Source: Candidatus Latescibacterota bacterium
Lineage (GTDB): Bacteria > Latescibacterota > UBA2968 > GCA-2709665
DNA: 64,000 nt
Direction: 5' to 3'
NCBI GenBank assembly: GCA_965203805.1
Contig: OZ241917.1
Location: 1,216,001-1,280,000, forward strand
Part shown: positions 1-64,000 of the stretch, piece by piece
Layout of the letters: each line of letters starts with the position of its first letter
How positions within the stretch are numbered: the stretch's first letter is position 1
Position numbers and translations under genes: made by a program
The notes under the pieces: generated by a model
Databases searched by the model: none
What the model was told of the DNA's origin: nothing
What the model saw: only the letters and a program-made list of their open reading frames with translations

Positions 1-197
1 AGATCGCCCGATTCCACCGTTTCCCGCGGATCCTCCGGGTCCGCGGTGACAGGGATCTGGAAGTAGATTTCGTCGCCCCACGTGTTGAAGCCGCTCCGGA
101 TGGGCAACTCGGCCAGGATCCGGGACGCGGTTTCGGAATCGTTCAACTCCGCGTCCAGCTCGATTTCTCCGACCGTGATCTTGATGGAATTCGCCAT
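1..197 (-). CDS. Cyclophilin-like fold protein (DUF369/TM1367-like), runs off the window edge
   Basis: Manual translation from ATG at 197: MANSIKITVGEIELDAELNDSETASRILAELPIRSGFNTWGDEIYF; 'WGDEIYF' is typical of this family. Confidence 0.75.
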   Translation of the reverse strand, partial: MANSIKITVGEIELDAELNDSETASRILAELPIRSGFNTWGDEIYFQIPVTADPEDPRETVESGD

Positions 198-488
198 TGG
201 CTTCTTGAAGTCACAAACCCGATTTCAGACTATGGATGGACAGGAAAGACAGGATAAAAACCAAAATGCGCAAGAAAGGCACGTGAAAGCACGAGAAAAC
301 GTGTAACTGCAGTGAATCGATTCACCACGAACCGCACGACATCACTCCGACCACTGCGATCCCAGAACCATTAAGGTTTTCCTTATGCCAACCACTGAAT
401 ATTCAGAAAAACAACAGGTTATTCAACAAAACCGAGAGATTTCGTGAGCTATTCACGTTAAAGGAGAGCAGACGATGAAACAATATTC

Positions 489-581
<93 letters not shown>

Positions 582-915
582 ACAAAAGCGGCTCGAGACC
601 CGGTCAATCAAGCGAAAACGCGTGTATCAACGTCCCGCCCTTTGAATTTGCCATTGCACGATATTCCAGGCGGTTCTTCACGGCCGGGGCACACCGTTCT
701 CTACAAATATTAAGATACAATAATCCACCGATATCCGCAACATTTTCGGGATCAATCAGGATTGCCGGGTCCGGTATCGTGGGAGCCTCGGATTCTGATT
801 TCGTCGTCCTACCCTTCTTGATCCGTATCACAGTTTTCGCTAAATTGCGACCGCATACCATGGATGGAATGGATCATCTCTTTGCGGCCAAATACAAGAC
901 GAGGTTATTCGGAAA

Positions 916-1608
916 ATGAACGACACCATCTGTTGGGACGGACTTACGCAGGCTCGGTCCTGCGACGACAAAGAGGCCGTTGACCGGCACGCTCTGGCCG
1001 ATGCCGCCAGGGATGCCGAATGGACCCGCGTCTTCGAACTTCTCACCAAATACAGGAAATGGTGGCACCCTACCCGGCCTGGGAATTGGGTTAACACCAC
1101 ACGGCCTGACGGATCATCCTGGTATGCGCCTCTACATCAGGCCGCGTGGCACGGCGCGGCGGTCACAGTCGCCGAACGGTTGATCGGTCTGGGCGCGTGG
1201 CGGACGCTCAGGAATGCCCGGGGAGCGCGGCCGTTGGACATTGCCAGACGCAGAGGGAACCGCCACCTGCTACACGTGCTGGCGCCCGAATACAAGCACG
1301 ACATCCCTCACGAGGACCTGTCTGGAATTCAAGCGCACTTCCATGCCGTCATTCGCGGCCGCGCCGATCACCTGGTGGATGAACAGAGACTGCGGTTGCC
1401 GCAATTGGAGCCGTTGCTGGAACTGGATCAACCGGAGATGTGGTTTGCCGTACCGGGTATGGCGGGTGGATTCCACTATCGGCTTCGTTCTGAGTGTGAT
1501 GAGATTCAGCTCGTTTCCGATAGTTGGTGCCGCGTCGTGGGAGGTTCGGGACAGAGACACGAGATCACGTCGCGCGGAAGCCGCCTCGTCGACGAGGGGT
1601 TCGTTTAA
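916..1608 (+). CDS. Ankyrin-repeat protein with unassigned C-terminal domain
   Basis: APLHQAAWHG and ARPLDIA ankyrin motifs; C-terminal WFAVPGMAGGF...SWCRVVGGSGQRHEIT block. Confidence 0.75.
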   Translation: MNDTICWDGLTQARSCDDKEAVDRHALADAARDAEWTRVFELLTKYRKWWHPTRPGNWVNTTRPDGSSWYAPLHQAAWHGAAVTVAERLIGLGAWRTLRNARGARPLDIARRRGNRHLLHVLAPEYKHDIPHEDLSGIQAHFHAVIRGRADHLVDEQRLRLPQLEPLLELDQPEMWFAVPGMAGGFHYRLRSECDEIQLVSDSWCRVVGGSGQRHEITSRGSRLVDEGFV

Positions 1609-1769
1609 CTCGCTGCGTAATGACCGTTGTTCCGTGCGAGCCAAATTCCGACGAATCATTTCACAGCTTTGTTTTTTCCGCGGGAGGCTATCGCGAGTTC
1701 TCGGTGTATGGATTTCGATTCACGAGGTTAGACCGACAAGCAATAGGCGCCACCGAGCACGTCACAGAC

Positions 1770-2663
1770 TCAGATGGTGTCGAAATAAGAGTCTTTGACC
1801 TTGACTTCCTTGACCATCCGTTCTGTAACGTCGACACCGACTCTGTACTTGGCGATGAGTTCGCACAATTCGTCGCCGTCTATCAAGTCGATCGGTGGTG
1901 CGCCGTCCCGGGTCGCTTCCTTTCGCGCTGCGGGTGTAAATGTCCCCGTGGTAATAATCAACCCCTTGTCGCCCCGGCCCACCATCGCGCCACGAAAATC
2001 ACGCACGGCACTAGCGCCAACACCGCCGGCATATCTCTTGCACTGGAAATAGATAGGAAAGCTGACGAGTGACATTCTGTAGAGTCCAACGCCATCCAGT
2101 CCACCGTCCCCGGAACGTCCGACAACTTCAACCTTCTGAAAACCTGCCTCTCTTAGAAGCAGCTTCGCGAGACGCTCAAACCCATCCGGTTTCATCTTCT
2201 TGAGAATCGCGATGAGTGCGGATTTCCAATCGTCTTCTGGAATGGGTTCGGCGTCGTCCTTGCTCGTAGATTTCTCCTTCGCCGCCCTCGTTTCTGCCGC
2301 CCTTCTGCCCGCCAACTTCCGCGCGCCGTCGTAAGCTTTTCGAAGTTCCGCGTCTGCTACATCTTCATCCATATCAAGGTATTTGTTACCTACCGCGGTC
2401 ATCGTGTAGGTCCCGCGCTCAGTACTATCAAATGCACCGATCGCCTTGAGCCAATAAATCGCCCACCCCAATCTGTGTAAAGCCTTCGATTGCCCCGTTG
2501 GTCCAGCGTAAACGACCTCGATTTGCTCATCAGTCAGACCTACTGCACTGACAACCTGGTCCATTATTTCTGTGCGTGCTGCCGAACCGCCAAGATCGTG
2601 CATCACTTTCAAAACCGGCGAGAGTAAATCGGCGATGCCGGGAAGTTCCACGTTATCTGACAT
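1770..2663 (-). CDS. mrr: Mrr-family (Type IV) restriction endonuclease
   Basis: Mrr N-terminal wHTH (LGGSA...RLGWAIYWLK) and catalytic FERL...GRSGDGGLDG...QCKRY...IDLIDG; RBS GAGGAGG before ATG 2663. Confidence 0.92.
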   Translation of the reverse strand: MSDNVELPGIADLLSPVLKVMHDLGGSAARTEIMDQVVSAVGLTDEQIEVVYAGPTGQSKALHRLGWAIYWLKAIGAFDSTERGTYTMTAVGNKYLDMDEDVADAELRKAYDGARKLAGRRAAETRAAKEKSTSKDDAEPIPEDDWKSALIAILKKMKPDGFERLAKLLLREAGFQKVEVVGRSGDGGLDGVGLYRMSLVSFPIYFQCKRYAGGVGASAVRDFRGAMVGRGDKGLIITTGTFTPAARKEATRDGAPPIDLIDGDELCELIAKYRVGVDVTERMVKEVKVKDSYFDTI

Positions 2664-2919
2664 GTGATGAAGCCCTCCTCTCAAATCATGTTTGGATCCC
2701 GGTCCGCTGTTTTCACTCGAATCTGATCCTGCATTGAAGCGACACCTCTATTGCACAAGGCCGGAATCAAGGTGGCAAACTGCACCTAGGCAGTGTCCGG
2801 GCCTTGCCGTTTTTCGGGCAATGGAGATAATCTGGCTTGGGCCTTGTATTCTGAATGTCCCACAGGTCGCGAGCAGTGCACCTGGGCACGAGCGCGTCTC
2901 GGCGTGACGCAATCCCGGA

Positions 2920-2982
2920 AGCCGAACGGAACAGGTGTGCCATCCCCGTCACGTCGTGGAGAGTGAGAAGTCACGTGATCAT
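2920..2982 (-). pseudogene. Possible AlpA-family regulator/excisionase remnant
   Basis: RBS GGAGG, then ATG 2982 reads MIT*LLTLHDVTGMAHLFRSA, resembling the AlpA N-terminus (RLLRLxEVxxxTGLSRS) with a stop at codon 4. Confidence 0.4.
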
Positions 2983-3473
2983 AGGTCCTCCCTTGCTACA
3001 CTAGAGTCCAGTCGCCAGGAGAGCCGCGCTTGTAGATCGTCGCCTCGCTGCGACAGTCGACCCGCGATCACGTAAATTTGTAAATAACTGTATAATAAGC
3101 ACGTATTTCCACTTCTGACTCACAGAAATCTGCTGCCAACTGGGACGCGGGAGGGACTAAATCGGCCTAACTCCTTGCCGCTGCGAAAGGAAGACGAGCG
3201 AGCAGCGGCGAATAAATCTACTCCCTTCTGCTGAGTGGACTCCGTCGTAACGTTCGAAATCCAGAAACAGGTCGAATCAGTCGACACTTAGCTACCGGCG
3301 ATTTCTCGCCGAGCAGATGAACGAACGGGTGGCTTACGTGAACGTGAAACCGTCGAATTGGGGCGGCCAATCGAGCCATAGGTTCAGGCGAAGCTTGGAG
3401 ACCATAGCGATTACTTAGAAGTGGCTTCTGCTTCGACATGGATCGTGCGTGACTGGCCTAGCAGCGTAGGTCC

Positions 3474-4298
3474 CTACAGGACTTCCACCTCTTGGACGGC
3501 TGCCGCTCCTCGTCTGAACCAACCTACGTCAGGTCCGACGGAAAGTAATCCATCGCTGCAAGTTATCGTCCCATCGTATCGGTCTCCGAGGGGGATGGAA
3601 CCGAGAGTCTTGATTATTGCTCTTTCACGAGTCAGGATGCGCTCGGGCTCAGCCGCGCGCTTGTCAACGTCCACCGCCCTGTCTTGTTCGAGATAGAACA
3701 GCCCAACACTGTCGAATACACCACTTCCATCGCCACGTTCCGAGCAACGAACTACCTCAATTCCGGACGGGGAAGTCGCAATGTGCGTGTAAGTGAAGGA
3801 TTCTGTTCCATTCTGCCACTGCACAAACAGCATTCCATTCTGGCGGAATGTAGTGACGTCTCCAAAAAACCGGTTGCTCCGGTTCGCAGCAGTGAGGTTC
3901 ACCGCCACTATGGTCTCGTCCGCGTCTGAGAGCCAGCCGAGCAGTTCCCTGAGAATCAGCGGATGAATGAACTCGTCTCGGACAAATGAGTAACGGCAGT
4001 TGCCGAACGACATATACGGTGACGCCCGGACGACGGCCGCCGTTGCCTCTCCATTCACCGTCTTGTACCACCTGTCTCGGTGCTCTCGAATCATCTTCTG
4101 CTTCGTGGGGTCTCCGCCGTAGGCCCGATGGCAACCGGCACAGAGTGGAGCCGCGTTGTCTTCTGTACTCGCACCGCCATCGGCACCGGGGACGATGTGA
4201 TGGATGTCAATGTCCGGCTTGTGGCAACCGGCGATGCAACAGCGCAAGTCGGCGCGGTCTCGAATCTTCTTCTTTAGTGCTTCTGGGAATCGCGGCAT
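3474..4298 (-). CDS. HNH endonuclease fused to an unknown C-terminal domain
   Basis: N-terminal C..C...HHIVP...GG....N...LCAGCH zinc-HNH motif; about 190 aa unassigned C-terminus. Confidence 0.85.
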   Translation of the reverse strand: MPRFPEALKKKIRDRADLRCCIAGCHKPDIDIHHIVPGADGGASTEDNAAPLCAGCHRAYGGDPTKQKMIREHRDRWYKTVNGEATAAVVRASPYMSFGNCRYSFVRDEFIHPLILRELLGWLSDADETIVAVNLTAANRSNRFFGDVTTFRQNGMLFVQWQNGTESFTYTHIATSPSGIEVVRCSERGDGSGVFDSVGLFYLEQDRAVDVDKRAAEPERILTRERAIIKTLGSIPLGDRYDGTITCSDGLLSVGPDVGWFRRGAAAVQEVEVL

Positions 4299-4879
4299 TT
4301 CCTGATACCTCTCGGTGACTGGCAGTCGTGTGCGACATCACCAATATATGACAGAGCGCATCGAACCATACGATGGCGGGCACCTCGTACATCCGAATCG
4401 CAGGGATCCGCGCTTCAGCCTCAACAGCCACCCGTCAGCAGCACCTCAAAATCTGCCACGGTCGGCATCGTCAAGACGATGCAGGGGCATGACGATTAGA
4501 AGGGTACACCCGGAACTGAGGCTTGGTCGGTGAGTACACTGGCGCTTCCTGTGCGTGGCAGAGTCTTCTGGCGTTGGTTACCTAGCCTACACTAACCGGT
4601 AGTGGCGTCCCATGAGGGCCTTAACTTCATCGTCGATTTTCTCGATTGAGAAGAGAGCGGAGCTTGAGTGAGATGACTGAGTTCTTGCTGTATGGAATCC
4701 ACGGCGAGAGGTAAAATCGTCTCAGTTTGAGGTCTGCGGCTTCTCGGCGCAGACGGCCACACTGCGATAGGCTGCGCAGTGACAGATACGTAACCCCTGA
4801 GACCGACTCGTGCTTTGATAAGAGTAGTAGTCGGTCAGAGGTTTCCACGTCTGGTATGTGCTACAGAATTTCGCGTCTA

Positions 4880-4910
4880 AACGGGATGGCCGTATCACGG
4901 CCATCCCGTT
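4880..4910. repeat. Perfect 14-bp inverted repeat
   Basis: AACGGGATGGCCGT-ATC-ACGGCCATCCCGTT. Confidence 0.85.
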
Positions 4911-5110
4911 GTTCCTCGCTGCGAGTTACTGACACCTGTACTGCTCGCGCGGATCCGTATCAAGTTGTCCGGAGCGTATGCCGCTCCAATTGATTACAGC
5001 GCGGCAAATCACCGGTACCTTCGTTTGCTCATTCGGTGCCGAGCGTGTTCCTTTTGACTATGCCGGTTCCGCTCCTCTTAGCGTGGATGTTTCGGTGGGC
5101 GGACTTTGGT

Positions 5111-8100
5111 TTACTCCAAATTCTCCGTTGACAATTCTGCCTGTCGCAAGACGAGCTGCGTCGCGTCTTCGGCCAGATCCGGAGGGTAGCCGTACTTTGC
5201 GAGCAGCCGGCGAACATTGCGCCGCAGACTCGCCCGTACGGACTCGCGTTGGGTCCAGTCAAGCTTGGGCATGCTCTTAACCATTTCGGTCAGTTTGCGA
5301 GCCATGAGGCGTAGCGTATCGCTCTGCATCGCTTCTCTGGCTGACTCGTTCTCCGCCAGGGCGTCGTAAAAGGCAGTTTCCTCGCTGCTCAGACCCAGTT
5401 CTTCACCGTGGCGTTGCGCGTCCCTTAGACTCTTCGCCAAGTCAATCAGCCGCGAGATCATCTCGGCGGTGGTGATCGCCCTGTTCGTATAGCGCAACAT
5501 CGCGTTTTCCAGGGCGTCGCGAAACTTTCGGCTCCGGACAATGTTCGTGCGCTCGGTGATACGAATCTGATCATTGAGCAGCTTGCGCAGCGTCTCCAAA
5601 GCCAAGCTCTTCTGCTCCAGTGCCGCCACCCGACCAAGGAACTCATCGCTAAGGATGCCGAGGCGGGCTTCCGACAGCCCCGCGACGGCGAACAGGTCGA
5701 TTACTTCGTCGGCATCGATCGCGCCGCCGATCACCTGGCGCACGGCGGCGTCGACGTCGCGTTTCCGAGCTTGACCGTCGCCATCGTCGGTATCGTCAAT
5801 CAGTCGTTTTCGAATCATCGCCACCACACGCTGGTAGAACGCGAGGTGTGCCGTGATGGCCTCGGTCTCCGGGCGCGGAACCGCCAACGCGAAGGCCGCC
5901 GACAGCTCCTTGACCAGTTTCCGCAGGCGCTTCCAGCCGTCGTTCTGCCCAAAGACGTGATCAATCGTGCGTAGATACACCCCAAGCACGGCTTTCGGTT
6001 TGGTGTCGAGCGCATGCTCGTAGTCGCAACCGTGGAAGAAGTCGCGCAGTTTCTCGAAGGCTGCCTGCATGGCAGGCACAGCCTCGTTTTGCACCCTCCT
6101 GACCGCCTCGCCCGTGCCGCCGGCATGGGTGTACGTCGCAAGCGCATCTGCCAACTGGTCGGCCAGACCCAGAAGGTCCACGATTAATCCACCGGGCTTG
6201 TCTCCGTGAACGCGATTCACGCGTGCGATAGCCTGCATCAGGTTGTGCCCGGCCAGCGGCTTATCCAGATACATGGTGTGTGCCGGCGGACAGTCGAAGC
6301 CGGTGAGCCACATGTCGCAGACGATCACCAAGCGTAGATTGTCGTGGGGGGCCTTGAAGCGCTCCGCCAGACGCTTGCGGGCGGTCTTGGTGCGCGCATG
6401 GCTCCTGAGCGGCTCGGGATCTTCTTGGCTGCCGGTCACGACCACCTTCATCGCCCCCTTTGCGTCGTCGACGTCGTGCCAGTCCGGGCGAAGTGTGCGG
6501 ATGGCCTCGTAGAGCCGCGCGGCAATGTCGCGGCTCATGGTCACGACCATCGCCTTGCCTTCCATAGCGGCGCGGCGCTTCTCCCAGTGTTCGACGATGA
6601 ACGCCGCAAGGCGTTCGATGCGCTCCTGGGCACCGACCAGGGACTCCAGTGGTACTCGGATGCTGTCATCCGCCCCTTCTCCACCGCGGTCGAGGTTGGC
6701 AACGTACTCAACATGCTCCTCGGCGACGCCCGCGCGCTCCTCGTCCACCTTCAGTTTAATGACGCGCGATTCGTAGTAGAGCGGCTGCGTGGCGCCATCC
6801 TCGACGGACTGGCGGATGTCGTAGACGTCCGCGTACTCGCCGAAGACGTGGGTCGTGTTTCTGTCGTCCCGTTCTAGCGGCGTGCCGGTGAAGCCGACGA
6901 ACGTGGCGTTCGGGAGCGCCTCCCGCATCCAGCGCGCGCCGCCCTCGACGAAGCCATACTGGCTGCGGTGGGCCTCGTCGGCCATAACGACCACGTTCGA
7001 ACGCTCCGAGACCACGCCGTGTGCCTCAGCAAACTTCTGAATCGTCGTGAACACCACCCCACCTGCCGCGTGGTCGAGCAAGGCCTTGAGATGCTCCCGG
7101 CTCACGGCCTGGACCGGATCCTGACGAAGCAGCGCGCGCCCGGCAGCGAAGGTCTCGAAGAGCTGATCGTCCAGATCGTTGCGGTCGGTGATCATGACGA
7201 TCGTCGGGTTGGTCATGCGCGACTCTCGGATCAGCCCCCCGGCCAACATCAACATAGTCAGCGACTTGCCCGAGCCCTGGGTATGCCAGATCACACCCCC
7301 GCGACCATCGCCCGTGCCGGACGGCGGCTTGAGACGCGCAAGCACGCTGGCGCGCGCATTGCGCACCGCGCGGAACTGGTGGTAGCCTGCGATGTTCTTG
7401 GCGATCTCGCCACGTTCGTCCTCCTCGAAAGTGACACAGGTTCGCAGGTAGTCGACCAACGTCCGCGGATGGAACAGGCCCCGGATCAGCGCCTCCAGGG
7501 TCGGCGCGCCTCCATCCTCACCACCGTCGATCCGGCGCCACGGCATGAAGCGGCCACGCCCGCTGGTGATCGAGCCGACGCGGTTCAGCATGCCGTCCGA
7601 GACCACCAGCACCAAGTTCGGCACGAACAGTTCGGGGGCGGTCTGCATGTAACGATCGAGTTGGTCGATGGCCGCACCTAGATTTGCGTGGGTGTGGGTC
7701 GGGTGTTTCAGCTCAATCACCGCGATCGGCAGCCCGTTCAGGAATACTGTCAGGTCCGGGCGGACGATCTTACCCGATGGCCCCGCAACACTGAGCTGGC
7801 GGACCACCAGAAGCTCGTTCGCGGCCGAGTTGTCGAAGTCGACCAGCCGTGCCCGCCGTCCACGGATTTCGCCACTCTTCGCGTCGCGGCACTCGATCTC
7901 GACGCCGTCGGTGAGCATTGCGTGGAACCAGCGGTTATTCTGGATTAGTGTCGGATGCGGCGGGCGCGAGAGGATGCGTACGACCCCCTCGATGGTGTCG
8001 TGCGGCAGATCGGGGTTGAGGCGATGCAGCGCGGATGCGAGGCGGCCCGTCAACATGGCCTGGGACGTATCGCCGCGCTCGCCAGCGTCGTCGATCTCGG

Positions 8101-8185
8101 CGTTGCATTTCACAGCCACGCCGGTCTCTCCGAAGTACAGAGGTGTCAGGTCTTCGACGAACTGTTCGTTGAGTCGTGCCATCAT
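5111..8185 (-). CDS. hsdR: Type I restriction endonuclease subunit R
   Basis: PD...IELK nuclease motif, HTQGSGKS Walker [30 protein letters not shown]. Confidence 0.97.
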
Positions 8186-9303
8186 ACGCCCTCCCCAACC
8201 CGATCTAGTAGACTTTCGAAGCGTACAAGCCGGTCTTCATGGGGTCCCGATGGCGAAGTCTTGGTAGTCGAATCAGCTACGCACTCCATGTGCCATTCAT
8301 TATCCTTCTTGAATCTGAATCCCCACACGCTGGTCCGATGCCCAGATTCGCTGTCGGCGGCATATAAGAACGGACTGAGGTCCAAAGTCAGTTCGCCCAT
8401 ACGAGCGAACACCCTGTCCATTTCGTCGACCGATATTGCAGACATCACAAGCACCGCTGCGTCGGTGTCAAGGGCGAGTTCACTAATGCGGCGACTCTGT
8501 GCGTGGCCATTCAATAGCTCGATATCTGCTTTGCCTCCAGCTTGAATGCTGTGGATGCGTATCAGGTCAATATTCTGCATATCGCGCAGGTCAAGCAATA
8601 TTTCGCGCAGCAAAGGATATGCTTCTTCGATGACCGCTTTCGCCTGTACCTCAGACAGTGCTGATGCATGGGAAAAGGCGTTGCGTACAACATTGAGCCG
8701 CCGAACTTCCCCGAGCACATCTACGGGAAGCAATGAGGCAACCTTCAGGTCGAGCCCCAACTCCTCTGCCCGATGCAGCACACCTTCGATGAGGCCGATA
8801 CGCACCGCCAGCTTGTCAGAGAGCAGATCTCGACGTCTGCACTCTCGCCGCCTCTGCCCCACTCCATCACGAAGAACTAGTGGTTTCATGCATGTCGCAA
8901 CTACCGCAGCTTCGGACAGTGCAAGCGCCGCCAGAAGACGAATTAGAGATTCCCACGTGTCACGCAGGCGGTGCAATCGGGTAAGTGACGAGCGGGTTCC
9001 CTCTAGGAAGCTATGGAACGGCACCGCAATAGGTGCTGGAAACTGCTCACACACAGCCTGCTCTAAATCCGTGCGAATCATCGCTGAACAATCGTCACGA
9101 CCGCGCCGGGCGGCGTCAGGGGCCATTGTCTCCAACACGTCGGCAGGATGAAACTGCTCTTGCCCGATTTCGATCATTCGATACGAGGATTCACACCAAA
9201 CACGATAATCTTCATCGTCTCTTCTTTTTCGCCGCTCGGTAAGGCGCTGATCGGGATCAAGGCGTTCTGCTTCCAATTGATCGCGGGAGGGCGAGTCTGT
9301 CAC
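8182..9303 (-). CDS. Uncharacterised protein with HEPN-like RxxxxH motif inside the hsd operon
   Basis: GTG 9303 overlaps the hsdS stop (GTGA); its stop overlaps the hsdR ATG (ATGA); motif RNAFSH at 8668-8685. Confidence 0.75.
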
Positions 9304-10610
9304 GAACGCACCCTCACAGTTCCCGATAGAAGCTTTGGAAGGAGGTAATCGCGTACCTGCGTCAAGTGCAGATTTTCCTCCACGCAAGCCGCGAGTAGTT
9401 CAAAAAGAGGATCAGACGTTTGCTGATAGGCGGAGATCACGTCGTCTATTGGCAGAACCACCGGGAGGGGGCGGAAGTTCTTCTTGCTGATCTCGGGGAA
9501 GGTTGTTCCGCTCGCGCGGGCCTTGATTACGTCCATCGAGGTCAACGCCCAGTTAAGAACGTAGATGGGCGGCAGCGGGCCGTCACACACCATCGCGATG
9601 AATCCCTGGTTGATCGCGGTAGGCACCCTAGCGATTCCCAGGTAGCCGACTGGAGCACGCGATGACATCAGCACCGTACCAACGGGTAGCATGCCGGAGC
9701 TAATCGAGTTGAGCGCCGCATCCGTGATGCGGCGCTCCGTGTCCAGCAACACCGGATGCGAGAGCCTCGACATGTCCTTCGGGGTCACCCAACAGTGCTC
9801 GCCGCCGTCCCAGTATTCAGGATTCTTCGTGTTCGGGGTGCCACCACCCTTCGTTGTGACCACATCGCCGATCGCTTTCACCTCCCACCCCTCCGGCACG
9901 GGGCCGATGTCGGAATCCACAAAGCGGGTGGGCAGTGCGTCGAAAACTTGCTGGGGCATGGAAGGGAAGGAGGTCGCGCCGGCGGCCTTGGCCTTCACTG
10001 GCTCGAAGTCTACGAACCACGCCCGGAATATCGCACGCGCCAGCCGCTCCAGCGCCCGCGCCGTCTGCTGGTTCTGCTCGATCTTGTCGTCGAGCGCGCC
10101 GAGGACACCAGCGATGTCCCGCTGTTCGGTGATTGCCGGGAGCGTTGTCTCGAACTCGCAAATCCGCCCAGGTGATGTATGGCGAACTGTGGATCCTGAA
10201 GCGGTCGCCAAAATGTGGTGTCTGTAGTCGCTGGCGCGAAGGCGATAGAACAGGAAGCGCTTGTCCGCCTCAACTCCCTCCTTGATTTCAACCAATCCAA
10301 TTCTCTGGTTATGCAAGTAGCGTCTTCCGAGCGTCCGCGGAACGAGGGCTGGATAGCCGAGCGTATCGCCAGCCTTGCTTAGATCCGTCATCGTGACTAC
10401 TAGATCGCCCTCTTGCAGGATGTAGTCATCCGGTACAGGTCCCGCGTAATACTTCGGCTTGTTGTTTAGGAAGCCTCCGCCAATGGCAAAATTGCCAGGT
10501 GTCACGAGCACGTATGGTGTCTCAGATTCAGTGAAGTACTCACCCTTGAATGCACAACCGTGTTTCACACGTATGTAAATTCCAAGTGTACGCGGGGCAG
10601 CGTCATCCAT
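9300..10610 (-). CDS. hsdS: Type I R-M specificity subunit
   Basis: Two TRDs, [22 protein letters not shown] spacer, [20 protein letters not shown] terminus; ATG overlaps hsdM end. Confidence 0.96.
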
Positions 10611-12288
10611 CGGCTTTGACTCCCCCAAGTCGTTCCCGCACCACCGCCATCAGCCGCTCCCCCTCGCCAAAGCACTCCACTAGCTCAGCCAGCAGACGCG
10701 GGTACATGTCTGCGAACGGCTCGCCATCGTCCTCGACTTCCTCCGCGCCGACGTAGCGGCCGGGGGTAAGCACGAAGCCGTGCTTACCAATGCGCGCGAT
10801 CGTCTCGGCCTTACAGAAACCGGCGATGTCGCGGTAGGCCCATTTGCCGTGCTGCGCTTCATTCCACCAGTCGGGCGGGGGCTCGCCCCGCCACTGGCGG
10901 AAGGCGTAGACGATGCGGCCGAGGTCGGAATCGAAGTTCGAGTCGCCCGTGCCGTCGGCCATCATGCTTTCGCCATCGTCGCCGCCGGTGAGCACGCGAA
11001 GCGTGCGGGTCCGCATCGTGCCGAGCTTGCGGGCGTCGATGAAGAGCGTCTCGCCCTTGCGGTCACGTCCACCGTGCTTGAGGTTCCTGCCGGTCTTGTC
11101 ACGGGTGAGGAACCAGAGGCAGGCGGGGATGCCGGTGGTCAGGAAGAGTTGAGCAGGCAACGCGACGATGCAGTCCACCAGATCGGCCTCGACAATGCGC
11201 TGGCGGATTTCGCCCTCGCCGCCGGAGCCGGTGGAGAGCGAGCCGTTGGCCATGACGAAGCCGGCGACTCCGCCTCCGTGGCCGTTAGGCGGCGCCATGT
11301 GGTGGATGAAGTGCTGAATCCAGGCGTAGTTGGCATTGCCGACGGGTGGTGTGCCGTGACGCCAGCGCACGTCGTCCGCCAGCAGCTTGCCCGACCAGTC
11401 CGAGATGTTGAACGGCGGATTGGCGAGGATGTAATCGGCCTTGAGGTCGGGGTGCAGGTCGCGCAGGAAGCTGTCGGCGGGCTGAGAGCCAAGGTTGGCC
11501 TCGATGCCGCGGATAGCCAGGTTCATGTGAGCCAGCCGCCAAGTCGTTGGATTAGACTCCTGGCCGAAGATCGAGATATCGGTCTTCTGTCCGCCGTGCG
11601 CCTCCACGAAGCGTTCGGACTGCACGAACATGCCCGCCGAGCCGCAGCAGGGGTCGTAGACGCGGCCCTCATACGGCTCGAGCATCTCGACCAGCAGCCG
11701 CACGACACAACGTGGCGTGAAGAACTCGCCGCCGAGCTTGCCCTCGGCCTGGGCAAACTTGCCGAGGAAGTACTCGTAAACCCGGCCGAGCGTGTCGCGG
11801 GCTTTAGCGCGGTCGCCCTTGAAGCCAATGTCGGCGATCAGGTCGATCAACCCCTTCATTTTTTCCGGCGCGATGCCGCGACGGGCGTAATCGCGGGGCA
11901 GCTTGCCCTTGAGGTTCGGGTTGTCGCGCTCGACGGCGAGGATGGCGTCGTCGATCAGCGTGGCGACATCCGGCCGCGCGGCCTGGTTCTGGAGCTTCTG
12001 CCAGCGTGCCTCGGGCGGCACCCAGAAGATCCGTTCGGCAGTGTATTCGTCGCGGCTCTCCAGCAGGCTTTCGATCTGAGGTCCGCTGATGCCGTCGGCT
12101 TCCAGTTCGCCCTCGAGATCGCGGCGCCGCACCTCAAAGGAGTCGGAAATGTACTTCAGGAAGAGCAGGCCGAGGACGACGTGTTTGTACTCGGCAGCGT
12201 CGATCTGACCGCGCAGGGCGTCGGCCGACTTCCAGAGGACTTCGGCGTAGGCCAATTCGGTGGTGGGTACAATGCCATTCTTCGTCAT
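10603..12288 (-). CDS. hsdM: Type I R-M N6-adenine methyltransferase
   Basis: [26 protein letters not shown] (motif I), NPPF (motif IV), LTPGRYVG. Confidence 0.97.
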
Positions 12289-12555
12289 GTCGTCGTGTAG
12301 ACACCTCCCCTATGGCTTTCGAGTACTGCCGTCGCCTTGAGCCAACAAATGGCCCATTCGACTCTGTGTAGAACTTTGGGCTTGCCGGACGGCACTGAGT
12401 ACACGACAGCGGTCTACTCGTCGGTGAGCCTAACCACCCCGCGACCGTGTTCCCCGAGACTAGGCCAGCCAACCGCTATCCCACCTTGAGACTTTCATAT
12501 GTAAACTGCACTTCCAAGCCGAAGAATACAAATAAGATATTTATTTACGATTATT

Positions 12556-14378
12556 GAGTCCCCTCCGAGAAGGGGGTTCAGGAAGATTTCGTGTGTAGGT
12601 GTCAGTGTTGTGTATTGAGAGGTCGCGTTGCGTGGTGAAAGTGCATCGGGTTGCGGCCCATCAACACAGAGGCGGTTTACGAGGTTGCTCGCGTGGTTTT
12701 GGGGCAAGGATATGCATAAAAAAGTCGCATCTTATGCGGGGAGCATCGTGGGTGAGGTGAGGTAATTCTGGATCCGAACGAGATTGACCCATAAGCCACG
12801 ACAGTGCGCCCACAGCTGATGTGGCATCAATCCACGATAGCGAGTTTTGCCGTTTCGGGTGTAATAGCTCAACTGGAAGAGGCTGGCTTCGACGTTATTG
12901 CGTCGGTTTCTGATGTGTTCAGGCAGGGCTTCACTCTGTTTGCGTTTGATGTAGTTGTCGATGGCCTGTTCTTTAAAGTATCGGGGTTTGCCATCCATGA
13001 TGAGTTTGTATTTCCCCGGTTTGTATTCTTGGGCAAGCTGCACGGCTTGGGTATTTCGATCCATGACTTCGACGCCTTCTCTTGTTCGTCGATAAATGAA
13101 ACGCCCTGGGGTTCCTTGCAGGCCACTGTAATAGAATTGCTTGTCGTGTTCGTTTGCGTACTCGGCGTTGGATTGATCATTATAGGCCCCATCCATCGAC
13201 ACGTCTCGAACCTGCCCTACCACGTGCTGTGTGCGCCCTACGGCCGCTTGCACAAACGCGTTGTCGGGCGCTGTCGCGGATTTGACGTCAATGTCCGTGA
13301 TCAAATTGAGGCCCTCCTCACCGCAGGTCTCGGTGAGGTTCACACTGTATCCTTTCACCTTCGCTTCCCCTTTCTTACGAAAGGCCGCATCTTCGTCATC
13401 GGGGGACTGCAAGGAGGATGCGGAGATCTCATCAGGCGGCTTGGGAAGCACCTGTTTGGAGGAGGATAAAACCGAATACTGGTCTCCAAAAACACGCGCC
13501 ATCACACCATAGTGATCGCTGTCTTTCTCGGTATAGATCGCTTGAAGCCTGCTCAATAACACACCGTATTCCTGTAGCTTCTCACCTTTTTCAGCACGGG
13601 TGAGACGGTAGACAACCTGATGGGGCTTCACCTTGAGCATTCCGTCCAGAACCTGCCGGTGTTTTCCTGATAATCGCCGCTTCCGGGCCTCGTCCAACGA
13701 TCCCCAGAACCGTTGTAAACAACCCACCACCAACTGCAACCGACAACATAGCGCAATGTTCGAGCCGATTAACTTACTGTCCATTCGGATTTGCTGACCC
13801 AGCACACCAAAGGCGTCGGCCTGCGTCTTCGTTAAGCTGCTAAAGGTCTCGCCAACCAGATCCCGACCGGTTTTCAGTTGATACGCATACAAGGACTGTT
13901 TGAACAGATAATACGTCGACTCCACAGGCGCCTCATCAGACAGATTCATCAACCCCAATGCCCGCATCGCCAGGATATTGAACCGACATTGCTCGAACAG
14001 TTGTGCATCGCTCCACCCGAAGCCCTCCTTCAAGACCATCATCGCCGCCAACTGACGAATCGGGGCATTGGGACGGCCTATGTCGGGATCAAACAACACG
14101 GAAAACACATCCTCGTCGATCTCTGACGTGATGTGCTGGTAAAACAGATTATGCCACGACTTCGGATCATTCAACTGCGCCTGCTTCCGCTGTGTGAAAT
14201 GCGACTCGAAATTCGAAAACAGATCCGGTTGACTGCACGACGCACTCGGCTTATACATCTGTCCTCTCCCACGCTCTCTACAATTGTAATTCTCAATACT
14301 TCATCCTTGCTGACTTTTCACACTTCGAATTTAGTACTTTCACCAGCATAAGTAAATGCGACTTTTCGGAGTGGACTC
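12556..14378 (-). mobile_element. Complete IS element (IS1182/IS5-like), 1823 bp
   Basis: Terminal IRs GAGTCCCCTCCGAGAAG and GAGTCCACTCCGAAAAG (15/17); flanking direct repeat ATTATT at 12550-12555 and 14379-14384. Confidence 0.9.
12732..14258 (-). CDS. DDE transposase (IS1182/IS5-like)
   Basis: DUF772-like N-terminus (GRPNAP...SDAQL), RMDSK, MDGAY, RNNVEAS, KTRYRG. Confidence 0.9.
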   Translation of the reverse strand: MYKPSASCSQPDLFSNFESHFTQRKQAQLNDPKSWHNLFYQHITSEIDEDVFSVLFDPDIGRPNAPIRQLAAMMVLKEGFGWSDAQLFEQCRFNILAMRALGLMNLSDEAPVESTYYLFKQSLYAYQLKTGRDLVGETFSSLTKTQADAFGVLGQQIRMDSKLIGSNIALCCRLQLVVGCLQRFWGSLDEARKRRLSGKHRQVLDGMLKVKPHQVVYRLTRAEKGEKLQEYGVLLSRLQAIYTEKDSDHYGVMARVFGDQYSVLSSSKQVLPKPPDEISASSLQSPDDEDAAFRKKGEAKVKGYSVNLTETCGEEGLNLITDIDVKSATAPDNAFVQAAVGRTQHVVGQVRDVSMDGAYNDQSNAEYANEHDKQFYYSGLQGTPGRFIYRRTREGVEVMDRNTQAVQLAQEYKPGKYKLIMDGKPRYFKEQAIDNYIKRKQSEALPEHIRNRRNNVEASLFQLSYYTRNGKTRYRGLMPHQLWAHCRGLWVNLVRIQNYLTSPTMLPA

Positions 14379-14397
14379 ATTATTTAAATCACATATG

Positions 14398-14488
<91 letters not shown>

Positions 14489-14569
14489 GCTCGAACGCGG
14501 GGTTACGCAGGGTACCCGTACCGGATTGCGACTTCCACCCCCTGCCGCAGCAGCCTGCTCCGTCGCACG

Positions 14570-15046
14570 TTACGGGTCTCTCTGGCGCAATGTTTGGAAG
14601 AACTGTTTCAGAATCCTCGAGCAGGGCGCTTCGAGGACGGCTCTGCGAACGTCGATCCGATGGTTGAGCCTGGGGTCGTCGACCACGTTTCTGAGCGAAC
14701 CGCAGGCGCCGGTCTTCGGATCGTCTGCGCCGATCACCAGCCGGGACACCCGCGCTAGCACCAGCGCGCCGGCGCACATCGCGCACGGTTCCAGCGTGAC
14801 GTAAACGACACAGTCCGCCAGCCACTTCATGCCGGTGCGCGCCGTTGCGGACCGGATGGCCAGCATCTCCGCGTGCGCCGTGGGATCGTTATCCCTCAGG
14901 ACGCGGTTCTGTCCCCGCCCGACAACCTCCCCGTGGCGCAGAATGACCGCCCCCACCGGCACTTCGCCGGCGTTTCCGGCGCCCTGTGCCTCGGCCAGCG
15001 CCAGCTGCATTCCGGCTTCGTCCGCGTCGTTCAATTCGCACACCAA
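14570..15046 (-). CDS. tadA: tRNA adenosine(34) deaminase
   Basis: GEVPVGAV, DPTAHAE, TLEPCAMC, DPKTGACGS, LNH motifs. Confidence 0.96.
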   Translation of the reverse strand: MVCELNDADEAGMQLALAEAQGAGNAGEVPVGAVILRHGEVVGRGQNRVLRDNDPTAHAEMLAIRSATARTGMKWLADCVVYVTLEPCAMCAGALVLARVSRLVIGADDPKTGACGSLRNVVDDPRLNHRIDVRRAVLEAPCSRILKQFFQTLRQRDP

Positions 15047-15157
15047 TCGGGCGGAAATTCACGTACTCAAAGGGTTCCGGATCGGCAGACGAATATACCG
15101 CTTTACCTGTTCTGCGTCAATCATTTTCACTGCAAATCCAAAGTGACAGAGCCGGGA

Positions 15158-16462
15158 TCATGCGCCCAGCTTCATGGCGAAGAACGGGACCAGCATCTCC
15201 CTTTCATGAAGCCCGCCGTGGCGGCCCCCCACGAGGTCGGACGGCATCGCGTCATCGCGGTAGGCGTGGAACAGCGTCGCGCTGCCACGCATCAGAGCCA
15301 GCACGTCGCCGATCCGGCCGGAGAGTCCCGCCGCGCGCGGCCCGTCTCCCCACAGGCCTGCGGCCAGCGCGCGTTCGGTTTCGATAACACCTGCCGCTCC
15401 GCCCAGGCCGGACTCCAGAGCGGCCTTCACGTCCTGTACGTTGCCGTCGCGCACGTGAAAATTCGCCGAACGGGCGGTCCCTGTGGGCGGCGACGCGAGC
15501 CGGTGCTGCAGCCCGTCAATCGCGGCGAGGGGCACGACATCCGCCTCGTCCACCTGAATATGTCCGTGGTCGGCAAGGAGCATGAACACGGCGTTCACGT
15601 CGCGCCCTTCGAGTGGCGAAAGCAACTCTCGTTCAATCGCGTAGCCCAGACTGTGGATCTCTCCCTCGGGTTCTTCGCCCCTGGTGCCGTATTTGTGCTG
15701 GATCGTGTCCATTGTGTCCGTATACAGCCAGATACACGATGGGCGTCCCGGATCCGAGGTCAACATGGTTCGAACCTGGATGAACAGGTCCGATGCGTTC
15801 ACGAACGGAATCACGTCGGTAGCGCCGTCGTACAACATCTCGGACAGGCCGCTGTGCGCCAGCGACCGGTGAATCATGCAATAGGACGCAACGCCGGCCC
15901 CGGTTAACAGCCTGTGCACGGTGGGTACGCCCAGCAGGGCCCGGGCATCTCCGCTGTTGAGCAGCATGCGCCCGAACCGTTCGTCCGCCTCGGGGCTCAA
16001 CCGGATCATATTCGCCACGTATCCTTTGTCCGGCATGTACATCCTGTAACCCGCGACGCCGTGCCCTGCAGGCGGCAGACTCGTATGAAAAGATGACAGC
16101 GCCACTGCCGTGGTGGACGGAAAGACCGACGTGATCGGCACGATCCGACCCCGCTCCGCCATTGTACTGAACCCCGGCACCGGCCCGGAATTCAAGACGT
16201 CCGTGAGCGTGAGATAGCCCAGGGCGTCCACCAGCGCAATCGCCAGTTTCCGGGCGCCCGCCAGTTCGCGCCCCACCACCTCGTCGGCCAGTCCAGGCGA
16301 ACTGACACCGCCGATCCCGAAATGCCGCAGCACCGTGGGCGCAACGTTCGCGACGCTGTATCCGTCGTACGCCGGCCAGATGAACTCAGCGGGCCACGGC
16401 GTTTCGCCGAGCCTGCCGGGCCGCCGCAGGCGCTTCAATACATCGTTCGCAACAGGATTCAT
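15158..16462 (-). CDS. Alkaline phosphatase superfamily (nucleotide pyrophosphatase/phosphodiesterase-like) protein
   Basis: LVDALG, SVFPSTT, DTIQH, LADHGH, GRHGG metal-binding motifs. Confidence 0.88.
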   Translation of the reverse strand: MNPVANDVLKRLRRPGRLGETPWPAEFIWPAYDGYSVANVAPTVLRHFGIGGVSSPGLADEVVGRELAGARKLAIALVDALGYLTLTDVLNSGPVPGFSTMAERGRIVPITSVFPSTTAVALSSFHTSLPPAGHGVAGYRMYMPDKGYVANMIRLSPEADERFGRMLLNSGDARALLGVPTVHRLLTGAGVASYCMIHRSLAHSGLSEMLYDGATDVIPFVNASDLFIQVRTMLTSDPGRPSCIWLYTDTMDTIQHKYGTRGEEPEGEIHSLGYAIERELLSPLEGRDVNAVFMLLADHGHIQVDEADVVPLAAIDGLQHRLASPPTGTARSANFHVRDGNVQDVKAALESGLGGAAGVIETERALAAGLWGDGPRAAGLSGRIGDVLALMRGSATLFHAYRDDAMPSDLVGGRHGGLHEREMLVPFFAMKLGA

Positions 16463-16509
16463 GCCAACTCCGATCCGATGATGCCGCCTACCGGAAAAAA
16501 CAAGGACCC

Positions 16510-16538
16510 ATAATAGACCGCGCCCGGTGTGATGTCAA
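16510..16538 (-). promoter_or_regulatory. Sigma70 promoter for the phosphodiesterase gene (possibly extending to tadA and tRNA-Ser)
   Basis: TTGACA-17 nt-TATTAT on the minus strand. Confidence 0.75.
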
Positions 16539-16639
16539 GCCCGAAACCCCGTTCACGAACGCCATTACAGTGCGGCCCAGTGAACGCGGGAACCGCCAAT
16601 TGCACAGCGTCGGCGAGGACGTCAAACACCGTTTTTTGC

Positions 16640-16668
16640 TTGACACCGCGCGGCCCTTGTGGTAATTT
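16640..16668 (+). promoter_or_regulatory. Sigma70 promoter for tRNA-Asn
   Basis: TTGACA-17 nt-TAATTT ending 24 nt upstream of the tRNA. Confidence 0.7.
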
Positions 16669-16692
16669 CCTCCCGCTTCAGAGTGCCAGGGT

Positions 16693-16768
16693 TCCGGCGT
16701 AGCTCAGCTGGCAGAGCGGGTGGCTGTTAACCACTAGGTCGTAGGTTCGAGTCCTACCGCCGGAGCCA
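16693..16768 (+). tRNA. tRNA-Asn(GTT)
   Basis: TCCGGCG acceptor, AGCTCAG D arm, anticodon loop CTGTTAA, GGTTCGAGTCC, CCA end; 76 nt. Confidence 0.97.
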
Positions 16769-16925
16769 TTTTTCGACCGTCATCGAAGGTGACTTAAAAG
16801 TCTACCCCGAGCCCCGGAGGGCGAGTCCTTCGGGGCCGTGTCGTATCAGGCGCGAAGACGCGTGCAGGACCGATGTTCCGCAACGTCGTCCCTCCAGCCG
16901 GGAGCCGTACATTATTAGCCGCGAC

Positions 16926-17393
16926 ATGCGGTCCGGAGTGAAGCCAATGCCCGCCGGGAAGCCAGCGAAAAACGCGGCAAGGGCCGCCAACAAGCCGGTC
17001 CTCCTCTCGGGCGGAAACCCTCAGATTGCGAAGGCCGACGGGGACGCACCGGTGCAGGCCTATATCACGGCGATGCCGGGCTGGAAGAGCGACGTCGGAC
17101 GCCGCCTCGACGAACTTATCGTGCGCAACGTGCCCGACGTGCGCAAAGCCGTCCGATGGAACTCGCCCTGGTACGGCATCGAGGGCGCGGGCTGGTTCGT
17201 GAGCTGCCATGTATTCACCCGATACGTGAAAGTAACCTTCCTCAATGGCGCGTTGCTGAGACCCGTGCCGCCCGGTTCAGGCAAAGACAGGGACTCGCGC
17301 TGGGTAGACATCCACGAAGGCGAACTCGACGAGACTCAGATGGCTGCCTGGGTCCGGCAGGCGGCCGCCCTTCCGGGATGGCGCGGCTTTTAA
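16926..17393 (+). CDS. DUF1801 (YdhG-like) domain protein
   Basis: LLSGGNPQIAK.DG...V.AYI..MPGWK...KAVRWNSPWYG pattern. Confidence 0.85.
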   Translation: MRSGVKPMPAGKPAKNAARAANKPVLLSGGNPQIAKADGDAPVQAYITAMPGWKSDVGRRLDELIVRNVPDVRKAVRWNSPWYGIEGAGWFVSCHVFTRYVKVTFLNGALLRPVPPGSGKDRDSRWVDIHEGELDETQMAAWVRQAAALPGWRGF

Positions 17394-17497
17394 TTCTCCC
17401 TGAAGTTCGGTTTGTGGGTTGAAACGCTTTCTTCCCGGACGGGCTTCGGGCGGGACCACTCGCTCCTGAATTCACCTCAGAAAGGATTTCCAGATAG

Positions 17498-18196
17498 ATG
17501 ATCAGTTACGGACTTAGACCGACGACTTATGGCCTGACCACCCTGCTCGTGTGTCTCACGCTGTGGAGTTGTGCCGACCCCGAGGTGGGTGAGACGCCTG
17601 CCCCCGATGAATCGTCTGCCAGGGCAGAAAGCCGCACGGCCCTTGTAAATCCGAATCTGGCCCTTGGCGACGAACTCGGCGCGCTCCCTGGGATGACGCC
17701 GGAGCTTGCCGACGCCATTCTGCAGCAGCGTCCATTTCTCAATATGGAAGCGCTGCACTCGGTCGTCACACAGCATGTGAGCCGGGAGGACGCTGAAAAG
17801 CTCTACGCGGGCATGTTTGTTCCGATCGACCTGAACCGCGCCGGCAACCGGGAGATTCGCCTCGTGCCGGGCGTGGGAGAACGCATCGCGCACGAGTTCG
17901 AGGAGTACCGACCGTATACGGCCATTGCCCAATGGGAGCGGGAGATGGGGAAATACGTGAACGACGCGGAGATAGAACGCATGCGGCGATACGTTTTCGT
18001 GCCCATCGATCTGAACACGGCCACCGAAGCGGAGATCCTGTCCATCCCCGGCGTGGGCAATCGCATGGCGCACGAGTTCGAGGAGTACCGACCGTATACG
18101 AACATGGAACAGTTCAGACGTGAGATCGGCAAGTACGTCAATGAAGACGAGGTCGCGCGACTGGAGCGGTACGTAGAAATCCGTCCGCAGGAATAA
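17498..18196 (+). CDS. Putative lipoprotein with ComEA-like helix-hairpin-helix repeats
   Basis: Lipobox-like LWSC; repeats PIDLN.A...EI...PGVG.R.A...EEYRPY with 180-bp period. Confidence 0.8.
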   Translation: MISYGLRPTTYGLTTLLVCLTLWSCADPEVGETPAPDESSARAESRTALVNPNLALGDELGALPGMTPELADAILQQRPFLNMEALHSVVTQHVSREDAEKLYAGMFVPIDLNRAGNREIRLVPGVGERIAHEFEEYRPYTAIAQWEREMGKYVNDAEIERMRRYVFVPIDLNTATEAEILSIPGVGNRMAHEFEEYRPYTNMEQFRREIGKYVNEDEVARLERYVEIRPQE

Positions 18197-18234
18197 GACC
18201 GATCCCGGCAACAGCCGGACCGATTGCGCAAAAC

Positions 18235-18274
18235 AGACCCCGCGACGAAATAGCCGCGGGGTCTTGTCGTATCC
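18235..18274 (+). repeat. Hairpin with conserved tail (REP-like/terminator), copy 1
   Basis: AGACCCCGCG...CGCGGGGTCT stem; GGGGTCTTGTCGTATCC also present at 38642-38658. Confidence 0.65.
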
Positions 18275-18393
18275 AATTATATATCAATATTTTACGCCGT
18301 CATGATCATACTTCCTATTTGTCCGTTCGGCACGTCGCAGTCGAATTCATCCCGTTTTTTGCCGGTACCAACCGTTTTTGTTCGGGCGATTGC

Positions 18394-18681
18394 TTATGTA
18401 TCGACCCTATGTCCTCCTGACCTCTCACGCAGCCGCGCGATCGCGTCCGCAGCGGGTTCTACTTGGGCGGCGTCAATCTGGCGGTTGCCAAGCGCCAGAA
18501 TCTTGAGCAACGCCAACGTCTCCTGTGTTTTTTCAAAGCTGTCGATGTCCTGCAGCACCACCTTGGCTTCGCCATTCTGAGTGATGACCATGGGCTCTCC
18601 CTTTTCACGGAGCGTACTCACGATCTCCGAGGCATGGGCCTTGAGGTAGCTGATCGGCTTGATCTGGGTGGACAGTTTCAT
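18394..18681 (-). CDS. Phd/YefM-family antitoxin, no adjacent toxin
   Basis: IKPISYLKAHA...PMVITQNGEAKVVLQDI. Confidence 0.9.
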   Translation of the reverse strand: MKLSTQIKPISYLKAHASEIVSTLREKGEPMVITQNGEAKVVLQDIDSFEKTQETLALLKILALGNRQIDAAQVEPAADAIARLRERSGGHRVDT

Positions 18682-18699
18682 GAGCACCTCCTTTTCTGT

Positions 18700-18709
18700 C
18701 TAAATTTAG
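18700..18709. promoter_or_regulatory. Palindromic operator upstream of the phd-like antitoxin
   Basis: CTAAATTTAG palindrome just upstream of the RBS; TA operons are typically autorepressed. Confidence 0.5.
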
Positions 18710-18863
18710 TCCATAAACAGGTCAGAATCAAGCATTGATTTTGCTTGTCGTTCGCCAAACTAAGTGCAAGTATATCGAAATCTCACCGGGACGGACACGA
18801 ACTCTTTATTCTGTTCAGGGACTTCGCAATGAGGATCCTTGACCGCGTAAAACCTACTGCGGC

Positions 18864-19190
18864 TTATGATTCGACTCTAATCCGTCCAATCGGGACGGAG
18901 CGGGATTCACGGATAACGATGTCCACGTCACGCCCAAGCGACGTCAGCAGCCGCAAGAGGCGCTCCATGGAATACTCCCGAAAGTCGCCCCGCAGCAGAC
19001 GCGACACGTCGGGCTGAGATAGCCCGAGGAGTTTCGCCGCCTCGACCTGCTTGAGGCCGCGATTGCGAATGATCCTGTCGATCCGTGTAACCAATTCGGC
19101 TTTAAGCAGGTGCACGTCGGCATCCGGAAGCCCCAGATCAGCGAATACGTTTCCGCTGCTGCGTTCGATCTTCACATTGCCGGTCTTCAT
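18864..19190 (-). CDS. HigA-like XRE-family antitoxin
   Basis: SSGNVFADLG...KAEL...Q.EAAKLLGLSQPDVSRLLRG...S.ERL; RBS GGAGG. Confidence 0.9.
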   Translation of the reverse strand: MKTGNVKIERSSGNVFADLGLPDADVHLLKAELVTRIDRIIRNRGLKQVEAAKLLGLSQPDVSRLLRGDFREYSMERLLRLLTSLGRDVDIVIRESRSVPIGRIRVES

Positions 19191-19194
19191 CGAT

Positions 19195-19556
19195 CTAACC
19201 TCCTCCAAAGTTCTCGCTATAGTGTTGTTCTGCCGCTCTAAGTCTCAGCCTGATCAGGTCGATTTCGGGCTTTGGGGTTGTGATACCCCGCCTTGCTTTT
19301 TTTTGGGAGGCATGCAGCACGTAGTCGGCTGCTCTGAATCGGACCGTGTAAACGGCACGGAAAGTATCCCCCTGATGACGTGTGATGACTTCCAGGACGT
19401 TACTTCCCAAGCCTCTGAGCGGTTTGACGTCCCTGTGTCGGAATCCGACCTGTGCCTGATATAGAGCGTAGCCGAAGATACGGCATTCGGGAACGACATG
19501 AGATCCGATTTGCTGGAGCCAATCCATTCGACAGGTCTGGGTTTGTCCGTGGTCAC
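19195..19556 (-). pseudogene. Frameshifted RelE/HigB-like (Gp49/DUF891) toxin
   Basis: N-terminus KPRPVEWIGSSKSDLMSFP in one frame; GYALYQAQ...KPLRG...DTFRAVY...YVLHA.QKK in another; switch near 19480. Confidence 0.85.
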
Positions 19557-19879
19557 GTCTTAATATAGCGAATTCACCATAATTTCGTAAACTGGCGATC
19601 ATACACGCATCTGAATAAGGCGCTATTTGCCGCTTTACGGAACGTGCCAGGCCGATCCAATGCGGTTTCAATCCGGAATTACGGGCTTTCAGATTGAACG
19701 AGACTGTTTTTCCGACAATTTACAAACTTCGCAATTGACCTGAACCCGTTGAAATCATATATAGTTAGTACCCACAGCGACTCCGCGTCTCGTGCGCCGC
19801 CGAGCCTGTCGGATTCTCGGGTCGGTTTACAGACAACGCCCCTTTTGACCGCATTCATCTCCCGCGGAGGTCATCACCC

Positions 19880-21526
19880 GTGCATGAAATCGATTTTCTC
19901 GGGGATCTGATAATCATACTCGGTTCGGCGGTCCTGGTCGCAACGGTTCTACGCCGCGCGGGCATCCCGTCGATCGCGGGACTGATTCTTGCGGGTATGC
20001 TCGCGGGGCCCACGGCGTTGGGCCTGGTGGACGACACGCACCAGGTCGAGATGATGGCCGAGGTCGGCATTGTCCTCCTGCTCTTCGGGATCGGTCTGGA
20101 ACTCTCGCTGAGCCACATGAGGCGCATGTGGAATGCCATCCTGCTGGGCGGCGGCATCCAGGTGGCCGCCACGATCCTGTGCACCGCACTTGCGGCAGGA
20201 TGGTTCGGCATGGCACCGGGGCCCGCGGTGTTTCTGGGTTTTGTTGTCGCGGTCTCCAGCACGGCCATTGTCCTGCGCGGGCTTTCGAGCCGCGGTGAAC
20301 TGGATGCGCCGCATGGCCGCCTGGCTGTAGGCATTCTGATCTTCCAGGACCTGTGTGTGGTTCCGATGATCCTGGCGGTGCCGTTTCTGGCAGGGCAGGA
20401 TGGTACCACGTGGGAAATCGCGGTCGCTGCCGCCACGGGTCTCGCCATTCTGGCGGGTGTGCTTGTTGCAGCCAACCGTACGGTACCCTACATACTCGCA
20501 TTCGTTGCCAGGTCGCGAGAGAGAGAATTGTTTGTACTCACGGTGTTTCTCGTGTGTTTCGGCATTGCTTGGGTCCTGTCGATGGCGGGAATATCGCTGG
20601 CGCTCGGGGCGTTCCTCGCGGGCCTGATCGTCGCCGGCAGCGAGTTTCGTCACCAGGCGATGTCGGACCTGATACCCGTGCGCGAAGCCTTCGCCAGCCT
20701 CTTCTTTGTATCCGTGGGCATGCTGCTGGATGTTTCGGAGGTACTTGCGCATCTGTTGCCGACGCTCGGGCTCTGCGCGATCATTCTCGCCGGAAAATTC
20801 GTCATCGTGCTCGGGATGGGCCTGATCCTCCGGCTTCCGCTCCGCGTCGCAATCCAGTCCGCGGCAACTCTGTGTCAGATCGGCGAGTTTTCGTTCGTAC
20901 TCCTGAACGCGGCTTCCGGAACCGGCCTCCTGGACGCAGCACTGTCCGATAACCTTCTTTTCGCGATCATCCTGTCCATGTTGCTCACCCCCATCGCCAT
21001 CGCCTTCGCCCCTCACCTTGCGCTCGGGGTCACGCGAATTCCGTGGCTCAACCGGATTCTGGATGCCGAGCCCCCCGGGGTCGACACGCACGAACCGAAC
21101 AGCGACCACGTTATCGTCGCCGGATACGGCCGCGCGGGCCGGGAAGTCTGCCACGCCGCCCGGGACGCGGGGTTCGCCTGCGTTGCGGTTGACGTCAACG
21201 TGGACAACGTTCGCAGAGCGCACGCTGCCGGAGACCTGGCGGTGTACGGCGACGTCACCCAGACGGAAGTCCTGGAAGAACTCGGGTGCGGGGATGCGCG
21301 TCTGGTTGTGGTGACGATCAACGACACCCGTGCCACCGAGGTCGCCGTCCGCGCGATCCGGCGCGCGGCTCCTGACACACGGGTTATCGCGCGCACCATG
21401 TACGATATGGACGAGAGCTCATTGCGTGCCGCCGGCGCCACCCGGGTCATCACAGCCGAAGCGACCACCAGCGATGTCGTTGTCGACACGTGTCTCGAAG
21501 AGCTGAAAGCGGTGAGACGGCAATAG
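19880..21526 (+). CDS. Cation:proton antiporter (CPA2, KefC-like) with TrkA-N domain
   Basis: AEVGIVLLLFGIGLE, VSSTAIV, LIFQD, QIGEFSF, VAGYGRAG. Confidence 0.92.
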   Translation: MHEIDFLGDLIIILGSAVLVATVLRRAGIPSIAGLILAGMLAGPTALGLVDDTHQVEMMAEVGIVLLLFGIGLELSLSHMRRMWNAILLGGGIQVAATILCTALAAGWFGMAPGPAVFLGFVVAVSSTAIVLRGLSSRGELDAPHGRLAVGILIFQDLCVVPMILAVPFLAGQDGTTWEIAVAAATGLAILAGVLVAANRTVPYILAFVARSRERELFVLTVFLVCFGIAWVLSMAGISLALGAFLAGLIVAGSEFRHQAMSDLIPVREAFASLFFVSVGMLLDVSEVLAHLLPTLGLCAIILAGKFVIVLGMGLILRLPLRVAIQSAATLCQIGEFSFVLLNAASGTGLLDAALSDNLLFAIILSMLLTPIAIAFAPHLALGVTRIPWLNRILDAEPPGVDTHEPNSDHVIVAGYGRAGREVCHAARDAGFACVAVDVNVDNVRRAHAAGDLAVYGDVTQTEVLEELGCGDARLVVVTINDTRATEVAVRAIRRAAPDTRVIARTMYDMDESSLRAAGATRVITAEATTSDVVVDTCLEELKAVRRQ

Positions 21527-21550
21527 GGAAGAAGGAAGAAGGAAGAAGGA
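21527..21550 (+). repeat. Heptamer tandem repeat (GGAAGAA) x3.4
   Basis: Directly follows the antiporter stop codon. Confidence 0.8.
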
Positions 21551-22200
21551 TTGGTCCTCGTGCGGTTTCTCCATCGCGTCCTGACAGGTCGCCGAAGAGC
21601 GGAGAGACGGTAGAGGATAGCTATTACAGCAGGTGTTTCCACACAAACCGTGCCTGTTTCTTTACCGTTTGCGTAATGACAAGAAAATCCATAGGGCACA
21701 CATATCGTCTCCCGTCTACCCTCTCCCGACTCCCCTCTTTCCCTGGGAGCGAGGGCATCTTGCCCTCGTTGCGCCCCGTTGTGGTCTTTCCGCTTCACGG
21801 CGCACACGTCGACAGATTTCGTTTGTGGTTCAAGTTGACTGTTGAAGACGGATAGCTGATTCTTGCTGCTTTTCGACCGCAGGGGGGAGAGGTCGCCCAC
21901 CACGCACCGAAACTGTCGCAATATGAAACCCATACGTCGGGCGTTGGTTGATCACGGATGCTCAGATTCGTAAATTGCGGACGGGTTAAGCGCCACCGCG
22001 CAGAATATATCAGTCGTATATGGCTGGAGGGAGGATGGACGACTTACAATTGCAGGTATGATGTGGCTGAATTGAACCTCGGACTCTGTGCCTACAATAA
22101 TGAGACGGTTCTCCTTTGTAAATTAAGCAACAATTGAGAGAGCAAAGGAGCGCCTAACGATGGCGATTTAAAGGATGTCAGCTCGATCAATTAATAGTGC

Positions 22201-24630
22201 TTATTCATCTCGCAAGGCATCAATCGGATTGGCTTGTGCTGCGCGGACTGCCTGGATACTAACGGTTACGAATGCAATGATCAGAGCCAGCATCGCGCTC
22301 ACGACAAAGGGCACGACGGTTAAGGACGTCCGATACGCAAATCCGGAAAGCCAGTCGCGCATCAGATAGTAGGCGATTGGCCAGGCGACCACGCTGGCAA
22401 CGAGAATAAGAAGCAGGAATTCACGCGAGAGCAGCATCACCAGATGCGACGTGGATGCGCCAAGTACCTTTCGAACGCCGATTTCCTTAGTGCGAGACTG
22501 GACCATAAACGCCACAAGTCCGAACAACCCTATGCACGCCACGAAGATTGCCAGCAATGAAAATACCCCGAGCATTCTACCGGTGCGTCTCTCGCTGGAA
22601 TAGATCCGCTCCATGAACTCGTCCATGAAGTGATATTCAAAGTGTTCCCCGGGCACAAAGCGTTTCCATCGCGATTCCAGAAAAGCCAGGGTCTGCGCGG
22701 TGCCTTCCGGCCGGATGCGCAGGTTCAGCGAACGAAAGAACTCCCAGCGGGAGATAAAACCCAGGGGCTCTATTTCTTCTCGCAACGACAAGCCGTGGTA
22801 GTCTTTCACAACGCCAATAACTGTCACCACTTGGTTCTTGAAGGCAGGCGACTCGATCTGTCTGCCAATCGGATCATCTACCCAACCGAGCAGACGCACG
22901 GCCGTTTCATTCAGAATAATGGCCTGTGATGCATCACTGGCAACATCGGCTGAAAAAGCGCGACCGCGCAGCACGGGGACTTCAAATGTCTCGAAGAATG
23001 AACCGTCGACTTCGTTTACGCGAATTGTCCGTTCTCGTGTGCGGTCCCCATCGGGCCAGATCAAGCGCGGCCGTCCTGCGTATCCCGCTATTGGGTACCG
23101 TACTGCCGACGCACTCAGGACATTGGGGTGTTCGAGGAAACCCTGCTTCACCATCTCGTGGCGTGCCGACAGACGTTTTTGCGGGTTCGGTTCCGCGAAT
23201 AAGTCATGACCGAAAATGGGTAAACTCACAATGTGATCGCGTGTAAACCCCATATCTTTAGTGTCCATGAATCGCAATTGCTGATAGACGATGAGGGTGC
23301 AGACGACCAGCAAAATGGACGTACCAAACTGAAAGACGACGAGACCCTTCTTCAGCCATGCGGTTCCAGAGGATGAAAACGCGCCGCCCTTTAGCGCGGT
23401 TGCCGGGAGAAAGGAGGACAGGTAGAATGCAGGATACGCGCCTGCCAGGAGGCCGGCCAATACCGTTAACGCGATTACCGACGGCGCGCAGACCGCCACT
23501 AATGCAGCATTGAGCTCTAACTCGTTGTATACAAACTGGTTGAATAGGGGCAGAAATACATCGACAAACGCCAGGGCAATCAGCAGCGCGATGCCGGTCA
23601 AGAGCAGGGATTCACCCAGGAACTGAACCATCAGTTGCGGCCGGTGCGCCCCGACCACCTTTCGCACGCCGACTTCCCGCTTCCGGGTAACAGCCCGCGC
23701 AGTCGCCAGATTGGTAAAATTCACGCACGCGATGACGACAACGATCACTCCGATGGTCGCCAGCAGATAAATTCGTTGAATACGGCCGCCGTCCGTGGGA
23801 TTGAAATCGGATGTGCCGTACAGGTACACACGGTGAATCGGTTGGAGATGAAACGCTGATTTTGCCGCAACTTCACCCCCCATGAACCGCTCGATTAGCG
23901 ACTGCATTCTCGATTGCAGGGATTTGTGGTCTTGTCCCGCTTTGAGTAGTACGAAAGTTTCCACCGGCCGCCAGGAGAGCAATGGCTGCCACATTGTCCA
24001 CTTGTCCCGCACTTCCGCGACTGTCGTCGCCGTTGTTGAGAGGATCTGAAAATAGAGGTCTGACGAGGGATGCGGCGCCTTCAGGATCCCTGCCACTGTA
24101 TATTCGCCGGGAAACACGGTGCTTTCGACTGAGAAAGACCGGCCCATCGGGTCATCGTCGCCAAACAGGTGGCGAGCCATGTCCTCGGTAACGATCACCG
24201 AGTTTGGGAATCTAAATGCAATCTCCGGATCGCCACGTATCAAGTCGAAATCAAAGACTCTCAGAAAGCCGTCGTCAACCAGCGCGAACTCATACTCACC
24301 CGTGCGCTCTCCGTATTGTGCGTTCACGGGCCATCGCCAGAAACGTATGGTTGTTTCTACCTCGGGAAACGACGCTTCCAACTCCGGTCCGAGCGCGCCC
24401 GAGGTTCCGCTCTCGTAGGTTGTTCGCGTTGTTTTGCGCACTTCTCGAATCACTTTGTAAATCCGATCGCCCAGAGTGTAGAATCTATCGACCGAAAACT
24501 CCTGGTTGACGTACAACAGGATCAGAATGGCACCCGCCAACCCGATTGCGAGACCCAACACATTGACGGCGGTGTACAATTTGTGCCGCAGCAAGTTGCG
24601 GACAGCGACAGTCAGGAGATTCTTGATCAC
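22201..24630 (-). CDS. Duplicated MacB/FtsX-type ABC permease
   Basis: RNLLRHK...GLAIG, two REVGVRKVVGA/KEIGVRKVLGA motifs, ANPIDALRDE end. Confidence 0.93.
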   Translation of the reverse strand: MIKNLLTVAVRNLLRHKLYTAVNVLGLAIGLAGAILILLYVNQEFSVDRFYTLGDRIYKVIREVRKTTRTTYESGTSGALGPELEASFPEVETTIRFWRWPVNAQYGERTGEYEFALVDDGFLRVFDFDLIRGDPEIAFRFPNSVIVTEDMARHLFGDDDPMGRSFSVESTVFPGEYTVAGILKAPHPSSDLYFQILSTTATTVAEVRDKWTMWQPLLSWRPVETFVLLKAGQDHKSLQSRMQSLIERFMGGEVAAKSAFHLQPIHRVYLYGTSDFNPTDGGRIQRIYLLATIGVIVVVIACVNFTNLATARAVTRKREVGVRKVVGAHRPQLMVQFLGESLLLTGIALLIALAFVDVFLPLFNQFVYNELELNAALVAVCAPSVIALTVLAGLLAGAYPAFYLSSFLPATALKGGAFSSSGTAWLKKGLVVFQFGTSILLVVCTLIVYQQLRFMDTKDMGFTRDHIVSLPIFGHDLFAEPNPQKRLSARHEMVKQGFLEHPNVLSASAVRYPIAGYAGRPRLIWPDGDRTRERTIRVNEVDGSFFETFEVPVLRGRAFSADVASDASQAIILNETAVRLLGWVDDPIGRQIESPAFKNQVVTVIGVVKDYHGLSLREEIEPLGFISRWEFFRSLNLRIRPEGTAQTLAFLESRWKRFVPGEHFEYHFMDEFMERIYSSERRTGRMLGVFSLLAIFVACIGLFGLVAFMVQSRTKEIGVRKVLGASTSHLVMLLSREFLLLILVASVVAWPIAYYLMRDWLSGFAYRTSLTVVPFVVSAMLALIIAFVTVSIQAVRAAQANPIDALRDE

Positions 24631-24776
24631 AGGCGTCTGTCTCCGTTCGAGTGCTCATCCTCGAATAAAAAGCACGAGAACGATTTCGATTGGAAGGAAG
24701 GTGTAGTATTGCCCGTCTGGCAACGTGCCCGGAAGCAAGCTGCGTCAATATCATCAACCCACCACCCAATTTCAAT

Positions 24777-24793
24777 AGCAATAACCCTGCCAA
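24777..24793 (-). promoter_or_regulatory. Sigma54 (-24/-12) promoter of the permease
   Basis: TTGGCAGGGTTATTGCT with GG-N10-GC spacing. Confidence 0.8.
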
Positions 24794-24856
24794 ACAACTT
24801 AAATATATAAATAATAACAGGTTGCAGATTTATGTACAAATCAGCTGCCTAAAAAG

Positions 24857-24896
24857 TGTTCGATTTCAATACAGTACTGTCCGATTTCGATACAGT
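24857..24896. promoter_or_regulatory. Tandem enhancer-binding-protein sites
   Basis: TGTTCGATTTCAATACAGT and TGTCCGATTTCGATACAGT (TGT-N11-ACA), 21-bp period, about 65-100 bp upstream of the sigma54 site. Confidence 0.7.
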
Positions 24897-25020
24897 CGCA
24901 CGCGACCAGGGTGGCGGCGTTGGGCCGTAATTGCTCGTGTAAACAGGCAATAATGATCAGGGAATGCGGCTCTAGTGCGCCACGAGAGGCCGGGCGCCTG
25001 CCTGCGCAGCGTACTGCGCT

Positions 25021-25165
25021 GCAGGCAGGCCCGCAAGGGACGCCCCTACAAGGCGTGGGGAGTGATTGCAACGTCAAGTTGCTTTATCGATTCGCTCGAT
25101 GGAATCTTCTATTTGAATTTCATCGGGAGACTTTGAGGTGGGCAGACAGGAATGTCCGCCCCGCC
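25021..25165. repeat. Two REP-like palindromic elements
   Basis: Minus-strand GTAGGGGCG... at 25041-25049 and hairpin GGGCAGACAGGAATGTCCGCCC at 25140-25161. Confidence 0.5.
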
Positions 25166-25234
25166 ATCGTACACGTTTTCTGAACGGCTCGACCTGCCGC
25201 TGATCGGATGTACCAGTCTAACGGGAGTGCGAAG

Positions 25235-26020
25235 ATGGTGTTCGGACGAACAGGGTTGGCGACGATAGTTCTGACGATTCTCGCGCTTGCTGCCGCGGGT
25301 GTCGCCACAGAACCGAGCGATGAGGACCTGAAGGACGTCCGGAGGCGGGCCGGGCGAGGGGATGCGGAGGCCCAGTTCGTTCTCGGCACGATGTACGGCA
25401 ACGGTCTCGGCGTTCCACGGGACTTCGCTGAGGCGGTCAGGTGGTTCCGTCCGGCCGCCGAGCAGGGTCACGCGGCGGCGCAAAACAGCCTGGGATGGAT
25501 GTACGCCAACGGCCTCGGCGTAGAGCGGGATCACGCCCAGGCGATCAGATGGTACCGCGCCGCGGCGAATCAGGGGCACGCCGACGCCCGGTTCAATCTT
25601 GGCACGGCGTATAACAGGGGCCGCGGCGTGAAACAGGACCGCGCAAAAGCGCTCGCTTTCTATCGCGAGGCCGCCCGCCAGGACCACGCAGGCGCCCAGT
25701 ACCTCCTGGGAATCATGTACGCCAACGCCCGCGGGGCGCCCCGGGACTACGCAAAAGCGTTCAAATGGTTCCGCCTGGCTGCCGACCAGGGCTTTGCACG
25801 AGCGCGATCTCAACTCGGGATGATGTACGCCATGGGCCTCGGCGTGGAACGGGACGACGTTACCGCCCACGCGCACTGCAATCTGGCCGCCGCCGCGGGA
25901 GACAGCCTGGGCGGCGTCGTGCGCGACAACCTGGAAAAGTCGATGACGCCCGCGCAGATCGCGCAGGCCCGCCAACTCGCAGAAGAATGGCGCAAGAAAG
26001 CAGGGAACGTGAAGGAATGA
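25235..26020 (+). CDS. Secreted Sel1-repeat protein
   Basis: Signal peptide plus about five AQ..LG.MY..G.GV..D...A..W...AA.QG repeats. Confidence 0.93.
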   Translation: MVFGRTGLATIVLTILALAAAGVATEPSDEDLKDVRRRAGRGDAEAQFVLGTMYGNGLGVPRDFAEAVRWFRPAAEQGHAAAQNSLGWMYANGLGVERDHAQAIRWYRAAANQGHADARFNLGTAYNRGRGVKQDRAKALAFYREAARQDHAGAQYLLGIMYANARGAPRDYAKAFKWFRLAADQGFARARSQLGMMYAMGLGVERDDVTAHAHCNLAAAAGDSLGGVVRDNLEKSMTPAQIAQARQLAEEWRKKAGNVKE

Positions 26021-26259
26021 TCGGGACGGATCGCAAGAGAACGGGGATTGCGCAGTGAGTTAAAATGCACGCGGAGAGCGGCAGGTCTCGACAAGAACAA
26101 CCCCTCCGAGAGTGACGCGACGGCAGGAACTTGGGAATTTCTCGAAAAAACGAGGCCCCTGAGATTCGGGGGCCTTTATTGTCGACCGGGGCGGACTGGA
26201 TGCGCGCACTTCGGACAAGAATCGGGACGCCGCCGAGACGGGAAACGCTCTGGCGTCAC

Positions 26260-26883
26260 TCAATCAGCCAACTGTCTCTTGGACAAATCAATGGTAACGG
26301 AAAGTCGAGGATCTCCTATAGGGTCGCCCTGCCTCGGATGTTCCAGAAACGTAATGCTATCGTAGAAATCATCCAGCGATACAAATACGCCGTACTGTTC
26401 AGCCCATTCCCTCATCCTTCGATTGCAGCTGTACTTCCACGATACGACCTCAATTCGCCATCCGCGCTTTTGCATTCGAGACAAATCGGCGTGAAATCCT
26501 ACGCCATCCAGAAAGCCTGCGCCGTCGCCGGTCAACATGACGACTGTGCCTGGATCTCCATTGTTGTCGAAACCATCCCGCAACACTTCTGTCTGCAATA
26601 TCTGGTCTACTCCCTGTTCGCGACCGTACAGGGTACCTCGTTCCAGCAGCCTCACCTCCACACCGCTGTTTTCCAACCGATTCCAAACACTTCTCAGTTC
26701 CGGCGGGACGGAACCAGCGGCAACTGCCCGTCTGACAGTTCGCCCCGCGTGCGCCAACTTCAATATATTCGGGAAATGAATCCGTACTCGAGACCGGGCC
26801 GATTCGCCTTCCCTCTCAACGGCAACGTCCTGAGCACCAATAAAGATGTTGGAATTATCCCAATAGATGAAAACATCATCCAT
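26260..26883 (-). CDS. NYN-domain (PIN-like) protein
   Basis: YWDNSN, EQGVD, LTGDG...F, GWRIEVVSW. Confidence 0.85.
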   Translation of the reverse strand: MDDVFIYWDNSNIFIGAQDVAVEREGESARSRVRIHFPNILKLAHAGRTVRRAVAAGSVPPELRSVWNRLENSGVEVRLLERGTLYGREQGVDQILQTEVLRDGFDNNGDPGTVVMLTGDGAGFLDGVGFHADLSRMQKRGWRIEVVSWKYSCNRRMREWAEQYGVFVSLDDFYDSITFLEHPRQGDPIGDPRLSVTIDLSKRQLAD

Positions 26884-27309
26884 CGTCCATTACCCCCGTA
26901 TCTTGCCAATCCGTGATTCGAGAAGCTGTTCCATCGTGGCATGTAAATCGGTCCGATACTCCTCCCGTGCACGTGCCGCACGCGTTTGCATCACGTATCC
27001 CATCTTCCACATCTCCACTCACAGTACTCACGATCAAGCTTGTCGATTTGTGCTGCATATGCAGCAATCCAACTATGGAAATCACCACAATTTCGTAGCA
27101 TCTTGTCAAGTAGAAACATCCTATCGATCAACCACAGTGTACGCCCAACAATCTAAACGCGCGGCGGGAACGCTACAATTGGACGACCACCCATTGACGT
27201 ATTTAATGTTCATTTCAAACGACAGTCGAGGTGCTGCACATCCGATCCAAATTAAACACGAGGCCATCAATCATCGCAACAGTCACGGCGCATGCACACG
27301 AATTTTCAG

Positions 27310-27337
27310 TTGACTTTTTGCATTCAAAATGCATAAT
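27310..27337 (+). promoter_or_regulatory. Promoter with overlapping palindrome, near-leaderless
   Basis: TTGACT-16 nt-CATAAT; TGCATT-N3-AATGCA palindrome at 27319-27333; ATG at 27346. Confidence 0.55.
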
Positions 27338-27345
27338 TTTCAGTC

Positions 27346-28569
27346 ATGGCCCTGCATTACATCAAACGCTCGCTGGAACCTGTCCTCAGGAAGGCGGCCG
27401 CCGAATTCCCCGCCGTCGTCCTGACCGGACCGCGCCAGTCCGGCAAAACGACGCTGCTCCAGCGTCTCTTTGCCGGGCGGTACGCATACGTCTCTCTCGA
27501 GCCGCCGGACGTTCGCGCGGCCGCCGTCGACGACCCACGCGGGTTCCTGGAACTGTATAGGGCGCCGGTCATCTTCGACGAGGTGCACTACGCGCCCGAT
27601 CTGCTACCGTATATCAAGGAAAAGATCGACGCAGACCGAAGCAGGAAGGGTCAATATCTGTTGACAGGCTCACAGAACCTCCTGTTCGCGCAAAACGTGA
27701 CCGAGTCGCTGGCCGGCCGCGCAGCGATGCTTCGCCTGTTGCCGCTGTCGAGGCGTGAAGCCGAGCGGCGCCCGCAATACGCTCTCCCATGGGAGCGCGA
27801 ACGCCAATCGACCCCGGATTCTGCACGCGGTTTCGGTGAACTGTGGAAGGGATTTCTTCAGGGCGGTTTCCCGGAACTTGCAGCCCAACCCGAACGGGAT
27901 GTCTCGCTCTGGCACGCCAGCTACATTCAGACCTATCTGGAACGGGACGTACGCAGTCTGCGGCAGGTAGGCGACCTCACACAGTATCAGAACTTCCTGC
28001 GGGTTCTGGCCGCCCGAAGCGCCCAGCTACTTCGGCTGACCGACGTGGCTCGCGATCTCGGGGTCGCGGTCAATACCGTCAAAGCCTGGCTGTCCGTACT
28101 TGAGGCCACCTATCAGGTAATCGTCCTGCGGCCCTACTTCGCGAACGTCGGGAAACGGCTCGTCAAAACCCCGAAAGTCTATTTCACGGACGTTGGCACA
28201 TTGTGCTACCTGGTCGGTCTCAAGGATCCGGAGCATGCTGCCTCCGGACCCATGGGCGGCGCTCTGCTTGAAACGGCCGTTCTGTCCGAAATCGTCCGGG
28301 CGTTGACCCACCGCGGGATCGATCCGCAGGTCTATTTCTGGCGAACTCTGGCGGGATTGGAAGTTGATTTCGTCGTTGATACAGGCGCCGGTCTCGTCCC
28401 CATCGAAGTGAAGTCGTCCGCGACGCCGCGCTCGGGGATGGCTAACGCCATCAGGATGTTCCAGGGCGACCTGGATGGGGTTGCAAGACAGGGATACGTC
28501 GTCCATCCCGGCGACGTCCGTGTACCGCTTGGGCCGGCTGTAACCGCCCTGCCCTTCGCCGACCTCTAA
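27346..28569 (+). CDS. AAA+ ATPase with DUF4143 C-terminal domain
   Basis: GPRQSGKT, FDEVH, LTGS, GGFP, YLERD, KTPKVYFTD.G, EVDF...PIEVK. Confidence 0.93.
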   Translation: MALHYIKRSLEPVLRKAAAEFPAVVLTGPRQSGKTTLLQRLFAGRYAYVSLEPPDVRAAAVDDPRGFLELYRAPVIFDEVHYAPDLLPYIKEKIDADRSRKGQYLLTGSQNLLFAQNVTESLAGRAAMLRLLPLSRREAERRPQYALPWERERQSTPDSARGFGELWKGFLQGGFPELAAQPERDVSLWHASYIQTYLERDVRSLRQVGDLTQYQNFLRVLAARSAQLLRLTDVARDLGVAVNTVKAWLSVLEATYQVIVLRPYFANVGKRLVKTPKVYFTDVGTLCYLVGLKDPEHAASGPMGGALLETAVLSEIVRALTHRGIDPQVYFWRTLAGLEVDFVVDTGAGLVPIEVKSSATPRSGMANAIRMFQGDLDGVARQGYVVHPGDVRVPLGPAVTALPFADL

Positions 28570-28701
28570 TGAGATCCCACAAGAATCTCCCCCGCCGTTC
28601 GATATAAGACGTGGGGGGCGAGGAAATCGGCAGGCTGTCGCTGATGGGAATTCGGAAACAAACAGTTCGCGGTTTGGTTCCAGGGCAGGCATTCGTGCAA
28701 T

Positions 28702-29094
28702 TTACAGTTGCGAAACGCCGTCGATCCGCGCTGCTTTTCTGTCGAAGGTGTAAAGCGGACCCGCTCCGGCGCGTTCGGCCGCCGCCAGGATCATCAGATC
28801 CGAAAATCCGCCGCCAGACGTACGGTACCGTATCGCCGAGCGAGCCACGTCGCCGGCCTCCTCGATGACGAGACCCTCCGTGGCCACCAGTTCCACAAGT
28901 ATCTTCGCAATGCGGCCAGACGAGAAGCCATAGGCCCGTTCCAGCACCCAGACGAGCTCGACGACCACCTCACGGCAGACGAAACCCGGTCGGTCGGCCG
29001 TGAGTGACTCCAGCAGCGCGCGGGCCGTCCCGGCCTGATGCTCGTCGTCCCGCACGAGAAAGCGAACGAGCACATTGGTATCCAGGCCGATCAT
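28702..29094 (-). CDS. vapC: VapC-family PIN toxin
   Basis: IGLDTNVLVR, ELVWVL, FSD, LYTFD. Confidence 0.92.
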   Translation of the reverse strand: MIGLDTNVLVRFLVRDDEHQAGTARALLESLTADRPGFVCREVVVELVWVLERAYGFSSGRIAKILVELVATEGLVIEEAGDVARSAIRYRTSGGGFSDLMILAAAERAGAGPLYTFDRKAARIDGVSQL

Positions 29095-29324
29095 TCGTCC
29101 GTCGCCCCGTCGGATACGGCCTTCTCCATCTCCTCGACGGTCAGGGCGCGACCTTGAACCCTCAGCACACCGAACAGCCGGCTGACGGGCTTCAGGGGCA
29201 GAAGGCGCACGTCGCCATCGGTAATGACGTACCGCAATCTGTCTCCCGTGTGTACGCCCAACGCCTCCCGAACGAACTTGGGAATTGTCGTCTGACCCTT
29301 CGTGGTGATTGTAGATTCATACAT
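29091..29324 (-). CDS. AbrB/MazE-family antitoxin
   Basis: STITTKGQTTIPK.VREALG...GD; 4-nt overlap with vapC. Confidence 0.92.
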   Translation of the reverse strand: MYESTITTKGQTTIPKFVREALGVHTGDRLRYVITDGDVRLLPLKPVSRLFGVLRVQGRALTVEEMEKAVSDGATDE

Positions 29325-29795
29325 TACAATGTCTCCTTTGCCCTGGAATATACAAATTTTCCTTACAAATTACAAGCGAACAAGGTGAAATTCATAGTTC
29401 TCCGGATTTTCTCGATTTCGTTTCCACCAGAGCTTTTCTTCCCGTCATTGAACCCTGCGTCGTTCTTCCCGAAATCACGTGGACTTCGGCATCCAACGTC
29501 GCCTGCGAATCGCCCTCGAACCCGCACGCTGAACCGCGGACCCCGGAAAATCCGACCGACCGTGAGGGTGAATCTGGATAAGGAAGCGATCCTCTCTTTA
29601 TAGAGTGCGATACGATACATTTGTTTCTTGACGGGCCCGGCACGAATGGATCGGTTCCCTATCAAACAACGCCGCTCAGATAAACGAAACCCCGACGGGC
29701 GATCCCATCGGGGTCTTCTGGCGTGCCGGCACCGGAGGGCGGCGCATCCGGACCAATCAATGTCTGTCACCTGACAATCTACAAGTCGTACCGCT

Positions 29796-30392
29796 CTATG
29801 TCTCGATAATCTCCCGCCAGACCGCCATCGCCCGCGTTTCCAGATCGGATAACGATCCCGCGTTTTCGATCACGTAGTCCGCCGCCGCGACCTTTTCCGA
29901 TTCCGGCAATTGCGACGCCATCCGGTCCCTCACTTCCGCATCGGTCAGCCCCTTCCGTTCCATGGCACGCTGAATCCGCACGGTTTCCGGCGCCGTGACC
30001 ACCACCAGGGCGTCGCACAGCGTGCGATGGTCCCCCCACTCCAGGATCAGCGCCGCGTCGATCACCACCGGCCGGTCCGGACGTTCGGAGCGAGAACGCT
30101 CCGCAGCCTCCCTCATCCTCCTGCCGAGCGACGGCCACACGATGGCGTTCAGTCGCTCCCGTGCGCCCGGCGAGGCGAAAGCGCGCCGGCCCAGTGCCCG
30201 GCGATTCAGTACGCCACGGTCGTCCAGAATATCGTTACCGAACGCCTGTGCCAGTCCCCGCAGGACGGCCGGTTCTTCCACCGCCTCCCTCCCCACCTCG
30301 TCCGCCTCGATCACCCGAGCGCCTTCCCTGGCGAAAACCTCGCATACGCGGCTCTTTCCCGCGCCGATGCCCCCTGTCACCCCGACGATCAC
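29796..30392 (-). CDS. coaE: Dephospho-CoA kinase
   Basis: GVTGGIGAGKS, LNR..LG...F, DAALI.E, RMASQ, ADYVIEN. Confidence 0.95.
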   Translation of the reverse strand: MIVGVTGGIGAGKSRVCEVFAREGARVIEADEVGREAVEEPAVLRGLAQAFGNDILDDRGVLNRRALGRRAFASPGARERLNAIVWPSLGRRMREAAERSRSERPDRPVVIDAALILEWGDHRTLCDALVVVTAPETVRIQRAMERKGLTDAEVRDRMASQLPESEKVAAADYVIENAGSLSDLETRAMAVWREIIET

Positions 30393-31330
30393 GACCGGTC
30401 CCCCGGCCGCCGCACCTTCAGGCGCAGTCGCAACGGCAACGCGTCTTCGGGAGACTCTTCATCCCAACCCTCGATAATCCGGCGGTTCCGGACCCGGACC
30501 GCGACAAATACGCCCAGAAGCAGGAACGTCATATAAATCCAGAGCGCCTCCGCCGACGTCAACAGGGCCGTTGCGCTGAATCGCCCCTCGGCGTATTCCG
30601 CCCATTCCCGTTCAAACTTCCCGGGCGTGAGCCCGGTGACCCGATACAGCGCAACGTCGAACGAGACCCCGCTCCCGAGCGACCTGACGATCTGTGCCAC
30701 GGCGTCGGGGCCGCCCAGATGGATCAGGTACAGGACGGCAAGCAGGCTCTCGGTATACGCCAGGCGCGCCCTGGAAGACGAAAAACCGAGGACGCCCTCG
30801 ATTTCTCCCAGCGGGACCAGTCCGCCGGAAAAAATCGCGTAGGAGACCTCGGTGCTTTCCCGGAGCCGCCATTCCTGAGCGGCCCACATGGCCACACCCT
30901 CGTCGAACCAGCGCGGAATCCGCGCACGCGACAGATGGTGCAGCAGAATATGAGAGAGTTCGTGCCGGGCCGTCTTCAAAACCTGTCCGCGCTGTCCCGG
31001 GAGAAGCCGCAGCACGGCGATCCGTTCGGCAGGGAACGCGCAACCCACTCCCCAGTGGGGAATACGTCCACGCGTGACGGCGTCGAACAACTGCTGGGAG
31101 CCCGCCACGTAGACGGTAACCGAAACATCCCGGCCTCCTCCCAGCTTTTCCGCGACCTCGGACCTCCCGTCGATCAGTTCATCCAGAAGGCCCCACGCCG
31201 CCTCGCGATCGATCTCCTGAAACCGTAGCGTCAGCCCTTCCCGTTCGAGTCGTTCCCAGCCCGCGGCCGAAACCGGCCGGCAGAGCAGGCAGACCGCCCA
31301 GATCAACGGGCAGAACCGCCGCGCGTTCAT
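30389..31330 (-). CDS. Peptidase MA-like zinc metalloprotease, exported and C-terminally anchored
   Basis: Signal peptide, HELSH...PRWFDEGVA, C-terminal transmembrane helix. Confidence 0.8.
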   Translation of the reverse strand: MNARRFCPLIWAVCLLCRPVSAAGWERLEREGLTLRFQEIDREAAWGLLDELIDGRSEVAEKLGGGRDVSVTVYVAGSQQLFDAVTRGRIPHWGVGCAFPAERIAVLRLLPGQRGQVLKTARHELSHILLHHLSRARIPRWFDEGVAMWAAQEWRLRESTEVSYAIFSGGLVPLGEIEGVLGFSSSRARLAYTESLLAVLYLIHLGGPDAVAQIVRSLGSGVSFDVALYRVTGLTPGKFEREWAEYAEGRFSATALLTSAEALWIYMTFLLLGVFVAVRVRNRRIIEGWDEESPEDALPLRLRLKVRRPGDRS

Positions 31331-32187
31331 CGTCTTTTCCTGTTGCCCAGATATTTGAAGAAATCCGTGCGCAGGGGCAAGACGACCGTGGTACCCTCCC
31401 CGAGCGTTTTCTCGTAGGCCTCCAGCGTGCGCTGGAACTCGTAGAACCGCGGGTCCCTCTGGAATGCCTGGGCATAGATGCCCAGCGCTTCCGCGTCGCC
31501 CTGGCCCCGGATCAACTGGGATTTCTGAAACGCATCGGACTTGATCCGCGTCACCTCCAGGTCGGTCTCAGCGCGGATCTTAAGCGCCGCCTCTTCCCCT
31601 TCTGCGCGATATTCTTTGGCCTGCCGGGCGCGCTCGGCCCGCATCCGGTCGAACACGTTCTTCTTGTTCTCCTCGGGCAGGTCGGCGCGTTTGACGCGTA
31701 CGTCCACCACCTCCACGCCCAGTTCGGCGGCGTCCTGGCGCGACCGCGCCGTGACCTTGTCCATAATCGCCCTGCGGTTCCCGGATACGATTTCGTCAAG
31801 CGTCCGCCGGCCCAGTTCCTCTCGCACAGCCGCGTAGATGATATCGTCCAGACGGGACTGGGCGCCTCGGACGGTCTGTACGGACTTCAGGAATTTCAGC
31901 GGGTTGACAATGCGCCACCTGGCGAAATTGTCAACAATCAGATTCTTCTTGTCCAGCGTGTAAATGGGCGCCGGATCCGCGTCGCTATACAGCAGACGGT
32001 CGTCGAAGGCGTGCAGCCGTTCGACAAACGGCACTTTCCAATGCAGACCGGGGCTCTGGATGGTACGCCTGGGTTCCCCCAGCCGGGTCACCACCACCTG
32101 TTCGCGCTCGTCAACGGTGAACAGGACGGACTCGATCAGCAAACCCGCCAACACGACCGCCACGATGGCCTTGATTATCGATTTCAT
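31327..32187 (-). CDS. hflC: FtsH modulator HflC
   Basis: SPFH domain; PGLHWKVP, DNFARWRI, RMRAER, GDAEA...Y. Confidence 0.95.
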   Translation of the reverse strand: MKSIIKAIVAVVLAGLLIESVLFTVDEREQVVVTRLGEPRRTIQSPGLHWKVPFVERLHAFDDRLLYSDADPAPIYTLDKKNLIVDNFARWRIVNPLKFLKSVQTVRGAQSRLDDIIYAAVREELGRRTLDEIVSGNRRAIMDKVTARSRQDAAELGVEVVDVRVKRADLPEENKKNVFDRMRAERARQAKEYRAEGEEAALKIRAETDLEVTRIKSDAFQKSQLIRGQGDAEALGIYAQAFQRDPRFYEFQRTLEAYEKTLGEGTTVVLPLRTDFFKYLGNRKRR

Positions 32188-32189
32188 CG

Positions 32190-33191
32190 TCAGTTCCCCC
32201 CTGCTGTCGCCGGCTGAGCGGATTTCGCTGCCCTGGGTTGCAACTGAAGCATGTTCAGGAAACCGCTTCCCTTGCCGTCGGACTCCACCACGTATTTCTG
32301 AATGCCCGGCAGGATCTTCTCCATGGTTTCCAGATAGAGCCTGACCTCGGTCACGTCTTTCGCCTTGCGGTACTCCTTCAGGACCTCCAGGAAGCGCTCC
32401 GCGTCGCCCTGGGACCGTTTGACCCGCTCCACCGTATACGCCTCCGCCTCGCGGATCATCTGCTCGGCTTCGCCCCGTGCCTTGGGGATCACTTCGTTCC
32501 GATAGGCTTCGGCCTCGTTGCGCAACCGTTCTCGATCCTCGCGGGCGCTGGCGACGTCCTTGAACGCGTGATCCACCTCGCGCGGGACCGACACTGTCTG
32601 CAACTTTACATTCTCCACGTGCACACCGATGTCGTAGAGATCGAACACCTCTTTGACCTGTTCCTCAATCTCGGTCTGGATCTTGAATTTGCCCTCGGTG
32701 AGCGCTTCGTCGATCGCCGATCGGCCAACCACCTGTCGCAGCGCCGCTTCCACCACGCTCCGGACGGCGTGCACCTGGTCGGCGGCGTTGAACAGATAAT
32801 CTTCGATGTCGCTGATCCGATACTGGACGATCAGTTCCACGTTCACGATATTTTCGTCGCCGGTGAGCATGGACGCCTCGCGGCTCACGTTCTGATACCG
32901 GGGCACCGGCTCCACGGCGATGGTCCGAAACCCGATCTCAACCCGCTTCACCTCGCTGACCCGCTCGATTTCCACCGACTCGACGGGCCACGGAAGATGG
33001 TAGTGTATGCCGGGCTCCTCCACGCCCATGGATTTGCCGAACCGCAGTACCACCGCCTGTTCGGCCGGCTGCACGATGTAAATCCCGCTGAGCAGCCACA
33101 GCAGGACGAGGACGCCCAGCCCGTAATAGACCAGCCGGGGGCTGAGGGACAGGTCGAAACTCGGCCGACCCGGAAAATCGTATTGTTGCAT
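32190..33191 (-). CDS. hflK: FtsH modulator HflK
   Basis: VVLRFG, MLTGDENIV, NEAEAY.N.VIP.ARG, RLYLETME. Confidence 0.95.
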   Translation of the reverse strand: MQQYDFPGRPSFDLSLSPRLVYYGLGVLVLLWLLSGIYIVQPAEQAVVLRFGKSMGVEEPGIHYHLPWPVESVEIERVSEVKRVEIGFRTIAVEPVPRYQNVSREASMLTGDENIVNVELIVQYRISDIEDYLFNAADQVHAVRSVVEAALRQVVGRSAIDEALTEGKFKIQTEIEEQVKEVFDLYDIGVHVENVKLQTVSVPREVDHAFKDVASAREDRERLRNEAEAYRNEVIPKARGEAEQMIREAEAYTVERVKRSQGDAERFLEVLKEYRKAKDVTEVRLYLETMEKILPGIQKYVVESDGKGSGFLNMLQLQPRAAKSAQPATAGGN

Positions 33192-33266
33192 AGGGCAAAC
33201 CCCTTGATGAAATGGCCTGCATCGGAATGCCGCCGGAACGTGAGGATGCGGCGGGCGAACCTTCCG

Positions 33267-34190
33267 TTAATTCAGATAATCGCCAATCCGGGCCATCTGC
33301 TCGATGCCACGGAGGCAGCATGTAACGCCCGCGACGCGATTGGCGGTCCGAACGGCCGAGGGAACGCTGCCGGTCTTGAGAAACGACCACGTGAAGCCCA
33401 TCAGGAACGCGTCGCCGCATCCGGTCTCGTCAACCGGAACGGCGGCGGCCTGCGCCGGATAGTGTCGGACTTCAACGAAGCCCCGCGGATTTCTGGCGAC
33501 CGAATCGGCCCCATCTTCGCCGCGGGTAATCAACAGCGCCCTTGGCCCCAGGGACAGAACCCGCTCGCCGAATTTCCGGGCGGCCTCTTCGCTGTCCAGG
33601 GACCCGCCGGCCAGGAGTTCACCCTCGCGCTCGTTCAGCTGGACGACATCCGCACAGCCCAGCCACGCCTCCCACCGGGGGGGCACGCGGAAAAACCTGC
33701 GGCAATTGTTGTCGATTCCCAGCGTGAGGCTGTGAACGTCCATCAGCACGAGACCGCTGGAGGCGCGCCGGAAGGCCTGCAGCGCCTGTAGCTCAAGTTC
33801 CATGCCGGTGATGAAATTGACGCAGACCGCATCGCAGCCGTTAAACGGCAGAAGCCGCTCGACGGTCAGCACGGGTACGCCGCCCAGAAGTGTTTCCTGC
33901 TTCCGATTCCTGGAATCGTACGTCAGGAAACAATGGGGGTTCGGTTCCGGCACGAACCGTACGCCGTCCATCCGCACGGACGCCATCGAGCCCAGCAGAC
34001 GCCGAACCGCGTCTTCGACGTCCTTACCCACGTTGCACACCGGAAATATCGTGGCGGAACCCACCTCGGCCAGCGCCGCGATACTGTAAAGGATGCCGCC
34101 GTAACTATTGGTTCGGGTCCCGTCTGGCGTCAAGATCGTATCCCGGTTGATTGAACCGACCACCGCGATACGACGCGCGTTTCCGGACAT
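33267..34190 (-). CDS. PfkB-family carbohydrate kinase
   Basis: N-terminal GG motif, NEREG, ITRG..G, DETGCGDAF. Confidence 0.9.
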   Translation of the reverse strand: MSGNARRIAVVGSINRDTILTPDGTRTNSYGGILYSIAALAEVGSATIFPVCNVGKDVEDAVRRLLGSMASVRMDGVRFVPEPNPHCFLTYDSRNRKQETLLGGVPVLTVERLLPFNGCDAVCVNFITGMELELQALQAFRRASSGLVLMDVHSLTLGIDNNCRRFFRVPPRWEAWLGCADVVQLNEREGELLAGGSLDSEEAARKFGERVLSLGPRALLITRGEDGADSVARNPRGFVEVRHYPAQAAAVPVDETGCGDAFLMGFTWSFLKTGSVPSAVRTANRVAGVTCCLRGIEQMARIGDYLN

Positions 34191-34217
34191 CGCCCACCTC
34201 ACCGGAGACAGTTTTTG

Positions 34218-34246
34218 AATCTACCACAAATCCCGGTACGTGTCAA
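34218..34246 (-). promoter_or_regulatory. Sigma70 promoter of the pfkB-hflKC-coaE operon
   Basis: TTGACA-17 nt-TAGATT on the minus strand. Confidence 0.7.
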
Positions 34247-34300
34247 CCCCAATCCCCCCTGTCTGAACCGCCCGTTACCGCCGTCCCGGCGCCGCCGGCG

Positions 34301-36382
34301 TCACCCCGCATGCCCCGTCCGACTCTCCAGGTCTACGGATTCGGCGCGCCTTCGCAACGCCTCGTGGCGTTCCAGGTCCGGGTCCCGATCCAGGAGCCGG
34401 ACCGCTTCCTCACGAGCCGACCGGACCAGGTCCACGTCCCGCGACAGGTCGGCAAATCGAAACTCCGGATACCCCGCCTGCCGGGTGCCGAAGATCTGTC
34501 CCGGTCCGCGGATCTTCAAGTCCATCTCCGCGATTTCGAACCCGTCGCCGGTGGCGGCCATCGCGTCCAGCCTGGCGCGCGCGTCCGGGGTGAGGTCACC
34601 TTCCGGGTCGGCGATCAGGATACAGTACGAATCCGCGGCGCCCCGGCCCACGCGGCCTCTGAGCTGGTGGAGTTGCGCCAGGCCGAACCGTTCCGCGTGT
34701 TCCACCATCATCACCGTCGCGCCGGGAACGTCCACCCCGACCTCGATCACCGTCGTGGAGACCAGGACGTCCAGCGCGCCCTTCCGGAACGCGGCCATCA
34801 CCCCCTCTTTCTCCGCGGGAGGAAGGCGTCCGTGCAGCAGCCCGAGTCTCAACCCCGACAGGACGCCGTCCCGCAATTCCCCGAACGCCGAGGACGCGGC
34901 CCTGATGTCCCCCGCTCCGGACGCTTCGATCAGAGGAAAGACGATGTAAGCCTGCCCGCCTTCCAACACCCGTTCGCGCAGGAAGCGATAGGCTCTTTCC
35001 CTGTCCGCCGGGGTCCGCCAGCCGGTCTTCACCGGCTGCCGTCCGGGGGGCAGTTCGTCAAGCACCGTCACTTCCAGGTCCCCGTACAGCGTGAGCGCAA
35101 GCGAGCGGGGTATGGGCGTGGCGGTCATCACCAGCAGGTGGGCGCGGGCCTCCATTTCCAGCAGCGCGGCGCGCTGCAGCACGCCGAACCGATGCTGCTC
35201 GTCCACGACCGCAAGACCCAGCCCGGCGAAAACGACGTCCTCCTGCAACAGCGCGTGGGTGCCCGTCACCAGATGAACGCGGCCCGAGGCGAGACCTGAG
35301 AGGATTTCGCGACGCCGTGCCCGGGTCTGCCGCCCGGTGAGGCACGCCACCGAGAGCCCCAGCGGGGCCGTTAGCGTCTGGATGGTCTCGGCGTGCTGCT
35401 CGGCCAGAATCTCGGTAGGGGCCATCAGCGCCGCCTGAGCGCCGCCGTCCACCGCCGACAGCATGGCCGCCGTGGCCACCAGGGTCTTGCCCGAACCGAC
35501 GTCGCCCTGCAGCAGCCGGCGCATGGGCCTGCCCCGCGCGAGGTCCCCGCCGATCTCGTCCATCGCCCGTTGCTGGGCGCCGGTGGGTTCGAAGGGCAAT
35601 GTCGCCATCAATCGCGCGGTCAGGACGCCACTCTCGGTAGCCACGGGGCCCGGCCGTCCGCTCCTGGCCGGCTGCAACCCCCTCAGGCGCAGTTGGAGAT
35701 AGAGCAACTCATCGAACGCGAGCCTGCGCCGGGCCGCCTCCACATCCTGTCTCGCGTCCGGAAAATGAAGCATTGTCACGGCTTCACGGAGCGGGGGCGA
35801 CCCGAAACGGGCCCGCAGCGCGTCCGGCAAGGGGTCTTCCAAATCCACGTCCTGCAGCGCGTGGTAGATGACGCGGCGCAACCCGCGACTGGTGAGTCGC
35901 TCGGCCTTCATCCGCGCCGTTGTCGAATAGACGGGTATCACGCGTCCCGTATGGACCCGCGTCCCCTCGTCGCGCTCGGAAATCACCTCGACGTCGGGGT
36001 GGACCATCTGCCGCTTGCGGCCGAATCTGGTCACTTTGCCACCAACAGCCAGGAGGTCGCCGGGCGCAAACGCCTGCCGCAGGTATCGGTGCCCCGCAAA
36101 CCAGACGCATTCCAGGGCGCCCGATTCGTCTTCCAGCACGAGTACGAACCGGGGCCGCCTGCCCGGAACCACGTTCACGTCGCGAACCGTGGCGACGGCC
36201 GTGACCTCTCCGCCTGCACCCAGATCCGCGATGCGCGACTGCCGCGACCGGTCCAGGTACCGGTACGGCAGGTAGAGGAGGAGATCCGCAAGGGTGACGA
36301 TCCCCACCTCCCGCAGCAGATCCTCCCGTTTCGCGCCGACGCCGCGGGCCGTACTGACTGGAAGGTCCAGTTCGGGAAACAT
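34301..36382 (-). CDS. recG: ATP-dependent DNA helicase RecG
   Basis: RRRLAFDEL, QGDVGSGKT, DEQHRFG, MTATPIPR, QLHQLRGRVGR; RBS GAGG before ATG 36382. Confidence 0.97.
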   Translation of the reverse strand: MFPELDLPVSTARGVGAKREDLLREVGIVTLADLLLYLPYRYLDRSRQSRIADLGAGGEVTAVATVRDVNVVPGRRPRFVLVLEDESGALECVWFAGHRYLRQAFAPGDLLAVGGKVTRFGRKRQMVHPDVEVISERDEGTRVHTGRVIPVYSTTARMKAERLTSRGLRRVIYHALQDVDLEDPLPDALRARFGSPPLREAVTMLHFPDARQDVEAARRRLAFDELLYLQLRLRGLQPARSGRPGPVATESGVLTARLMATLPFEPTGAQQRAMDEIGGDLARGRPMRRLLQGDVGSGKTLVATAAMLSAVDGGAQAALMAPTEILAEQHAETIQTLTAPLGLSVACLTGRQTRARRREILSGLASGRVHLVTGTHALLQEDVVFAGLGLAVVDEQHRFGVLQRAALLEMEARAHLLVMTATPIPRSLALTLYGDLEVTVLDELPPGRQPVKTGWRTPADRERAYRFLRERVLEGGQAYIVFPLIEASGAGDIRAASSAFGELRDGVLSGLRLGLLHGRLPPAEKEGVMAAFRKGALDVLVSTTVIEVGVDVPGATVMMVEHAERFGLAQLHQLRGRVGRGAADSYCILIADPEGDLTPDARARLDAMAATGDGFEIAEMDLKIRGPGQIFGTRQAGYPEFRFADLSRDVDLVRSAREEAVRLLDRDPDLERHEALRRRAESVDLESRTGHAG

Positions 36383-36499
36383 CGAATTACCTCTCGCGGC
36401 TTCGCGGGGTAGCCCGGCGACGGCGCCCGCCACGGCTGCAGACAAGGTGGACCCGCGCCGGCGCGAAGGGGCACGGCGCGTGATGCGCGGGACCGTGCG

Positions 36500-36528
36500 A
36501 ATATAGATCATCCGAAAAACCCCGTCAA
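36500..36528 (-). promoter_or_regulatory. Sigma70 promoter of recG
   Basis: TTGACG-17 nt-TATATT on the minus strand. Confidence 0.65.
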
Positions 36529-36698
36529 GACCCCGCCCGTTTTCCCTCGCCCCGACAACGGGCAAGCGCAATTTCCTTGATCACGCACGGACCGCGCGTT
36601 ATCATGCCTGTGCGTCTGCATCTGTGTCGAGTTTTCACGCCACCTTGAGACGTGCGGTTTCACCCGCGAATCAATAGGCCCCCGCGCCAGGAAGAGCA

Positions 36699-37385
36699 AT
36701 GGATTCCGGTTCCATCCACGACGCCGCCGGCAGCGGCGACCTCGACACATTGAAGAAAATCGTCGAGGAACACCCCGAGGCGATCGACCAGGACGATCAG
36801 CACGGGTGGCGCCCCATATTCCACGCCGGTCTGCGCCGCCGCCTCAATATTGTCCGATATCTGATCGACAACGGCGCCGACCTTGCGGCTCACGACGGGT
36901 ACGTGATGCACTATGCTGCCGAAGTGCCCGACAATAGAGACGTTGTGTCGTTGCTGGTCGCGTACGGCGGAGTGGACGCCCACACGAAACCGGCGAGCGA
37001 AGTTGCGCGCCAGTTCATCTATTCGGTCTTTCTGGCAAACGCGCCGCGTGTCGATGCCATGCTCCACGCGAATGGGTGGCTCACGCATGAACGGTACGCG
37101 CGCGGTGATACGGCCCTGCACCACGCCTGCCGGAATGGCGACCTGGACGTCGTCATCCACCTCGTCGCTCACGGCGCAGACGTCAATGCCAGGTCGGACA
37201 ACGGTCACTTTCCGCTGTACTGCGCCGCGGGACACGGACACGCGGAAACAACGCGGTACGTCCTCGAGCGCGGCGCGGACCCGGACGAGAGCATGCCGGA
37301 TGGCAAAACGGTTGCCGTCTGGTTGCGACAATACGCCCACCATGACTGCCGGATGAAGGCTTGTCTGGAGATACTCGACATGTGA
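36699..37385 (+). CDS. Ankyrin-repeat protein
   Basis: IHDAA..GD, GDTALHHAC..G, PLYCAA..GH, GAD repeats. Confidence 0.9.
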   Translation: MDSGSIHDAAGSGDLDTLKKIVEEHPEAIDQDDQHGWRPIFHAGLRRRLNIVRYLIDNGADLAAHDGYVMHYAAEVPDNRDVVSLLVAYGGVDAHTKPASEVARQFIYSVFLANAPRVDAMLHANGWLTHERYARGDTALHHACRNGDLDVVIHLVAHGADVNARSDNGHFPLYCAAGHGHAETTRYVLERGADPDESMPDGKTVAVWLRQYAHHDCRMKACLEILDM

Positions 37386-38012
37386 TCGATCGATATTGCG
37401 GGCCGGCAGCCGCCCGGTACCCGCCGGTGGCGACCTCACCGTCGCCCGGCGGCGCGGGGCGAAACGACGGCCGGAGTGTCTCCGGATTCTGTTCGACGAG
37501 ACAGACGTCAAGGGTGGTCGATAAATTCACTTGACAAGGATTGCGCCATTCCTTTTATTAGGGAAACGTGGAAATATATTTGTACTGCGTATCAAGGCTA
37601 TTTCCCCGGTATGACCGTAATAAACGCCATCCAGAGACGCTATCTGCTGTAGCACGACGGCCTGTGTTTCGGTAAAATTCGCATGAGGCGCGCCAACCTG
37701 CCGATCGCCAGGCCATTCCACGCGTGAGGGTCGAATGTAACAGGTCCACACCCAAATCCCGCAGCCCGCAAGTCGGGTCGTCCATTCAATAACAATCGCA
37801 ACGCGGTTTGCAACTCATCTTACGGAAGCACCCCCAAACTGATCGGAGTGACCGATTCACGACAGTCGAAACGATGAAGTCTGAAGGTGGTTTTTTGTAG
37901 GATGTTCGTGACGGGGAGGCATACCCTGACGCCCACGCCGCCCCGTCGGCAACCGTTGCGGCCATCATCTTCCACGGGCCGCGGCAAGTAACTTATTTTT
38001 AGGGAGGTAGAC

Positions 38013-38342
38013 ATGGCAGGTAGAGTTATCGTAGGTCTCATCGCCCTCGGCGCGATTATTGGGGGCCTGGCTGGCGACGGGTTCCTGGGAGAGGGAATCC
38101 TCGCGCTCGTGCTGGTCATCCTGGGTCTCGCCTATGCGGGCGTTGCGATCGACGCTGAGGACGCAACGGCCTACCTCGTGCTCGCACTTGCCGTCGGCGG
38201 CGCAGGGATGGCGAACGTGCTGGGTAACATCCCGGGAATCGGCGAGAAGCTGGACGCAATCGTCGATCTGTCCAGCGTTTCCCTGTATGCCGGTGTGGTT
38301 ACCGTGCTTGTGCAGCGGACTCTGAATCGGCTAAAAGGTTAG
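38013..38342 (+). CDS. Small integral membrane protein of unknown function
   Basis: Strong RBS GGAGGT; about four hydrophobic helices. Confidence 0.8.
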   Translation: MAGRVIVGLIALGAIIGGLAGDGFLGEGILALVLVILGLAYAGVAIDAEDATAYLVLALAVGGAGMANVLGNIPGIGEKLDAIVDLSSVSLYAGVVTVLVQRTLNRLKG

Positions 38343-38569
38343 TAATTCTGGCGGAATAAGTACGCAGCAAATGCAGGCAAGACTCTTGAGGTAAAAAACA
38401 GGGCGACCGCATTCGCCGGTGTCAATGAGCCGATTTGTCCTTGTCTCGCATTTCGAACTCCCCCATCGAAATGCGGATAAGGCGACGTCAGCGTGAGAAT
38501 GGCCGCCTTTCGAACAAGAGAGATCGAAGCACTCCTGTCTGCATGGCACGGTACCAAAAGAGTTTCTGG

Positions 38570-38615
38570 ACAGGTCGCCGGATTTTCTGACCCGATTTCC
38601 GGCGATCTGTTTTTG
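38570..38615 (+). terminator. Putative intrinsic terminator
   Basis: ACAGGTCGCCGGA...TCCGGCGATCTGT stem followed by a T tract. Confidence 0.55.
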
Positions 38616-38619
38616 TGTA

Positions 38620-38658
38620 CAAGACCCCCGGGGGTACCGCGGGGGTCTTGTCGTATCC
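38620..38658 (+). repeat. Hairpin with conserved tail, copy 2
   Basis: CAAGACCCCCG...CGGGGGTCTTG stem plus TCGTATCC; tail matches 18258-18274. Confidence 0.65.
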
Positions 38659-38822
38659 CACAGATCCGGTCGCAGACTGTATCCGGCGCACCAATATACA
38701 TTCACCTGTTTATGTCCATCCAGTCTCGCAATCCAAAAAAAAGCCGCTGGTCCCGTGCCGGCACAGGCCCCTTGGTTTCAACGTCTGGAGGGAGCCCTCA
38801 CGATCGAGCGGAGACACGTAAG

Positions 38823-40988
38823 ATGTCGCCCCGTCGCGCGATGCGAGCCTCCATACTTCTGCTGGCCCTGGTCGTCGTCGGATGCCAGCCGGACGAAACG
38901 GTAACCGTCTCCGGCGCGGTGTCGAAACCGGGGAATTACCGATTCGCGCCGGGCAGGCCGGCCGCTGAATATGTGGAGGATGCGGGCGGCGCAACGGAAG
39001 AGGCGCTGACGGTTGAGGCCTACGTCTTGCGTTCGTGGACGGACACGTCCGCTGCGGCGGAAGGCGGAAACGCGACGATTCCGCTCTCGGATAATCCGGA
39101 GCTGTCGCCCGGGGATGAGATACGGATTCCCGCGCGGGTCTATGACGTGCGGCTGGACACCGTTCGGCGTGTGAGCGACGTCCGGCTGGCCTACCGGGAT
39201 CGAATCTATCGGATTCCCTCGGGCGCTCTGGTGACCGGGCGAACTGAACGCGGCGTCCAGGTGGCGGTGATGCTGGGGCGCGGAGAGGCAATTGAGCCCC
39301 CCGATACCGCCAAGGCCGTTTCCGCCTTTCACTATCTGTACATCCATCTGCATCCCGGCGAATACCCGCGCCTGGCGCGATTCGCCGGCGAAGTTCTGGA
39401 CAGCATGGACGTGCTCGATGACGCCCGCGTCATCCACACGCGCGTCGTAAGCTCCCTGGAACACCGGCGTGCCGGAGGTCTGCAGCTTGCCCCCGACGGG
39501 TATTGGCGCGTGATCGAAGGCTTTTTCCTGGCCCCGAGGAAGACATCGCGCCCCGCAAGAGGCATGCGCAGGCGGCGGTTTGAGGACGGACGGGTGTTGA
39601 CGACCTTTCCGAACGGACGGGAACGATGGCAGCACCCCGACGGGCGGGTCAGGATAACGTCTCCAGGCGGCGCCACCGAAGACCGGCTACCCGACAGACG
39701 GATCGTGTTCACCGACCGGTGGAAGAACGTGCGTACCACATATCCCGACGGACGGATCAACGTGACGTTTTCAAGCGGCGCCACCGAAGACCGGTTTCCC
39801 GACGGAAGAATTGTATTCACCGACCGGCGGAAGAACGTTCGCACCATGTATCCCGACGGACGCCAGGAATTGCGAATGGCAACGGGCGGGCGGGTGATGC
39901 TCGGGGCCGACGGTACCGTGCTTCATTCCGGTTCCGCGGACAGCGCGGCCGCGGGACCTGATTCACGACAGGCGGCGACCGCCCGGATGGAGGAACATCC
40001 CCGGGACACGATCCGCGAACCCGTTGCGGCGACCCGGACCGGCGGCGACCGCCCGCCACCGCGCGGCGAGGGAAGCCTGCGTATCATCCCGTCCAATGAA
40101 TATGGGAAAATAAACGTTCTGGACGGTACGACCCGTGAGACGTTTCCAGACGGGCGACGGGTAGAGACCGATCACCTCGGTCAGAGAATCACCATCTGGC
40201 CCGACGGGAAAAAGGAACTCCGGATGCCTGCCGCCTACGGGTATCCGGGTGAGCTGAAGACGGAGCTTGCAACGGTCGACCGGCTTCCTGAAGCGGTCGA
40301 CGTGGGCGAGGAACTGACGGTGACGGGACAGATCCACGCCGAAGTGGAAGGAATCAACGTCATGGCGTTCCTCGTGCCCGATGGAGATGCGATCGAAGGC
40401 GACGTGCGCCGGGCGGAACGGCGGTTTCACGCGCGGTTCCGGTTCGGCGAGGCAGGGCATTGCCGCGTTCAGGTGCAGGTTGTATTGCCCAAGGCGCGCA
40501 CGTATACGGTTTCACACCAGTCTGTCATTGTCGGCAACCCCGATGGGCTGGAGGACGAAGTCCTTGAAATCCTTCCCTATCCTGGGGACGAGGCCGCGCA
40601 GTTGTTTCTGATCGATCGAATCAACGCTTCCCGGAAGCGGATTCGACGCCGTCCGGTCTCTCCGCATCCCGAACTGATGCACGTGGCCCGCATCCGGCTT
40701 GAAGAGATGCTTGCACAGGGTATCCTGTCCCATTATTCCATGGCGGGACTGGACGTGGGTTGGCATACGACCTACCGGCGGTTGCCCTTCCACCGCGTGA
40801 GTGAAAATGTGGCGAGAACCCGTTTTGTCGAGACGATGCACGCCGGCTGGATGCTGAGCGCGGGGCACCGTGCGAATATCCTGGCGAAGCACTGGACGCA
40901 CGTTGGGGTGGCGGTTGCGGAGGCGGAGGAATCGGTCTGGGGTGTTCAGGTGTTCGGACAGCGTTTCAACCGGAACCCTTTGCGGTAA
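38823..40988 (+). CDS. Lipoprotein: SLBB domain, PDG beta-repeats, C-terminal CAP/SCP domain
   Basis: Lipobox VVGC; V.VSGAV.KPG.Y...AGG...L.PGD.I.IP; many (F/Y/W)PDGR repeats; ENVA...WMLSAGHRANIL...HVGVAV. Confidence 0.75.
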   Translation: MSPRRAMRASILLLALVVVGCQPDETVTVSGAVSKPGNYRFAPGRPAAEYVEDAGGATEEALTVEAYVLRSWTDTSAAAEGGNATIPLSDNPELSPGDEIRIPARVYDVRLDTVRRVSDVRLAYRDRIYRIPSGALVTGRTERGVQVAVMLGRGEAIEPPDTAKAVSAFHYLYIHLHPGEYPRLARFAGEVLDSMDVLDDARVIHTRVVSSLEHRRAGGLQLAPDGYWRVIEGFFLAPRKTSRPARGMRRRRFEDGRVLTTFPNGRERWQHPDGRVRITSPGGATEDRLPDRRIVFTDRWKNVRTTYPDGRINVTFSSGATEDRFPDGRIVFTDRRKNVRTMYPDGRQELRMATGGRVMLGADGTVLHSGSADSAAAGPDSRQAATARMEEHPRDTIREPVAATRTGGDRPPPRGEGSLRIIPSNEYGKINVLDGTTRETFPDGRRVETDHLGQRITIWPDGKKELRMPAAYGYPGELKTELATVDRLPEAVDVGEELTVTGQIHAEVEGINVMAFLVPDGDAIEGDVRRAERRFHARFRFGEAGHCRVQVQVVLPKARTYTVSHQSVIVGNPDGLEDEVLEILPYPGDEAAQLFLIDRINASRKRIRRRPVSPHPELMHVARIRLEEMLAQGILSHYSMAGLDVGWHTTYRRLPFHRVSENVARTRFVETMHAGWMLSAGHRANILAKHWTHVGVAVAEAEESVWGVQVFGQRFNRNPLR

Positions 40989-40991
40989 ACG

Positions 40992-41130
40992 CCGCTGCAG
41001 GCGCGCCTGGCCCATCTGGCGCGCGCCCACGAAACCGCCCTGCTCTGCCTGACCTCAAAAGCCAGGGAGACGCCAAGGGCTGCGGCAATCTCTGCCGCCT
41101 GCTGACCGACGGGCATCTGCGTTCCTCCAA
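40992..41130 (+). pseudogene. Chimeric remnant: imuA fragment fused to dnaE2 fragment
   Basis: 40992-41074 is identical to 43662-43744 (83 bp); 41075-41130 matches 45642-45697 at 53/56. Confidence 0.92.
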
Positions 41131-41172
41131 CGTAAACAGGGATAGGAGCCGGCCTTTATTGTCACGGACCCG

Positions 41173-42969
41173 TCAATCCCCCACCTTTATCCGAAGGCTC
41201 GATGTGCCCTTGAGAAACAGATCGACGTCCTGTTGCGCGGAAACAGTCCCCACGGGGACCTGGTCCTGAGGAGGAAACACGTCTCCGGGCTCGGATCCGG
41301 GCGGCGTAAAGTCAACCGGACCCGTTTCTTCAAGTGGCGTTACATAACTCAACCTGGCCATCAGCAGGACATTCTGGTCCGCTTGATTCAGCCGTGCGAA
41401 AACATCGTCGATCGTCTCCTCGTCAGGTTCATCATCAACCGGTTCTCCACGTCCAATGGACCTCAACACGGGGGAGTCATCCTGCAATGCCGCGACGGAA
41501 CCTGCAATGAGTTGGTAGACGCCGGCCGGAAACGTATCCGGCACGCTGAGCGTCAGCGCGATTTTCCGGTCGCTCCGCCGCCCCACGCGCAACGATACGT
41601 TAACGGCCAGCCTGTCCCCTGGACTGACGACGGTGTCCGCGGCGACGTCCATCACCTTGGCAAAACGAGGCTCGGAGATCACTTCGATGTGAACCTCGGC
41701 CTCCCGTACCCGCAAGGCGTAATCGTCCCTGTCCATAAGCCCGATGAGTGTGAAGAACAAATCTCCCTGGGCAGTCTCAACCAAAGAGGTGAGCCCTCCT
41801 CCGAGCGAGGCGTTCAGCCGGGAAAAAGCAAGCGTCGAATCGGTGCCGACAAAGGAAATATCCGTGGTAACGCGGATACTGTGATCCGGCTCATTGTCGA
41901 CCCGACTGGACAAAGGAGCAAAAAACGCACTGGCGACGAGATCGCTCGAGATACGTGGAGCGACACCAATGGCGGGCATCCTGTGCGCAAGCTCGACAAG
42001 GTCCCCCGATGGAAACGTATACACGCTCTTGATCGGTACCAATTCCGGGCCGTCATCGAGCACGCCGCGAACCGCTAGCCGGCGGTCCTCCGTCAGTGTG
42101 CCCCGCACCGTCGGGTTCAGCGTCGCGAACTTGTACGGCGCTCTCAAATTGGAGATTTCTCCGAGCACCCGCGCTTCGATTATTGGAAGCGCCACCGGAC
42201 CCACTCCCAACATGGGATGCCCGAAACCATATATTCGATCGCCGTCAACGTAGGATATGGTTCCCAAGGAGCTGATGGTAAGCTCGCCCAGCAGCAAACC
42301 AACCGCCAGCGGCCTTCCGGGCGCAAAGCTTTCCTGGCGCTGCCGCGTCAACCCGGCGGCCACCGCCTCGCTCAGGAGGGACGAATCCCCTCCAGGCGGC
42401 GGCATACGATTGAACCCCGTGCTCAGCAAGGGGATATCCAGGGGGACGATACGGCGCCCCCGCAAAGTGGCCGCGCGTTTGGCCACCGGCGCCGTTCCCT
42501 TGGAGCCGATGACCCATTCCATCGGCGTGGCAAAGAAGTAGTACGGCGGACTGTCCTGGGAATCAAATCCATAAGCGATGGCGCCCCAGGCGCCCTGCTC
42601 GGTGAAAACCGGCGAACCGCTCATACCCTTGGCAATCCCCCCGAGCTGTATCAAAACCGGGTCGGAGGCTTCCACCATGTAGACCGGCATAGGCGGCAGG
42701 AAATCATCGACTACCTGGATGAACTTCATTTTCAGGTCCACGAGTTCGCCATTGGCGAATTCGGTGCGCAGGAACACCGGCGTGCCCACTGGCCTGGACC
42801 GGACCGAGTCGATCGATACGACCCTGGAGAGATCCCATGGTTGCAACTCTCCACCTGGTTCCGGCTCTTGCGGAGCGAGTGGAGGATCACGATCGTCCCC
42901 ACAGGACCACAGAACGAGAAACACGAAGGGAAAAAGCGCGGAGCGAATCGACGTAATCGTGAGTTGCAT
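41173..42969 (-). CDS. SpoIVB peptidase S55-domain lipoprotein
   Basis: Lipobox-like LWSC; GIAKGMSGSPV...GAIAYG; GTISYVDG...GFGHP. Confidence 0.85.
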   Translation of the reverse strand: MQLTITSIRSALFPFVFLVLWSCGDDRDPPLAPQEPEPGGELQPWDLSRVVSIDSVRSRPVGTPVFLRTEFANGELVDLKMKFIQVVDDFLPPMPVYMVEASDPVLIQLGGIAKGMSGSPVFTEQGAWGAIAYGFDSQDSPPYYFFATPMEWVIGSKGTAPVAKRAATLRGRRIVPLDIPLLSTGFNRMPPPGGDSSLLSEAVAAGLTRQRQESFAPGRPLAVGLLLGELTISSLGTISYVDGDRIYGFGHPMLGVGPVALPIIEARVLGEISNLRAPYKFATLNPTVRGTLTEDRRLAVRGVLDDGPELVPIKSVYTFPSGDLVELAHRMPAIGVAPRISSDLVASAFFAPLSSRVDNEPDHSIRVTTDISFVGTDSTLAFSRLNASLGGGLTSLVETAQGDLFFTLIGLMDRDDYALRVREAEVHIEVISEPRFAKVMDVAADTVVSPGDRLAVNVSLRVGRRSDRKIALTLSVPDTFPAGVYQLIAGSVAALQDDSPVLRSIGRGEPVDDEPDEETIDDVFARLNQADQNVLLMARLSYVTPLEETGPVDFTPPGSEPGDVFPPQDQVPVGTVSAQQDVDLFLKGTSSLRIKVGD

Positions 42970-43113
42970 AGCGGTTCCCTTTCTCCCTCTCCTTTGTTCC
43001 TTAAGATTAATATAGGTCCGTATACTTCTCTTCGTATAACAGAAATATACGGACTTAATCGAAAAACACAAGACCGGCCCCGGGTTCGGTAACCCCCGGG
43101 CCCGGCGCGTGCC

Positions 43114-43171
43114 GTGACGTATGTCACATTTTTGCAAAAAACACTTGACAAAACAGACATCTGTCTGTTTT
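43114..43171. promoter_or_regulatory. Palindrome cluster and -35 box upstream of imuA
   Basis: GTGAC-N4-GTCAC (43114-43127), TTTTTGCAAAAA, TTGACA (43145-43150), AAAACAGACA-TC-TGTCTGTTTT (43150-43171). Confidence 0.7.
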
Positions 43172-43175
43172 TTGT

Positions 43176-43901
43176 TTGTGGACACTCCTTCAGGAGCATG
43201 CGGAACCGTTTTCACTCCCGGGAAAGGTCGGCCAGGTGCGGGGCGTATCGGGAAATATCAAACAAAAACGCTTTTCAGCCTTGCAGGACAACGGGTTGCA
43301 GCGCCTCCGGGCCGATCTGAACAGGATCAGGACCCGGACGAAAACGCCGTGCTGGTCGCTGGCGCAGTTGGCCGGGCGTCTTTGCGAACTCTCCTCCGAT
43401 TCGGGAGCCGGGCTGCTCACGGCTGCCTTCCGGCTGGTGCTGGACGCGCAGTTCGGGCATGAGCCGGCGGCCTGGATCACGGCCACGCCGGATACCTTTT
43501 TCGCCCCCGATGCAGCCGACAACGGCGTGGACCTGAATGCCCTCGTCGTCGTCCACGTGCCCGATGCGCAGTCCGCGGCGCGATCGGCGGACCGGCTCCT
43601 GAGGTCAGGCGCCTTCGGCCTGATAGTAATGGATCTGCACGCCGATCCCGCAATCCCGTTTCCGCTGCAGGCGCGCCTGGCCCATCTGGCGCGCGCCCAC
43701 GAAACCGCCCTGCTCTGCCTGACCTCAAAAGCCAGGGAGACGCCTTCGCTGGGACCGATGGTCTGTCTGCGAGGGCAATCCTCCTGCCAGCGCCTGGGGG
43801 TCGACCGCTTCCAATACGACATCGAAATTCTGAAGGACAGACGTCATGGACCGGGCTGGCGCCACACCGAAATCTGCCGCGGGCCGGACGGCCTGCATTA
43901 A
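43176..43901 (+). CDS. imuA: ImuA-like RecA-fold protein (start uncertain)
   Basis: WSL..LAGRL.ELS, GVDL..L.VV, LLRSGAFGLIVMD; first gene of the cassette. Confidence 0.82.
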   Translation: MWTLLQEHAEPFSLPGKVGQVRGVSGNIKQKRFSALQDNGLQRLRADLNRIRTRTKTPCWSLAQLAGRLCELSSDSGAGLLTAAFRLVLDAQFGHEPAAWITATPDTFFAPDAADNGVDLNALVVVHVPDAQSAARSADRLLRSGAFGLIVMDLHADPAIPFPLQARLAHLARAHETALLCLTSKARETPSLGPMVCLRGQSSCQRLGVDRFQYDIEILKDRRHGPGWRHTEICRGPDGLH

Positions 43902-45375
43902 TATCCGGGCGCTTCCGCTGCAACTCCTGCTGAGGAGACACCCGGAATGGAAGCGGAGGCCGGTCGCGGTGGTGGAAAAAGAGAATCCTCAGAGCCCCAT
44001 CCTCTGGGTGAACTCAGCGGCCGGGCGGGCCGGCATCCGCACGGGAATGCGCTATGCCTCGGCCCTTTCACTGGACCGGGACCTGTGCGCAGGAACGGTT
44101 TCCGAGAGGGAAATCCAGGCCGCGGTGCGACAGGTCCACCGGCTTCTGGACCGTTTCAGCCCCCGGATCGAGCCCTGCAACGACGAACCCGGGATTTTCT
44201 GGGTCGACGCCAGCGGACTCGACAAACTCCATGCTTCTCTTGAGGACTGGGCCATGCAGATCGACTCCCGCCTCTCCCGGCTGGCGCTGAAGGCCAGCAT
44301 CGTCGTCGGGTTCAGCCGTTTCGGCAGCTATGCCATCGCCAGGTCGGTGAACCGGGTGACCGTGTTTCCTTCCCCCGAGGTCGAGCAGGCGGAAAGCCGA
44401 ATGGTGCGGCTGCTGCATCTGCAAATCGACCCGAAGCTGCGCGACCGGCTCGAAAAACTGGCGGTTCACACCGTGAGCGATTTCCTGGCGCTTCCCTCGG
44501 GCGGCATCGCGCATCGCCTCGGCGAGCAGGCCTGGAGCCTCTACCGTTTTGCGTCGGGAACGCTGTCGCTGCCGATTCAATCCCGGAAGATCCCCGAGCC
44601 CCTCCGCGTCCGGATAGACCTGGACGAGCCCGAATCCAATGCCCAAAGACTCCTTTTCTGGATCCGGCGGCGGCTGGACCCCCTGTTGCGGGCCACGGCG
44701 GCAAGGTGCCAGGCGGTGGCGGCCCTGCACCTGCACCTGCTGCTGGAAGACGGAGACCGTCATCGCCGGCGCATCCAGCCGGCAAGGCCGACCCTGGAGG
44801 CGCCGGTCCTGCTGGACCTGCTCGGTTTGCACCTGGAAACGGTCTCTTTCCGCGCGCCTCCGGTGGAATTGGCCCTCGAGGCGGAGGGTGTGTTCGTCTC
44901 CGCCGAAACCCTGGACCTGCTGCAGCAGAATCCGCGCCGCAATCTCGAGGCGGCCCTGGATGCGCTGGCCCGTGTCCGCGCCGAGTTCGGCCCCGATTCC
45001 GTGCTGTCGGCCCGGCTCAAACCGGGGCACCTGCCGGAAGCCCGTTTCGAGTGGCAGCCCTTCAGGAAGCTTGCCGCAGCCAGTCCCCGCCCGGTCCCCG
45101 TGCGTCCCCTGGTGCGGCGCGTCCACGCCTGTCCCGGACTCCTGGAAGGGGCTTCCCTTTACCAGGCGAAAAACCGGAAGCCGCCGGGCGCCTGTCTGCG
45201 TGCGGACACGCACAGGCAGGCGGAGCACTCGCCGGGACACGCGATCAGCGGAGGATGGTGGCGCCGGGAGATCCGGAGAGACTACCGGTTCATCAACACC
45301 CGCCGGGGGGAACGCCTCTGGATCTATTACGACCAGCAGGCGCGCCGCTGGTACGCCCAGGGCCGCGTCGAGTGA
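43846..45375 (+). CDS. imuB: ImuB, Y-family polymerase homologue (likely catalytically inactive)
   Basis: A..AGI..GM, FSPRIE, WVDASG, C-terminal GGWW...RDY. Confidence 0.9.
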   Translation: MDRAGATPKSAAGRTACINIRALPLQLLLRRHPEWKRRPVAVVEKENPQSPILWVNSAAGRAGIRTGMRYASALSLDRDLCAGTVSEREIQAAVRQVHRLLDRFSPRIEPCNDEPGIFWVDASGLDKLHASLEDWAMQIDSRLSRLALKASIVVGFSRFGSYAIARSVNRVTVFPSPEVEQAESRMVRLLHLQIDPKLRDRLEKLAVHTVSDFLALPSGGIAHRLGEQAWSLYRFASGTLSLPIQSRKIPEPLRVRIDLDEPESNAQRLLFWIRRRLDPLLRATAARCQAVAALHLHLLLEDGDRHRRRIQPARPTLEAPVLLDLLGLHLETVSFRAPPVELALEAEGVFVSAETLDLLQQNPRRNLEAALDALARVRAEFGPDSVLSARLKPGHLPEARFEWQPFRKLAAASPRPVPVRPLVRRVHACPGLLEGASLYQAKNRKPPGACLRADTHRQAEHSPGHAISGGWWRREIRRDYRFINTRRGERLWIYYDQQARRWYAQGRVE

Positions 45376-48300
45376 CCAGACCCGCCTCCAACCCGCCGCC
45401 CTACGTGCCTCTCTGGTGCAAGAGCAACTATTCCTTTCTGGAAGGCGCCAGCCATCCCGAGGAACTGGTCGAGGCCTGCCGGCGGAACGGCCTTCCCGCC
45501 ATGGCCCTCACCGACCGGAACGGCGTGTACGGAATCGTCAGGGCCCACGTTCAGGCCCAACAGGCGGGCATACACCTGATCGCGGGATCGCAGATCGGCC
45601 TCCAGGACGGATCGGAAATCCTGCTGCTGGCCCGGAACCGGAAGGGTTACGGCAATCTCTGCCGCCTGCTGACCGACGGGCATCTGCGTTCGTCCAAAGG
45701 AACGTGTACGCCGGGTCTGGAGGACGTATGCCGCCGCAATCCCGGCCTGATCGCCCTGTGGACCGGCCGGGCCGGGCCGGAAGCGCCCGCGGAGGGCGGC
45801 CCGGAGCCCGTACTGGAACAGCTCAAAACGGCATTCGGAGACCGCCTGTACATCCTGTTGGCCAGGCACCGCCGGGCGGAGGAGGTCCTGCGGGAAATCC
45901 GGCTCCGGGAACTGGCGGACCGGTTCGGCCTTCCCACCGCGGCCGCCGTGGAGGTCCTCTATCATACCCCCGAACGACGGCGCCTGCAGGATGTCCTCAC
46001 CTGTATCCGGGAAGGCGTGACCCTGTCCACGGCGGGCCGGAACATCCGGCCGAACGACCAGCACGCTCTGAAGCGTCCGGACGATCTGGCCCGCCTCTTC
46101 ATGGACGATCCGGAGTCGGTCATGCGGACCCGGGAAATTGCCGACCGCTGCTCCTTCTCGCTCCAGGAACTGCGCTACCGCTATCCGCTGGAACGCGTGC
46201 CGGAGGGCAGGACTTCCATCCAGTACCTGCGCGACCGGACGTTCGAGGGCGCCGAGCGACGGATGGGTGAAAAGTTCCAGAGCCAGATTCCGCAACTGGA
46301 GAAGGAACTCGATCTGATCCAGGAACTGGAGTACGAAGGCTACTTCCTGACCATGTACGAGATCGTCGAGTACTGCCGCCGTGAAAATATCCTCTGCCAG
46401 GGCCGGGGGTCGGCCGCCAACTCGGCGGTCTGCTTCGCCCTGGGGATCACCAGCGTGGACCCGACCCAGGTGGAACTTCTCTTCGAACGCTTTCTGTCCA
46501 GGGAGAGGGCCGAGCCTCCGGATATCGACCTGGATATCGAACACAACCGCAGGGAAGAAGTGATCCAGCATATGTACGAAAAATACGGGCGCGACCGCGC
46601 CGCCATGGTAGCCAACGTGGTACGTTATCGGTACCGGTCCGCCATCCGGGAAGTGGGCAAGGCGCTGGAGATTTCGGCAACCGGCCTGGACCGCCTGGCC
46701 AAGCTGGTGTCCCATGAAAACTGGAGCGACGCCTTCATTGCGCAGGCCGGGCTCGATCCCCGGAACCCGGCCCTGCGCCATCTCGCTTCCCTGGTGGAAG
46801 AGATCCAGGATTTTCCCCGCCATCTCTCCATACATCCCGGCGGCTTTCTGCTGGGCCATCGTCCTGTCCACGAACTGGTGCCCATCGAGAACGCCACGAT
46901 GGACGGCAGAACGGTCATTCAATGGGACAAGGAGGACGTGGAGCAGGCCGGTCTGTTCAAGGTGGACCTGCTGGGACTGGGCGCCCTCACCCATCTGCAT
47001 CTCTGCTTCGATCTCCTGCGGCGGCACCGCCGGCAGAACCTGTCTCTGGCCACCCTTCCCCGGGACGACGCGGCGACCTTCGAAATGATCTGCCGCAGCG
47101 ATACCGTGGGGGTGTTTCAGATCGAAAGCCGGGCGCAGATGGCCATGCTGGGGCGACTCAAGCCGTGCAGCTATTACGACCTGGTGATCGAGATCAGCAT
47201 TGTGCGTCCCGGACCCATCACGGGCGGCATGGTGCATCCCTATCTGCGGCGGCGCAATGAGGACGAGGAAGTCGAATATCCCCATCCTTCCCTCGTTCCC
47301 GTTCTAAAAAAAACCATGGGCATCCCTCTGTTTCAAGAGCAGGTGATGCAACTGGCCATGGTTGCGGCCGACTACACCCCCGGCGAGGCCGACCAGCTCC
47401 GGCGAGACATGGCGGCTTGGCGGCGTTCCGGACGCATTGAGCGGCATCACCGCCGCCTCGTCACCCGCATGGTTAAAAAGGGCATCCAGCGGGAGTTTGC
47501 CGAGCGTGTTTTCCAGCAGATCCGCGGGTTCGGCGAATACGGCTTTCCCGAGAGCCATGCCGCCAGCTTTGCCCATATCGCCTATGCCACCGCCTATCTC
47601 AAATGCCACCGTCCGGCGGAGTTCGTCTGCGCCCTGCTGAACGCCCAGCCGATGGGGTTCTACTCTGCCGCCACCATCGTCAACGACGCCCGGATTCATG
47701 GGGTTGAGGTGCAACCGGTCAGCATTCTCGACAGCCACTGGGATTGCACGCTGGTCCGAATTGAGAGTGATCAAGGGAAATCCGCCGAGTTCGCGGTTCG
47801 CATGGGACTGCGCTACGTCGGAGAGTTGGGCGAAAGAGACTGGGAGAAGTTGGCGAAGGCCTCTCGGCAGACCCCCTTCCGCGATCTGCCGGACGTCGCC
47901 CGGCGCAGCGGGCTTCGCCAGGACAAGTTGGAAGCCCTGGCCGAGGCAGGCGCCTTCGAATGTTTCGGTATGGACCGCCGCAGTGCGCTCTGGCAGATCC
48001 ACGGGTTCGCAACCCAACAAAAGCCTGTGCTGCCATTGAGCAGCCGCGCCCCGCTGCCTCAGTTCCCCCCCCTGAGCGGGCTGGAGACCATCGTCTGGGA
48101 CCATCAGGCCAGCAGCCACAGCTCCCGGGGCCACCTCTTGAAACCGCTGCGTTCCGCGCTGGCTGCTCGGGGGCTACCCAATGCCCGCCAACTCAATCGG
48201 ATGCCGGACAGCCGCCGGGTCAGCTACGCGGGGATGGTCATTTGTCGCCAGCGCCCGGGAACCGCGAAAGGCGTCATCTTCATGACCCTGGAGGATGAGA

Positions 48301-48494
48301 CGGGTTTTGTGAACCTGGTTATCTGGGAAAGGACTTTCAAGCGCTATTCCCTGCTGGCCAAAACGCTTTCCTGCATGGGCGTGACCGGAAAACTGCAGGT
48401 GGGAGAGGGCGTCACCCACCTGGTGGTTGAAAAAATCTGGAAGCCGAAGCTGGATAACGGGTCGCTCCGCCTCAAGAGCCGGGATTTTCATTGA
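45372..48494 (+). CDS. dnaE2: Error-prone DNA polymerase DnaE2 (ImuC)
   Basis: GTGA overlap with imuB; SNYSFLEGAS, GRGSAANS, PPDIDLD, GFPESHAASF, QRPGTAKG..FMTLEDETG. Confidence 0.97.
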   Translation: MTRPASNPPPYVPLWCKSNYSFLEGASHPEELVEACRRNGLPAMALTDRNGVYGIVRAHVQAQQAGIHLIAGSQIGLQDGSEILLLARNRKGYGNLCRLLTDGHLRSSKGTCTPGLEDVCRRNPGLIALWTGRAGPEAPAEGGPEPVLEQLKTAFGDRLYILLARHRRAEEVLREIRLRELADRFGLPTAAAVEVLYHTPERRRLQDVLTCIREGVTLSTAGRNIRPNDQHALKRPDDLARLFMDDPESVMRTREIADRCSFSLQELRYRYPLERVPEGRTSIQYLRDRTFEGAERRMGEKFQSQIPQLEKELDLIQELEYEGYFLTMYEIVEYCRRENILCQGRGSAANSAVCFALGITSVDPTQVELLFERFLSRERAEPPDIDLDIEHNRREEVIQHMYEKYGRDRAAMVANVVRYRYRSAIREVGKALEISATGLDRLAKLVSHENWSDAFIAQAGLDPRNPALRHLASLVEEIQDFPRHLSIHPGGFLLGHRPVHELVPIENATMDGRTVIQWDKEDVEQAGLFKVDLLGLGALTHLHLCFDLLRRHRRQNLSLATLPRDDAATFEMICRSDTVGVFQIESRAQMAMLGRLKPCSYYDLVIEISIVRPGPITGGMVHPYLRRRNEDEEVEYPHPSLVPVLKKTMGIPLFQEQVMQLAMVAADYTPGEADQLRRDMAAWRRSGRIERHHRRLVTRMVKKGIQREFAERVFQQIRGFGEYGFPESHAASFAHIAYATAYLKCHRPAEFVCALLNAQPMGFYSAATIVNDARIHGVEVQPVSILDSHWDCTLVRIESDQGKSAEFAVRMGLRYVGELGERDWEKLAKASRQTPFRDLPDVARRSGLRQDKLEALAEAGAFECFGMDRRSALWQIHGFATQQKPVLPLSSRAPLPQFPPLSGLETIVWDHQASSHSSRGHLLKPLRSALAARGLPNARQLNRMPDSRRVSYAGMVICRQRPGTAKGVIFMTLEDETGFVNLVIWERTFKRYSLLAKTLSCMGVTGKLQVGEGVTHLVVEKIWKPKLDNGSLRLKSRDFH

Positions 48495-48830
48495 CCGGAT
48501 GTGCGGCAAGCGCCGCGGACGATGCTGCCTACGCCGCCGCCCTCCCCACTGTGGAGCACGCCCCCCTCGTGACGGCTACGAGTTGACGCAGGATCCGGAC
48601 TTCACCGACCCCGGCGGCATCATCGGTGCTTGCTCTACCTCAAGGAGAAGACCACGGCTTCGTTGGTTTCCGAACGTTGCGCTACGGACCCACCATCGTT
48701 ATATTGAGGAGAACAGGAAGCCGAATACATTGGCCCCTTTCTACGGCGGGAATCAGGGTGAAACTCGACGGTAGGCCATTTGATAAACCCTGGAACCGAC
48801 CCGTGCTTCCAAACGCTCAGGGCAGCCCGT

Positions 48831-49763
48831 ATGGCCGAATTTGACACTATTTCCAAACACCTGATGCACACCCATCCCCTGGACTTTGTCCGTTTCAGCC
48901 TGGATCAGGACGACGTAGAGGTCGTCGAAATCCTTGACACTGAGCAACCCACCGTCGAAACGCGCCGCACCGACAGCCTGATCCGCGTGCACATCGGCGG
49001 CGAGGAGGCGTTGGTCCATCACGAATTTCAAACGACGGACAGCACGCATCCGCCGATGCCGCGCCGCATGGCCGGGTATATCGGCCGCGGCCTTGAACTG
49101 CACGGCCTGCCGATCTATTCCCATGTCATCTACCTACGGCCCGATGCGGGGCGGGCTGATCCGGGACACTACCTGCAAGATCGGACCGGCTACCGGGTGG
49201 TAGTGCAATACAGGGTAATTCGGCTTATTGAGATCGACGGTGAACGCATCTTCCGCATGGGACATACGGGCTTGCTGCCTTTTGCGCCTTTGATGCGGCC
49301 GCCAGCGGAGATGGCCCCAGCGGCGTGGTTGCGTCAGTGTATTCACGCCGCCGCCGAGCTACCGCTGGCTCGGTCTGTCAAGGCCGATTTTCTCGCTGGT
49401 CTAACGCTGTTGAGCGGGTTGGTTTACGACTCGGAAACCATTCGGAATCTTAGTTTTCAGGAGGGCATCATGGACATCGTGCGCGAGTCATCCTTTGCTC
49501 AATACCTTACCAAGCAAGGCATTGAGCAGGGTATTGAACAGGGCATTGAGCAGGGTATCCGGGAAAGCATCCTGGAAGTATTGGCGCTTCGCTTTGATGT
49601 GGACGCGGCGCAGCAGTTGGCCGCCAGGATTGGGGCCATTGACGAAGTGCCCCGGCTAAAGCAATTGCATCGGGCGGCGATACAGGCGTCCAGTCTGCCG
49701 GCGTTTCGGGACCTGTTAGAGGCTACCGACGGCAACGAAGGGCCGACCAGGAACCAGCCTTGA
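48831..49763 (+). CDS. Rpn/YhgA-like recombination-promoting nuclease
   Basis: RTDSL...HEFQT...MPRRM..Y PD-(D/E)XK-like core; C-terminal QGIE x4 repeat (49515-49559). Confidence 0.85.
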   Translation: MAEFDTISKHLMHTHPLDFVRFSLDQDDVEVVEILDTEQPTVETRRTDSLIRVHIGGEEALVHHEFQTTDSTHPPMPRRMAGYIGRGLELHGLPIYSHVIYLRPDAGRADPGHYLQDRTGYRVVVQYRVIRLIEIDGERIFRMGHTGLLPFAPLMRPPAEMAPAAWLRQCIHAAAELPLARSVKADFLAGLTLLSGLVYDSETIRNLSFQEGIMDIVRESSFAQYLTKQGIEQGIEQGIEQGIRESILEVLALRFDVDAAQQLAARIGAIDEVPRLKQLHRAAIQASSLPAFRDLLEATDGNEGPTRNQP

Positions 49764-50095
49764 TTCGTCGTATTTCGGCAAGGTCATTTTAGATTTTCCC
49801 GGAAGAACAAAGGCGATTTTCCGGCACAATTCAGTGATTCTAGAGGTCACCGAACGTGACCAGAGAAACGGTGTAACCTGACCGGATTATTTCCACATTT
49901 CACGCGGCATGACTAACAGTCCGTTGCTTGTATTTGACGAACCAAGGCCAGCCTGCTTATTCGGCGGATTATATGTTGCCTGATTGTGGACGCAACATCT
50001 GAGCAGACGTCGAGCAGATGTCGATCACCGCCGATCGTGGCAACGCGAGCGGGCAGATTGTGAGCATGTTCGCTCCCACCTGAAAGGCGGACTCT

Positions 50096-51543
50096 ATGGG
50101 AATAACCGATACTAAAGATGCCGAAAGGCAAAAGCCGCAGCCGGCAACGTTTGAATTCAAAAATATCGGACCCGTCAAGGATGCCGAATTGGAATTGGGA
50201 GATCTTACCATCATCGCGGGCCGAAACAATACCGGCAAGACTTACATAGCATACACATTATACGGGTTCCTGAAAATGTTCGAGGAATGGCCGGAACTTG
50301 TAGACGACGCAGACCTCGATTCGGGGACACCTCACTATATCAAGGAAATGCTCGCCAAAAAAATGCGGGAAATCGTCCGGGCTGAACATACGGTTGACCG
50401 GGAATTGCGACATGAAATGCGTTCGGAGTTGATGCGCGAAATGACTCAGGCATTCTCGGGGCCCCGTCTGCCTGACGTGTTCAGTTCGCCACGAAGTGCT
50501 TTCCAGGGCGCTGCACTTGACGTCAGACTCGGCGCCGATTTTTCCAGGGATGAGCGACGTTTCGAAACAACCGTGTCCGACGGCACAGTACTTTCGCTGA
50601 AATACGACGGACGAAATGTCACCCTTCATACGAAACAGGGTAAGCAGCGACACAGTCGGTTCGAGATTAACGAAGCTCTTTCGTCTCTTTATCTTCAGTT
50701 TCTGTTTCCTGAACTTCCGTCCAATACGTTTATACTGTCAGCGGAGCGTTTTGGTATTTCACTTTTCTACAGGGAACTCGACTTTACCAAAAACCAATTG
50801 GTCGATGTACTGAAAAAATGGGCGACGACAAGACATTGGGCAGGAGTTCGAGGTTCATGTTCATCGACGGTGCCACCAGCCGGTACGCACTTCCAATAAA
50901 ACACAATATCGACTACACCAGGAGCATTCCGGATATAAAATCAAAGGATGGCAGTCTTCACGCCCATCGATTTGCAGACGAAATAAAGGACATGATGGGC
51001 GGCTACTACCGGGCGTCCGGAGACGAGATACGATTCATCTCAAAGGCTCGAGGAAAGGGACGGAGCTTCAATATTCCCTTGCACATCGCTTCCTCGTCTG
51101 CACGAGGCTTATCGGACTTTTACTTTTTCCTGCGTCATGTTGCAAGCAGCGGCCACCTTCTTATCATTGACGAGCCGGAAAGCCATCTTGACACTGCCAA
51201 CCAGATACTTCTGGCGCGATTGTTGGCACGATTCGTACGCGCTGGTTTGAAAGTGCTCATCACGACCCACAGCGACTATTTGATCAAGGAAATCAACAAT
51301 CTGGTCATGTTAAACAGCACGTTCGCGGAGAAAGAATCGGTTGTAAAAAAACTAAAGTATCGATCGGACGATGCACTGGAACCGGAATCAATTCGAGCAT
51401 ACGTCGCTGAGAACAATGGGCTTACGAAGTGTGACGTTGATGAATTCGGCATCGATATGCCGGTTTTCGATCAAACCATCGACGAGATAAACAAGGTCGC
51501 AAACGAACTGGCATCTCGACTTTCGGATGACTCGGAGGGTTGA
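50096..51543 (+). pseudogene. ABC/AAA_15-like ATPase split by a frameshift in an A6 run (50813-50818)
   Basis: ORF1 has KNIGP and Walker A GRNNTGKT; ORF2 has signature-like ASSS, Walker B IDEPESH and H-loop TTHS; one extra A joins them. Confidence 0.85.
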
Positions 51544-51544
51544 A

Positions 51545-52156
51545 GTGGGGTTTGCTGCTTTTCTGAAGAGAATCCTCGATTCCAAGATTCTGGTTTCGAG
51601 AAGGCACGATGGGAGCATGATTCTTCGAGAAGAGGGAATAATGAAAGTCGAAGTGGCCAACACCCCGACATGCATCGCGGGGATTCATATAGAAAGAATC
51701 GGTAGTTTTTCGAGGATAGAAAGAATCGGTAGTTTTTCGAGGATACGAAAGGGCAAATGGAAGCGAACCTGCGATTACCTGTTGGTCTGTGAGGACGAGA
51801 AATCGTGTTTTGCGATATTCATCGATTTAAAAAAGACGATACGCGGCGACGGAGAACCGGAGGAGCAACTTCGGTGGTCGCTGCCGATTTATAGGTATCT
51901 TTGTGCGATATATGCGGTACATTCTGACTGCGAATTCAAGCATTCCGGCACAACAGTTCGAAAGTTCATAATTGGCGAAAAATACCATGAACGATTCGAC
52001 AAACAGCCTATTAGACCACAACCGGGAGGCGTTCAAAAGGAATCATATAAGGGTATGGAAGTACATAACGTACGTCGGACCGAGAATTCCATTCAATTTG
52101 CTTCTGCGTGGTGCGACCGGAACGTAATGCGGTCGCCACAGCTGCAAGCAACTTGA
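51545..52156 (+). CDS. Uncharacterised PD-(D/E)XK-like protein coupled to the ATPase
   Basis: GTG 1 nt after the ATPase stop, GGAGG RBS; CDYLLV...IFIDLKK...EQL motif. Confidence 0.65.
   Translation: MGFAAFLKRILDSKILVSRRHDGSMILREEGIMKVEVANTPTCIAGIHIERIGSFSRIERIGSFSRIRKGKWKRTCDYLLVCEDEKSCFAIFIDLKKTIRGDGEPEEQLRWSLPIYRYLCAIYAVHSDCEFKHSGTTVRKFIIGEKYHERFDKQPIRPQPGGVQKESYKGMEVHNVRRTENSIQFASAWCDRNVMRSPQLQAT
51689..51745 (+). repeat. Perfect 27-bp in-frame tandem duplication
   Basis: ATAGAAAGAATCGGTAGTTTTTCGAGG x2 (IERIGSFSR x2). Confidence 0.95.
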
Positions 52157-52185
52157 CGTTGGAAGGGAATGGTGAACGTGCCGAA

Positions 52186-52497
52186 ATGAACGCGCGTATT
52201 CAAACTCCAACGGATGAATCGGCAGCGTTTTGCCAACGCTGGAGCGTCGTCGAAATGGCGTTGTTCGGCTCCGCATTACGTGACGATTTCGGTCCCGATA
52301 GCGATATCGACGTTCTGGTAAGCTTCGAAGAACGGGCACGCCATACGCTGCTGGACATGATGCGCATGCAGGACGAGTTGACGCAAACGTTCGGCCGGTG
52401 GGCGGACGTTCTCGAGCGCGCTGCGATTGAGGCCAGCGCGAATTACATCCGTCGCGAGGCCATCCTGGGTTCTGCGGAGACGTTCTATGCGGCGTAG
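52186..52497 (+). CDS. Minimal nucleotidyltransferase (MntA-like antitoxin), no adjacent HepT
   Basis: LFGSALRDDF.PDSDIDVLV. Confidence 0.9.
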   Translation: MNARIQTPTDESAAFCQRWSVVEMALFGSALRDDFGPDSDIDVLVSFEERARHTLLDMMRMQDELTQTFGRWADVLERAAIEASANYIRREAILGSAETFYAA

Positions 52498-52663
52498 CGT
52501 CAAATCACCCCACAACGAGACTCCCTGATCTGAAAACCCTTATCGGGAGATTCGCCGGACGCAACGCCTGGGTATTCCACTCGATGGCCGCGATCATTCT
52601 CAAGCCGTGCTTGTAAGTTAAATCCCGCCTGAGATCCATCCCGATGCTGACGGCGGCCGATCC

Positions 52664-54178
52664 ATGTCCCTCCCGAAATCTCCTCTTACGCAGAAGTTGG
52701 CGAGAATATTCCTCCTTCCGGCAATTGTCGTCTGTATATGTTCCAGCAACTGCCCCGCCTACCGCCTCGTCGGGTCGGAAGCACTGTCAGATGCCCTCGT
52801 CGCCCATCACTATTCCATCAACGCCACCCTCGACGCGGTCATCGTGGTGGACCCGACGGTTCCGACCTTCGAATACCACACCTTTTTTGCCATGGGACAC
52901 GCGGATGAACCGGAAGGGGAACAGGGAAAGCTGCACTTCCTCGAACACATAATCGCAGGTACGGGAAGCCGCCCGCCCGGAGAACTCGAACAGCTGATCA
53001 GACACAACGGCGGGCAGAGCTCTGCCTCCACATCGCTGCACATGACCTGCTTTACCCTCCGGTTTCCCAAGAACAAGCTCGAACTTGCAGTTCAGATAGA
53101 CCGGGAGAGGTTCTGCAATACTCTGATTGATCAGAAAAGTATCGAACGAGAAAGGCAAGTGATCCTCACAGAACTCAGCTCGAGGAGTGCAAATGAGTGG
53201 ACCCGTTTTACCAATCAGTTCTGGGGCTTGATTTATGGAAGGGAAACCTTCGGCGGTGTCGGTACCAGGTCGCTGATCAAGAATATCGAACCGAGCGCCA
53301 TTAGACATACCTTTGAAGAAATCCTGCGCCGGCAGAGACGCCTTGTCGCGGTGGTCGGTCACGTTGACGTCAGTGACGTCCTGGCGAAACTGGACGGCGC
53401 ATTTCCGGACACGACCTTGCAAGAGGCAGCCGAATGGCCCGATCCGGAGTTTCCCAACGCGGACGTGTTAGGCGAGACACATCACGTCGAGTACGAAAGA
53501 TCCGGTGTATCCCGATTCCGGAGAGCCTGGCGCATACCTGGCCTGGAACATCGCGACTACGCGGGTTTTCTCGTCCTTAACGGCATCCTGACCAGGCCGT
53601 CCGGGTCGCTCCGAACGGCATTGGTCGATGCCAAAGGTGTCGATGAATTCAGGGTATGGGTCGAAAACTGCAGGGGATTCGGCCTATTTAATCTTGAGGC
53701 GGAGATGCAGCCTGCCACATCGATAGAGGCTGTCGACACCGCCATCCGAAAGGAACTGCTGGAGATTCGAACGAAAGGCGTCACGGAGAATCAACTCCGG
53801 GCTGCCCAAAATATGGAACTCAGCCGTCTGTATTCCGAGTTTTACGACCGGTCGGCGATCGCTCGTCGGTTCGGAGAGGCATTTGCCCTCTCGCTCGATC
53901 CTCTTCGTTATCCGAAATTGATTTCCGAAATACAATCCGTGAGTGCAGGAGACATTTCGCGCGTCGCCCTGAATTACATGTCGACGGCGAATTCCGTTAC
54001 GCTTTCCCGGACACCTGATGAGCAAAACGTGTTGTGGGTACAAATCGTCGTGATTGTTATTCTCATCTCCGTTCCTGTTGGAATCCTGTTGCTCACAATC
54101 TGGGTTGTCAAGAAGGTCATCCGGAAATTCTCACGAAGGAAACTCTCCGATGAGCAGGTTCCTGATCGTCGCGCTTAG
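52664..54178 (+). CDS. M16 (insulinase) peptidase, catalytic subunit, copy 1
   Basis: Signal peptide, HFLEH inverted zinc motif, ERQVILTE, C-terminal transmembrane helix. Confidence 0.88.
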   Translation: MSLPKSPLTQKLARIFLLPAIVVCICSSNCPAYRLVGSEALSDALVAHHYSINATLDAVIVVDPTVPTFEYHTFFAMGHADEPEGEQGKLHFLEHIIAGTGSRPPGELEQLIRHNGGQSSASTSLHMTCFTLRFPKNKLELAVQIDRERFCNTLIDQKSIERERQVILTELSSRSANEWTRFTNQFWGLIYGRETFGGVGTRSLIKNIEPSAIRHTFEEILRRQRRLVAVVGHVDVSDVLAKLDGAFPDTTLQEAAEWPDPEFPNADVLGETHHVEYERSGVSRFRRAWRIPGLEHRDYAGFLVLNGILTRPSGSLRTALVDAKGVDEFRVWVENCRGFGLFNLEAEMQPATSIEAVDTAIRKELLEIRTKGVTENQLRAAQNMELSRLYSEFYDRSAIARRFGEAFALSLDPLRYPKLISEIQSVSAGDISRVALNYMSTANSVTLSRTPDEQNVLWVQIVVIVILISVPVGILLLTIWVVKKVIRKFSRRKLSDEQVPDRRA

Positions 54179-55493
54179 TGTGCTTCTCTACTGGATCGTT
54201 TGTGTTCAGCAGGCTTCCGCGAGGATTCCTAATCACCATCTGTACTATCGTAACGATGTCCGGGCCCCGCTAACCAGCCTGGAAATCGTCTTCCTCGGCG
54301 CCGGGAGCAACCAGGATGGGCATGAACGGGCTGGACTCGCGTTGACTGCCGCCAGACTGATCGAGGATTATTCAAAAAGGCATGGATATGCGGCTCAGTT
54401 GGAAATACTGGGCGCACAACTCAATGTCGGGACATCCTTTCAATACCAGGCATTGTCACTGTCCGGTCTATCCGAAAACTTCCAAGCGTCCGTCGGAATC
54501 GTGAACGACCTGATTCGACGAACGGCATTTACCGAATTCGCCGTTGAAAAGGCAAAGCGGGAGTTACAAAAATCTTACCAGCATTCCGTACGGGCCGACG
54601 CTTACGGGTTTATGAGAAACTACGCGCTTGCACAAACAATGGGTGTACCGAGGTGGTTCTCCAGCCAGGCGGTAAGACAATTGACATTAGAGGCTATCAC
54701 GCAATATCAGGATATGTTCCTGAAAGCCGACGTCGTCTTCTTCAAGGCGATTTCCGATCTCGACTCGATCGCTATCAGGAAGTCGCTCCTTACAATCGCG
54801 AAAGGCCGTAAGAAAGGCGGATTTGTCTGGTCGCCGCCAACTCAAGAAGCCGACAATCGTCCCGGTCGCACCGCATTCGTAATCGAAAATTACTCCCATC
54901 TCAAGAACGTCTACTTTTACTTGCTTATCCCCTGTGGAAAACTGGGTCAAGATAATTACGTTCCCAACCTGGTATCCTCGACGCTGGGGAGCGTCCGGGT
55001 TGGAGGGATGCTCGACATCTATCTGCGGGACGAGTTGGCACTGGTTTACGGTACTTCCTGTAATTATTCAAGTTCGCACAATATCAGATACCTTGAGATT
55101 TTCGCCGATCCTCGACTGGAGAATAGTGAGGAACTGATAATAAAGATGTACGAATTCATCCCAGGACTTGCCGACAACCCTCGCTTCTGGGAGACCGTTT
55201 CAGAATTGCGCGATAATCCGGACTTCGCCGACGCCGAATTTCACGAGGAAATGACACCAAAGCGCGACCTGGATTACGAGGTCGATGACGCCCTCTTCAA
55301 CTTTCCGAGCCGCGGAAGCGGGTACAAATCTGTAACGGACACCGAGGTACGGTCTTTTCTTCAGAAGTACTTCGTGGAAGAGAATATGATGATGATTTTA
55401 TTCGGACCGAAGGAACACATTATCGAAATCCTGGAGAAACATTGGCCTGATATGACCATTCACGTGCAGACCGTGGAGAGCGCTATCGAGTAG
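54150..55493 (+). CDS. M16 peptidase-like non-catalytic subunit, copy 1
   Basis: Signal peptide, GAGS...GLA pattern, LRDELALVY (R/Y pair), no HXXEH. Confidence 0.8.
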   Translation: MSRFLIVALSVLLYWIVCVQQASARIPNHHLYYRNDVRAPLTSLEIVFLGAGSNQDGHERAGLALTAARLIEDYSKRHGYAAQLEILGAQLNVGTSFQYQALSLSGLSENFQASVGIVNDLIRRTAFTEFAVEKAKRELQKSYQHSVRADAYGFMRNYALAQTMGVPRWFSSQAVRQLTLEAITQYQDMFLKADVVFFKAISDLDSIAIRKSLLTIAKGRKKGGFVWSPPTQEADNRPGRTAFVIENYSHLKNVYFYLLIPCGKLGQDNYVPNLVSSTLGSVRVGGMLDIYLRDELALVYGTSCNYSSSHNIRYLEIFADPRLENSEELIIKMYEFIPGLADNPRFWETVSELRDNPDFADAEFHEEMTPKRDLDYEVDDALFNFPSRGSGYKSVTDTEVRSFLQKYFVEENMMMILFGPKEHIIEILEKHWPDMTIHVQTVESAIE

Positions 55494-55799
55494 GCCACTC
55501 ACCGCGACGTATCACCCGAACGGCATGCCCATAACGAGAACCCGGACTCGTCTCACGTCGGAGGCCTTCACGTCCTTTCAAATGCCATCCCAGCCTGGTT
55601 TCCGCTTGATCCCGCCGTCGACGAGAGCTATTAATTGACCTGAGGAGAGTGGCGTCCCGATCGACGGAGTCAGATTGGGTATCTGTTCAGTCGTATGCCG
55701 AGGATGGCTTTCTACTGCCTGAACACCGCGCCCACTCCCCTGTCCGCGAACCCTCATTTTCTTGTCGGTTACCCGAACCTGGTCCTTCCGCTCTTTCCC

Positions 55800-57287
55800 A
55801 TGGTGTCCGACATGGCGAAAACGTGCATATATGCGGCAATCGTCGTCTGCATATGTACGGCCACGTGCCATGCCTACCGGCTCGTCGGGTCGGAGGCGTT
55901 GTCGGAGGCCCTCGTCGCCCACCACTATACCATCAATGACAGGCTCGACGCGGTCATCGTGGTTGATAAGACAATCCCGACTTTCGAGTACCAGACGTTC
56001 TATGCCATGGGTTCCGCTGATGAACCGGAGGGACAGCAGGGCGAACTTCATTTCCTTGAGCACATTATCGCAGATGCCGGCAGCCGCCCGCCGGGCGAAC
56101 TCGCAGAGTTGATTGGCGCCAATGGCGGACAATATCACGCAACTACAGACTTGAATCTTACCAATTTCAGGTTGAGATTCCCCAGGGACAAACTGCCGGT
56201 CGCGGTCGAGATAGACCGGGATGGATTCTACAGTACGGTGATCAACAATGAAGTTGTGGAAAAGCAACGACAAATTGTGTTGACTGAACTCAGAAGAAAC
56301 CTTGCCAGGTCGAGCAGGAGGTTTTCCAGTCAATTCTGGGGGATGGTCTACGGAAGAGACAAGCTCGAGGGCGTCGGCACCGAGGCACTGATAAATGATA
56401 TCACGCCAGGGGACCTGAAACAACTCTTCCATAACGTCTTTCGCAGGAAAAGGCGTCTGATTGTGGTAATCGGCGATATTGACGTGGCTGACGTCCTCGC
56501 TAGATTGGTCGAGGCCTTTCCCGCCGGGAAGATGGAACCGCAACGTGGTTCTAGTTTATCACGGTTTCCAAATCCCGATGTGCTGGGCGAGAGATATCAG
56601 AAGGAATTCGAACACATCAACAGGTCCAGGTTCAGAAAGACCTGGCACATACCCGAACTCGGCCATCCAGACTACGCAGGCGCAGTCATTCTGGCTTCGA
56701 TCCTGGAAAGGTCGTCAAACTCGCTACGGACCTCTCTGTTGGATTCTCAGATTGCGAGCAGTTTCAGTGTGTGGATTGACAGCCAAAGGGGATTCGGCCT
56801 ATTGAGTCTCAATGCCGTAATGGCCCCGGTAGCATCCACCGAAGCTATCGAGAGCGCGATTAGTGATACGTTAAATAAGATAAAGACACACGGAATCACC
56901 GAAGATGATCTGGAAGCGGCGAGGAATACCGAGTTGCGGCATCTATATTCCGAGTTTTACGACAGATCGGAACTGGCAAAGGGGTTCGGCGCGGCATTCG
57001 CACACACTGGCGACCCTCTTCTCTATGCGAGGTTGGTCCCCCAGATCCGGCAGGTACTCGTCGACGACATTCAGCGAATTGTCAACGAACACTTCATCCA
57101 GGAGAACGCCATCACGCTTTCCTGGACAATGAAGGAGAAACACCCGCCGTGGGCCCAACTCGTCGTGGTTGTTGTCCTTATATGCGTTCCTGGCGGGATC
57201 CTGATAGCCGCAATCCGTGTTGTCAGAAAACGCACATCCGGCCGTGAGAATGTTGACGATGAAGAGACACGCAAATACCATTGTTAG
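55800..57287 (+). CDS. M16 peptidase, catalytic subunit, copy 2
   Basis: Paralogue of 52664-54178 (AYRLVGSEALS.ALVAHHY...HFLEH); C-terminal transmembrane helix; start uncertain. Confidence 0.88.
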   Translation: MVSDMAKTCIYAAIVVCICTATCHAYRLVGSEALSEALVAHHYTINDRLDAVIVVDKTIPTFEYQTFYAMGSADEPEGQQGELHFLEHIIADAGSRPPGELAELIGANGGQYHATTDLNLTNFRLRFPRDKLPVAVEIDRDGFYSTVINNEVVEKQRQIVLTELRRNLARSSRRFSSQFWGMVYGRDKLEGVGTEALINDITPGDLKQLFHNVFRRKRRLIVVIGDIDVADVLARLVEAFPAGKMEPQRGSSLSRFPNPDVLGERYQKEFEHINRSRFRKTWHIPELGHPDYAGAVILASILERSSNSLRTSLLDSQIASSFSVWIDSQRGFGLLSLNAVMAPVASTEAIESAISDTLNKIKTHGITEDDLEAARNTELRHLYSEFYDRSELAKGFGAAFAHTGDPLLYARLVPQIRQVLVDDIQRIVNEHFIQENAITLSWTMKEKHPPWAQLVVVVVLICVPGGILIAAIRVVRKRTSGRENVDDEETRKYHC

Positions 57288-58602
57288 AATTGGGCTGTTC
57301 AGTGTTGTTTGCACGCTACCGGCACCCGCCCGCGTACCCAACCATCACGTATTCTATGAACGTGACAACCGTGCGCCGGTTACGACGCTGGAGATCGTCT
57401 TCCTGGGAGCCGGCAGCAGCGCGGTCGGCCCGTCAAAGACCGGACTGGCGGTCACGGCCGCCGCACTGATCGAGGATTATTCAAAAGAACATGGATACAC
57501 GGCTCGACTGGAAACATTGGGCGCACGGCTTAAAGTCAGAACGTATTTTCGATACCAGACGATGGACCTGTCCTGCTTGTCCGGGAATTTCGAAGCTTCC
57601 GTAGGAATCGTGAACGACCTGATGCGGCGGATGGCTGTCACGGGGCCCGCACTTGAAGAGACAAAGGGGAAATTACGCAGATCGTACGAGAAAACCGTAG
57701 ATTCCGGCAGCCATGATATCCTGAGGAACTACGCGCTTGCACGGTCGGTCGGTGTAGGAAAATGGTTCTCACGGGAAGCAATGAAGCAAATCACATTGGA
57801 GGATGTCAGGGAGTACTGCGCACGGTTTCTGAACGCGGAAGTTGTGTTCTTCAAGGCAGTCTCGAACCTTGACTCCACGGAGGTCGACGCATCGCTTCGT
57901 CCAATCACGAGCGACCGCCGGCAAGAGGGTTTCGTCTGGTCGCCCGGAACACCGAAAGCCGAACGCCTTCCAGGGCACTCCGCGTTCGTGTTCGAGCACT
58001 ACTCGCATCTGAAGAACGTCTACTGTTACTGGCTCATCCCAATTGGAACGGTCGGCCAGGAAAATTACATTCCCAATATGGTGTCCTGGACGCTTGGACG
58101 CGGTGGCACCCGCGGCTTGCTCTTCAAACAACTGCGTGAAGAGGCGGGACTGGTTTACGGTACATCCTGTTCCTATCTAAGTGAAGACGACGTCAGGTTC
58201 CTGGAGATTTCCGCCGATCCACGACTCGAAAACAGCGAGGAACTGTTGACAAGCGTGCAGGAGATGATCGTCGGGCTTGCCGACAGACCTGACTTCTGGA
58301 CCTCTATAGCGCAGTTGCGCGAGAACCCGGACGCCATCGAAGCCCATATACATGGCGAATATGCGCCGCGGCGCAAGCTGAACCGTGCGGTCGACAGGGC
58401 CATCTTCAACTATCCTAGCCGGGCAGACGGCATCAAATCCGTCACGGATGACGAGATACGATCGTTTCTCGAGAAATACTTCGTGGCGGAGAATATGGTC
58501 ATGGTGCTGTTCGGGCCGAAGGACCATATCATTGAAATTCTGGAAAGACACTGGCCGGATATCACGATTCACGTACAGCCCGTAGAGAAGGCTATCGAAT
58601 AG
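57259..58602 (+). CDS. M16 peptidase-like non-catalytic subunit, copy 2
   Basis: Paralogue of 54150-55493 (PNHH..Y...LEIVFLGAGS...LREEAGLVY...HWPD). Confidence 0.8.
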   Translation: MKRHANTIVRIGLFSVVCTLPAPARVPNHHVFYERDNRAPVTTLEIVFLGAGSSAVGPSKTGLAVTAAALIEDYSKEHGYTARLETLGARLKVRTYFRYQTMDLSCLSGNFEASVGIVNDLMRRMAVTGPALEETKGKLRRSYEKTVDSGSHDILRNYALARSVGVGKWFSREAMKQITLEDVREYCARFLNAEVVFFKAVSNLDSTEVDASLRPITSDRRQEGFVWSPGTPKAERLPGHSAFVFEHYSHLKNVYCYWLIPIGTVGQENYIPNMVSWTLGRGGTRGLLFKQLREEAGLVYGTSCSYLSEDDVRFLEISADPRLENSEELLTSVQEMIVGLADRPDFWTSIAQLRENPDAIEAHIHGEYAPRRKLNRAVDRAIFNYPSRADGIKSVTDDEIRSFLEKYFVAENMVMVLFGPKDHIIEILERHWPDITIHVQPVEKAIE

Positions 58603-58622
58603 GCGACGTCCCCAACCCACCT

Positions 58623-60005
58623 ATGTCCCGCCCACTATCGCCCCCCGACTCCGATCCCTCCCCGTCCGACCCGGCGCCGGTGCTTCCGCAGGTCTGGGCG
58701 ATCGCATGGCCCGTGGTGGCGGCATCGATGCTGGACGCCATGGAGGGGCTTGTCGACATTTCCATGGTGGGACAACTGGGACCGGCCGCGATTTCTGCGG
58801 TTGGGCTCAGCCGGCAGGTCCTGTTCGTGATCATGGTCATGGCGATTTCGGTCAGCACCGGATCCCGGACCCTCGTCGCGCAATTCTACGGCGCGGGCAG
58901 ACACGGCGACCTCAGCAATGCGGCCCAGCAGGCAATCCTCATGGGAATCCTGCTTTCGGGGGGGCTGGCTCTCGTGGGGAGCATGATCGCGCGGCCGGCG
59001 CTGGTCCTCCTCGGCGCACAGGAAGACGTGCTCGTCCACGCCGTGCCGTTCATGCGCGTCTACTTCGCCGGCATCGTCTTCATGATGCCCAATTTCATCA
59101 TCGGCGGAATCTTTGGCGGCGCGGGGGATACCCGGACGCCCCTGAAGATTTCCTGTCTCATCATCTGTCTGAAGATTCCGCTCTCCTACGGCCTGATCTT
59201 CGGGGCATGGGGCCTGCCCCAGCTAGGCGTGACCGGCGCGGCGCTCGGCAGTGTTGTCTGTCGGGCCGTCGGCTGCGCCATCGGCCTGTACCTGCTCACG
59301 ACAGGGCGCACGCGGGTCCACATGCGTTGGAACTGGCGACTCCCGTTCAGCCGGGACATCATCGGGCGCATGATGCGCATTGGCGTGCCTGCCGGGATTC
59401 AAGGTTTCTTCCGCAACGGCGCCCGCATCCTGATCTATCGCGTCGTGGGTTGGACGAGCCGGCCCACCGCTGCAACGGCCGCGCTCACCATCGGCCTGCA
59501 GATGCGGATGATCGGCATCATGCCGGCCCTTGCGTTCTCCGTGGCGGGCACCGCGCTGGTCGGGCAACGATTGGGCGCGAGTCAGATCCGCGAGGCCGAG
59601 CGCTTCGCATCAAACACGATCCGGCTGTGCATGACGTTCATCACCGTCTGCGCCGTCCTCATCTGCGTCTTCGCGCGGGAGATCGTCGACCTGTTCACGG
59701 ATTCCGCGGCGGTGATCGACATGGGAACCGTGATGCTCCTGTACTTTACGGTCGCACAGGTCTTCTCCGCGTTGTCCATCGTCGCCGGGGGCGTCCTGGC
59801 CGGCGGCGGTGAAACCAAGCCCCTGCTCTACTATACGATTGTTGCGCAGTGGCTGGTGATGCTGCCGCTCTCCTACGTCCTGGCGTTTCTGCTGGATATG
59901 GATGCCGCGGGAATCTGGATTGCCTGGTTCATAGGCGGCGCTGCACAGGGGATTCTGGCCTGGTCCCGGTATCGGAAGGGCGCGTGGAAGCGGACCGTCA
60001 TTTAA
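58623..60005 (+). CDS. MATE-family efflux transporter
   Basis: D..MVGQLG..AISAVG, GAGDTRTPL, GVTGAA, VGQRLGA; about 12 transmembrane helices. Confidence 0.93.
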   Translation: MSRPLSPPDSDPSPSDPAPVLPQVWAIAWPVVAASMLDAMEGLVDISMVGQLGPAAISAVGLSRQVLFVIMVMAISVSTGSRTLVAQFYGAGRHGDLSNAAQQAILMGILLSGGLALVGSMIARPALVLLGAQEDVLVHAVPFMRVYFAGIVFMMPNFIIGGIFGGAGDTRTPLKISCLIICLKIPLSYGLIFGAWGLPQLGVTGAALGSVVCRAVGCAIGLYLLTTGRTRVHMRWNWRLPFSRDIIGRMMRIGVPAGIQGFFRNGARILIYRVVGWTSRPTAATAALTIGLQMRMIGIMPALAFSVAGTALVGQRLGASQIREAERFASNTIRLCMTFITVCAVLICVFAREIVDLFTDSAAVIDMGTVMLLYFTVAQVFSALSIVAGGVLAGGGETKPLLYYTIVAQWLVMLPLSYVLAFLLDMDAAGIWIAWFIGGAAQGILAWSRYRKGAWKRTVI

Positions 60006-60549
60006 GTTCGGCGCTGCGAAGCTGCTTCACTTTACGCCCCATTTCTTCGATGCCAGGCGCGTTTCCAACCTGCACGTATAGACGATGGGCTTCTTCGAAG
60101 ACCCTCAGCGCTTCATCGTTCCTGCCAATACGTTCAAGAAGCCTGGCGAAACCACGGAGCGCATTCGCGAGCGGGTGCGCCGGTGTGGGGTCGAGATCAC
60201 GGTAAATCTGTATAGCCAGCCGGAAATCCCGTTCCGCGGCGGCCGCATCGCCGAGGTCCCGGCGGACGTCCGCGACGTGACGAAGCGAATGCGCCATCTT
60301 TTCGGCATGATTCGCCGCAACGTAGTGGTTGTACCCCTCCCGGTAAAAGTGGAGGGCGCCCTCCCGATTGCCCCGGTCCCTCTCGAACTGCCCGTACACG
60401 TGCGCCACCCTGCCCAGCGATTCATGGTCGTCTTCCCGGCACAGTCCCGCCGCTTCGGCCACGAGGCGTTTTCCCCGCTCGTAATCCGCATTCCCCCTCG
60501 TCCTCCATGCTTCGTCCAGCAGTTGCGCGATTTTCTGTTTCCTTGACAT
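59998..60549 (-). CDS. Tetratricopeptide-repeat protein
   Basis: Helical repeats LG...G...AL..Y, A.SL...A......G...AA...F..A. Confidence 0.75.
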   Translation of the reverse strand: MSRKQKIAQLLDEAWRTRGNADYERGKRLVAEAAGLCREDDHESLGRVAHVYGQFERDRGNREGALHFYREGYNHYVAANHAEKMAHSLRHVADVRRDLGDAAAAERDFRLAIQIYRDLDPTPAHPLANALRGFARLLERIGRNDEALRVFEEAHRLYVQVGNAPGIEEMGRKVKQLRSAELK

Positions 60550-60578
60550 GCATACCCTTTCTCTCCGGCGACTGGGAA

Positions 60579-61325
60579 TTACCGTTTTCTCGGCGTGTAG
60601 AACAACAGGGTCCCGATCTGTACGTATCCGATCGAGGCATACAATAATGCGCCCGTGTGGGTCGCGGTCAACACGGCCAGTTTCGAACCGTTCGACCGGT
60701 CGTCGCGTAACATTCTGCACATCAACGCCCGGCCGATCCCCCTGCGCCGGGCCGCGGGCGCAACGTGCATATTCGAACACCACGTTGCGGAATCCACGAC
60801 GATGCTCTGGACCCAGCCCACGGGCTCATCGCCTTCGAGCGCGACGTATTGCCTGAGCGGAGCGTCCGGGGAAAGGTGTTCCGGCAGAATCTGCCTGATC
60901 CGCGTCGTCCGGTTCAATCTGTCCGCCAGTTCGGCCGTGAGAATACGCTTGATGGGCAGTGGGTCCGCCGCGCGAGGAATGCGCCTCAGTCGATGCACCA
61001 TAACCGGTTCGGTTGAATTCAGACGGTAGTTGAGGGCTTTGAAATCCGACCGCATCCCGACGTCGGATTCCCCCTCGGCGCAGATCGCGCAGATGCCGAA
61101 CTGGCCCCGGGTGTTCTTCGTAGCCACCCTGTGGATCTCTTCCGCGTCAACGCCATGGGCGATCCACTCCTCCCTGCGATACGTACCACGCTTTCTCGGC
61201 GCATCCCTCACCGCCCAGATGTGACCCTCCCGGCTCGCGGGATATGGATGCGTAAAGCTCCTGGTAAAGCTGAAGCCGCGGGCGAAAACTTCCAGCGCCC
61301 GCTGCATGAGCGCGTTTTCGGGCAC
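60579..61325 (-). CDS. GNAT-family N-acetyltransferase
   Basis: V.P..RRRGIG acetyl-CoA motif, LYASIGY. Confidence 0.88.
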   Translation of the reverse strand: MPENALMQRALEVFARGFSFTRSFTHPYPASREGHIWAVRDAPRKRGTYRREEWIAHGVDAEEIHRVATKNTRGQFGICAICAEGESDVGMRSDFKALNYRLNSTEPVMVHRLRRIPRAADPLPIKRILTAELADRLNRTTRIRQILPEHLSPDAPLRQYVALEGDEPVGWVQSIVVDSATWCSNMHVAPAARRRGIGRALMCRMLRDDRSNGSKLAVLTATHTGALLYASIGYVQIGTLLFYTPRKR

Positions 61326-61491
61326 GGTATCCTATCTTTCCTCTATCGAAATCACATGAGCCGGGCAGTTGTCCGGGATGCGTCCAGATACAACTGGACA
61401 GCGGGCGTGGCGCCCTATAGTTTTCGAAGACCGCGGAGACGATCCTGTTTCAATAACTTCGGAGAGTTTGCAACCTGACACGGTCGACCGA

Positions 61492-62043
61492 ATGATGCAA
61501 AATACACCTTCGTCGCCCCAAGGGAAATTCCAATCGCACCCGGCTCACGCGGGCGATCCACGGCTTCGACCCGGCGATCGCCTGGGGGTCGTTTCCGACT
61601 CCCACGGACTTATGAGACCGGAAGTGCTGGAACACCTCGAGGGCGTCCACGCGATCGTCCACGCGGGCGACGTAGGGAAAATCTCCGTCCTGGAGCAATT
61701 GGAACGAATCGCGCCGGTGTACGCGGTCCGCGGCAACGTGGACCTGGTTCCGCCGTGCAGCGACCTCCCCGAAAACCTCGTGCTGTCCGCCGGCAGGAGA
61801 CGAATTCTGGTAACCCACGTCCTCGAAGACGCGGACGTCGCGGGTTTCGATCTGGTGGTGTGCGGCCATTCTCACAACCCGAAAATCAGCACGGTAGGAT
61901 CGACGTGCTGCCTGAATCCGGGCAGCATCGGGCCCCGCCGTTTCAAGCTACCCGTCTCGATCGGCTACATCACTGTTTCTTCCGACGGCGCGCTGGATCC
62001 CGAACTGAGAACCGTGGAGATCGGATCGTCGTGCGCCGGATGA
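61492..62043 (+). CDS. YfcE-like metallophosphoesterase
   Basis: SDSHG, HAGD, RGNVD, GHSH, NPGS; start uncertain. Confidence 0.9.
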   Translation: MMQNTPSSPQGKFQSHPAHAGDPRLRPGDRLGVVSDSHGLMRPEVLEHLEGVHAIVHAGDVGKISVLEQLERIAPVYAVRGNVDLVPPCSDLPENLVLSAGRRRILVTHVLEDADVAGFDLVVCGHSHNPKISTVGSTCCLNPGSIGPRRFKLPVSIGYITVSSDGALDPELRTVEIGSSCAG

Positions 62044-62069
62044 GTTGATTCCATATGAGGACCCACTGA

Positions 62070-63758
62070 ATGAAAAGGAATGCCGGAAAGCCGGCCAGCA
62101 CCCATGCCGAATGGGTCATTTCACGAATGACCATGCCCCGTGAGCTGGAAGCTTCAGCCGACGATATGCGAAAAAAGGGCCGGGGCGCGGAAGTATGGGC
62201 GATGTTCATGGCGACGATTCGTGGCGACCTGGATACGATTCAAAAGCTTGTCGAGCGCAACGCCGACCTCCTCCGCTGCGTCCACTACTACACCCAGCCC
62301 ATCAAGTTCGCGGTCCGGGAAGGTCACGCCGAGGTCGTGCGTTTCCTGCTGGATAACGACGTGAGCCCCTTCTACCGGACCCGGATCTTCCATGAATCGC
62401 TGGTCGACCTGGCGGCGGACCGGGAGCACCACGAAATCGTCAGAATCCTCGAAGAAGCCATCAGCAAAAAGAGCGGGGGCTACACCCGGGAGACGGAGCC
62501 CCTCGCGAACGAACTCATCGAATCCGTCCGTACACGGGATTACGAGAAGACGGCGCGCATTGTCCGGAGTTCGCCGGAACGCGTCAGATTGAGCAACGCG
62601 AACGGGACGACGGCGCTGCACGAGGCGGTTGAAATTGGCGACTTCCACGCAACGCGGCTGCTCCTGGACAACGGCGCAGACGTTCAGGCCCAGGCCGGCA
62701 CGGGTTTCAGCGTAGGCCGGAAGCCAATCCACATGGCGCTCTATGCAGGATGGCGGGACCGGATTCTCATACGAAAGAAGGCGGCGCTGGCGGGCTATCT
62801 GGTCGGCCGGGGCGCGGACTACAATATCCTGGTGGCGGCCGCGTTCGGCGACACCCGGCGCGTCCGGGAGTTTCTGGACGCGGATCCCTCCCTTGCCAAT
62901 TTTCGCGACACGTGCGACAGGCCGCCCATATCCGTCGCGGCCGGCCGGGGCCATCACGACATCGTGGACCTTCTGCTTGAACGAGGCGCCGATCCGAACG
63001 CGCCGGAACCGGACGCGCCCCGCGGCAAAGCCCTGCTGGAGGCCGTATTTCACGGCCATACCGCCACCGCCGAACTGTTACTCCAATACGGCGCCGATCC
63101 CAACGGCAACGTGGACTCGACGGGTACGGCATTCGTTCATGCCAGAAAGCACCCGGAACTCTATGAATTGATGAAATCACACGGCGGGAGGGAGGATATC
63201 ATCCCGCCCATCCGCGGGGCGGTAAACGCCAACGACCTGGCAGTGGTGGACGAAATCCTCAAACGGAATCCTGAAGAGATTGTGAATGCGCCGCTGGGAA
63301 ATCCCGCTCGGCGCGGCAGGCTGGCAATGGTGGAGCTTCTGCTGAAACACGGCGCCGCGATTACCGACGAGAATCACGGCGGCTTCTTCCGTGTCTACGA
63401 AACCGCGAAATACTTCCTCGATAAAGGGGCAAATCCCAACTACCGGAACTGGCAGGGGATCTCGTCTCTCCACATGATCGCGCACGAGGGCGACGTTCAA
63501 AGAGCCGGCCTTCTGCTCGACTATGGCGCGGAGATCGACGAATTGGAACCGGAATACTGCGCGACGCCCCTCGGCCTGGCGTGCCGGGCGGGGCATGCGC
63601 CAATGGTCGAATTCCTCCTCGCGCGCGGCGCGGACGCCGGCCTTCCGCGCGAGCATCCCTGGGCGCGGCCCCTGGCGTGGGCGGAGAAAAGGGGACACAC
63701 GTCGATTGCAGGGACGCTGCGGCACACGGCGCCGGACAACGGGATATCTGCATCTTGA
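62070..63758 (+). CDS. Long ankyrin-repeat protein
   Basis: More than ten ankyrin-like units (GTTALHEAV, LLERGADPN, ATPLGLAC). Confidence 0.92.
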   Translation: MKRNAGKPASTHAEWVISRMTMPRELEASADDMRKKGRGAEVWAMFMATIRGDLDTIQKLVERNADLLRCVHYYTQPIKFAVREGHAEVVRFLLDNDVSPFYRTRIFHESLVDLAADREHHEIVRILEEAISKKSGGYTRETEPLANELIESVRTRDYEKTARIVRSSPERVRLSNANGTTALHEAVEIGDFHATRLLLDNGADVQAQAGTGFSVGRKPIHMALYAGWRDRILIRKKAALAGYLVGRGADYNILVAAAFGDTRRVREFLDADPSLANFRDTCDRPPISVAAGRGHHDIVDLLLERGADPNAPEPDAPRGKALLEAVFHGHTATAELLLQYGADPNGNVDSTGTAFVHARKHPELYELMKSHGGREDIIPPIRGAVNANDLAVVDEILKRNPEEIVNAPLGNPARRGRLAMVELLLKHGAAITDENHGGFFRVYETAKYFLDKGANPNYRNWQGISSLHMIAHEGDVQRAGLLLDYGAEIDELEPEYCATPLGLACRAGHAPMVEFLLARGADAGLPREHPWARPLAWAEKRGHTSIAGTLRHTAPDNGISAS

Positions 63759-63810
63759 TCCTGCAAAGAGGAACTGGGGTACGCGCCCGCCGCCGGATCG
63801 ACTTCCCCCG

Positions 63811-64000
63811 TCAACGTCGTCTACGGGAATCCCACCACCTGGCGATAGGATATGGAGCATAGACAAGGGAAAACATGGCAAGGCCGACGAGGTCGAGAAC
63901 AGCGAGGTACCACGGCCACGGGAGGAAGAAGAAGGGAGATACGGTGCCCCAGGGGGGCTCGGAGAGATACATGTAGTTCGAATCGCAGAGGTAATTGACA
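63811..64000 (-). CDS. C-terminus of a YwaF/TIGR02206-like membrane protein (partial)
   Basis: Manual translation VNYLCDSNYMYLSEPPWGTVSPFFFLPWPWYLAVLDLVGLAMFSLVYAPY...; NYMYL...P...PWPWY pattern. Confidence 0.75.
   Translation of the reverse strand, partial: VNYLCDSNYMYLSEPPWGTVSPFFFLPWPWYLAVLDLVGLAMFSLVYAPYPIARWWDSRRRR

Follow-up and report, generated by a model that had tools for sequence, protein, structure and literature searches.

A putative HEPN-type RNase gene embedded between hsdS and hsdR of a Type I restriction-modification operon, and a short segment shared with a different effector of the same slot

The window, by which we mean the whole stretch of 64,000 nucleotides that was analysed, carries on its minus strand a Type I restriction-modification (R-M) operon in which hsdM lies furthest upstream, followed by hsdS, a gene referred to here as X, and hsdR. 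The methyltransferase subunit gene hsdM (10603..12288, 561 aa) matches Pfam N6_Mtase (3.8e-93) and HsdM_N (1.2e-23), the specificity subunit gene hsdS (9300..10628; 442 aa with a TTG start, 436 aa if the ATG at 10610 is used) matches Methylase_S in two stretches (3.3e-20), and the restriction/translocase subunit gene hsdR (5111..8185, 1024 aa) matches HSDR_N, SWI2_SNF2, T1R_D3-like and T1RH-like_C. Gene X (8182..9303, minus strand) encodes 373 aa from a GTG start at 9303 to a TGA stop at 8182-8184. Its start codon overlaps the hsdS stop in the tetranucleotide GTGA and its stop overlaps the ATG of hsdR (8185) in ATGA, with an SD-like GAGGG before the start of X and an SD-like GGGGAGGG before that of hsdR, both as read from the sequence. 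The reading frame and its observed features, including its coupling to both neighbours, are thereby confirmed as they were given in the preliminary description of this DNA, and the Pfam matches confirm the identity of the neighbours.

An alternative in-frame TTG upstream, at 9387, would extend X to 401 aa; the GTG at 9303 is preferred because its relatives start at the equivalent of this codon and most of them are 373 aa long. At E<=1e-3 we retrieved 151 relatives, mostly of 370-378 aa, which belong to a conserved family of about 350-375 aa whose named members bear the sole label 'hypothetical protein'. The dN/dS of X was 0.16-0.47 against five cassettes, compared with 0.11-0.17 for hsdR, while the comparison of X with L011 was saturated and its dS undefined. 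Judged by its 151 relatives and by dN/dS, X is a real gene under selection. Searches of Pfam, NCBIfam, PADLOC and PDB sequences returned no match to X: not one family among the 5027 models of PADLOC-DB v2.0.0 matched at E<=1, and PDB sequence searches with two alignments, A1 (the close clade of X) and A2 (a wide set of 87 relatives at 18-48% identity), stayed at chance level (E 0.18-7). A Walker A motif is absent from X by the regular expression [AG]xxxxGK[ST], and neither Pfam nor NCBIfam places X in an ATPase family, so that the earlier view of an ATPase-less protein stands. Being invisible to Pfam, NCBIfam and PADLOC, the X family is missed by genome annotation and by defence-system censuses. 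Neither the family nor the segment of ~55 aa discussed below was described in the literature searched, although the supplements to PMC3710099 and to the preprint by Payne et al. (bioRxiv 10.1101/2024.01.29.577857) might list the X family.

The motif that first drew attention to X, R207-N208-A-F-S-H212 (RNAFSH, of the type Rx4H; 8668..8685, minus strand), lies within residues 203-212 and follows an upstream helical peptide at residues 113-127, as had been noted. The bare pattern is not above chance, as R.{4,6}H occurs twice in X, at residues 104 and 207; what stands above chance, judged from the alignments, is the conservation of R207 and H212. These are the sole invariant columns of A2 (87/87 each), with N208 kept in 83/87 and E118 in 86/87. 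Of the 150 cluster representatives listed, 140 cover the motif and 137 of these have both R and H; N208 is kept in 132 of the 139 with a residue at that position, and E118 in 127 of 128, which bears out the conservation on which the preliminary description had made its HEPN reading depend. Active HEPN RNases are described as carrying Rx4-6H in which a polar N, D or H comes next to the R, and, further upstream, an acidic residue that usually forms part of Ex3[KR] (PMC3710099, section 6). X has the Rx4-6H spacing and, in N208, the polar residue after R; the basic residue at +4 from E118, R122, is kept at 90% or more in A1, that is in the close clade only, and in 6/87 of A2. That the motif of X behaves like a catalytic HEPN motif is thus supported at the level of sequence conservation.

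The putative HEPN domain spans residues ~88-245 (8569..9042, minus strand) and takes in the peptide FPAPIA, the W117-E118 helix, RNAFSH and the helix that follows. The fold expected of a HEPN domain is an up-down bundle of four helices, ~100-120 aa in size, in which inserts may occur. X itself has no Pfam HEPN match at E<=1, does not reach the gathering cut-off of HEPN_Swt1 (PF18731; 27.5 bits), and goes undetected when its own genome is scanned with PF18731 at E<=10. Ten of the 87 relatives match HEPN_Swt1 below threshold, always over residues ~88-245, the best being P0210 (26.1 bits against the cut-off of 27.5, E 1.1e-5, profile positions 43-114 of 115), and three of the 87 match RiboL-PSP-HEPN. 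All profile matches of the relatives are to HEPN families (Swt1, RiboL-PSP, MAE_28990, Apea), all lie over the motif region, and all fall under the curated cut-offs. By hhalign, the HEPN region of X aligned motif on motif with a 55-sequence Swt1 alignment at P=3.8e-4 and a probability of 36%, compared with P 0.06-0.2, at least 100-fold weaker, for six controls; an earlier Swt1 alignment of low diversity had given P=0.003-0.005 only. As such, the sub-threshold matches hint at a Swt1-like HEPN family. The HEPN assignment of the preliminary description is therefore upheld in part: the invariant R and H, the N after R, the acidic E118 and the Swt1 matches all speak for it, although nothing rises above a cut-off.

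Residues ~246-373 (8185..8568, minus strand) form a C-terminal domain of no known family, in which G266 (84/87) and P311 (86/87) are conserved and which always accompanies the X-type HEPN domain. The ESM Atlas, from which X itself is absent, holds a model of the homologue P0115, whose residues ~75-366 match, as one unit, parts of larger multidomain proteins at TM 0.54-0.65; these proteins come from clusters with Macro, Methylase_S, N6_Mtase, CHAT, HSP70 or NB-ARC, and over the stretch that aligns, no neighbour carries a named family. Over residues 100-250, the named feature matches, to RnlA-toxin and Csm6 HEPN, scored 0.75-0.77, below the level that counts, and serve as leads only.

Linkage of the family to hsd genes, for which a survey of homologue neighbourhoods had been proposed, is very tight. 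The order hsdM-hsdS-X-hsdR, with overlapping junctions, was found in 12 of 12 genome loci from at least eight phylum-level groups. In a distant subfamily from metagenomes, scanned with a narrower alignment (A7), hsdS lies upstream in 22 of 25 and hsdR downstream in 17 of 20 informative loci, those with at least 400 nt of flank; of all 31 loci, 29 have at least one hsd match.

Beyond its linkage, X shares a piece of its sequence with another occupant of the same slot. Residues ~28-80 (9064..9222, minus strand; boundaries approximate) make up a 'slot module' of ~55 aa, defined by its profile match to the C-terminal tails of slot proteins of the Abi_C type (PF14355, 'abortive infection family protein'). 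We take Abi_C to be a HEPN family. A segment profile built from the 87 X relatives matched these tails at 36-50 bits, and the 90 proteins found to carry the segment comprise 35 of Abi_C type, in all of which it forms the tail, and 55 of X type. The Abi_C-plus-segment loci lie between hsdS and hsdR in 7 of 7 examined, and the segment, common to two HEPN families if X is counted as one, was found in the hsdS-hsdR slot only. Where X-like domains are fused to other proteins they begin only past the segment, at FPxPIA. The N-terminal part of X, which had been described together with the C-terminal part as unassigned, can now be assigned in part through this segment, whereas the C-terminal domain retains that status.

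The Abi_C slot proteins resemble X in their slot, in their closely related R-M backbones and in the segment itself, but differ in that the segment is C-terminal in them and N-terminal in X, that they are 166-272 aa long and lack the C-terminal domain of X, and that the catalytic domains have no detectable similarity: hhalign found nothing between the HEPN region of X and the Abi_C slot proteins (P=0.13), and Pfam gave no Abi_C match in X. In an HsdR tree (FastTree, midpoint rooting only) built from 22 of the 38 loci with an HsdR match, the other 16 being excluded for having fewer than 900 aa, the Abi_C cassettes L059 and L061 nest within the X clade with a support of 1.0. Effectors have been swapped on a related R-M backbone. 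We considered, and rejected, that the shared segment might reflect a signal in the DNA, for instance a ribosome-binding site or an internal promoter, as the segment adjoins hsdS in X but hsdR in the Abi_C proteins.

The closest precedent for such an arrangement is PrrC. The prrC gene lies between hsdS and hsdR in EcoprrI, and PrrC is activated by an anti-restriction factor or dTTP. Like X, it is encoded within an hsdMSR operon, that of a Type Ic system, and has a HEPN-type Rx4-6H nuclease domain, corresponding to Rx4H in the putative HEPN domain of X. Unlike X, it has an N-terminal regulatory ABC ATPase with a Walker A motif, whereas X has neither a Walker A nor an ATPase match, and X has the N-terminal segment of ~55 aa and an extra C-terminal domain; the sequence relation between the two is undetectable, and by this comparison X is not a PrrC relative. 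According to the accepted model, PrrC is a second line of defence that is kept latent by the R-M complex (PMC3710099, section 10). The same section lists at least 16 R-M-linked HEPN clades and extends a model by analogy with PrrC to them, so that the preliminary description overstated the novelty of X by presenting it as a candidate new effector guarding an R-M system; a later survey deals with genes embedded in Type I R-M systems (bioRxiv 10.1101/2024.01.29.577857). HEPN genes in R-M operons have thus been known since 2013, and what is new here is the X family and a segment that recurs in a different RNase of the same slot.

Swt1-like HEPN proteins (PF18731; Abi2/Swt1 clade, Anantharaman et al. 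2013), of which bacterial members linked to R-M components appear in Table 1 of PMC3710099, are the best, if sub-threshold, profile relatives of X and share with it a motif of RNxxxH type with a helix behind it; unlike them, X stays under the cut-off of the family, has its HEPN domain in the centre instead of at an end, and carries the segment that Swt1 slot proteins lack. According to the preprint by Payne et al., HEC-08 (DUF3644 HEPN) likewise is a single-gene HEPN, as is putatively the case for X, embedded in a larger defence system, and mutation of the H in its Rx4-6H abolished defence (10.1101/2024.01.29.577857); it differs from X in belonging to another HEPN family, in being embedded in Hma systems and in working alone.

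Taken together, the reading to which we lean, somewhat in preference to doubt, is that X is an ATPase-less HEPN RNase, a three-part accessory protein tied to the restriction complex and working in the manner of PrrC, within one horizontally mobile Type I cassette lineage. Residues ~28-80 would tie X to the R-M complex, either physically or in regulation; residues ~88-245 would be a divergent HEPN domain of Swt1/Abi2 type with a predicted metal-independent RNase site made up of R207, N208 and H212 with E118 upstream; and residues ~246-373 may serve in substrate binding or signal sensing. By analogy with PrrC/EcoprrI, X would be made together with HsdS and HsdR by way of the overlapping start and stop codons and would be kept latent by the restriction complex, until a phage that disables or overloads restriction releases it; X might then cut cellular or phage RNA, stopping translation and aborting the infection.

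A different way to account for the position of X, which we consider unlikely, is that X acts autonomously, as a HEPN RNase of abortive-infection or toxin type which hitch-hikes in the hsd operon, does not interact with the R-M system and senses phage by itself, with its C-terminal domain as one possible sensor. Defence genes able to act by themselves gather in the hsdS-hsdR slot as in a hotspot, among them GmrSD, a DUF3644 HEPN and Swt1-HEPN proteins, and since the slot also accommodates such autonomous genes, embedding alone is no proof of coupling; co-transfer and co-expression would follow from it without any interaction. Embedded genes cloned alone gave defence in the experiments of the Payne et al. 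preprint (10.1101/2024.01.29.577857), and X-like domains are also joined to a STAND NTPase at a locus outside any hsd context (L063). Autonomy sits poorly, however, with an hsd linkage that is almost exclusive over 43 loci, with plasmid and phage searches that returned no X copies, with a segment that two different HEPN families carry in this slot only, and with the fusion of X-like domains to HsdS (Methylase_S) and to HsdR-type helicases.

The tight translational coupling on both sides could also be expected of a non-toxic accessory or regulatory Type I subunit, acting in assembly, restriction alleviation or nucleic-acid binding, in which RNxxxH would serve binding and not RNA cleavage. Some HEPN domains are indeed described as non-catalytic binders (PMC3710099), and the relative P0188, which is fused to PNP_UDP_1, has lost the H, so that an X-type scaffold can persist without the RNase site. 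We nevertheless regard such a role as improbable, given that R, N and H are near invariant at ~20% identity, which is the pattern of a catalytic site, that sibling cassettes swap X for another HEPN family, and that X is truncated in 2 of the 12 genome cassettes while their hsdR stays full-length, from which X appears dispensable for restriction. Just as poor a prospect, in our judgement, is that the domain is not HEPN at all: R and H would then belong to a different helical fold, enzymatic or binding, that has not been described so far, and the Swt1 matches would be a coincidence at the level of the motif. The sub-threshold standing of every Pfam HEPN match, the modest hhalign probability, the lack of a PDB sequence match and the ESM Atlas neighbours without a named family over the aligned part would all fit such a fold; against it, every match is to a HEPN family and covers the motif region, the hhalign controls are far weaker than Swt1, and HEPN effectors typically have a genomic context of this kind.

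Among the HEPN RNases embedded in R-M operons, which are a long-standing prediction, PrrC stands essentially alone in having a worked-out mechanism. The X family, as a compact, ATPase-less and very tightly hsd-linked example, offers two experimental handles, namely its putative catalytic dyad and the short segment of two effector families. Here we speculate, more tentatively than for the RNase reading of X, that this segment might be a portable docking or latency domain by which one Type I R-M lineage holds interchangeable HEPN RNases, attached at the N-terminus in X and at the C-terminus in Abi_C proteins. If so, the connecting piece would stay in place as effectors are exchanged on a conserved R-M backbone, the segment would be the first defined interface coupling an R-M system to a back-up effector, and the PrrC model would become a general, testable plug-in architecture. 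Swt1-HEPN slot proteins without the segment sit on a sister R-M backbone. In the same phylum as X, most Swt1 matches are proteins of ~1110 aa; among the seven loci with small proteins that were fetched, two (L046 and L048) hold Swt1-HEPN proteins of 385-404 aa between hsdS and hsdR, and at a third of these seven (L047) only hsdS and hsdM fragments were found.

The Type I R-M operon is encoded on the minus strand and consists of hsdM (10603-12288; Pfam N6_Mtase and HsdM_N), hsdS (9300-10628; Methylase_S), ORF X of 373 aa (8182-9303; GTG start, TGA stop) and hsdR (5111-8185; HSDR_N, SWI2_SNF2, T1R_D3-like and T1RH-like_C). As the preliminary description had proposed, X is coupled to both neighbours, with the hsdS stop and the X start overlapping in GTGA and the X stop and the hsdR ATG in ATGA, and the three hsd genes are confirmed by Pfam; its statement that X has no Walker A motif was likewise borne out, as none was found in the X sequence. 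The cassette lies in a small defence island (490-14488) that is flanked at both ends by tRNA-Ser genes (gga, 490-581; cga, 14398-14488). Three further minus-strand genes of the island encode an Mrr-type restriction protein (1770-2684), an HNH endonuclease (3474-4298) and a DUF772 transposase (12732-14258).

The central domain of X (residues ~88-245) carries the motif RNAFSH (within residues 203-212, [10 protein letters not shown]) and, upstream of it, the acidic residue E118 (within residues 113-127, [15 protein letters not shown]). The bare pattern R.{4,6}H means little, since it occurs twice in X, and conservation counts instead. In an alignment of 87 relatives with 18-48% identity, R207 and H212 are invariant in all 87 and are the sole invariant columns, in agreement with the RxxxxH conservation expected of a HEPN RNase, while N208 is present in 83, E118 in 86 and W117 in 83. 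Among the 150 cluster representatives listed, R and H are both kept in 137 of the 140 covering the motif, and E118 in 127 of 128; the full Ex3[KR] form, with R122 conserved, is confined to the close clade of X (R122 in 6/87 of the wide alignment). According to PMC3710099, active HEPN RNases combine Rx4-6H with a polar residue (N, D or H) following the R and an acidic one upstream. X itself has no Pfam HEPN match and none of the 87 relatives exceeds a Pfam HEPN threshold; below threshold, HEPN_Swt1 is matched in ten relatives, RiboL-PSP-HEPN in three, and MAE_28990 and Apea HEPN in one each. The best HEPN_Swt1 match, in the homologue P0210, spans profile positions 43-114 of 115 and scores 26.1 bits, short of the cut-off of 27.5. 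When the HEPN region of the family was compared by hhalign with 55 aligned sequences built from bona fide PF18731 (Swt1) matches, motif fell on motif over 48 columns (P=3.8e-4, hhalign probability 36%), against P=0.06-0.2 for six controls (HsdS, the HsdR C-terminal domain, Abi_C, the shared segment alone, reversed query and reversed template). These similarities are consistent with, rather than proof of, a divergent HEPN domain of the Swt1/Abi2 kind.

X is very tightly linked to the genes of Type I R-M systems, and the expectation that homologues would share this linkage was upheld. The order hsdM-hsdS-X-hsdR is found in 12 of 12 genome loci, and in most of them the junctions overlap, as [AG]TGA between hsdS and X in nine and as TGATG or TAATG between X and hsdR in all ten that have an intact X. 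For a distant subfamily, 25-29% identical to X, a metagenome scan with its alignment (A7) returned 31 loci, 29 of which have at least one hsd match; among those with a flank of 400 nt or more on the side concerned, hsdS lies directly upstream of X in 22 of 25 and hsdR downstream in 17 of 20. In exceptions to this order further genes join X: locus L085 (3120-5018) has the order hsdS-X-GmrSD-hsdR, GmrSD being a Type IV restriction gene, and in L083 (2168-4932) and L087 (2454-5345) an hsdM fragment precedes an X-like gene, followed by GmrSD and then a DUF3644 (HEPN) gene, so that the slot between hsdS and hsdR stacks several defence genes. X is shortened to 303 aa in L007 (8001-8912) and to 186 aa in L012 (8001-8561), where residues ~169-317 including RNxxxH are deleted; these two of the 12 genome loci are otherwise intact and keep a full-length hsdR, and thus the R-M enzyme does not need X.

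At E<=1e-3, a word-indexed search returned 151 relatives; among the 120 matches listed, most are 370-378 aa long and 52-87% identical to X, and the few that are named are all 'hypothetical protein'. Searched exhaustively with HMMER, 1.84 billion representatives yielded 175 at E<=1e-3, 118 of them at E<=1e-10. No PDB sequence relative was found, and Pfam, PADLOC-DB and NCBIfam gave no match at E<=1 except one chance-level Pfam row. X is under purifying selection, somewhat looser than that on hsdR (dN/dS 0.16-0.47 for X against five cassettes, one further pair being saturated, and 0.11-0.17 for hsdR). Copies of X were absent from 72,556 plasmid and 50,697 phage records; full-length X occurs in 1/168 genomes of its own phylum, and in 1/400 genomes sampled from the class to which locus L006 belongs, that one being the L006 genome itself. 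Going by record titles, the 12 genome loci span many phyla (Pseudomonadota, Chloroflexota, Acidobacteriota, Gemmatimonadota, Actinomycetes, Deinococcota and others), with HsdR 74-89% identical to that of the window, and therefore the whole cassette moves horizontally.

When the phylum was searched with the family profile, four proteins of 230-272 aa were matched over a short stretch, confined to the N-terminal part of the profile; they occupy the hsdS-hsdR slot of Type I cassettes L058-L061 (HsdR 46-88% identical to that of the window). All four belong to Abi_C (PF14355; 41-48 bits, cut-off 24), and a profile of X-family residues ~15-100 recognises the last ~55 residues of each at 36-50 bits. 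With this shared segment (X residues ~28-80) alone as the query, 90 proteins were retrieved at E<=1e-3: 35 are Abi_C of 166-272 aa with the segment C-terminal in all, and 55 have no Pfam family, comprising 44 known X relatives and 11 newly found proteins, four truncated, each of which matches the X profile. Three further loci with Abi_C and the segment, from another class and two of them decayed, also lie between hsdS and hsdR, making 7/7 in the slot. In L115 (G360:C6:199000-215000) the entire hsdM-hsdS-Abi_C-hsdR cassette appears decayed, each gene being recovered by tblastn as several fragments that lie in different frames. The same small segment is kept by two sequence-unrelated effector families, at opposite protein ends, and we infer that it connects the effector with the R-M complex. 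In a tree of 22 HsdR sequences of at least 900 aa, the Abi_C cassettes L059 and L061 are nested within the X-bearing clade (support 1.0), L060 is its sister, and L058 (Abi_C) pairs with L048 (a Swt1-HEPN protein lacking the segment; support 1.0); related R-M backbones thus exchange HEPN effectors in the hsdS-hsdR slot. We found no description of the segment or of effector swapping in the literature searched, on which supplementary tables may bear.

The reading that we find best supported, with moderate confidence, is that X is an RNase of the HEPN type without an ATPase, acting as accessory effector in this lineage of Type I systems and latent until restriction fails: made together with HsdS and HsdR, X would be held latent via the shared segment, and once restriction is blocked or overwhelmed it would be released and cut RNA. 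Such latency and release are established for PrrC/EcoprrI and have been proposed for R-M-linked HEPN genes generally (PMC3710099). X would work likewise but, as it lacks the ABC ATPase of PrrC, is not a member of that family. An autonomous abortive-infection gene that is simply embedded in the operon seems unlikely to us. It is more doubtful still that X is a non-catalytic accessory subunit, and just as doubtful that the domain is not HEPN at all.

The claim of a new effector holds for the family, which is unannotated, has no PADLOC model and reaches neither the Swt1-like HEPN nor the Abi_C threshold of Pfam, but not for the kind, as at least 16 R-M-linked HEPN clades were described in 2013 (PMC3710099) and a later survey covered genes embedded in R-M systems of Type I (bioRxiv 10.1101/2024.01.29.577857). 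The family is thus newly seen, its kind is well known, and in kind it is not surprising; it offers a compact and very testable handle on the coupling of a restriction complex to a back-up RNase.

The X-like HEPN and C-terminal unit also occurs in fusions, where it starts only at FPxPIA (X residue ~88), without the shared segment. By sequence, it is fused to Methylase_S in P0249, and to HsdR-type nuclease/helicase N-terminal regions in P0257, P0263, P0268, P0270 and P0272. RNxxxH is kept in the long fusions except P0188 (664 aa), in which an X-like N-terminal part is joined to a PNP_UDP_1 phosphorylase-type domain and TRIGLSD, without the H, stands at the aligned positions; here the effector may have been replaced, with the scaffold retained in a sensor role. 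Outside hsd operons, X-like units lie at the N-terminus of a 1031-aa STAND (AAA_16) NTPase (L063, 7435-10530, minus strand) and at the C-terminus of an 867-aa protein containing a masked stretch (L062, 8833-11436, minus strand). The ESM Atlas model of the homologue P0115 (pTM 0.82) matches, at TM 0.54-0.65, parts of proteins whose clusters carry Macro, Methylase_S, N6_Mtase, CHAT, HSP70 or NB-ARC, and these similarities serve as leads only.

Bona fide Swt1-HEPN proteins of 385-404 aa, with a C-terminal HEPN domain and no shared segment, are found in Type I loci of the same phylum (L046 in G082, L047 in G101 and L048 in G088); in two of these, L046 and L048, hsdR follows closely on the gene, and ~3 kb of further sequence separates the gene from hsdS. 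Elsewhere, the window's own genome encodes a protein of 1111 aa that has a Swt1-like HEPN domain at its N-terminus (PF18731, 126.7 bits; L013, G000:C1:4565505-4565846), and similar proteins of ~1110 aa are common in the phylum, with a PF18731 match in 49/168 genomes.

What the first reader, a model, noticed from the sequence alone, without database searches (positions are those of the whole stretch)
40992..41130. 139-bp chimera of imuA and dnaE2 fragments 2.7 kb upstream of the intact mutasome
Seen: 83 bp identical to imuA (43662-43744) fused directly to 56 bp of dnaE2 (45642-45697), skipping 1.9 kb including imuB. Two of the three dnaE2 mismatches are synonymous (GGT/GGC, TCG/TCC), suggesting a once-functional diverged copy rather than an assembly echo. 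It lies between two convergent genes, about 40 bp past the stop of the minus-strand S55 gene that shares a divergent promoter region with imuA. Inference: either the scar of a second imuABC copy, or a 3'-UTR antisense RNA able to pair with two genes of the mutasome mRNA. The 83-bp direct repeat could also delete the S55 gene and imuA promoter by recombination.
Basis: partly seen in the sequence, partly recalled or inferred. Interest (0 to 1): 0.72.

Follow-up and report, generated by a model that had tools for sequence, protein, structure and literature searches.

The report
Insertion-junction scar copied from mutasome genes
The 139-base imuA/dnaE2 chimera is real, but it is most likely a leftover scar at one edge of a 2.1-kb gene insertion found only in this lineage, not a regulator or a relic of a working second operon.

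Summary
Bases 40992-41074 are a perfect copy of imuA 43662-43744. Bases 41075-41130 are a 53/56 copy of dnaE2 45642-45697. The own 5.87-Mb genome has no other copy.

Context changes the reading. None of the 12 same-genus genomes I fetched has the 2137 nt at 40999-43135. In 11 of them the CAP-domain gene sits 34-225 nt from the imuA promoter. The chimera is the left end of this insert, which carries an S55-like lipoprotein gene. That gene is closest to other genera (77-79% aa, against 60-71% within the genus), and its usual locus is empty in this genome.

The left junction uses a 7-nt microhomology, CCGCTGC. The two synonymous dnaE2 differences arose in the resident gene; the patch's own change is nonsynonymous. 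Contigs of an independent sponge metagenome carry the chimera with two further changes. It is therefore not an assembly echo and is not held identical to its source.

There is no structure signal and no Rfam match.

Best reading: a neutral illegitimate-recombination or template-switch scar. The exact route is unresolved, and the antisense idea is untested.

The parts
38493..40988 (+). 831-aa gene with SLBB, Tcp10_C-like repeat and C-terminal CAP/YkwD domains. In relatives it is the direct upstream neighbour of imuA.
   Evidence: Its 3' end aligns to 11 of 12 fetched relatives up to 40980-40998.
40992..40998 (+). Junction J1: the 7-nt microhomology CCGCTGC, shared by the ancestral intergenic sequence (ACGCCGCTGCG in the nearest relative) and imuA position 487.
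   Evidence: The insert-free joint 40998>43136 in run X13.
40992..41074 (+). imuA-derived patch: 83 nt, 100% identical to 43662-43744, in sense orientation.
   Evidence: A separate 83-nt unitig at about twice the flanking depth in X3 (38.5 against 19.5).
41075..41130 (+). dnaE2-derived patch: 56 nt, 53/56 identical to 45642-45697, in sense orientation. It is joined to the imuA patch with no microhomology (J2).
41131..41135 (.). 5 nt (CGTAA) that could not be assigned to dnaE2 or to the foreign segment (J3 zone).
40999..43135 (.). The whole 2137-nt insertion relative to other species. It replaces about 40 nt that held a hairpin after the CAP-gene stop.
   Evidence: In run X13 a contig joins 40998 to 43136 with 40 ancestral letters between.
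41136..42852 (-). Foreign segment, 83.5% nt identical to the S55-like locus of another genus (G015), including about 35 nt beyond the stop codon.
41173..42966 (-). S55-like gene (597 aa plus stop). The probable true start is 42966, followed by a signal peptide ending LWSC, a lipobox by my reading.
   Evidence: RNA contigs of X19 cover parts of it.
42967..43135 (-). Upstream region of the S55-like gene, brought in with the insert. It has no homologue in 40 relatives and varies strongly between strains.
   Evidence: Many substitutions and indels at 43006-43079 in X4 and X13.
43145..43171 (+). imuA promoter region kept intact just right of junction J4: TTGACA followed by the palindrome AAAACAGACATCTGTCTGTTTT (putative SOS operator).
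   Evidence: Conserved in all 12 relatives aligned.
43662..43744 (+). Source of the imuA patch, inside the imuA-like gene 43176-43901.
45642..45697 (+). Source of the dnaE2 patch, inside dnaE2 (about 45372-48494), which encodes KGYGNLCRLLTDGHLRSS.

Best explanation
The chimera is a non-functional junction scar. An ancestor of this lineage acquired a roughly 2.0-kb foreign segment carrying an S55-like lipoprotein gene with its own upstream region. It was inserted between the CAP-domain gene and the imuA promoter, replacing about 40 nt.

At the left edge, two short stretches were copied from the operon just downstream and built into the joint, in source order and orientation: 83 nt of imuA from 2.7 kb away and 56 nt of dnaE2 from 4.6 kb away.

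My preferred route (inferred) is a single illegitimate, Ku-independent event of serial template switching, of the MMBIR/FoSTeS or short-patch kind. A nascent 3' end leaves the intergenic template at CCGCTGC and re-pairs with the same heptamer in imuA. It copies 83 nt, jumps 1.9 kb forward into dnaE2 and copies 56 nt. It then continues on the incoming DNA and finally rejoins just upstream of the imuA -35 box.

Since then the patch has drifted neutrally, while the resident dnaE2 has changed only at synonymous sites.

Shown: the insertion, its boundaries, the J1 microhomology, the local origin of the patches, the polarity of the changes, and presence in independent samples. Inferred: that all joints arose in one event, and that the patch has no function.
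For: The insert is lineage-specific. 0 of 12 fetched same-genus genomes has it, and in 11 of 12 the CAP gene ends 34-225 nt before the imuA promoter homology. 0 of 40 relatives searched has the fused imuA/dnaE2 arrangement; 13 of 14 same-genus genomes have both pieces, about 1.9-2.1 kb apart where both lie on one contig.

The S55-like gene is foreign or relocated. Its best matches are in other genera (79, 77 and 77% aa), against 60-71% within the genus. Its usual locus, with flanks conserved in G012 and G015, holds only about 260 nt in this genome.

J1 lies in a 7-nt microhomology.

The patches are of local origin. The imuA patch is 100% identical to the own gene but 93-96% identical to most other species.

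Polarity: 2 of the 3 dnaE2 differences are derived, synonymous changes in the resident gene, and 1 is a nonsynonymous change in the patch.

In X4 the patch has 2 changes (41034, 41064), while a contig over that strain's imuA (43674-43870) shows only one, at another site.

There is no Ku gene in the 99.8%-complete genome, so classical end-joining is unlikely.

The fold is no better than shuffles (z -0.62 and +0.51), and there is no credible Rfam match: only two chance-level hits inside the S55-like gene, E 0.5 and 0.9, far below gathering score.
Against: J2 has no microhomology, which is not typical of template switching. J3 and J4 cannot be judged because no donor was found.

Nothing proves that the four joints arose together.

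Age signal: 0/83 differences in the imuA patch against 3/56 in the dnaE2 patch could mean two events or gene conversion. By my hand calculation, all three falling in the 56-nt part has a probability of about 0.06.

A genome-wide scan found only one other low-copy chimeric local patch, and that one lies in a repeat-rich variable region. There is therefore no sign that this is a frequent process here.

Function has not been tested at the RNA level.
Confidence: 0.5

Rival explanations
1. Duplication then decay. The foreign segment was integrated together with a tandem duplication of [promoter-imuA-imuB-first 326 nt of dnaE2], so that the insert sat at the duplication joint. Two later deletions trimmed the upstream copy to 83 + 56 nt. 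One deletion ran from the intergenic CCGCTGC to the imuA CCGCTGC; the other ran from imuA position 569 to dnaE2 position 271. This is the reader's 'scar of a second copy' in a weaker form: a transient partial duplicate, never an independent diverged operon.
For: The pieces are co-linear and in the same orientation, as a decayed duplicate requires.

The 7-nt repeat at J1 is typical of slippage deletions.

A tandem duplicate flanking a useful insert would be unstable, so deletions that shorten the homology would be favoured (general knowledge).

Tandem duplication linked to newly transferred genes is in print (PMC11111574, search listing and abstract only).
Against: It needs three events where one suffices. 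J2 is blunt. No other operon remnant exists in the insert. No intermediate form was seen in X3, X4 or X13. No relative has a second copy.
Confidence: 0.27
2. Functional antisense tail. The S55-like mRNA lost its native terminator and so reads through into the patch. That gives a 139-nt tail complementary to the imuA and dnaE2 parts of the mutasome mRNA, which pairs with that mRNA and lowers or processes it.
For: The patch begins 42 nt after the stop of the S55-like gene. The G015-like downstream hairpins are not part of the insert. The scan found no terminator-like site between the two convergent genes. Complementarity would be 83/83 and 53/56. An RNA library (X19) holds contigs of the CAP gene, the S55-like gene and imuA.
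Against: The patch is absent from every other species searched (0 of 40). It has 2 changes in X4 that are not mirrored in that strain's imuA. One nonsynonymous-type change is private to the patch. There is no structure signal and no Rfam family. Its origin as a junction by-product needs no function.
Confidence: 0.08
3. Separate short-patch events. The two patches entered independently as ectopic single strands annealing at microhomologies (SPDIR-type), before or after the S55-like segment arrived.
For: The patch sizes (83 and 56 nt) fall within the 3 to about 100 bp given for SPDIR, which can use intragenomic strands (10.1101/2023.11.22.568220, abstract and introduction read). The uneven divergence (0/83 against 3/56) would fit two dates.
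Against: The two patches abut exactly, and they abut the insert. That would require three independent rare events at one spot. J2 shows no microhomology.
Confidence: 0.08
4. Assembly artefact of a metagenome-derived long-read genome.
For: Relatives are titled as MAGs. The genome scores 9.3% contamination, though its relatives score similarly.
Against: Short-read-derived contigs of X3 and X4 carry the same joints. X4 comes from a different study and has its own substitutions.
Confidence: 0.02

Closest known systems
Complex rearrangements by serial template switching (FoSTeS / microhomology-mediated break-induced replication; PMC2621351 and PMC3161906, seen as search listing and abstract only)
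   Same: Short stretches copied from nearby sequence are built into a breakpoint, with several joints in one place. One joint has a 7-nt microhomology. Duplicated pieces are discontinuous, with deletion of what lay between them.
   Different: Here the event also carries about 2 kb of foreign DNA. One joint is blunt. The single-event nature is inferred, not observed. The organism is an uncultured bacterium for which no repair genetics are known.
[quoted passage not shown]
   Same: Ectopic patches of up to about 100 bp, of intragenomic origin, are integrated at microhomologies. The process is rare and is promoted by DNA damage or DNA uptake.
   Different: SPDIR gives one small patch that replaces a few bases. 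Here two abutting patches sit at the edge of a 2-kb insertion.
Homology-facilitated illegitimate recombination during DNA uptake or conjugation (PMC3240628, listing and abstract only)
   Same: Foreign DNA is integrated with at least one illegitimate joint at a short microhomology.
   Different: HFIR needs a homologous anchor on one side of the incoming molecule. No anchor can be shown here because the donor is unknown.
Decayed tandem duplicate or gene remnant (pseudogene fragment)
   Same: Co-linear, same-strand pieces of neighbouring genes lie in an intergenic region and drift neutrally.
   Different: Only 139 of about 2,500 nt remain. No relative has a second copy. The pieces sit exactly at an insertion boundary.
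cis-encoded antisense or 3'-UTR-derived regulatory RNAs
   Same: There is potential long perfect complementarity to an mRNA, and the patch lies downstream of a stop codon.
   Different: There is no evidence of a defined transcript, no conservation and no structure signal.

Membership tests
Templated-insertion / template-switch breakpoint (MMBIR/FoSTeS-like) | Inserted stretches are copies of sequence lying nearby in the same genome | tested here: met
   83 nt from 2.7 kb away and 56 nt from 4.6 kb away. They are the only copies in the genome.
Templated-insertion / template-switch breakpoint (MMBIR/FoSTeS-like) | Microhomology at the joints | tested here: inconclusive
   J1 has 7 nt and J2 has 0 nt. 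J3 and J4 cannot be judged without the donor.
Templated-insertion / template-switch breakpoint (MMBIR/FoSTeS-like) | All joints formed in one event | not testable with these tools
   No intermediate forms were seen in X3, X4 or X13, but only 4 of the 22 listed runs could be laid.
Remnant of a second imuA-imuB-dnaE2 operon | A second copy, or further remnants of it, in this genome or in relatives | tested here: not met
   No further operon fragment in the insert or the genome. There is one imuA site and one dnaE2 site per genome in 13 of 14 same-genus genomes and none in the 14th.
Remnant of a second imuA-imuB-dnaE2 operon | Differences from the resident genes reflect past purifying selection on the copy | tested here: not met
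   Both synonymous differences are derived in the resident dnaE2. The only change in the patch itself is nonsynonymous.
Antisense / 3'-UTR regulatory RNA | Transcribed on the minus strand as a defined RNA | not testable with these tools
   Only contigs of one RNA library were available, and they carry no strand or end information.
Antisense / 3'-UTR regulatory RNA | Conserved among relatives or held complementary to its targets | tested here: not met
   Absent in 0 of 40 relatives. In X4 the patch has 2 changes not seen in that strain's imuA.
Antisense / 3'-UTR regulatory RNA | Stable structure, terminator or known family | tested here: not met
   z -0.62 on the + strand and +0.51 on the - strand. 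No terminator-like site lies in 40989-41172. The only Rfam rows are two chance-level hits elsewhere in the stretch (41386-41439; E 0.5 and 0.9, far below gathering score).
SPDIR | A single ectopic patch of 3 to about 100 bp flanked by two microhomology crossovers | tested here: inconclusive
   The sizes fit. But there are two abutting patches, J2 is blunt, and a 2-kb insertion is attached.
ImuA-ImuB-DnaE2 mutasome operon (identity of the source genes) | DnaE2-type polymerase preceded by a Y-family-like ImuB and a RecA-fold ImuA behind an SOS-type operator | tested here: met
   dnaE2 matches NF004225 at 1330 bits (cut-off 939). The imuB-like gene has an IMS domain (E 3e-14). The imuA-like gene has only weak ImuA/RecA hits, below cut-off. 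The palindrome upstream is conserved in 12 relatives. The operator role is inferred.

The most novel reading that the evidence does not exclude
The two patches were copied not from DNA but from one molecule of the damage-induced polycistronic imuA-imuB-dnaE2 mRNA. A polymerase jumped along the RNA while a break was being mended, and the product was sealed into the joint together with the incoming DNA. That would make this a natural scar of RNA-templated break repair in a bacterium.

The reading rests only on both pieces coming from one transcription unit, on the sense strand and in transcript order. The genome's single reverse transcriptase is a Drt8-type defence enzyme, which gives it no particular support.

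A second reading is also not excluded: the antisense 3'-UTR idea, which I put at about 0.08.
Probability: 0.03. Interest if true: 0.8.

Novelty: new member of a known kind. Interest (0 to 1): 0.3.

Why it matters
This is a clean natural example of how a single foreign gene became wired into a bacterial chromosome without any mobile-element machinery. It comes from an uncultured sponge-, coral- or marine-associated lineage; the relatives' records are titled Candidatus Latescibacterota.

The joint still shows which local templates were used, which heptamer guided one switch, and roughly how long ago it happened, since two synonymous changes have arisen in dnaE2 since. Scars of this kind help calibrate how often illegitimate, microhomology-guided integration contributes to gene gain in genomes that lack Ku.

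It also guards against over-reading. A striking 'two-gene chimera next to the mutasome' turns out to be explained by proximity alone.

One practical consequence remains. The 83-nt perfect direct repeat is a potential substrate for a 2670-nt deletion that would remove the new gene, the imuA promoter and the first 486 nt of imuA.

Tried and rejected
RNA evidence. The coral metatranscriptome run X19 has contigs over 40336-40957, parts of 41698-43152, and 43453-43815, but none over the chimera. These are contigs without strand, and a stretch without cover says nothing, so I draw no conclusion about transcription from them.

Deletion through the 83-nt repeat. No 40992>43662-type joint appeared in the four runs laid. 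Contigs drop rare variants, so this is not evidence of absence.

Metagenome searches. An exact 26-nt pattern from the 3' end of the S55-like gene found 0 stretches in metagenome contigs. The protein scan of the same collection gave 2 loci, at 77% over a partial match and at 24%. Neither is a donor or an intermediate form.

Donor search. Across 53 genomes of the order, nothing was closer than 79% aa. In genome contigs, the 32 loci found were all at most 69% identical. The N-terminal and upstream 296 nt of the insert have no homologue in 40 relatives; the only hit was one 22-nt chance-level match. The microhomology at J3 and J4 therefore stays unknown.

The filler of about 260 nt at the emptied native S55-like locus shows no patchwork from elsewhere, only a short dispersed motif.

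Genome-wide search for the same architecture (two abutting short hits of at least 90% identity to non-adjacent places within 30 kb, low copy). It returned 8 pair rows. Apart from the present case, only one (genome 2414805-2415170) looked similar. It lies in a repeat- and cassette-rich variable region, so I do not count it as the same process.

A DGR-like template/variable repeat was considered and rejected. The three mismatches are not adenine-specific.

A Campbell-type integration through the 83-nt repeat was considered and rejected. Excising the 2670-nt unit would leave the CAP stop fused to imuA codon 163, not the ancestral arrangement seen in relatives.

The search of earlier findings returned nothing for this place.

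Full report
**1. The observation**

The repeat finder lists 40992-41074 and 43662-43744 as an 83-nt pair at 100% identity. It lists 41075-41135 and 45642-45702 as a 61-nt pair at 92%, of which the first 56 nt are 53/56 identical.

The sources lie in an imuA-like ORF (43176-43901) and in dnaE2 (about 45372-48494), with imuB (43846-45375) between them. dnaE2 is firmly named: NCBIfam 'error-prone DNA polymerase', 1330 bits against a cut-off of 939. The imuA-like and imuB-like genes give only weak, sub-threshold family hits plus an IMS domain.

The window's genome is a single contig of 5,865,457 bases. The chimera and its two sources are the only matches in it. A chance origin is out of the question (E 1e-36 and 3e-18).

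**2. What surrounds it**

I fetched the region upstream of imuA from 12 of the 13 same-genus genomes that matched the patch. G005 was left out because its contigs are too short, and the 14th genome, G001, had no match. I aligned these to the window.

In 11 of the 12, the 831-aa CAP/SLBB-domain gene (window 38493-40988) ends 34-225 nt before the conserved imuA promoter. In the 12th (G009) most of that gene is missing. None of the 12 contains anything like window 40999-43135.

In the nearest relative (G012) homology runs to 40998 and resumes at 43136. The 40 nt between them form a hairpin after the stop codon. One contig of run X13 shows the same insert-free joint (40998>43136, with 40 ancestral letters between).

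This lineage therefore carries a 2137-nt insertion, and the chimera is its left end. The rest of the insert is one gene on the minus strand with its upstream region. The long ORF (41173-43215) probably starts at 42966, where a signal peptide ending LWSC begins (the lipobox reading is mine). Its Pfam S55 hit is below cut-off.

**3. Where the inserted gene comes from**

The protein is 77-79% identical to genes of three genomes in two other genera of the family. It is only 60-71% identical to the copies in the 14 same-genus genomes.

At DNA level, 41142-42852 is 83.5% identical to the locus in G015, and by eye the likeness continues to about 41136, roughly 35 nt past the stop. It is only 73% identical to the copy in G012.

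In G012 and G015 the gene lies between flanks that map to genome positions 4,466,520-4,470,815 and 4,471,078-4,475,963 of the window's genome. Only about 260 unrelated bases lie there in this genome. The usual locus is thus empty, and a different allele, or a xenologue, sits beside imuA.

No closer donor turned up in 53 genomes of the order, in the genome collection or in the metagenome collection. The first 296 nt of the insert's right-hand part have no homologue in 40 relatives.

Records holding relatives of this gene are titled MAGs of Candidatus Latescibacterota, a few of Gemmatimonadota. The runs that hold the stretch are labelled sponge, coral and marine metagenomes.

**4. The joints**

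- **J1.** The relatives read ...GGTAAACGCCGCTGCG..., imuA reads ...TTTCCGCTGCAGG..., and the window reads ...GGTAAACGCCGCTGCAGG.... The crossover lies within a shared heptamer, CCGCTGC.
- **J2** (imuA to dnaE2) has no shared base.
- **J3.** After the 56 nt of dnaE2 come five unassigned bases (CGTAA), and then the G015-like sequence.
- **J4** lies directly upstream of the TTGACA and the palindrome AAAACAGACATCTGTCTGTTTT. Both are conserved in all 12 relatives and left intact.

No Ku gene was found in the 99.8%-complete genome.

**5. Polarity of the three dnaE2 differences**

I aligned the patch with the resident gene and with 14 relatives (13 same-genus and G016).

| Patch position | Patch | Resident dnaE2 | Relatives | Reading |
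|---|---|---|---|---|
| 41080 | C | T | C in 14 of 14 | derived in the resident gene, synonymous |
| 41125 | C | G | C in 12, T in 2, G in none | derived in the resident gene, synonymous |
| 41082 | G | A | A in 14 of 14 | derived in the patch, Tyr to Cys |

The synonymous pattern therefore reflects selection on the working gene after the copy was made. It does not reflect a working past of the copy. The patch preserves the older dnaE2 sequence plus one neutral change.

The imuA patch shows 0/83 differences. All three differences falling in the 56-nt part has a probability of about 0.06 by my hand calculation, so this is not significant. Gene conversion or two dates remain possible.

**6. Independent samples**

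Of the 22 runs listed, 15 hold half or more of the sampled words of 40600-43300. I could lay four.

- **X3** (same organism label, another sample): contigs 40300-41021, 40992-41074 (depth 38.5 against 19.5 beside it, as expected for a two-copy repeat), 41045-41124 and 41095-41222, all without differences.
- **X4** (sponge metagenome, another study): contigs 40300-41021, 41004-41112 and 41101-43691. The middle contig crosses J2 with 71 and 38 letters and differs at 41034 (A>T) and 41064 (A>C). The contig over that strain's imuA (43674-43870) differs only at 43789. In that strain, therefore, the patch has drifted away from its source.
- **X13**: holds both an insert-free joint and contigs of the insert (41101-42445, with 19 differences).

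Several contigs enter the repeat by exactly 30 letters, one fewer than the tool's bridging rule. That is what k=31 unitigs do at a repeat.

The chimera is therefore real, it predates the split of strains that differ by about 1.3% across the insert, and it is not kept identical to its targets.

**7. Tests for function**

Neither strand of 40975-41185 folds better than shuffles (z -0.62 and +0.51). No terminator-like or promoter-like site lies between the two stop codons. Rfam gave only two chance-level hits elsewhere.

The patch is in sense orientation on the + strand, directly after the CAP-gene stop, and in antisense orientation in the wake of the S55-like gene. Because the ancestral hairpin was deleted and the G015-type downstream hairpins were not imported, read-through from either gene is plausible. 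The antisense idea therefore cannot be dismissed on anatomy. It has no positive support, however, and the drift in X4 argues against constraint.

**8. Mechanism**

The firm part is that the chimera is a by-product of the integration of a foreign or relocated gene next to the operon, and that it was copied from that operon because the operon was near. I put this at about 0.85.

For the route, I prefer one illegitimate event with serial template switches (0.5 for the full statement). In this route the 3' end leaves at CCGCTGC, re-pairs 570 nt downstream, copies 83 nt, jumps 1.9 kb forward, copies 56 nt, moves to the incoming DNA, and returns upstream of the promoter.

The main rival (0.27) is integration together with a tandem duplication of promoter-imuA-imuB-dnaE2', followed by two deletions. 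Separate short-patch events (0.08), a functional antisense tail (0.08) and an assembly artefact (0.02) follow.

The patterns resemble three processes in print:
- MMBIR/FoSTeS breakpoints (PMC2621351, PMC3161906; listing and abstract only).
- SPDIR patches of 3 to about 100 bp (10.1101/2023.11.22.568220; abstract and introduction read).
- Homology-facilitated illegitimate recombination (PMC3240628; listing and abstract only).

I made no search aimed at showing that such a scar is absent from the literature, so I claim none.

**9. Is it a general process in this genome?**

A self-comparison for abutting short local copies gave 8 pair rows. Only one other low-copy case resembles this one. It consists of three co-linear pieces of 147, 110 and 96 nt at genome 2,414,805-2,415,170, copied from the 1.9 kb just upstream, beside a Cas6b gene. 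In relatives that region is full of dispersed repeats and cassette-like duplications, so I leave it as a side note.

**10. Verdict**

It is a new example of a known kind of mutational scar. Its modest interest lies in being a datable natural record of microhomology-guided gene integration in an uncultured phylum, and in the 83-nt repeat, which makes the new gene and the imuA 5' end deletable.

Noticed in passing
genome positions 4470815-4471078 (outside the window): The locus where G012 and G015 keep their S55-like gene is empty in this genome. About 260 unrelated bases lie between flanks that are otherwise 87-92% conserved with G012.
   Followed up: partly
window 43145-43171: TTGACA followed by a perfect palindrome, AAAACAGACATCTGTCTGTTTT, lies just upstream of imuA and is conserved in all 12 relatives aligned. 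It is probably the SOS operator of this lineage, though its motif is unlike the E. coli LexA box (that comparison is from memory).
   Followed up: no
window 43006-43079: The upstream region of the S55-like gene contains a 20-nt inverted repeat (43013-43032 / 43038-43057). It is a hotspot of substitutions and indels between strains: 1-, 6- and 22-nt deletions and single-base insertions in X4 and X13.
   Followed up: no
window 39636-39851: A tandem 108-nt repeat (81% identical) lies inside the CAP/SLBB-domain gene, in the region with the Tcp10_C-like repeat match. Relatives show the same repeats.
   Followed up: no
genome positions 2414805-2415170 (locus L092 4806-5171): Three co-linear pieces (147, 110 and 96 nt, 90-96% identical) of the 1.9 kb just upstream are packed together beside a Cas6b gene. 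The region is variable and repeat-rich in relatives.
   Followed up: partly
locus L092 5330-5470 (genome about 2415330-2415470): A dispersed repeat of about 80-140 nt has dozens of copies in G012, G008, G013 and G003. It looks like a REP/MITE-type element.
   Followed up: no
genome positions about 1678993-1680561 (locus L091 733-2301, minus strand): The genome's only reverse transcriptase gene found with PF00078 matches the PADLOC Drt8 model over its full length (E 1e-159).
   Followed up: partly
window 41173-43215: The mechanical ORF of the S55-like gene overlaps the imuA start. The likely true start is 42966 (signal peptide with LWSC), so the two genes are divergent, with about 210 nt between them.
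   Followed up: yes
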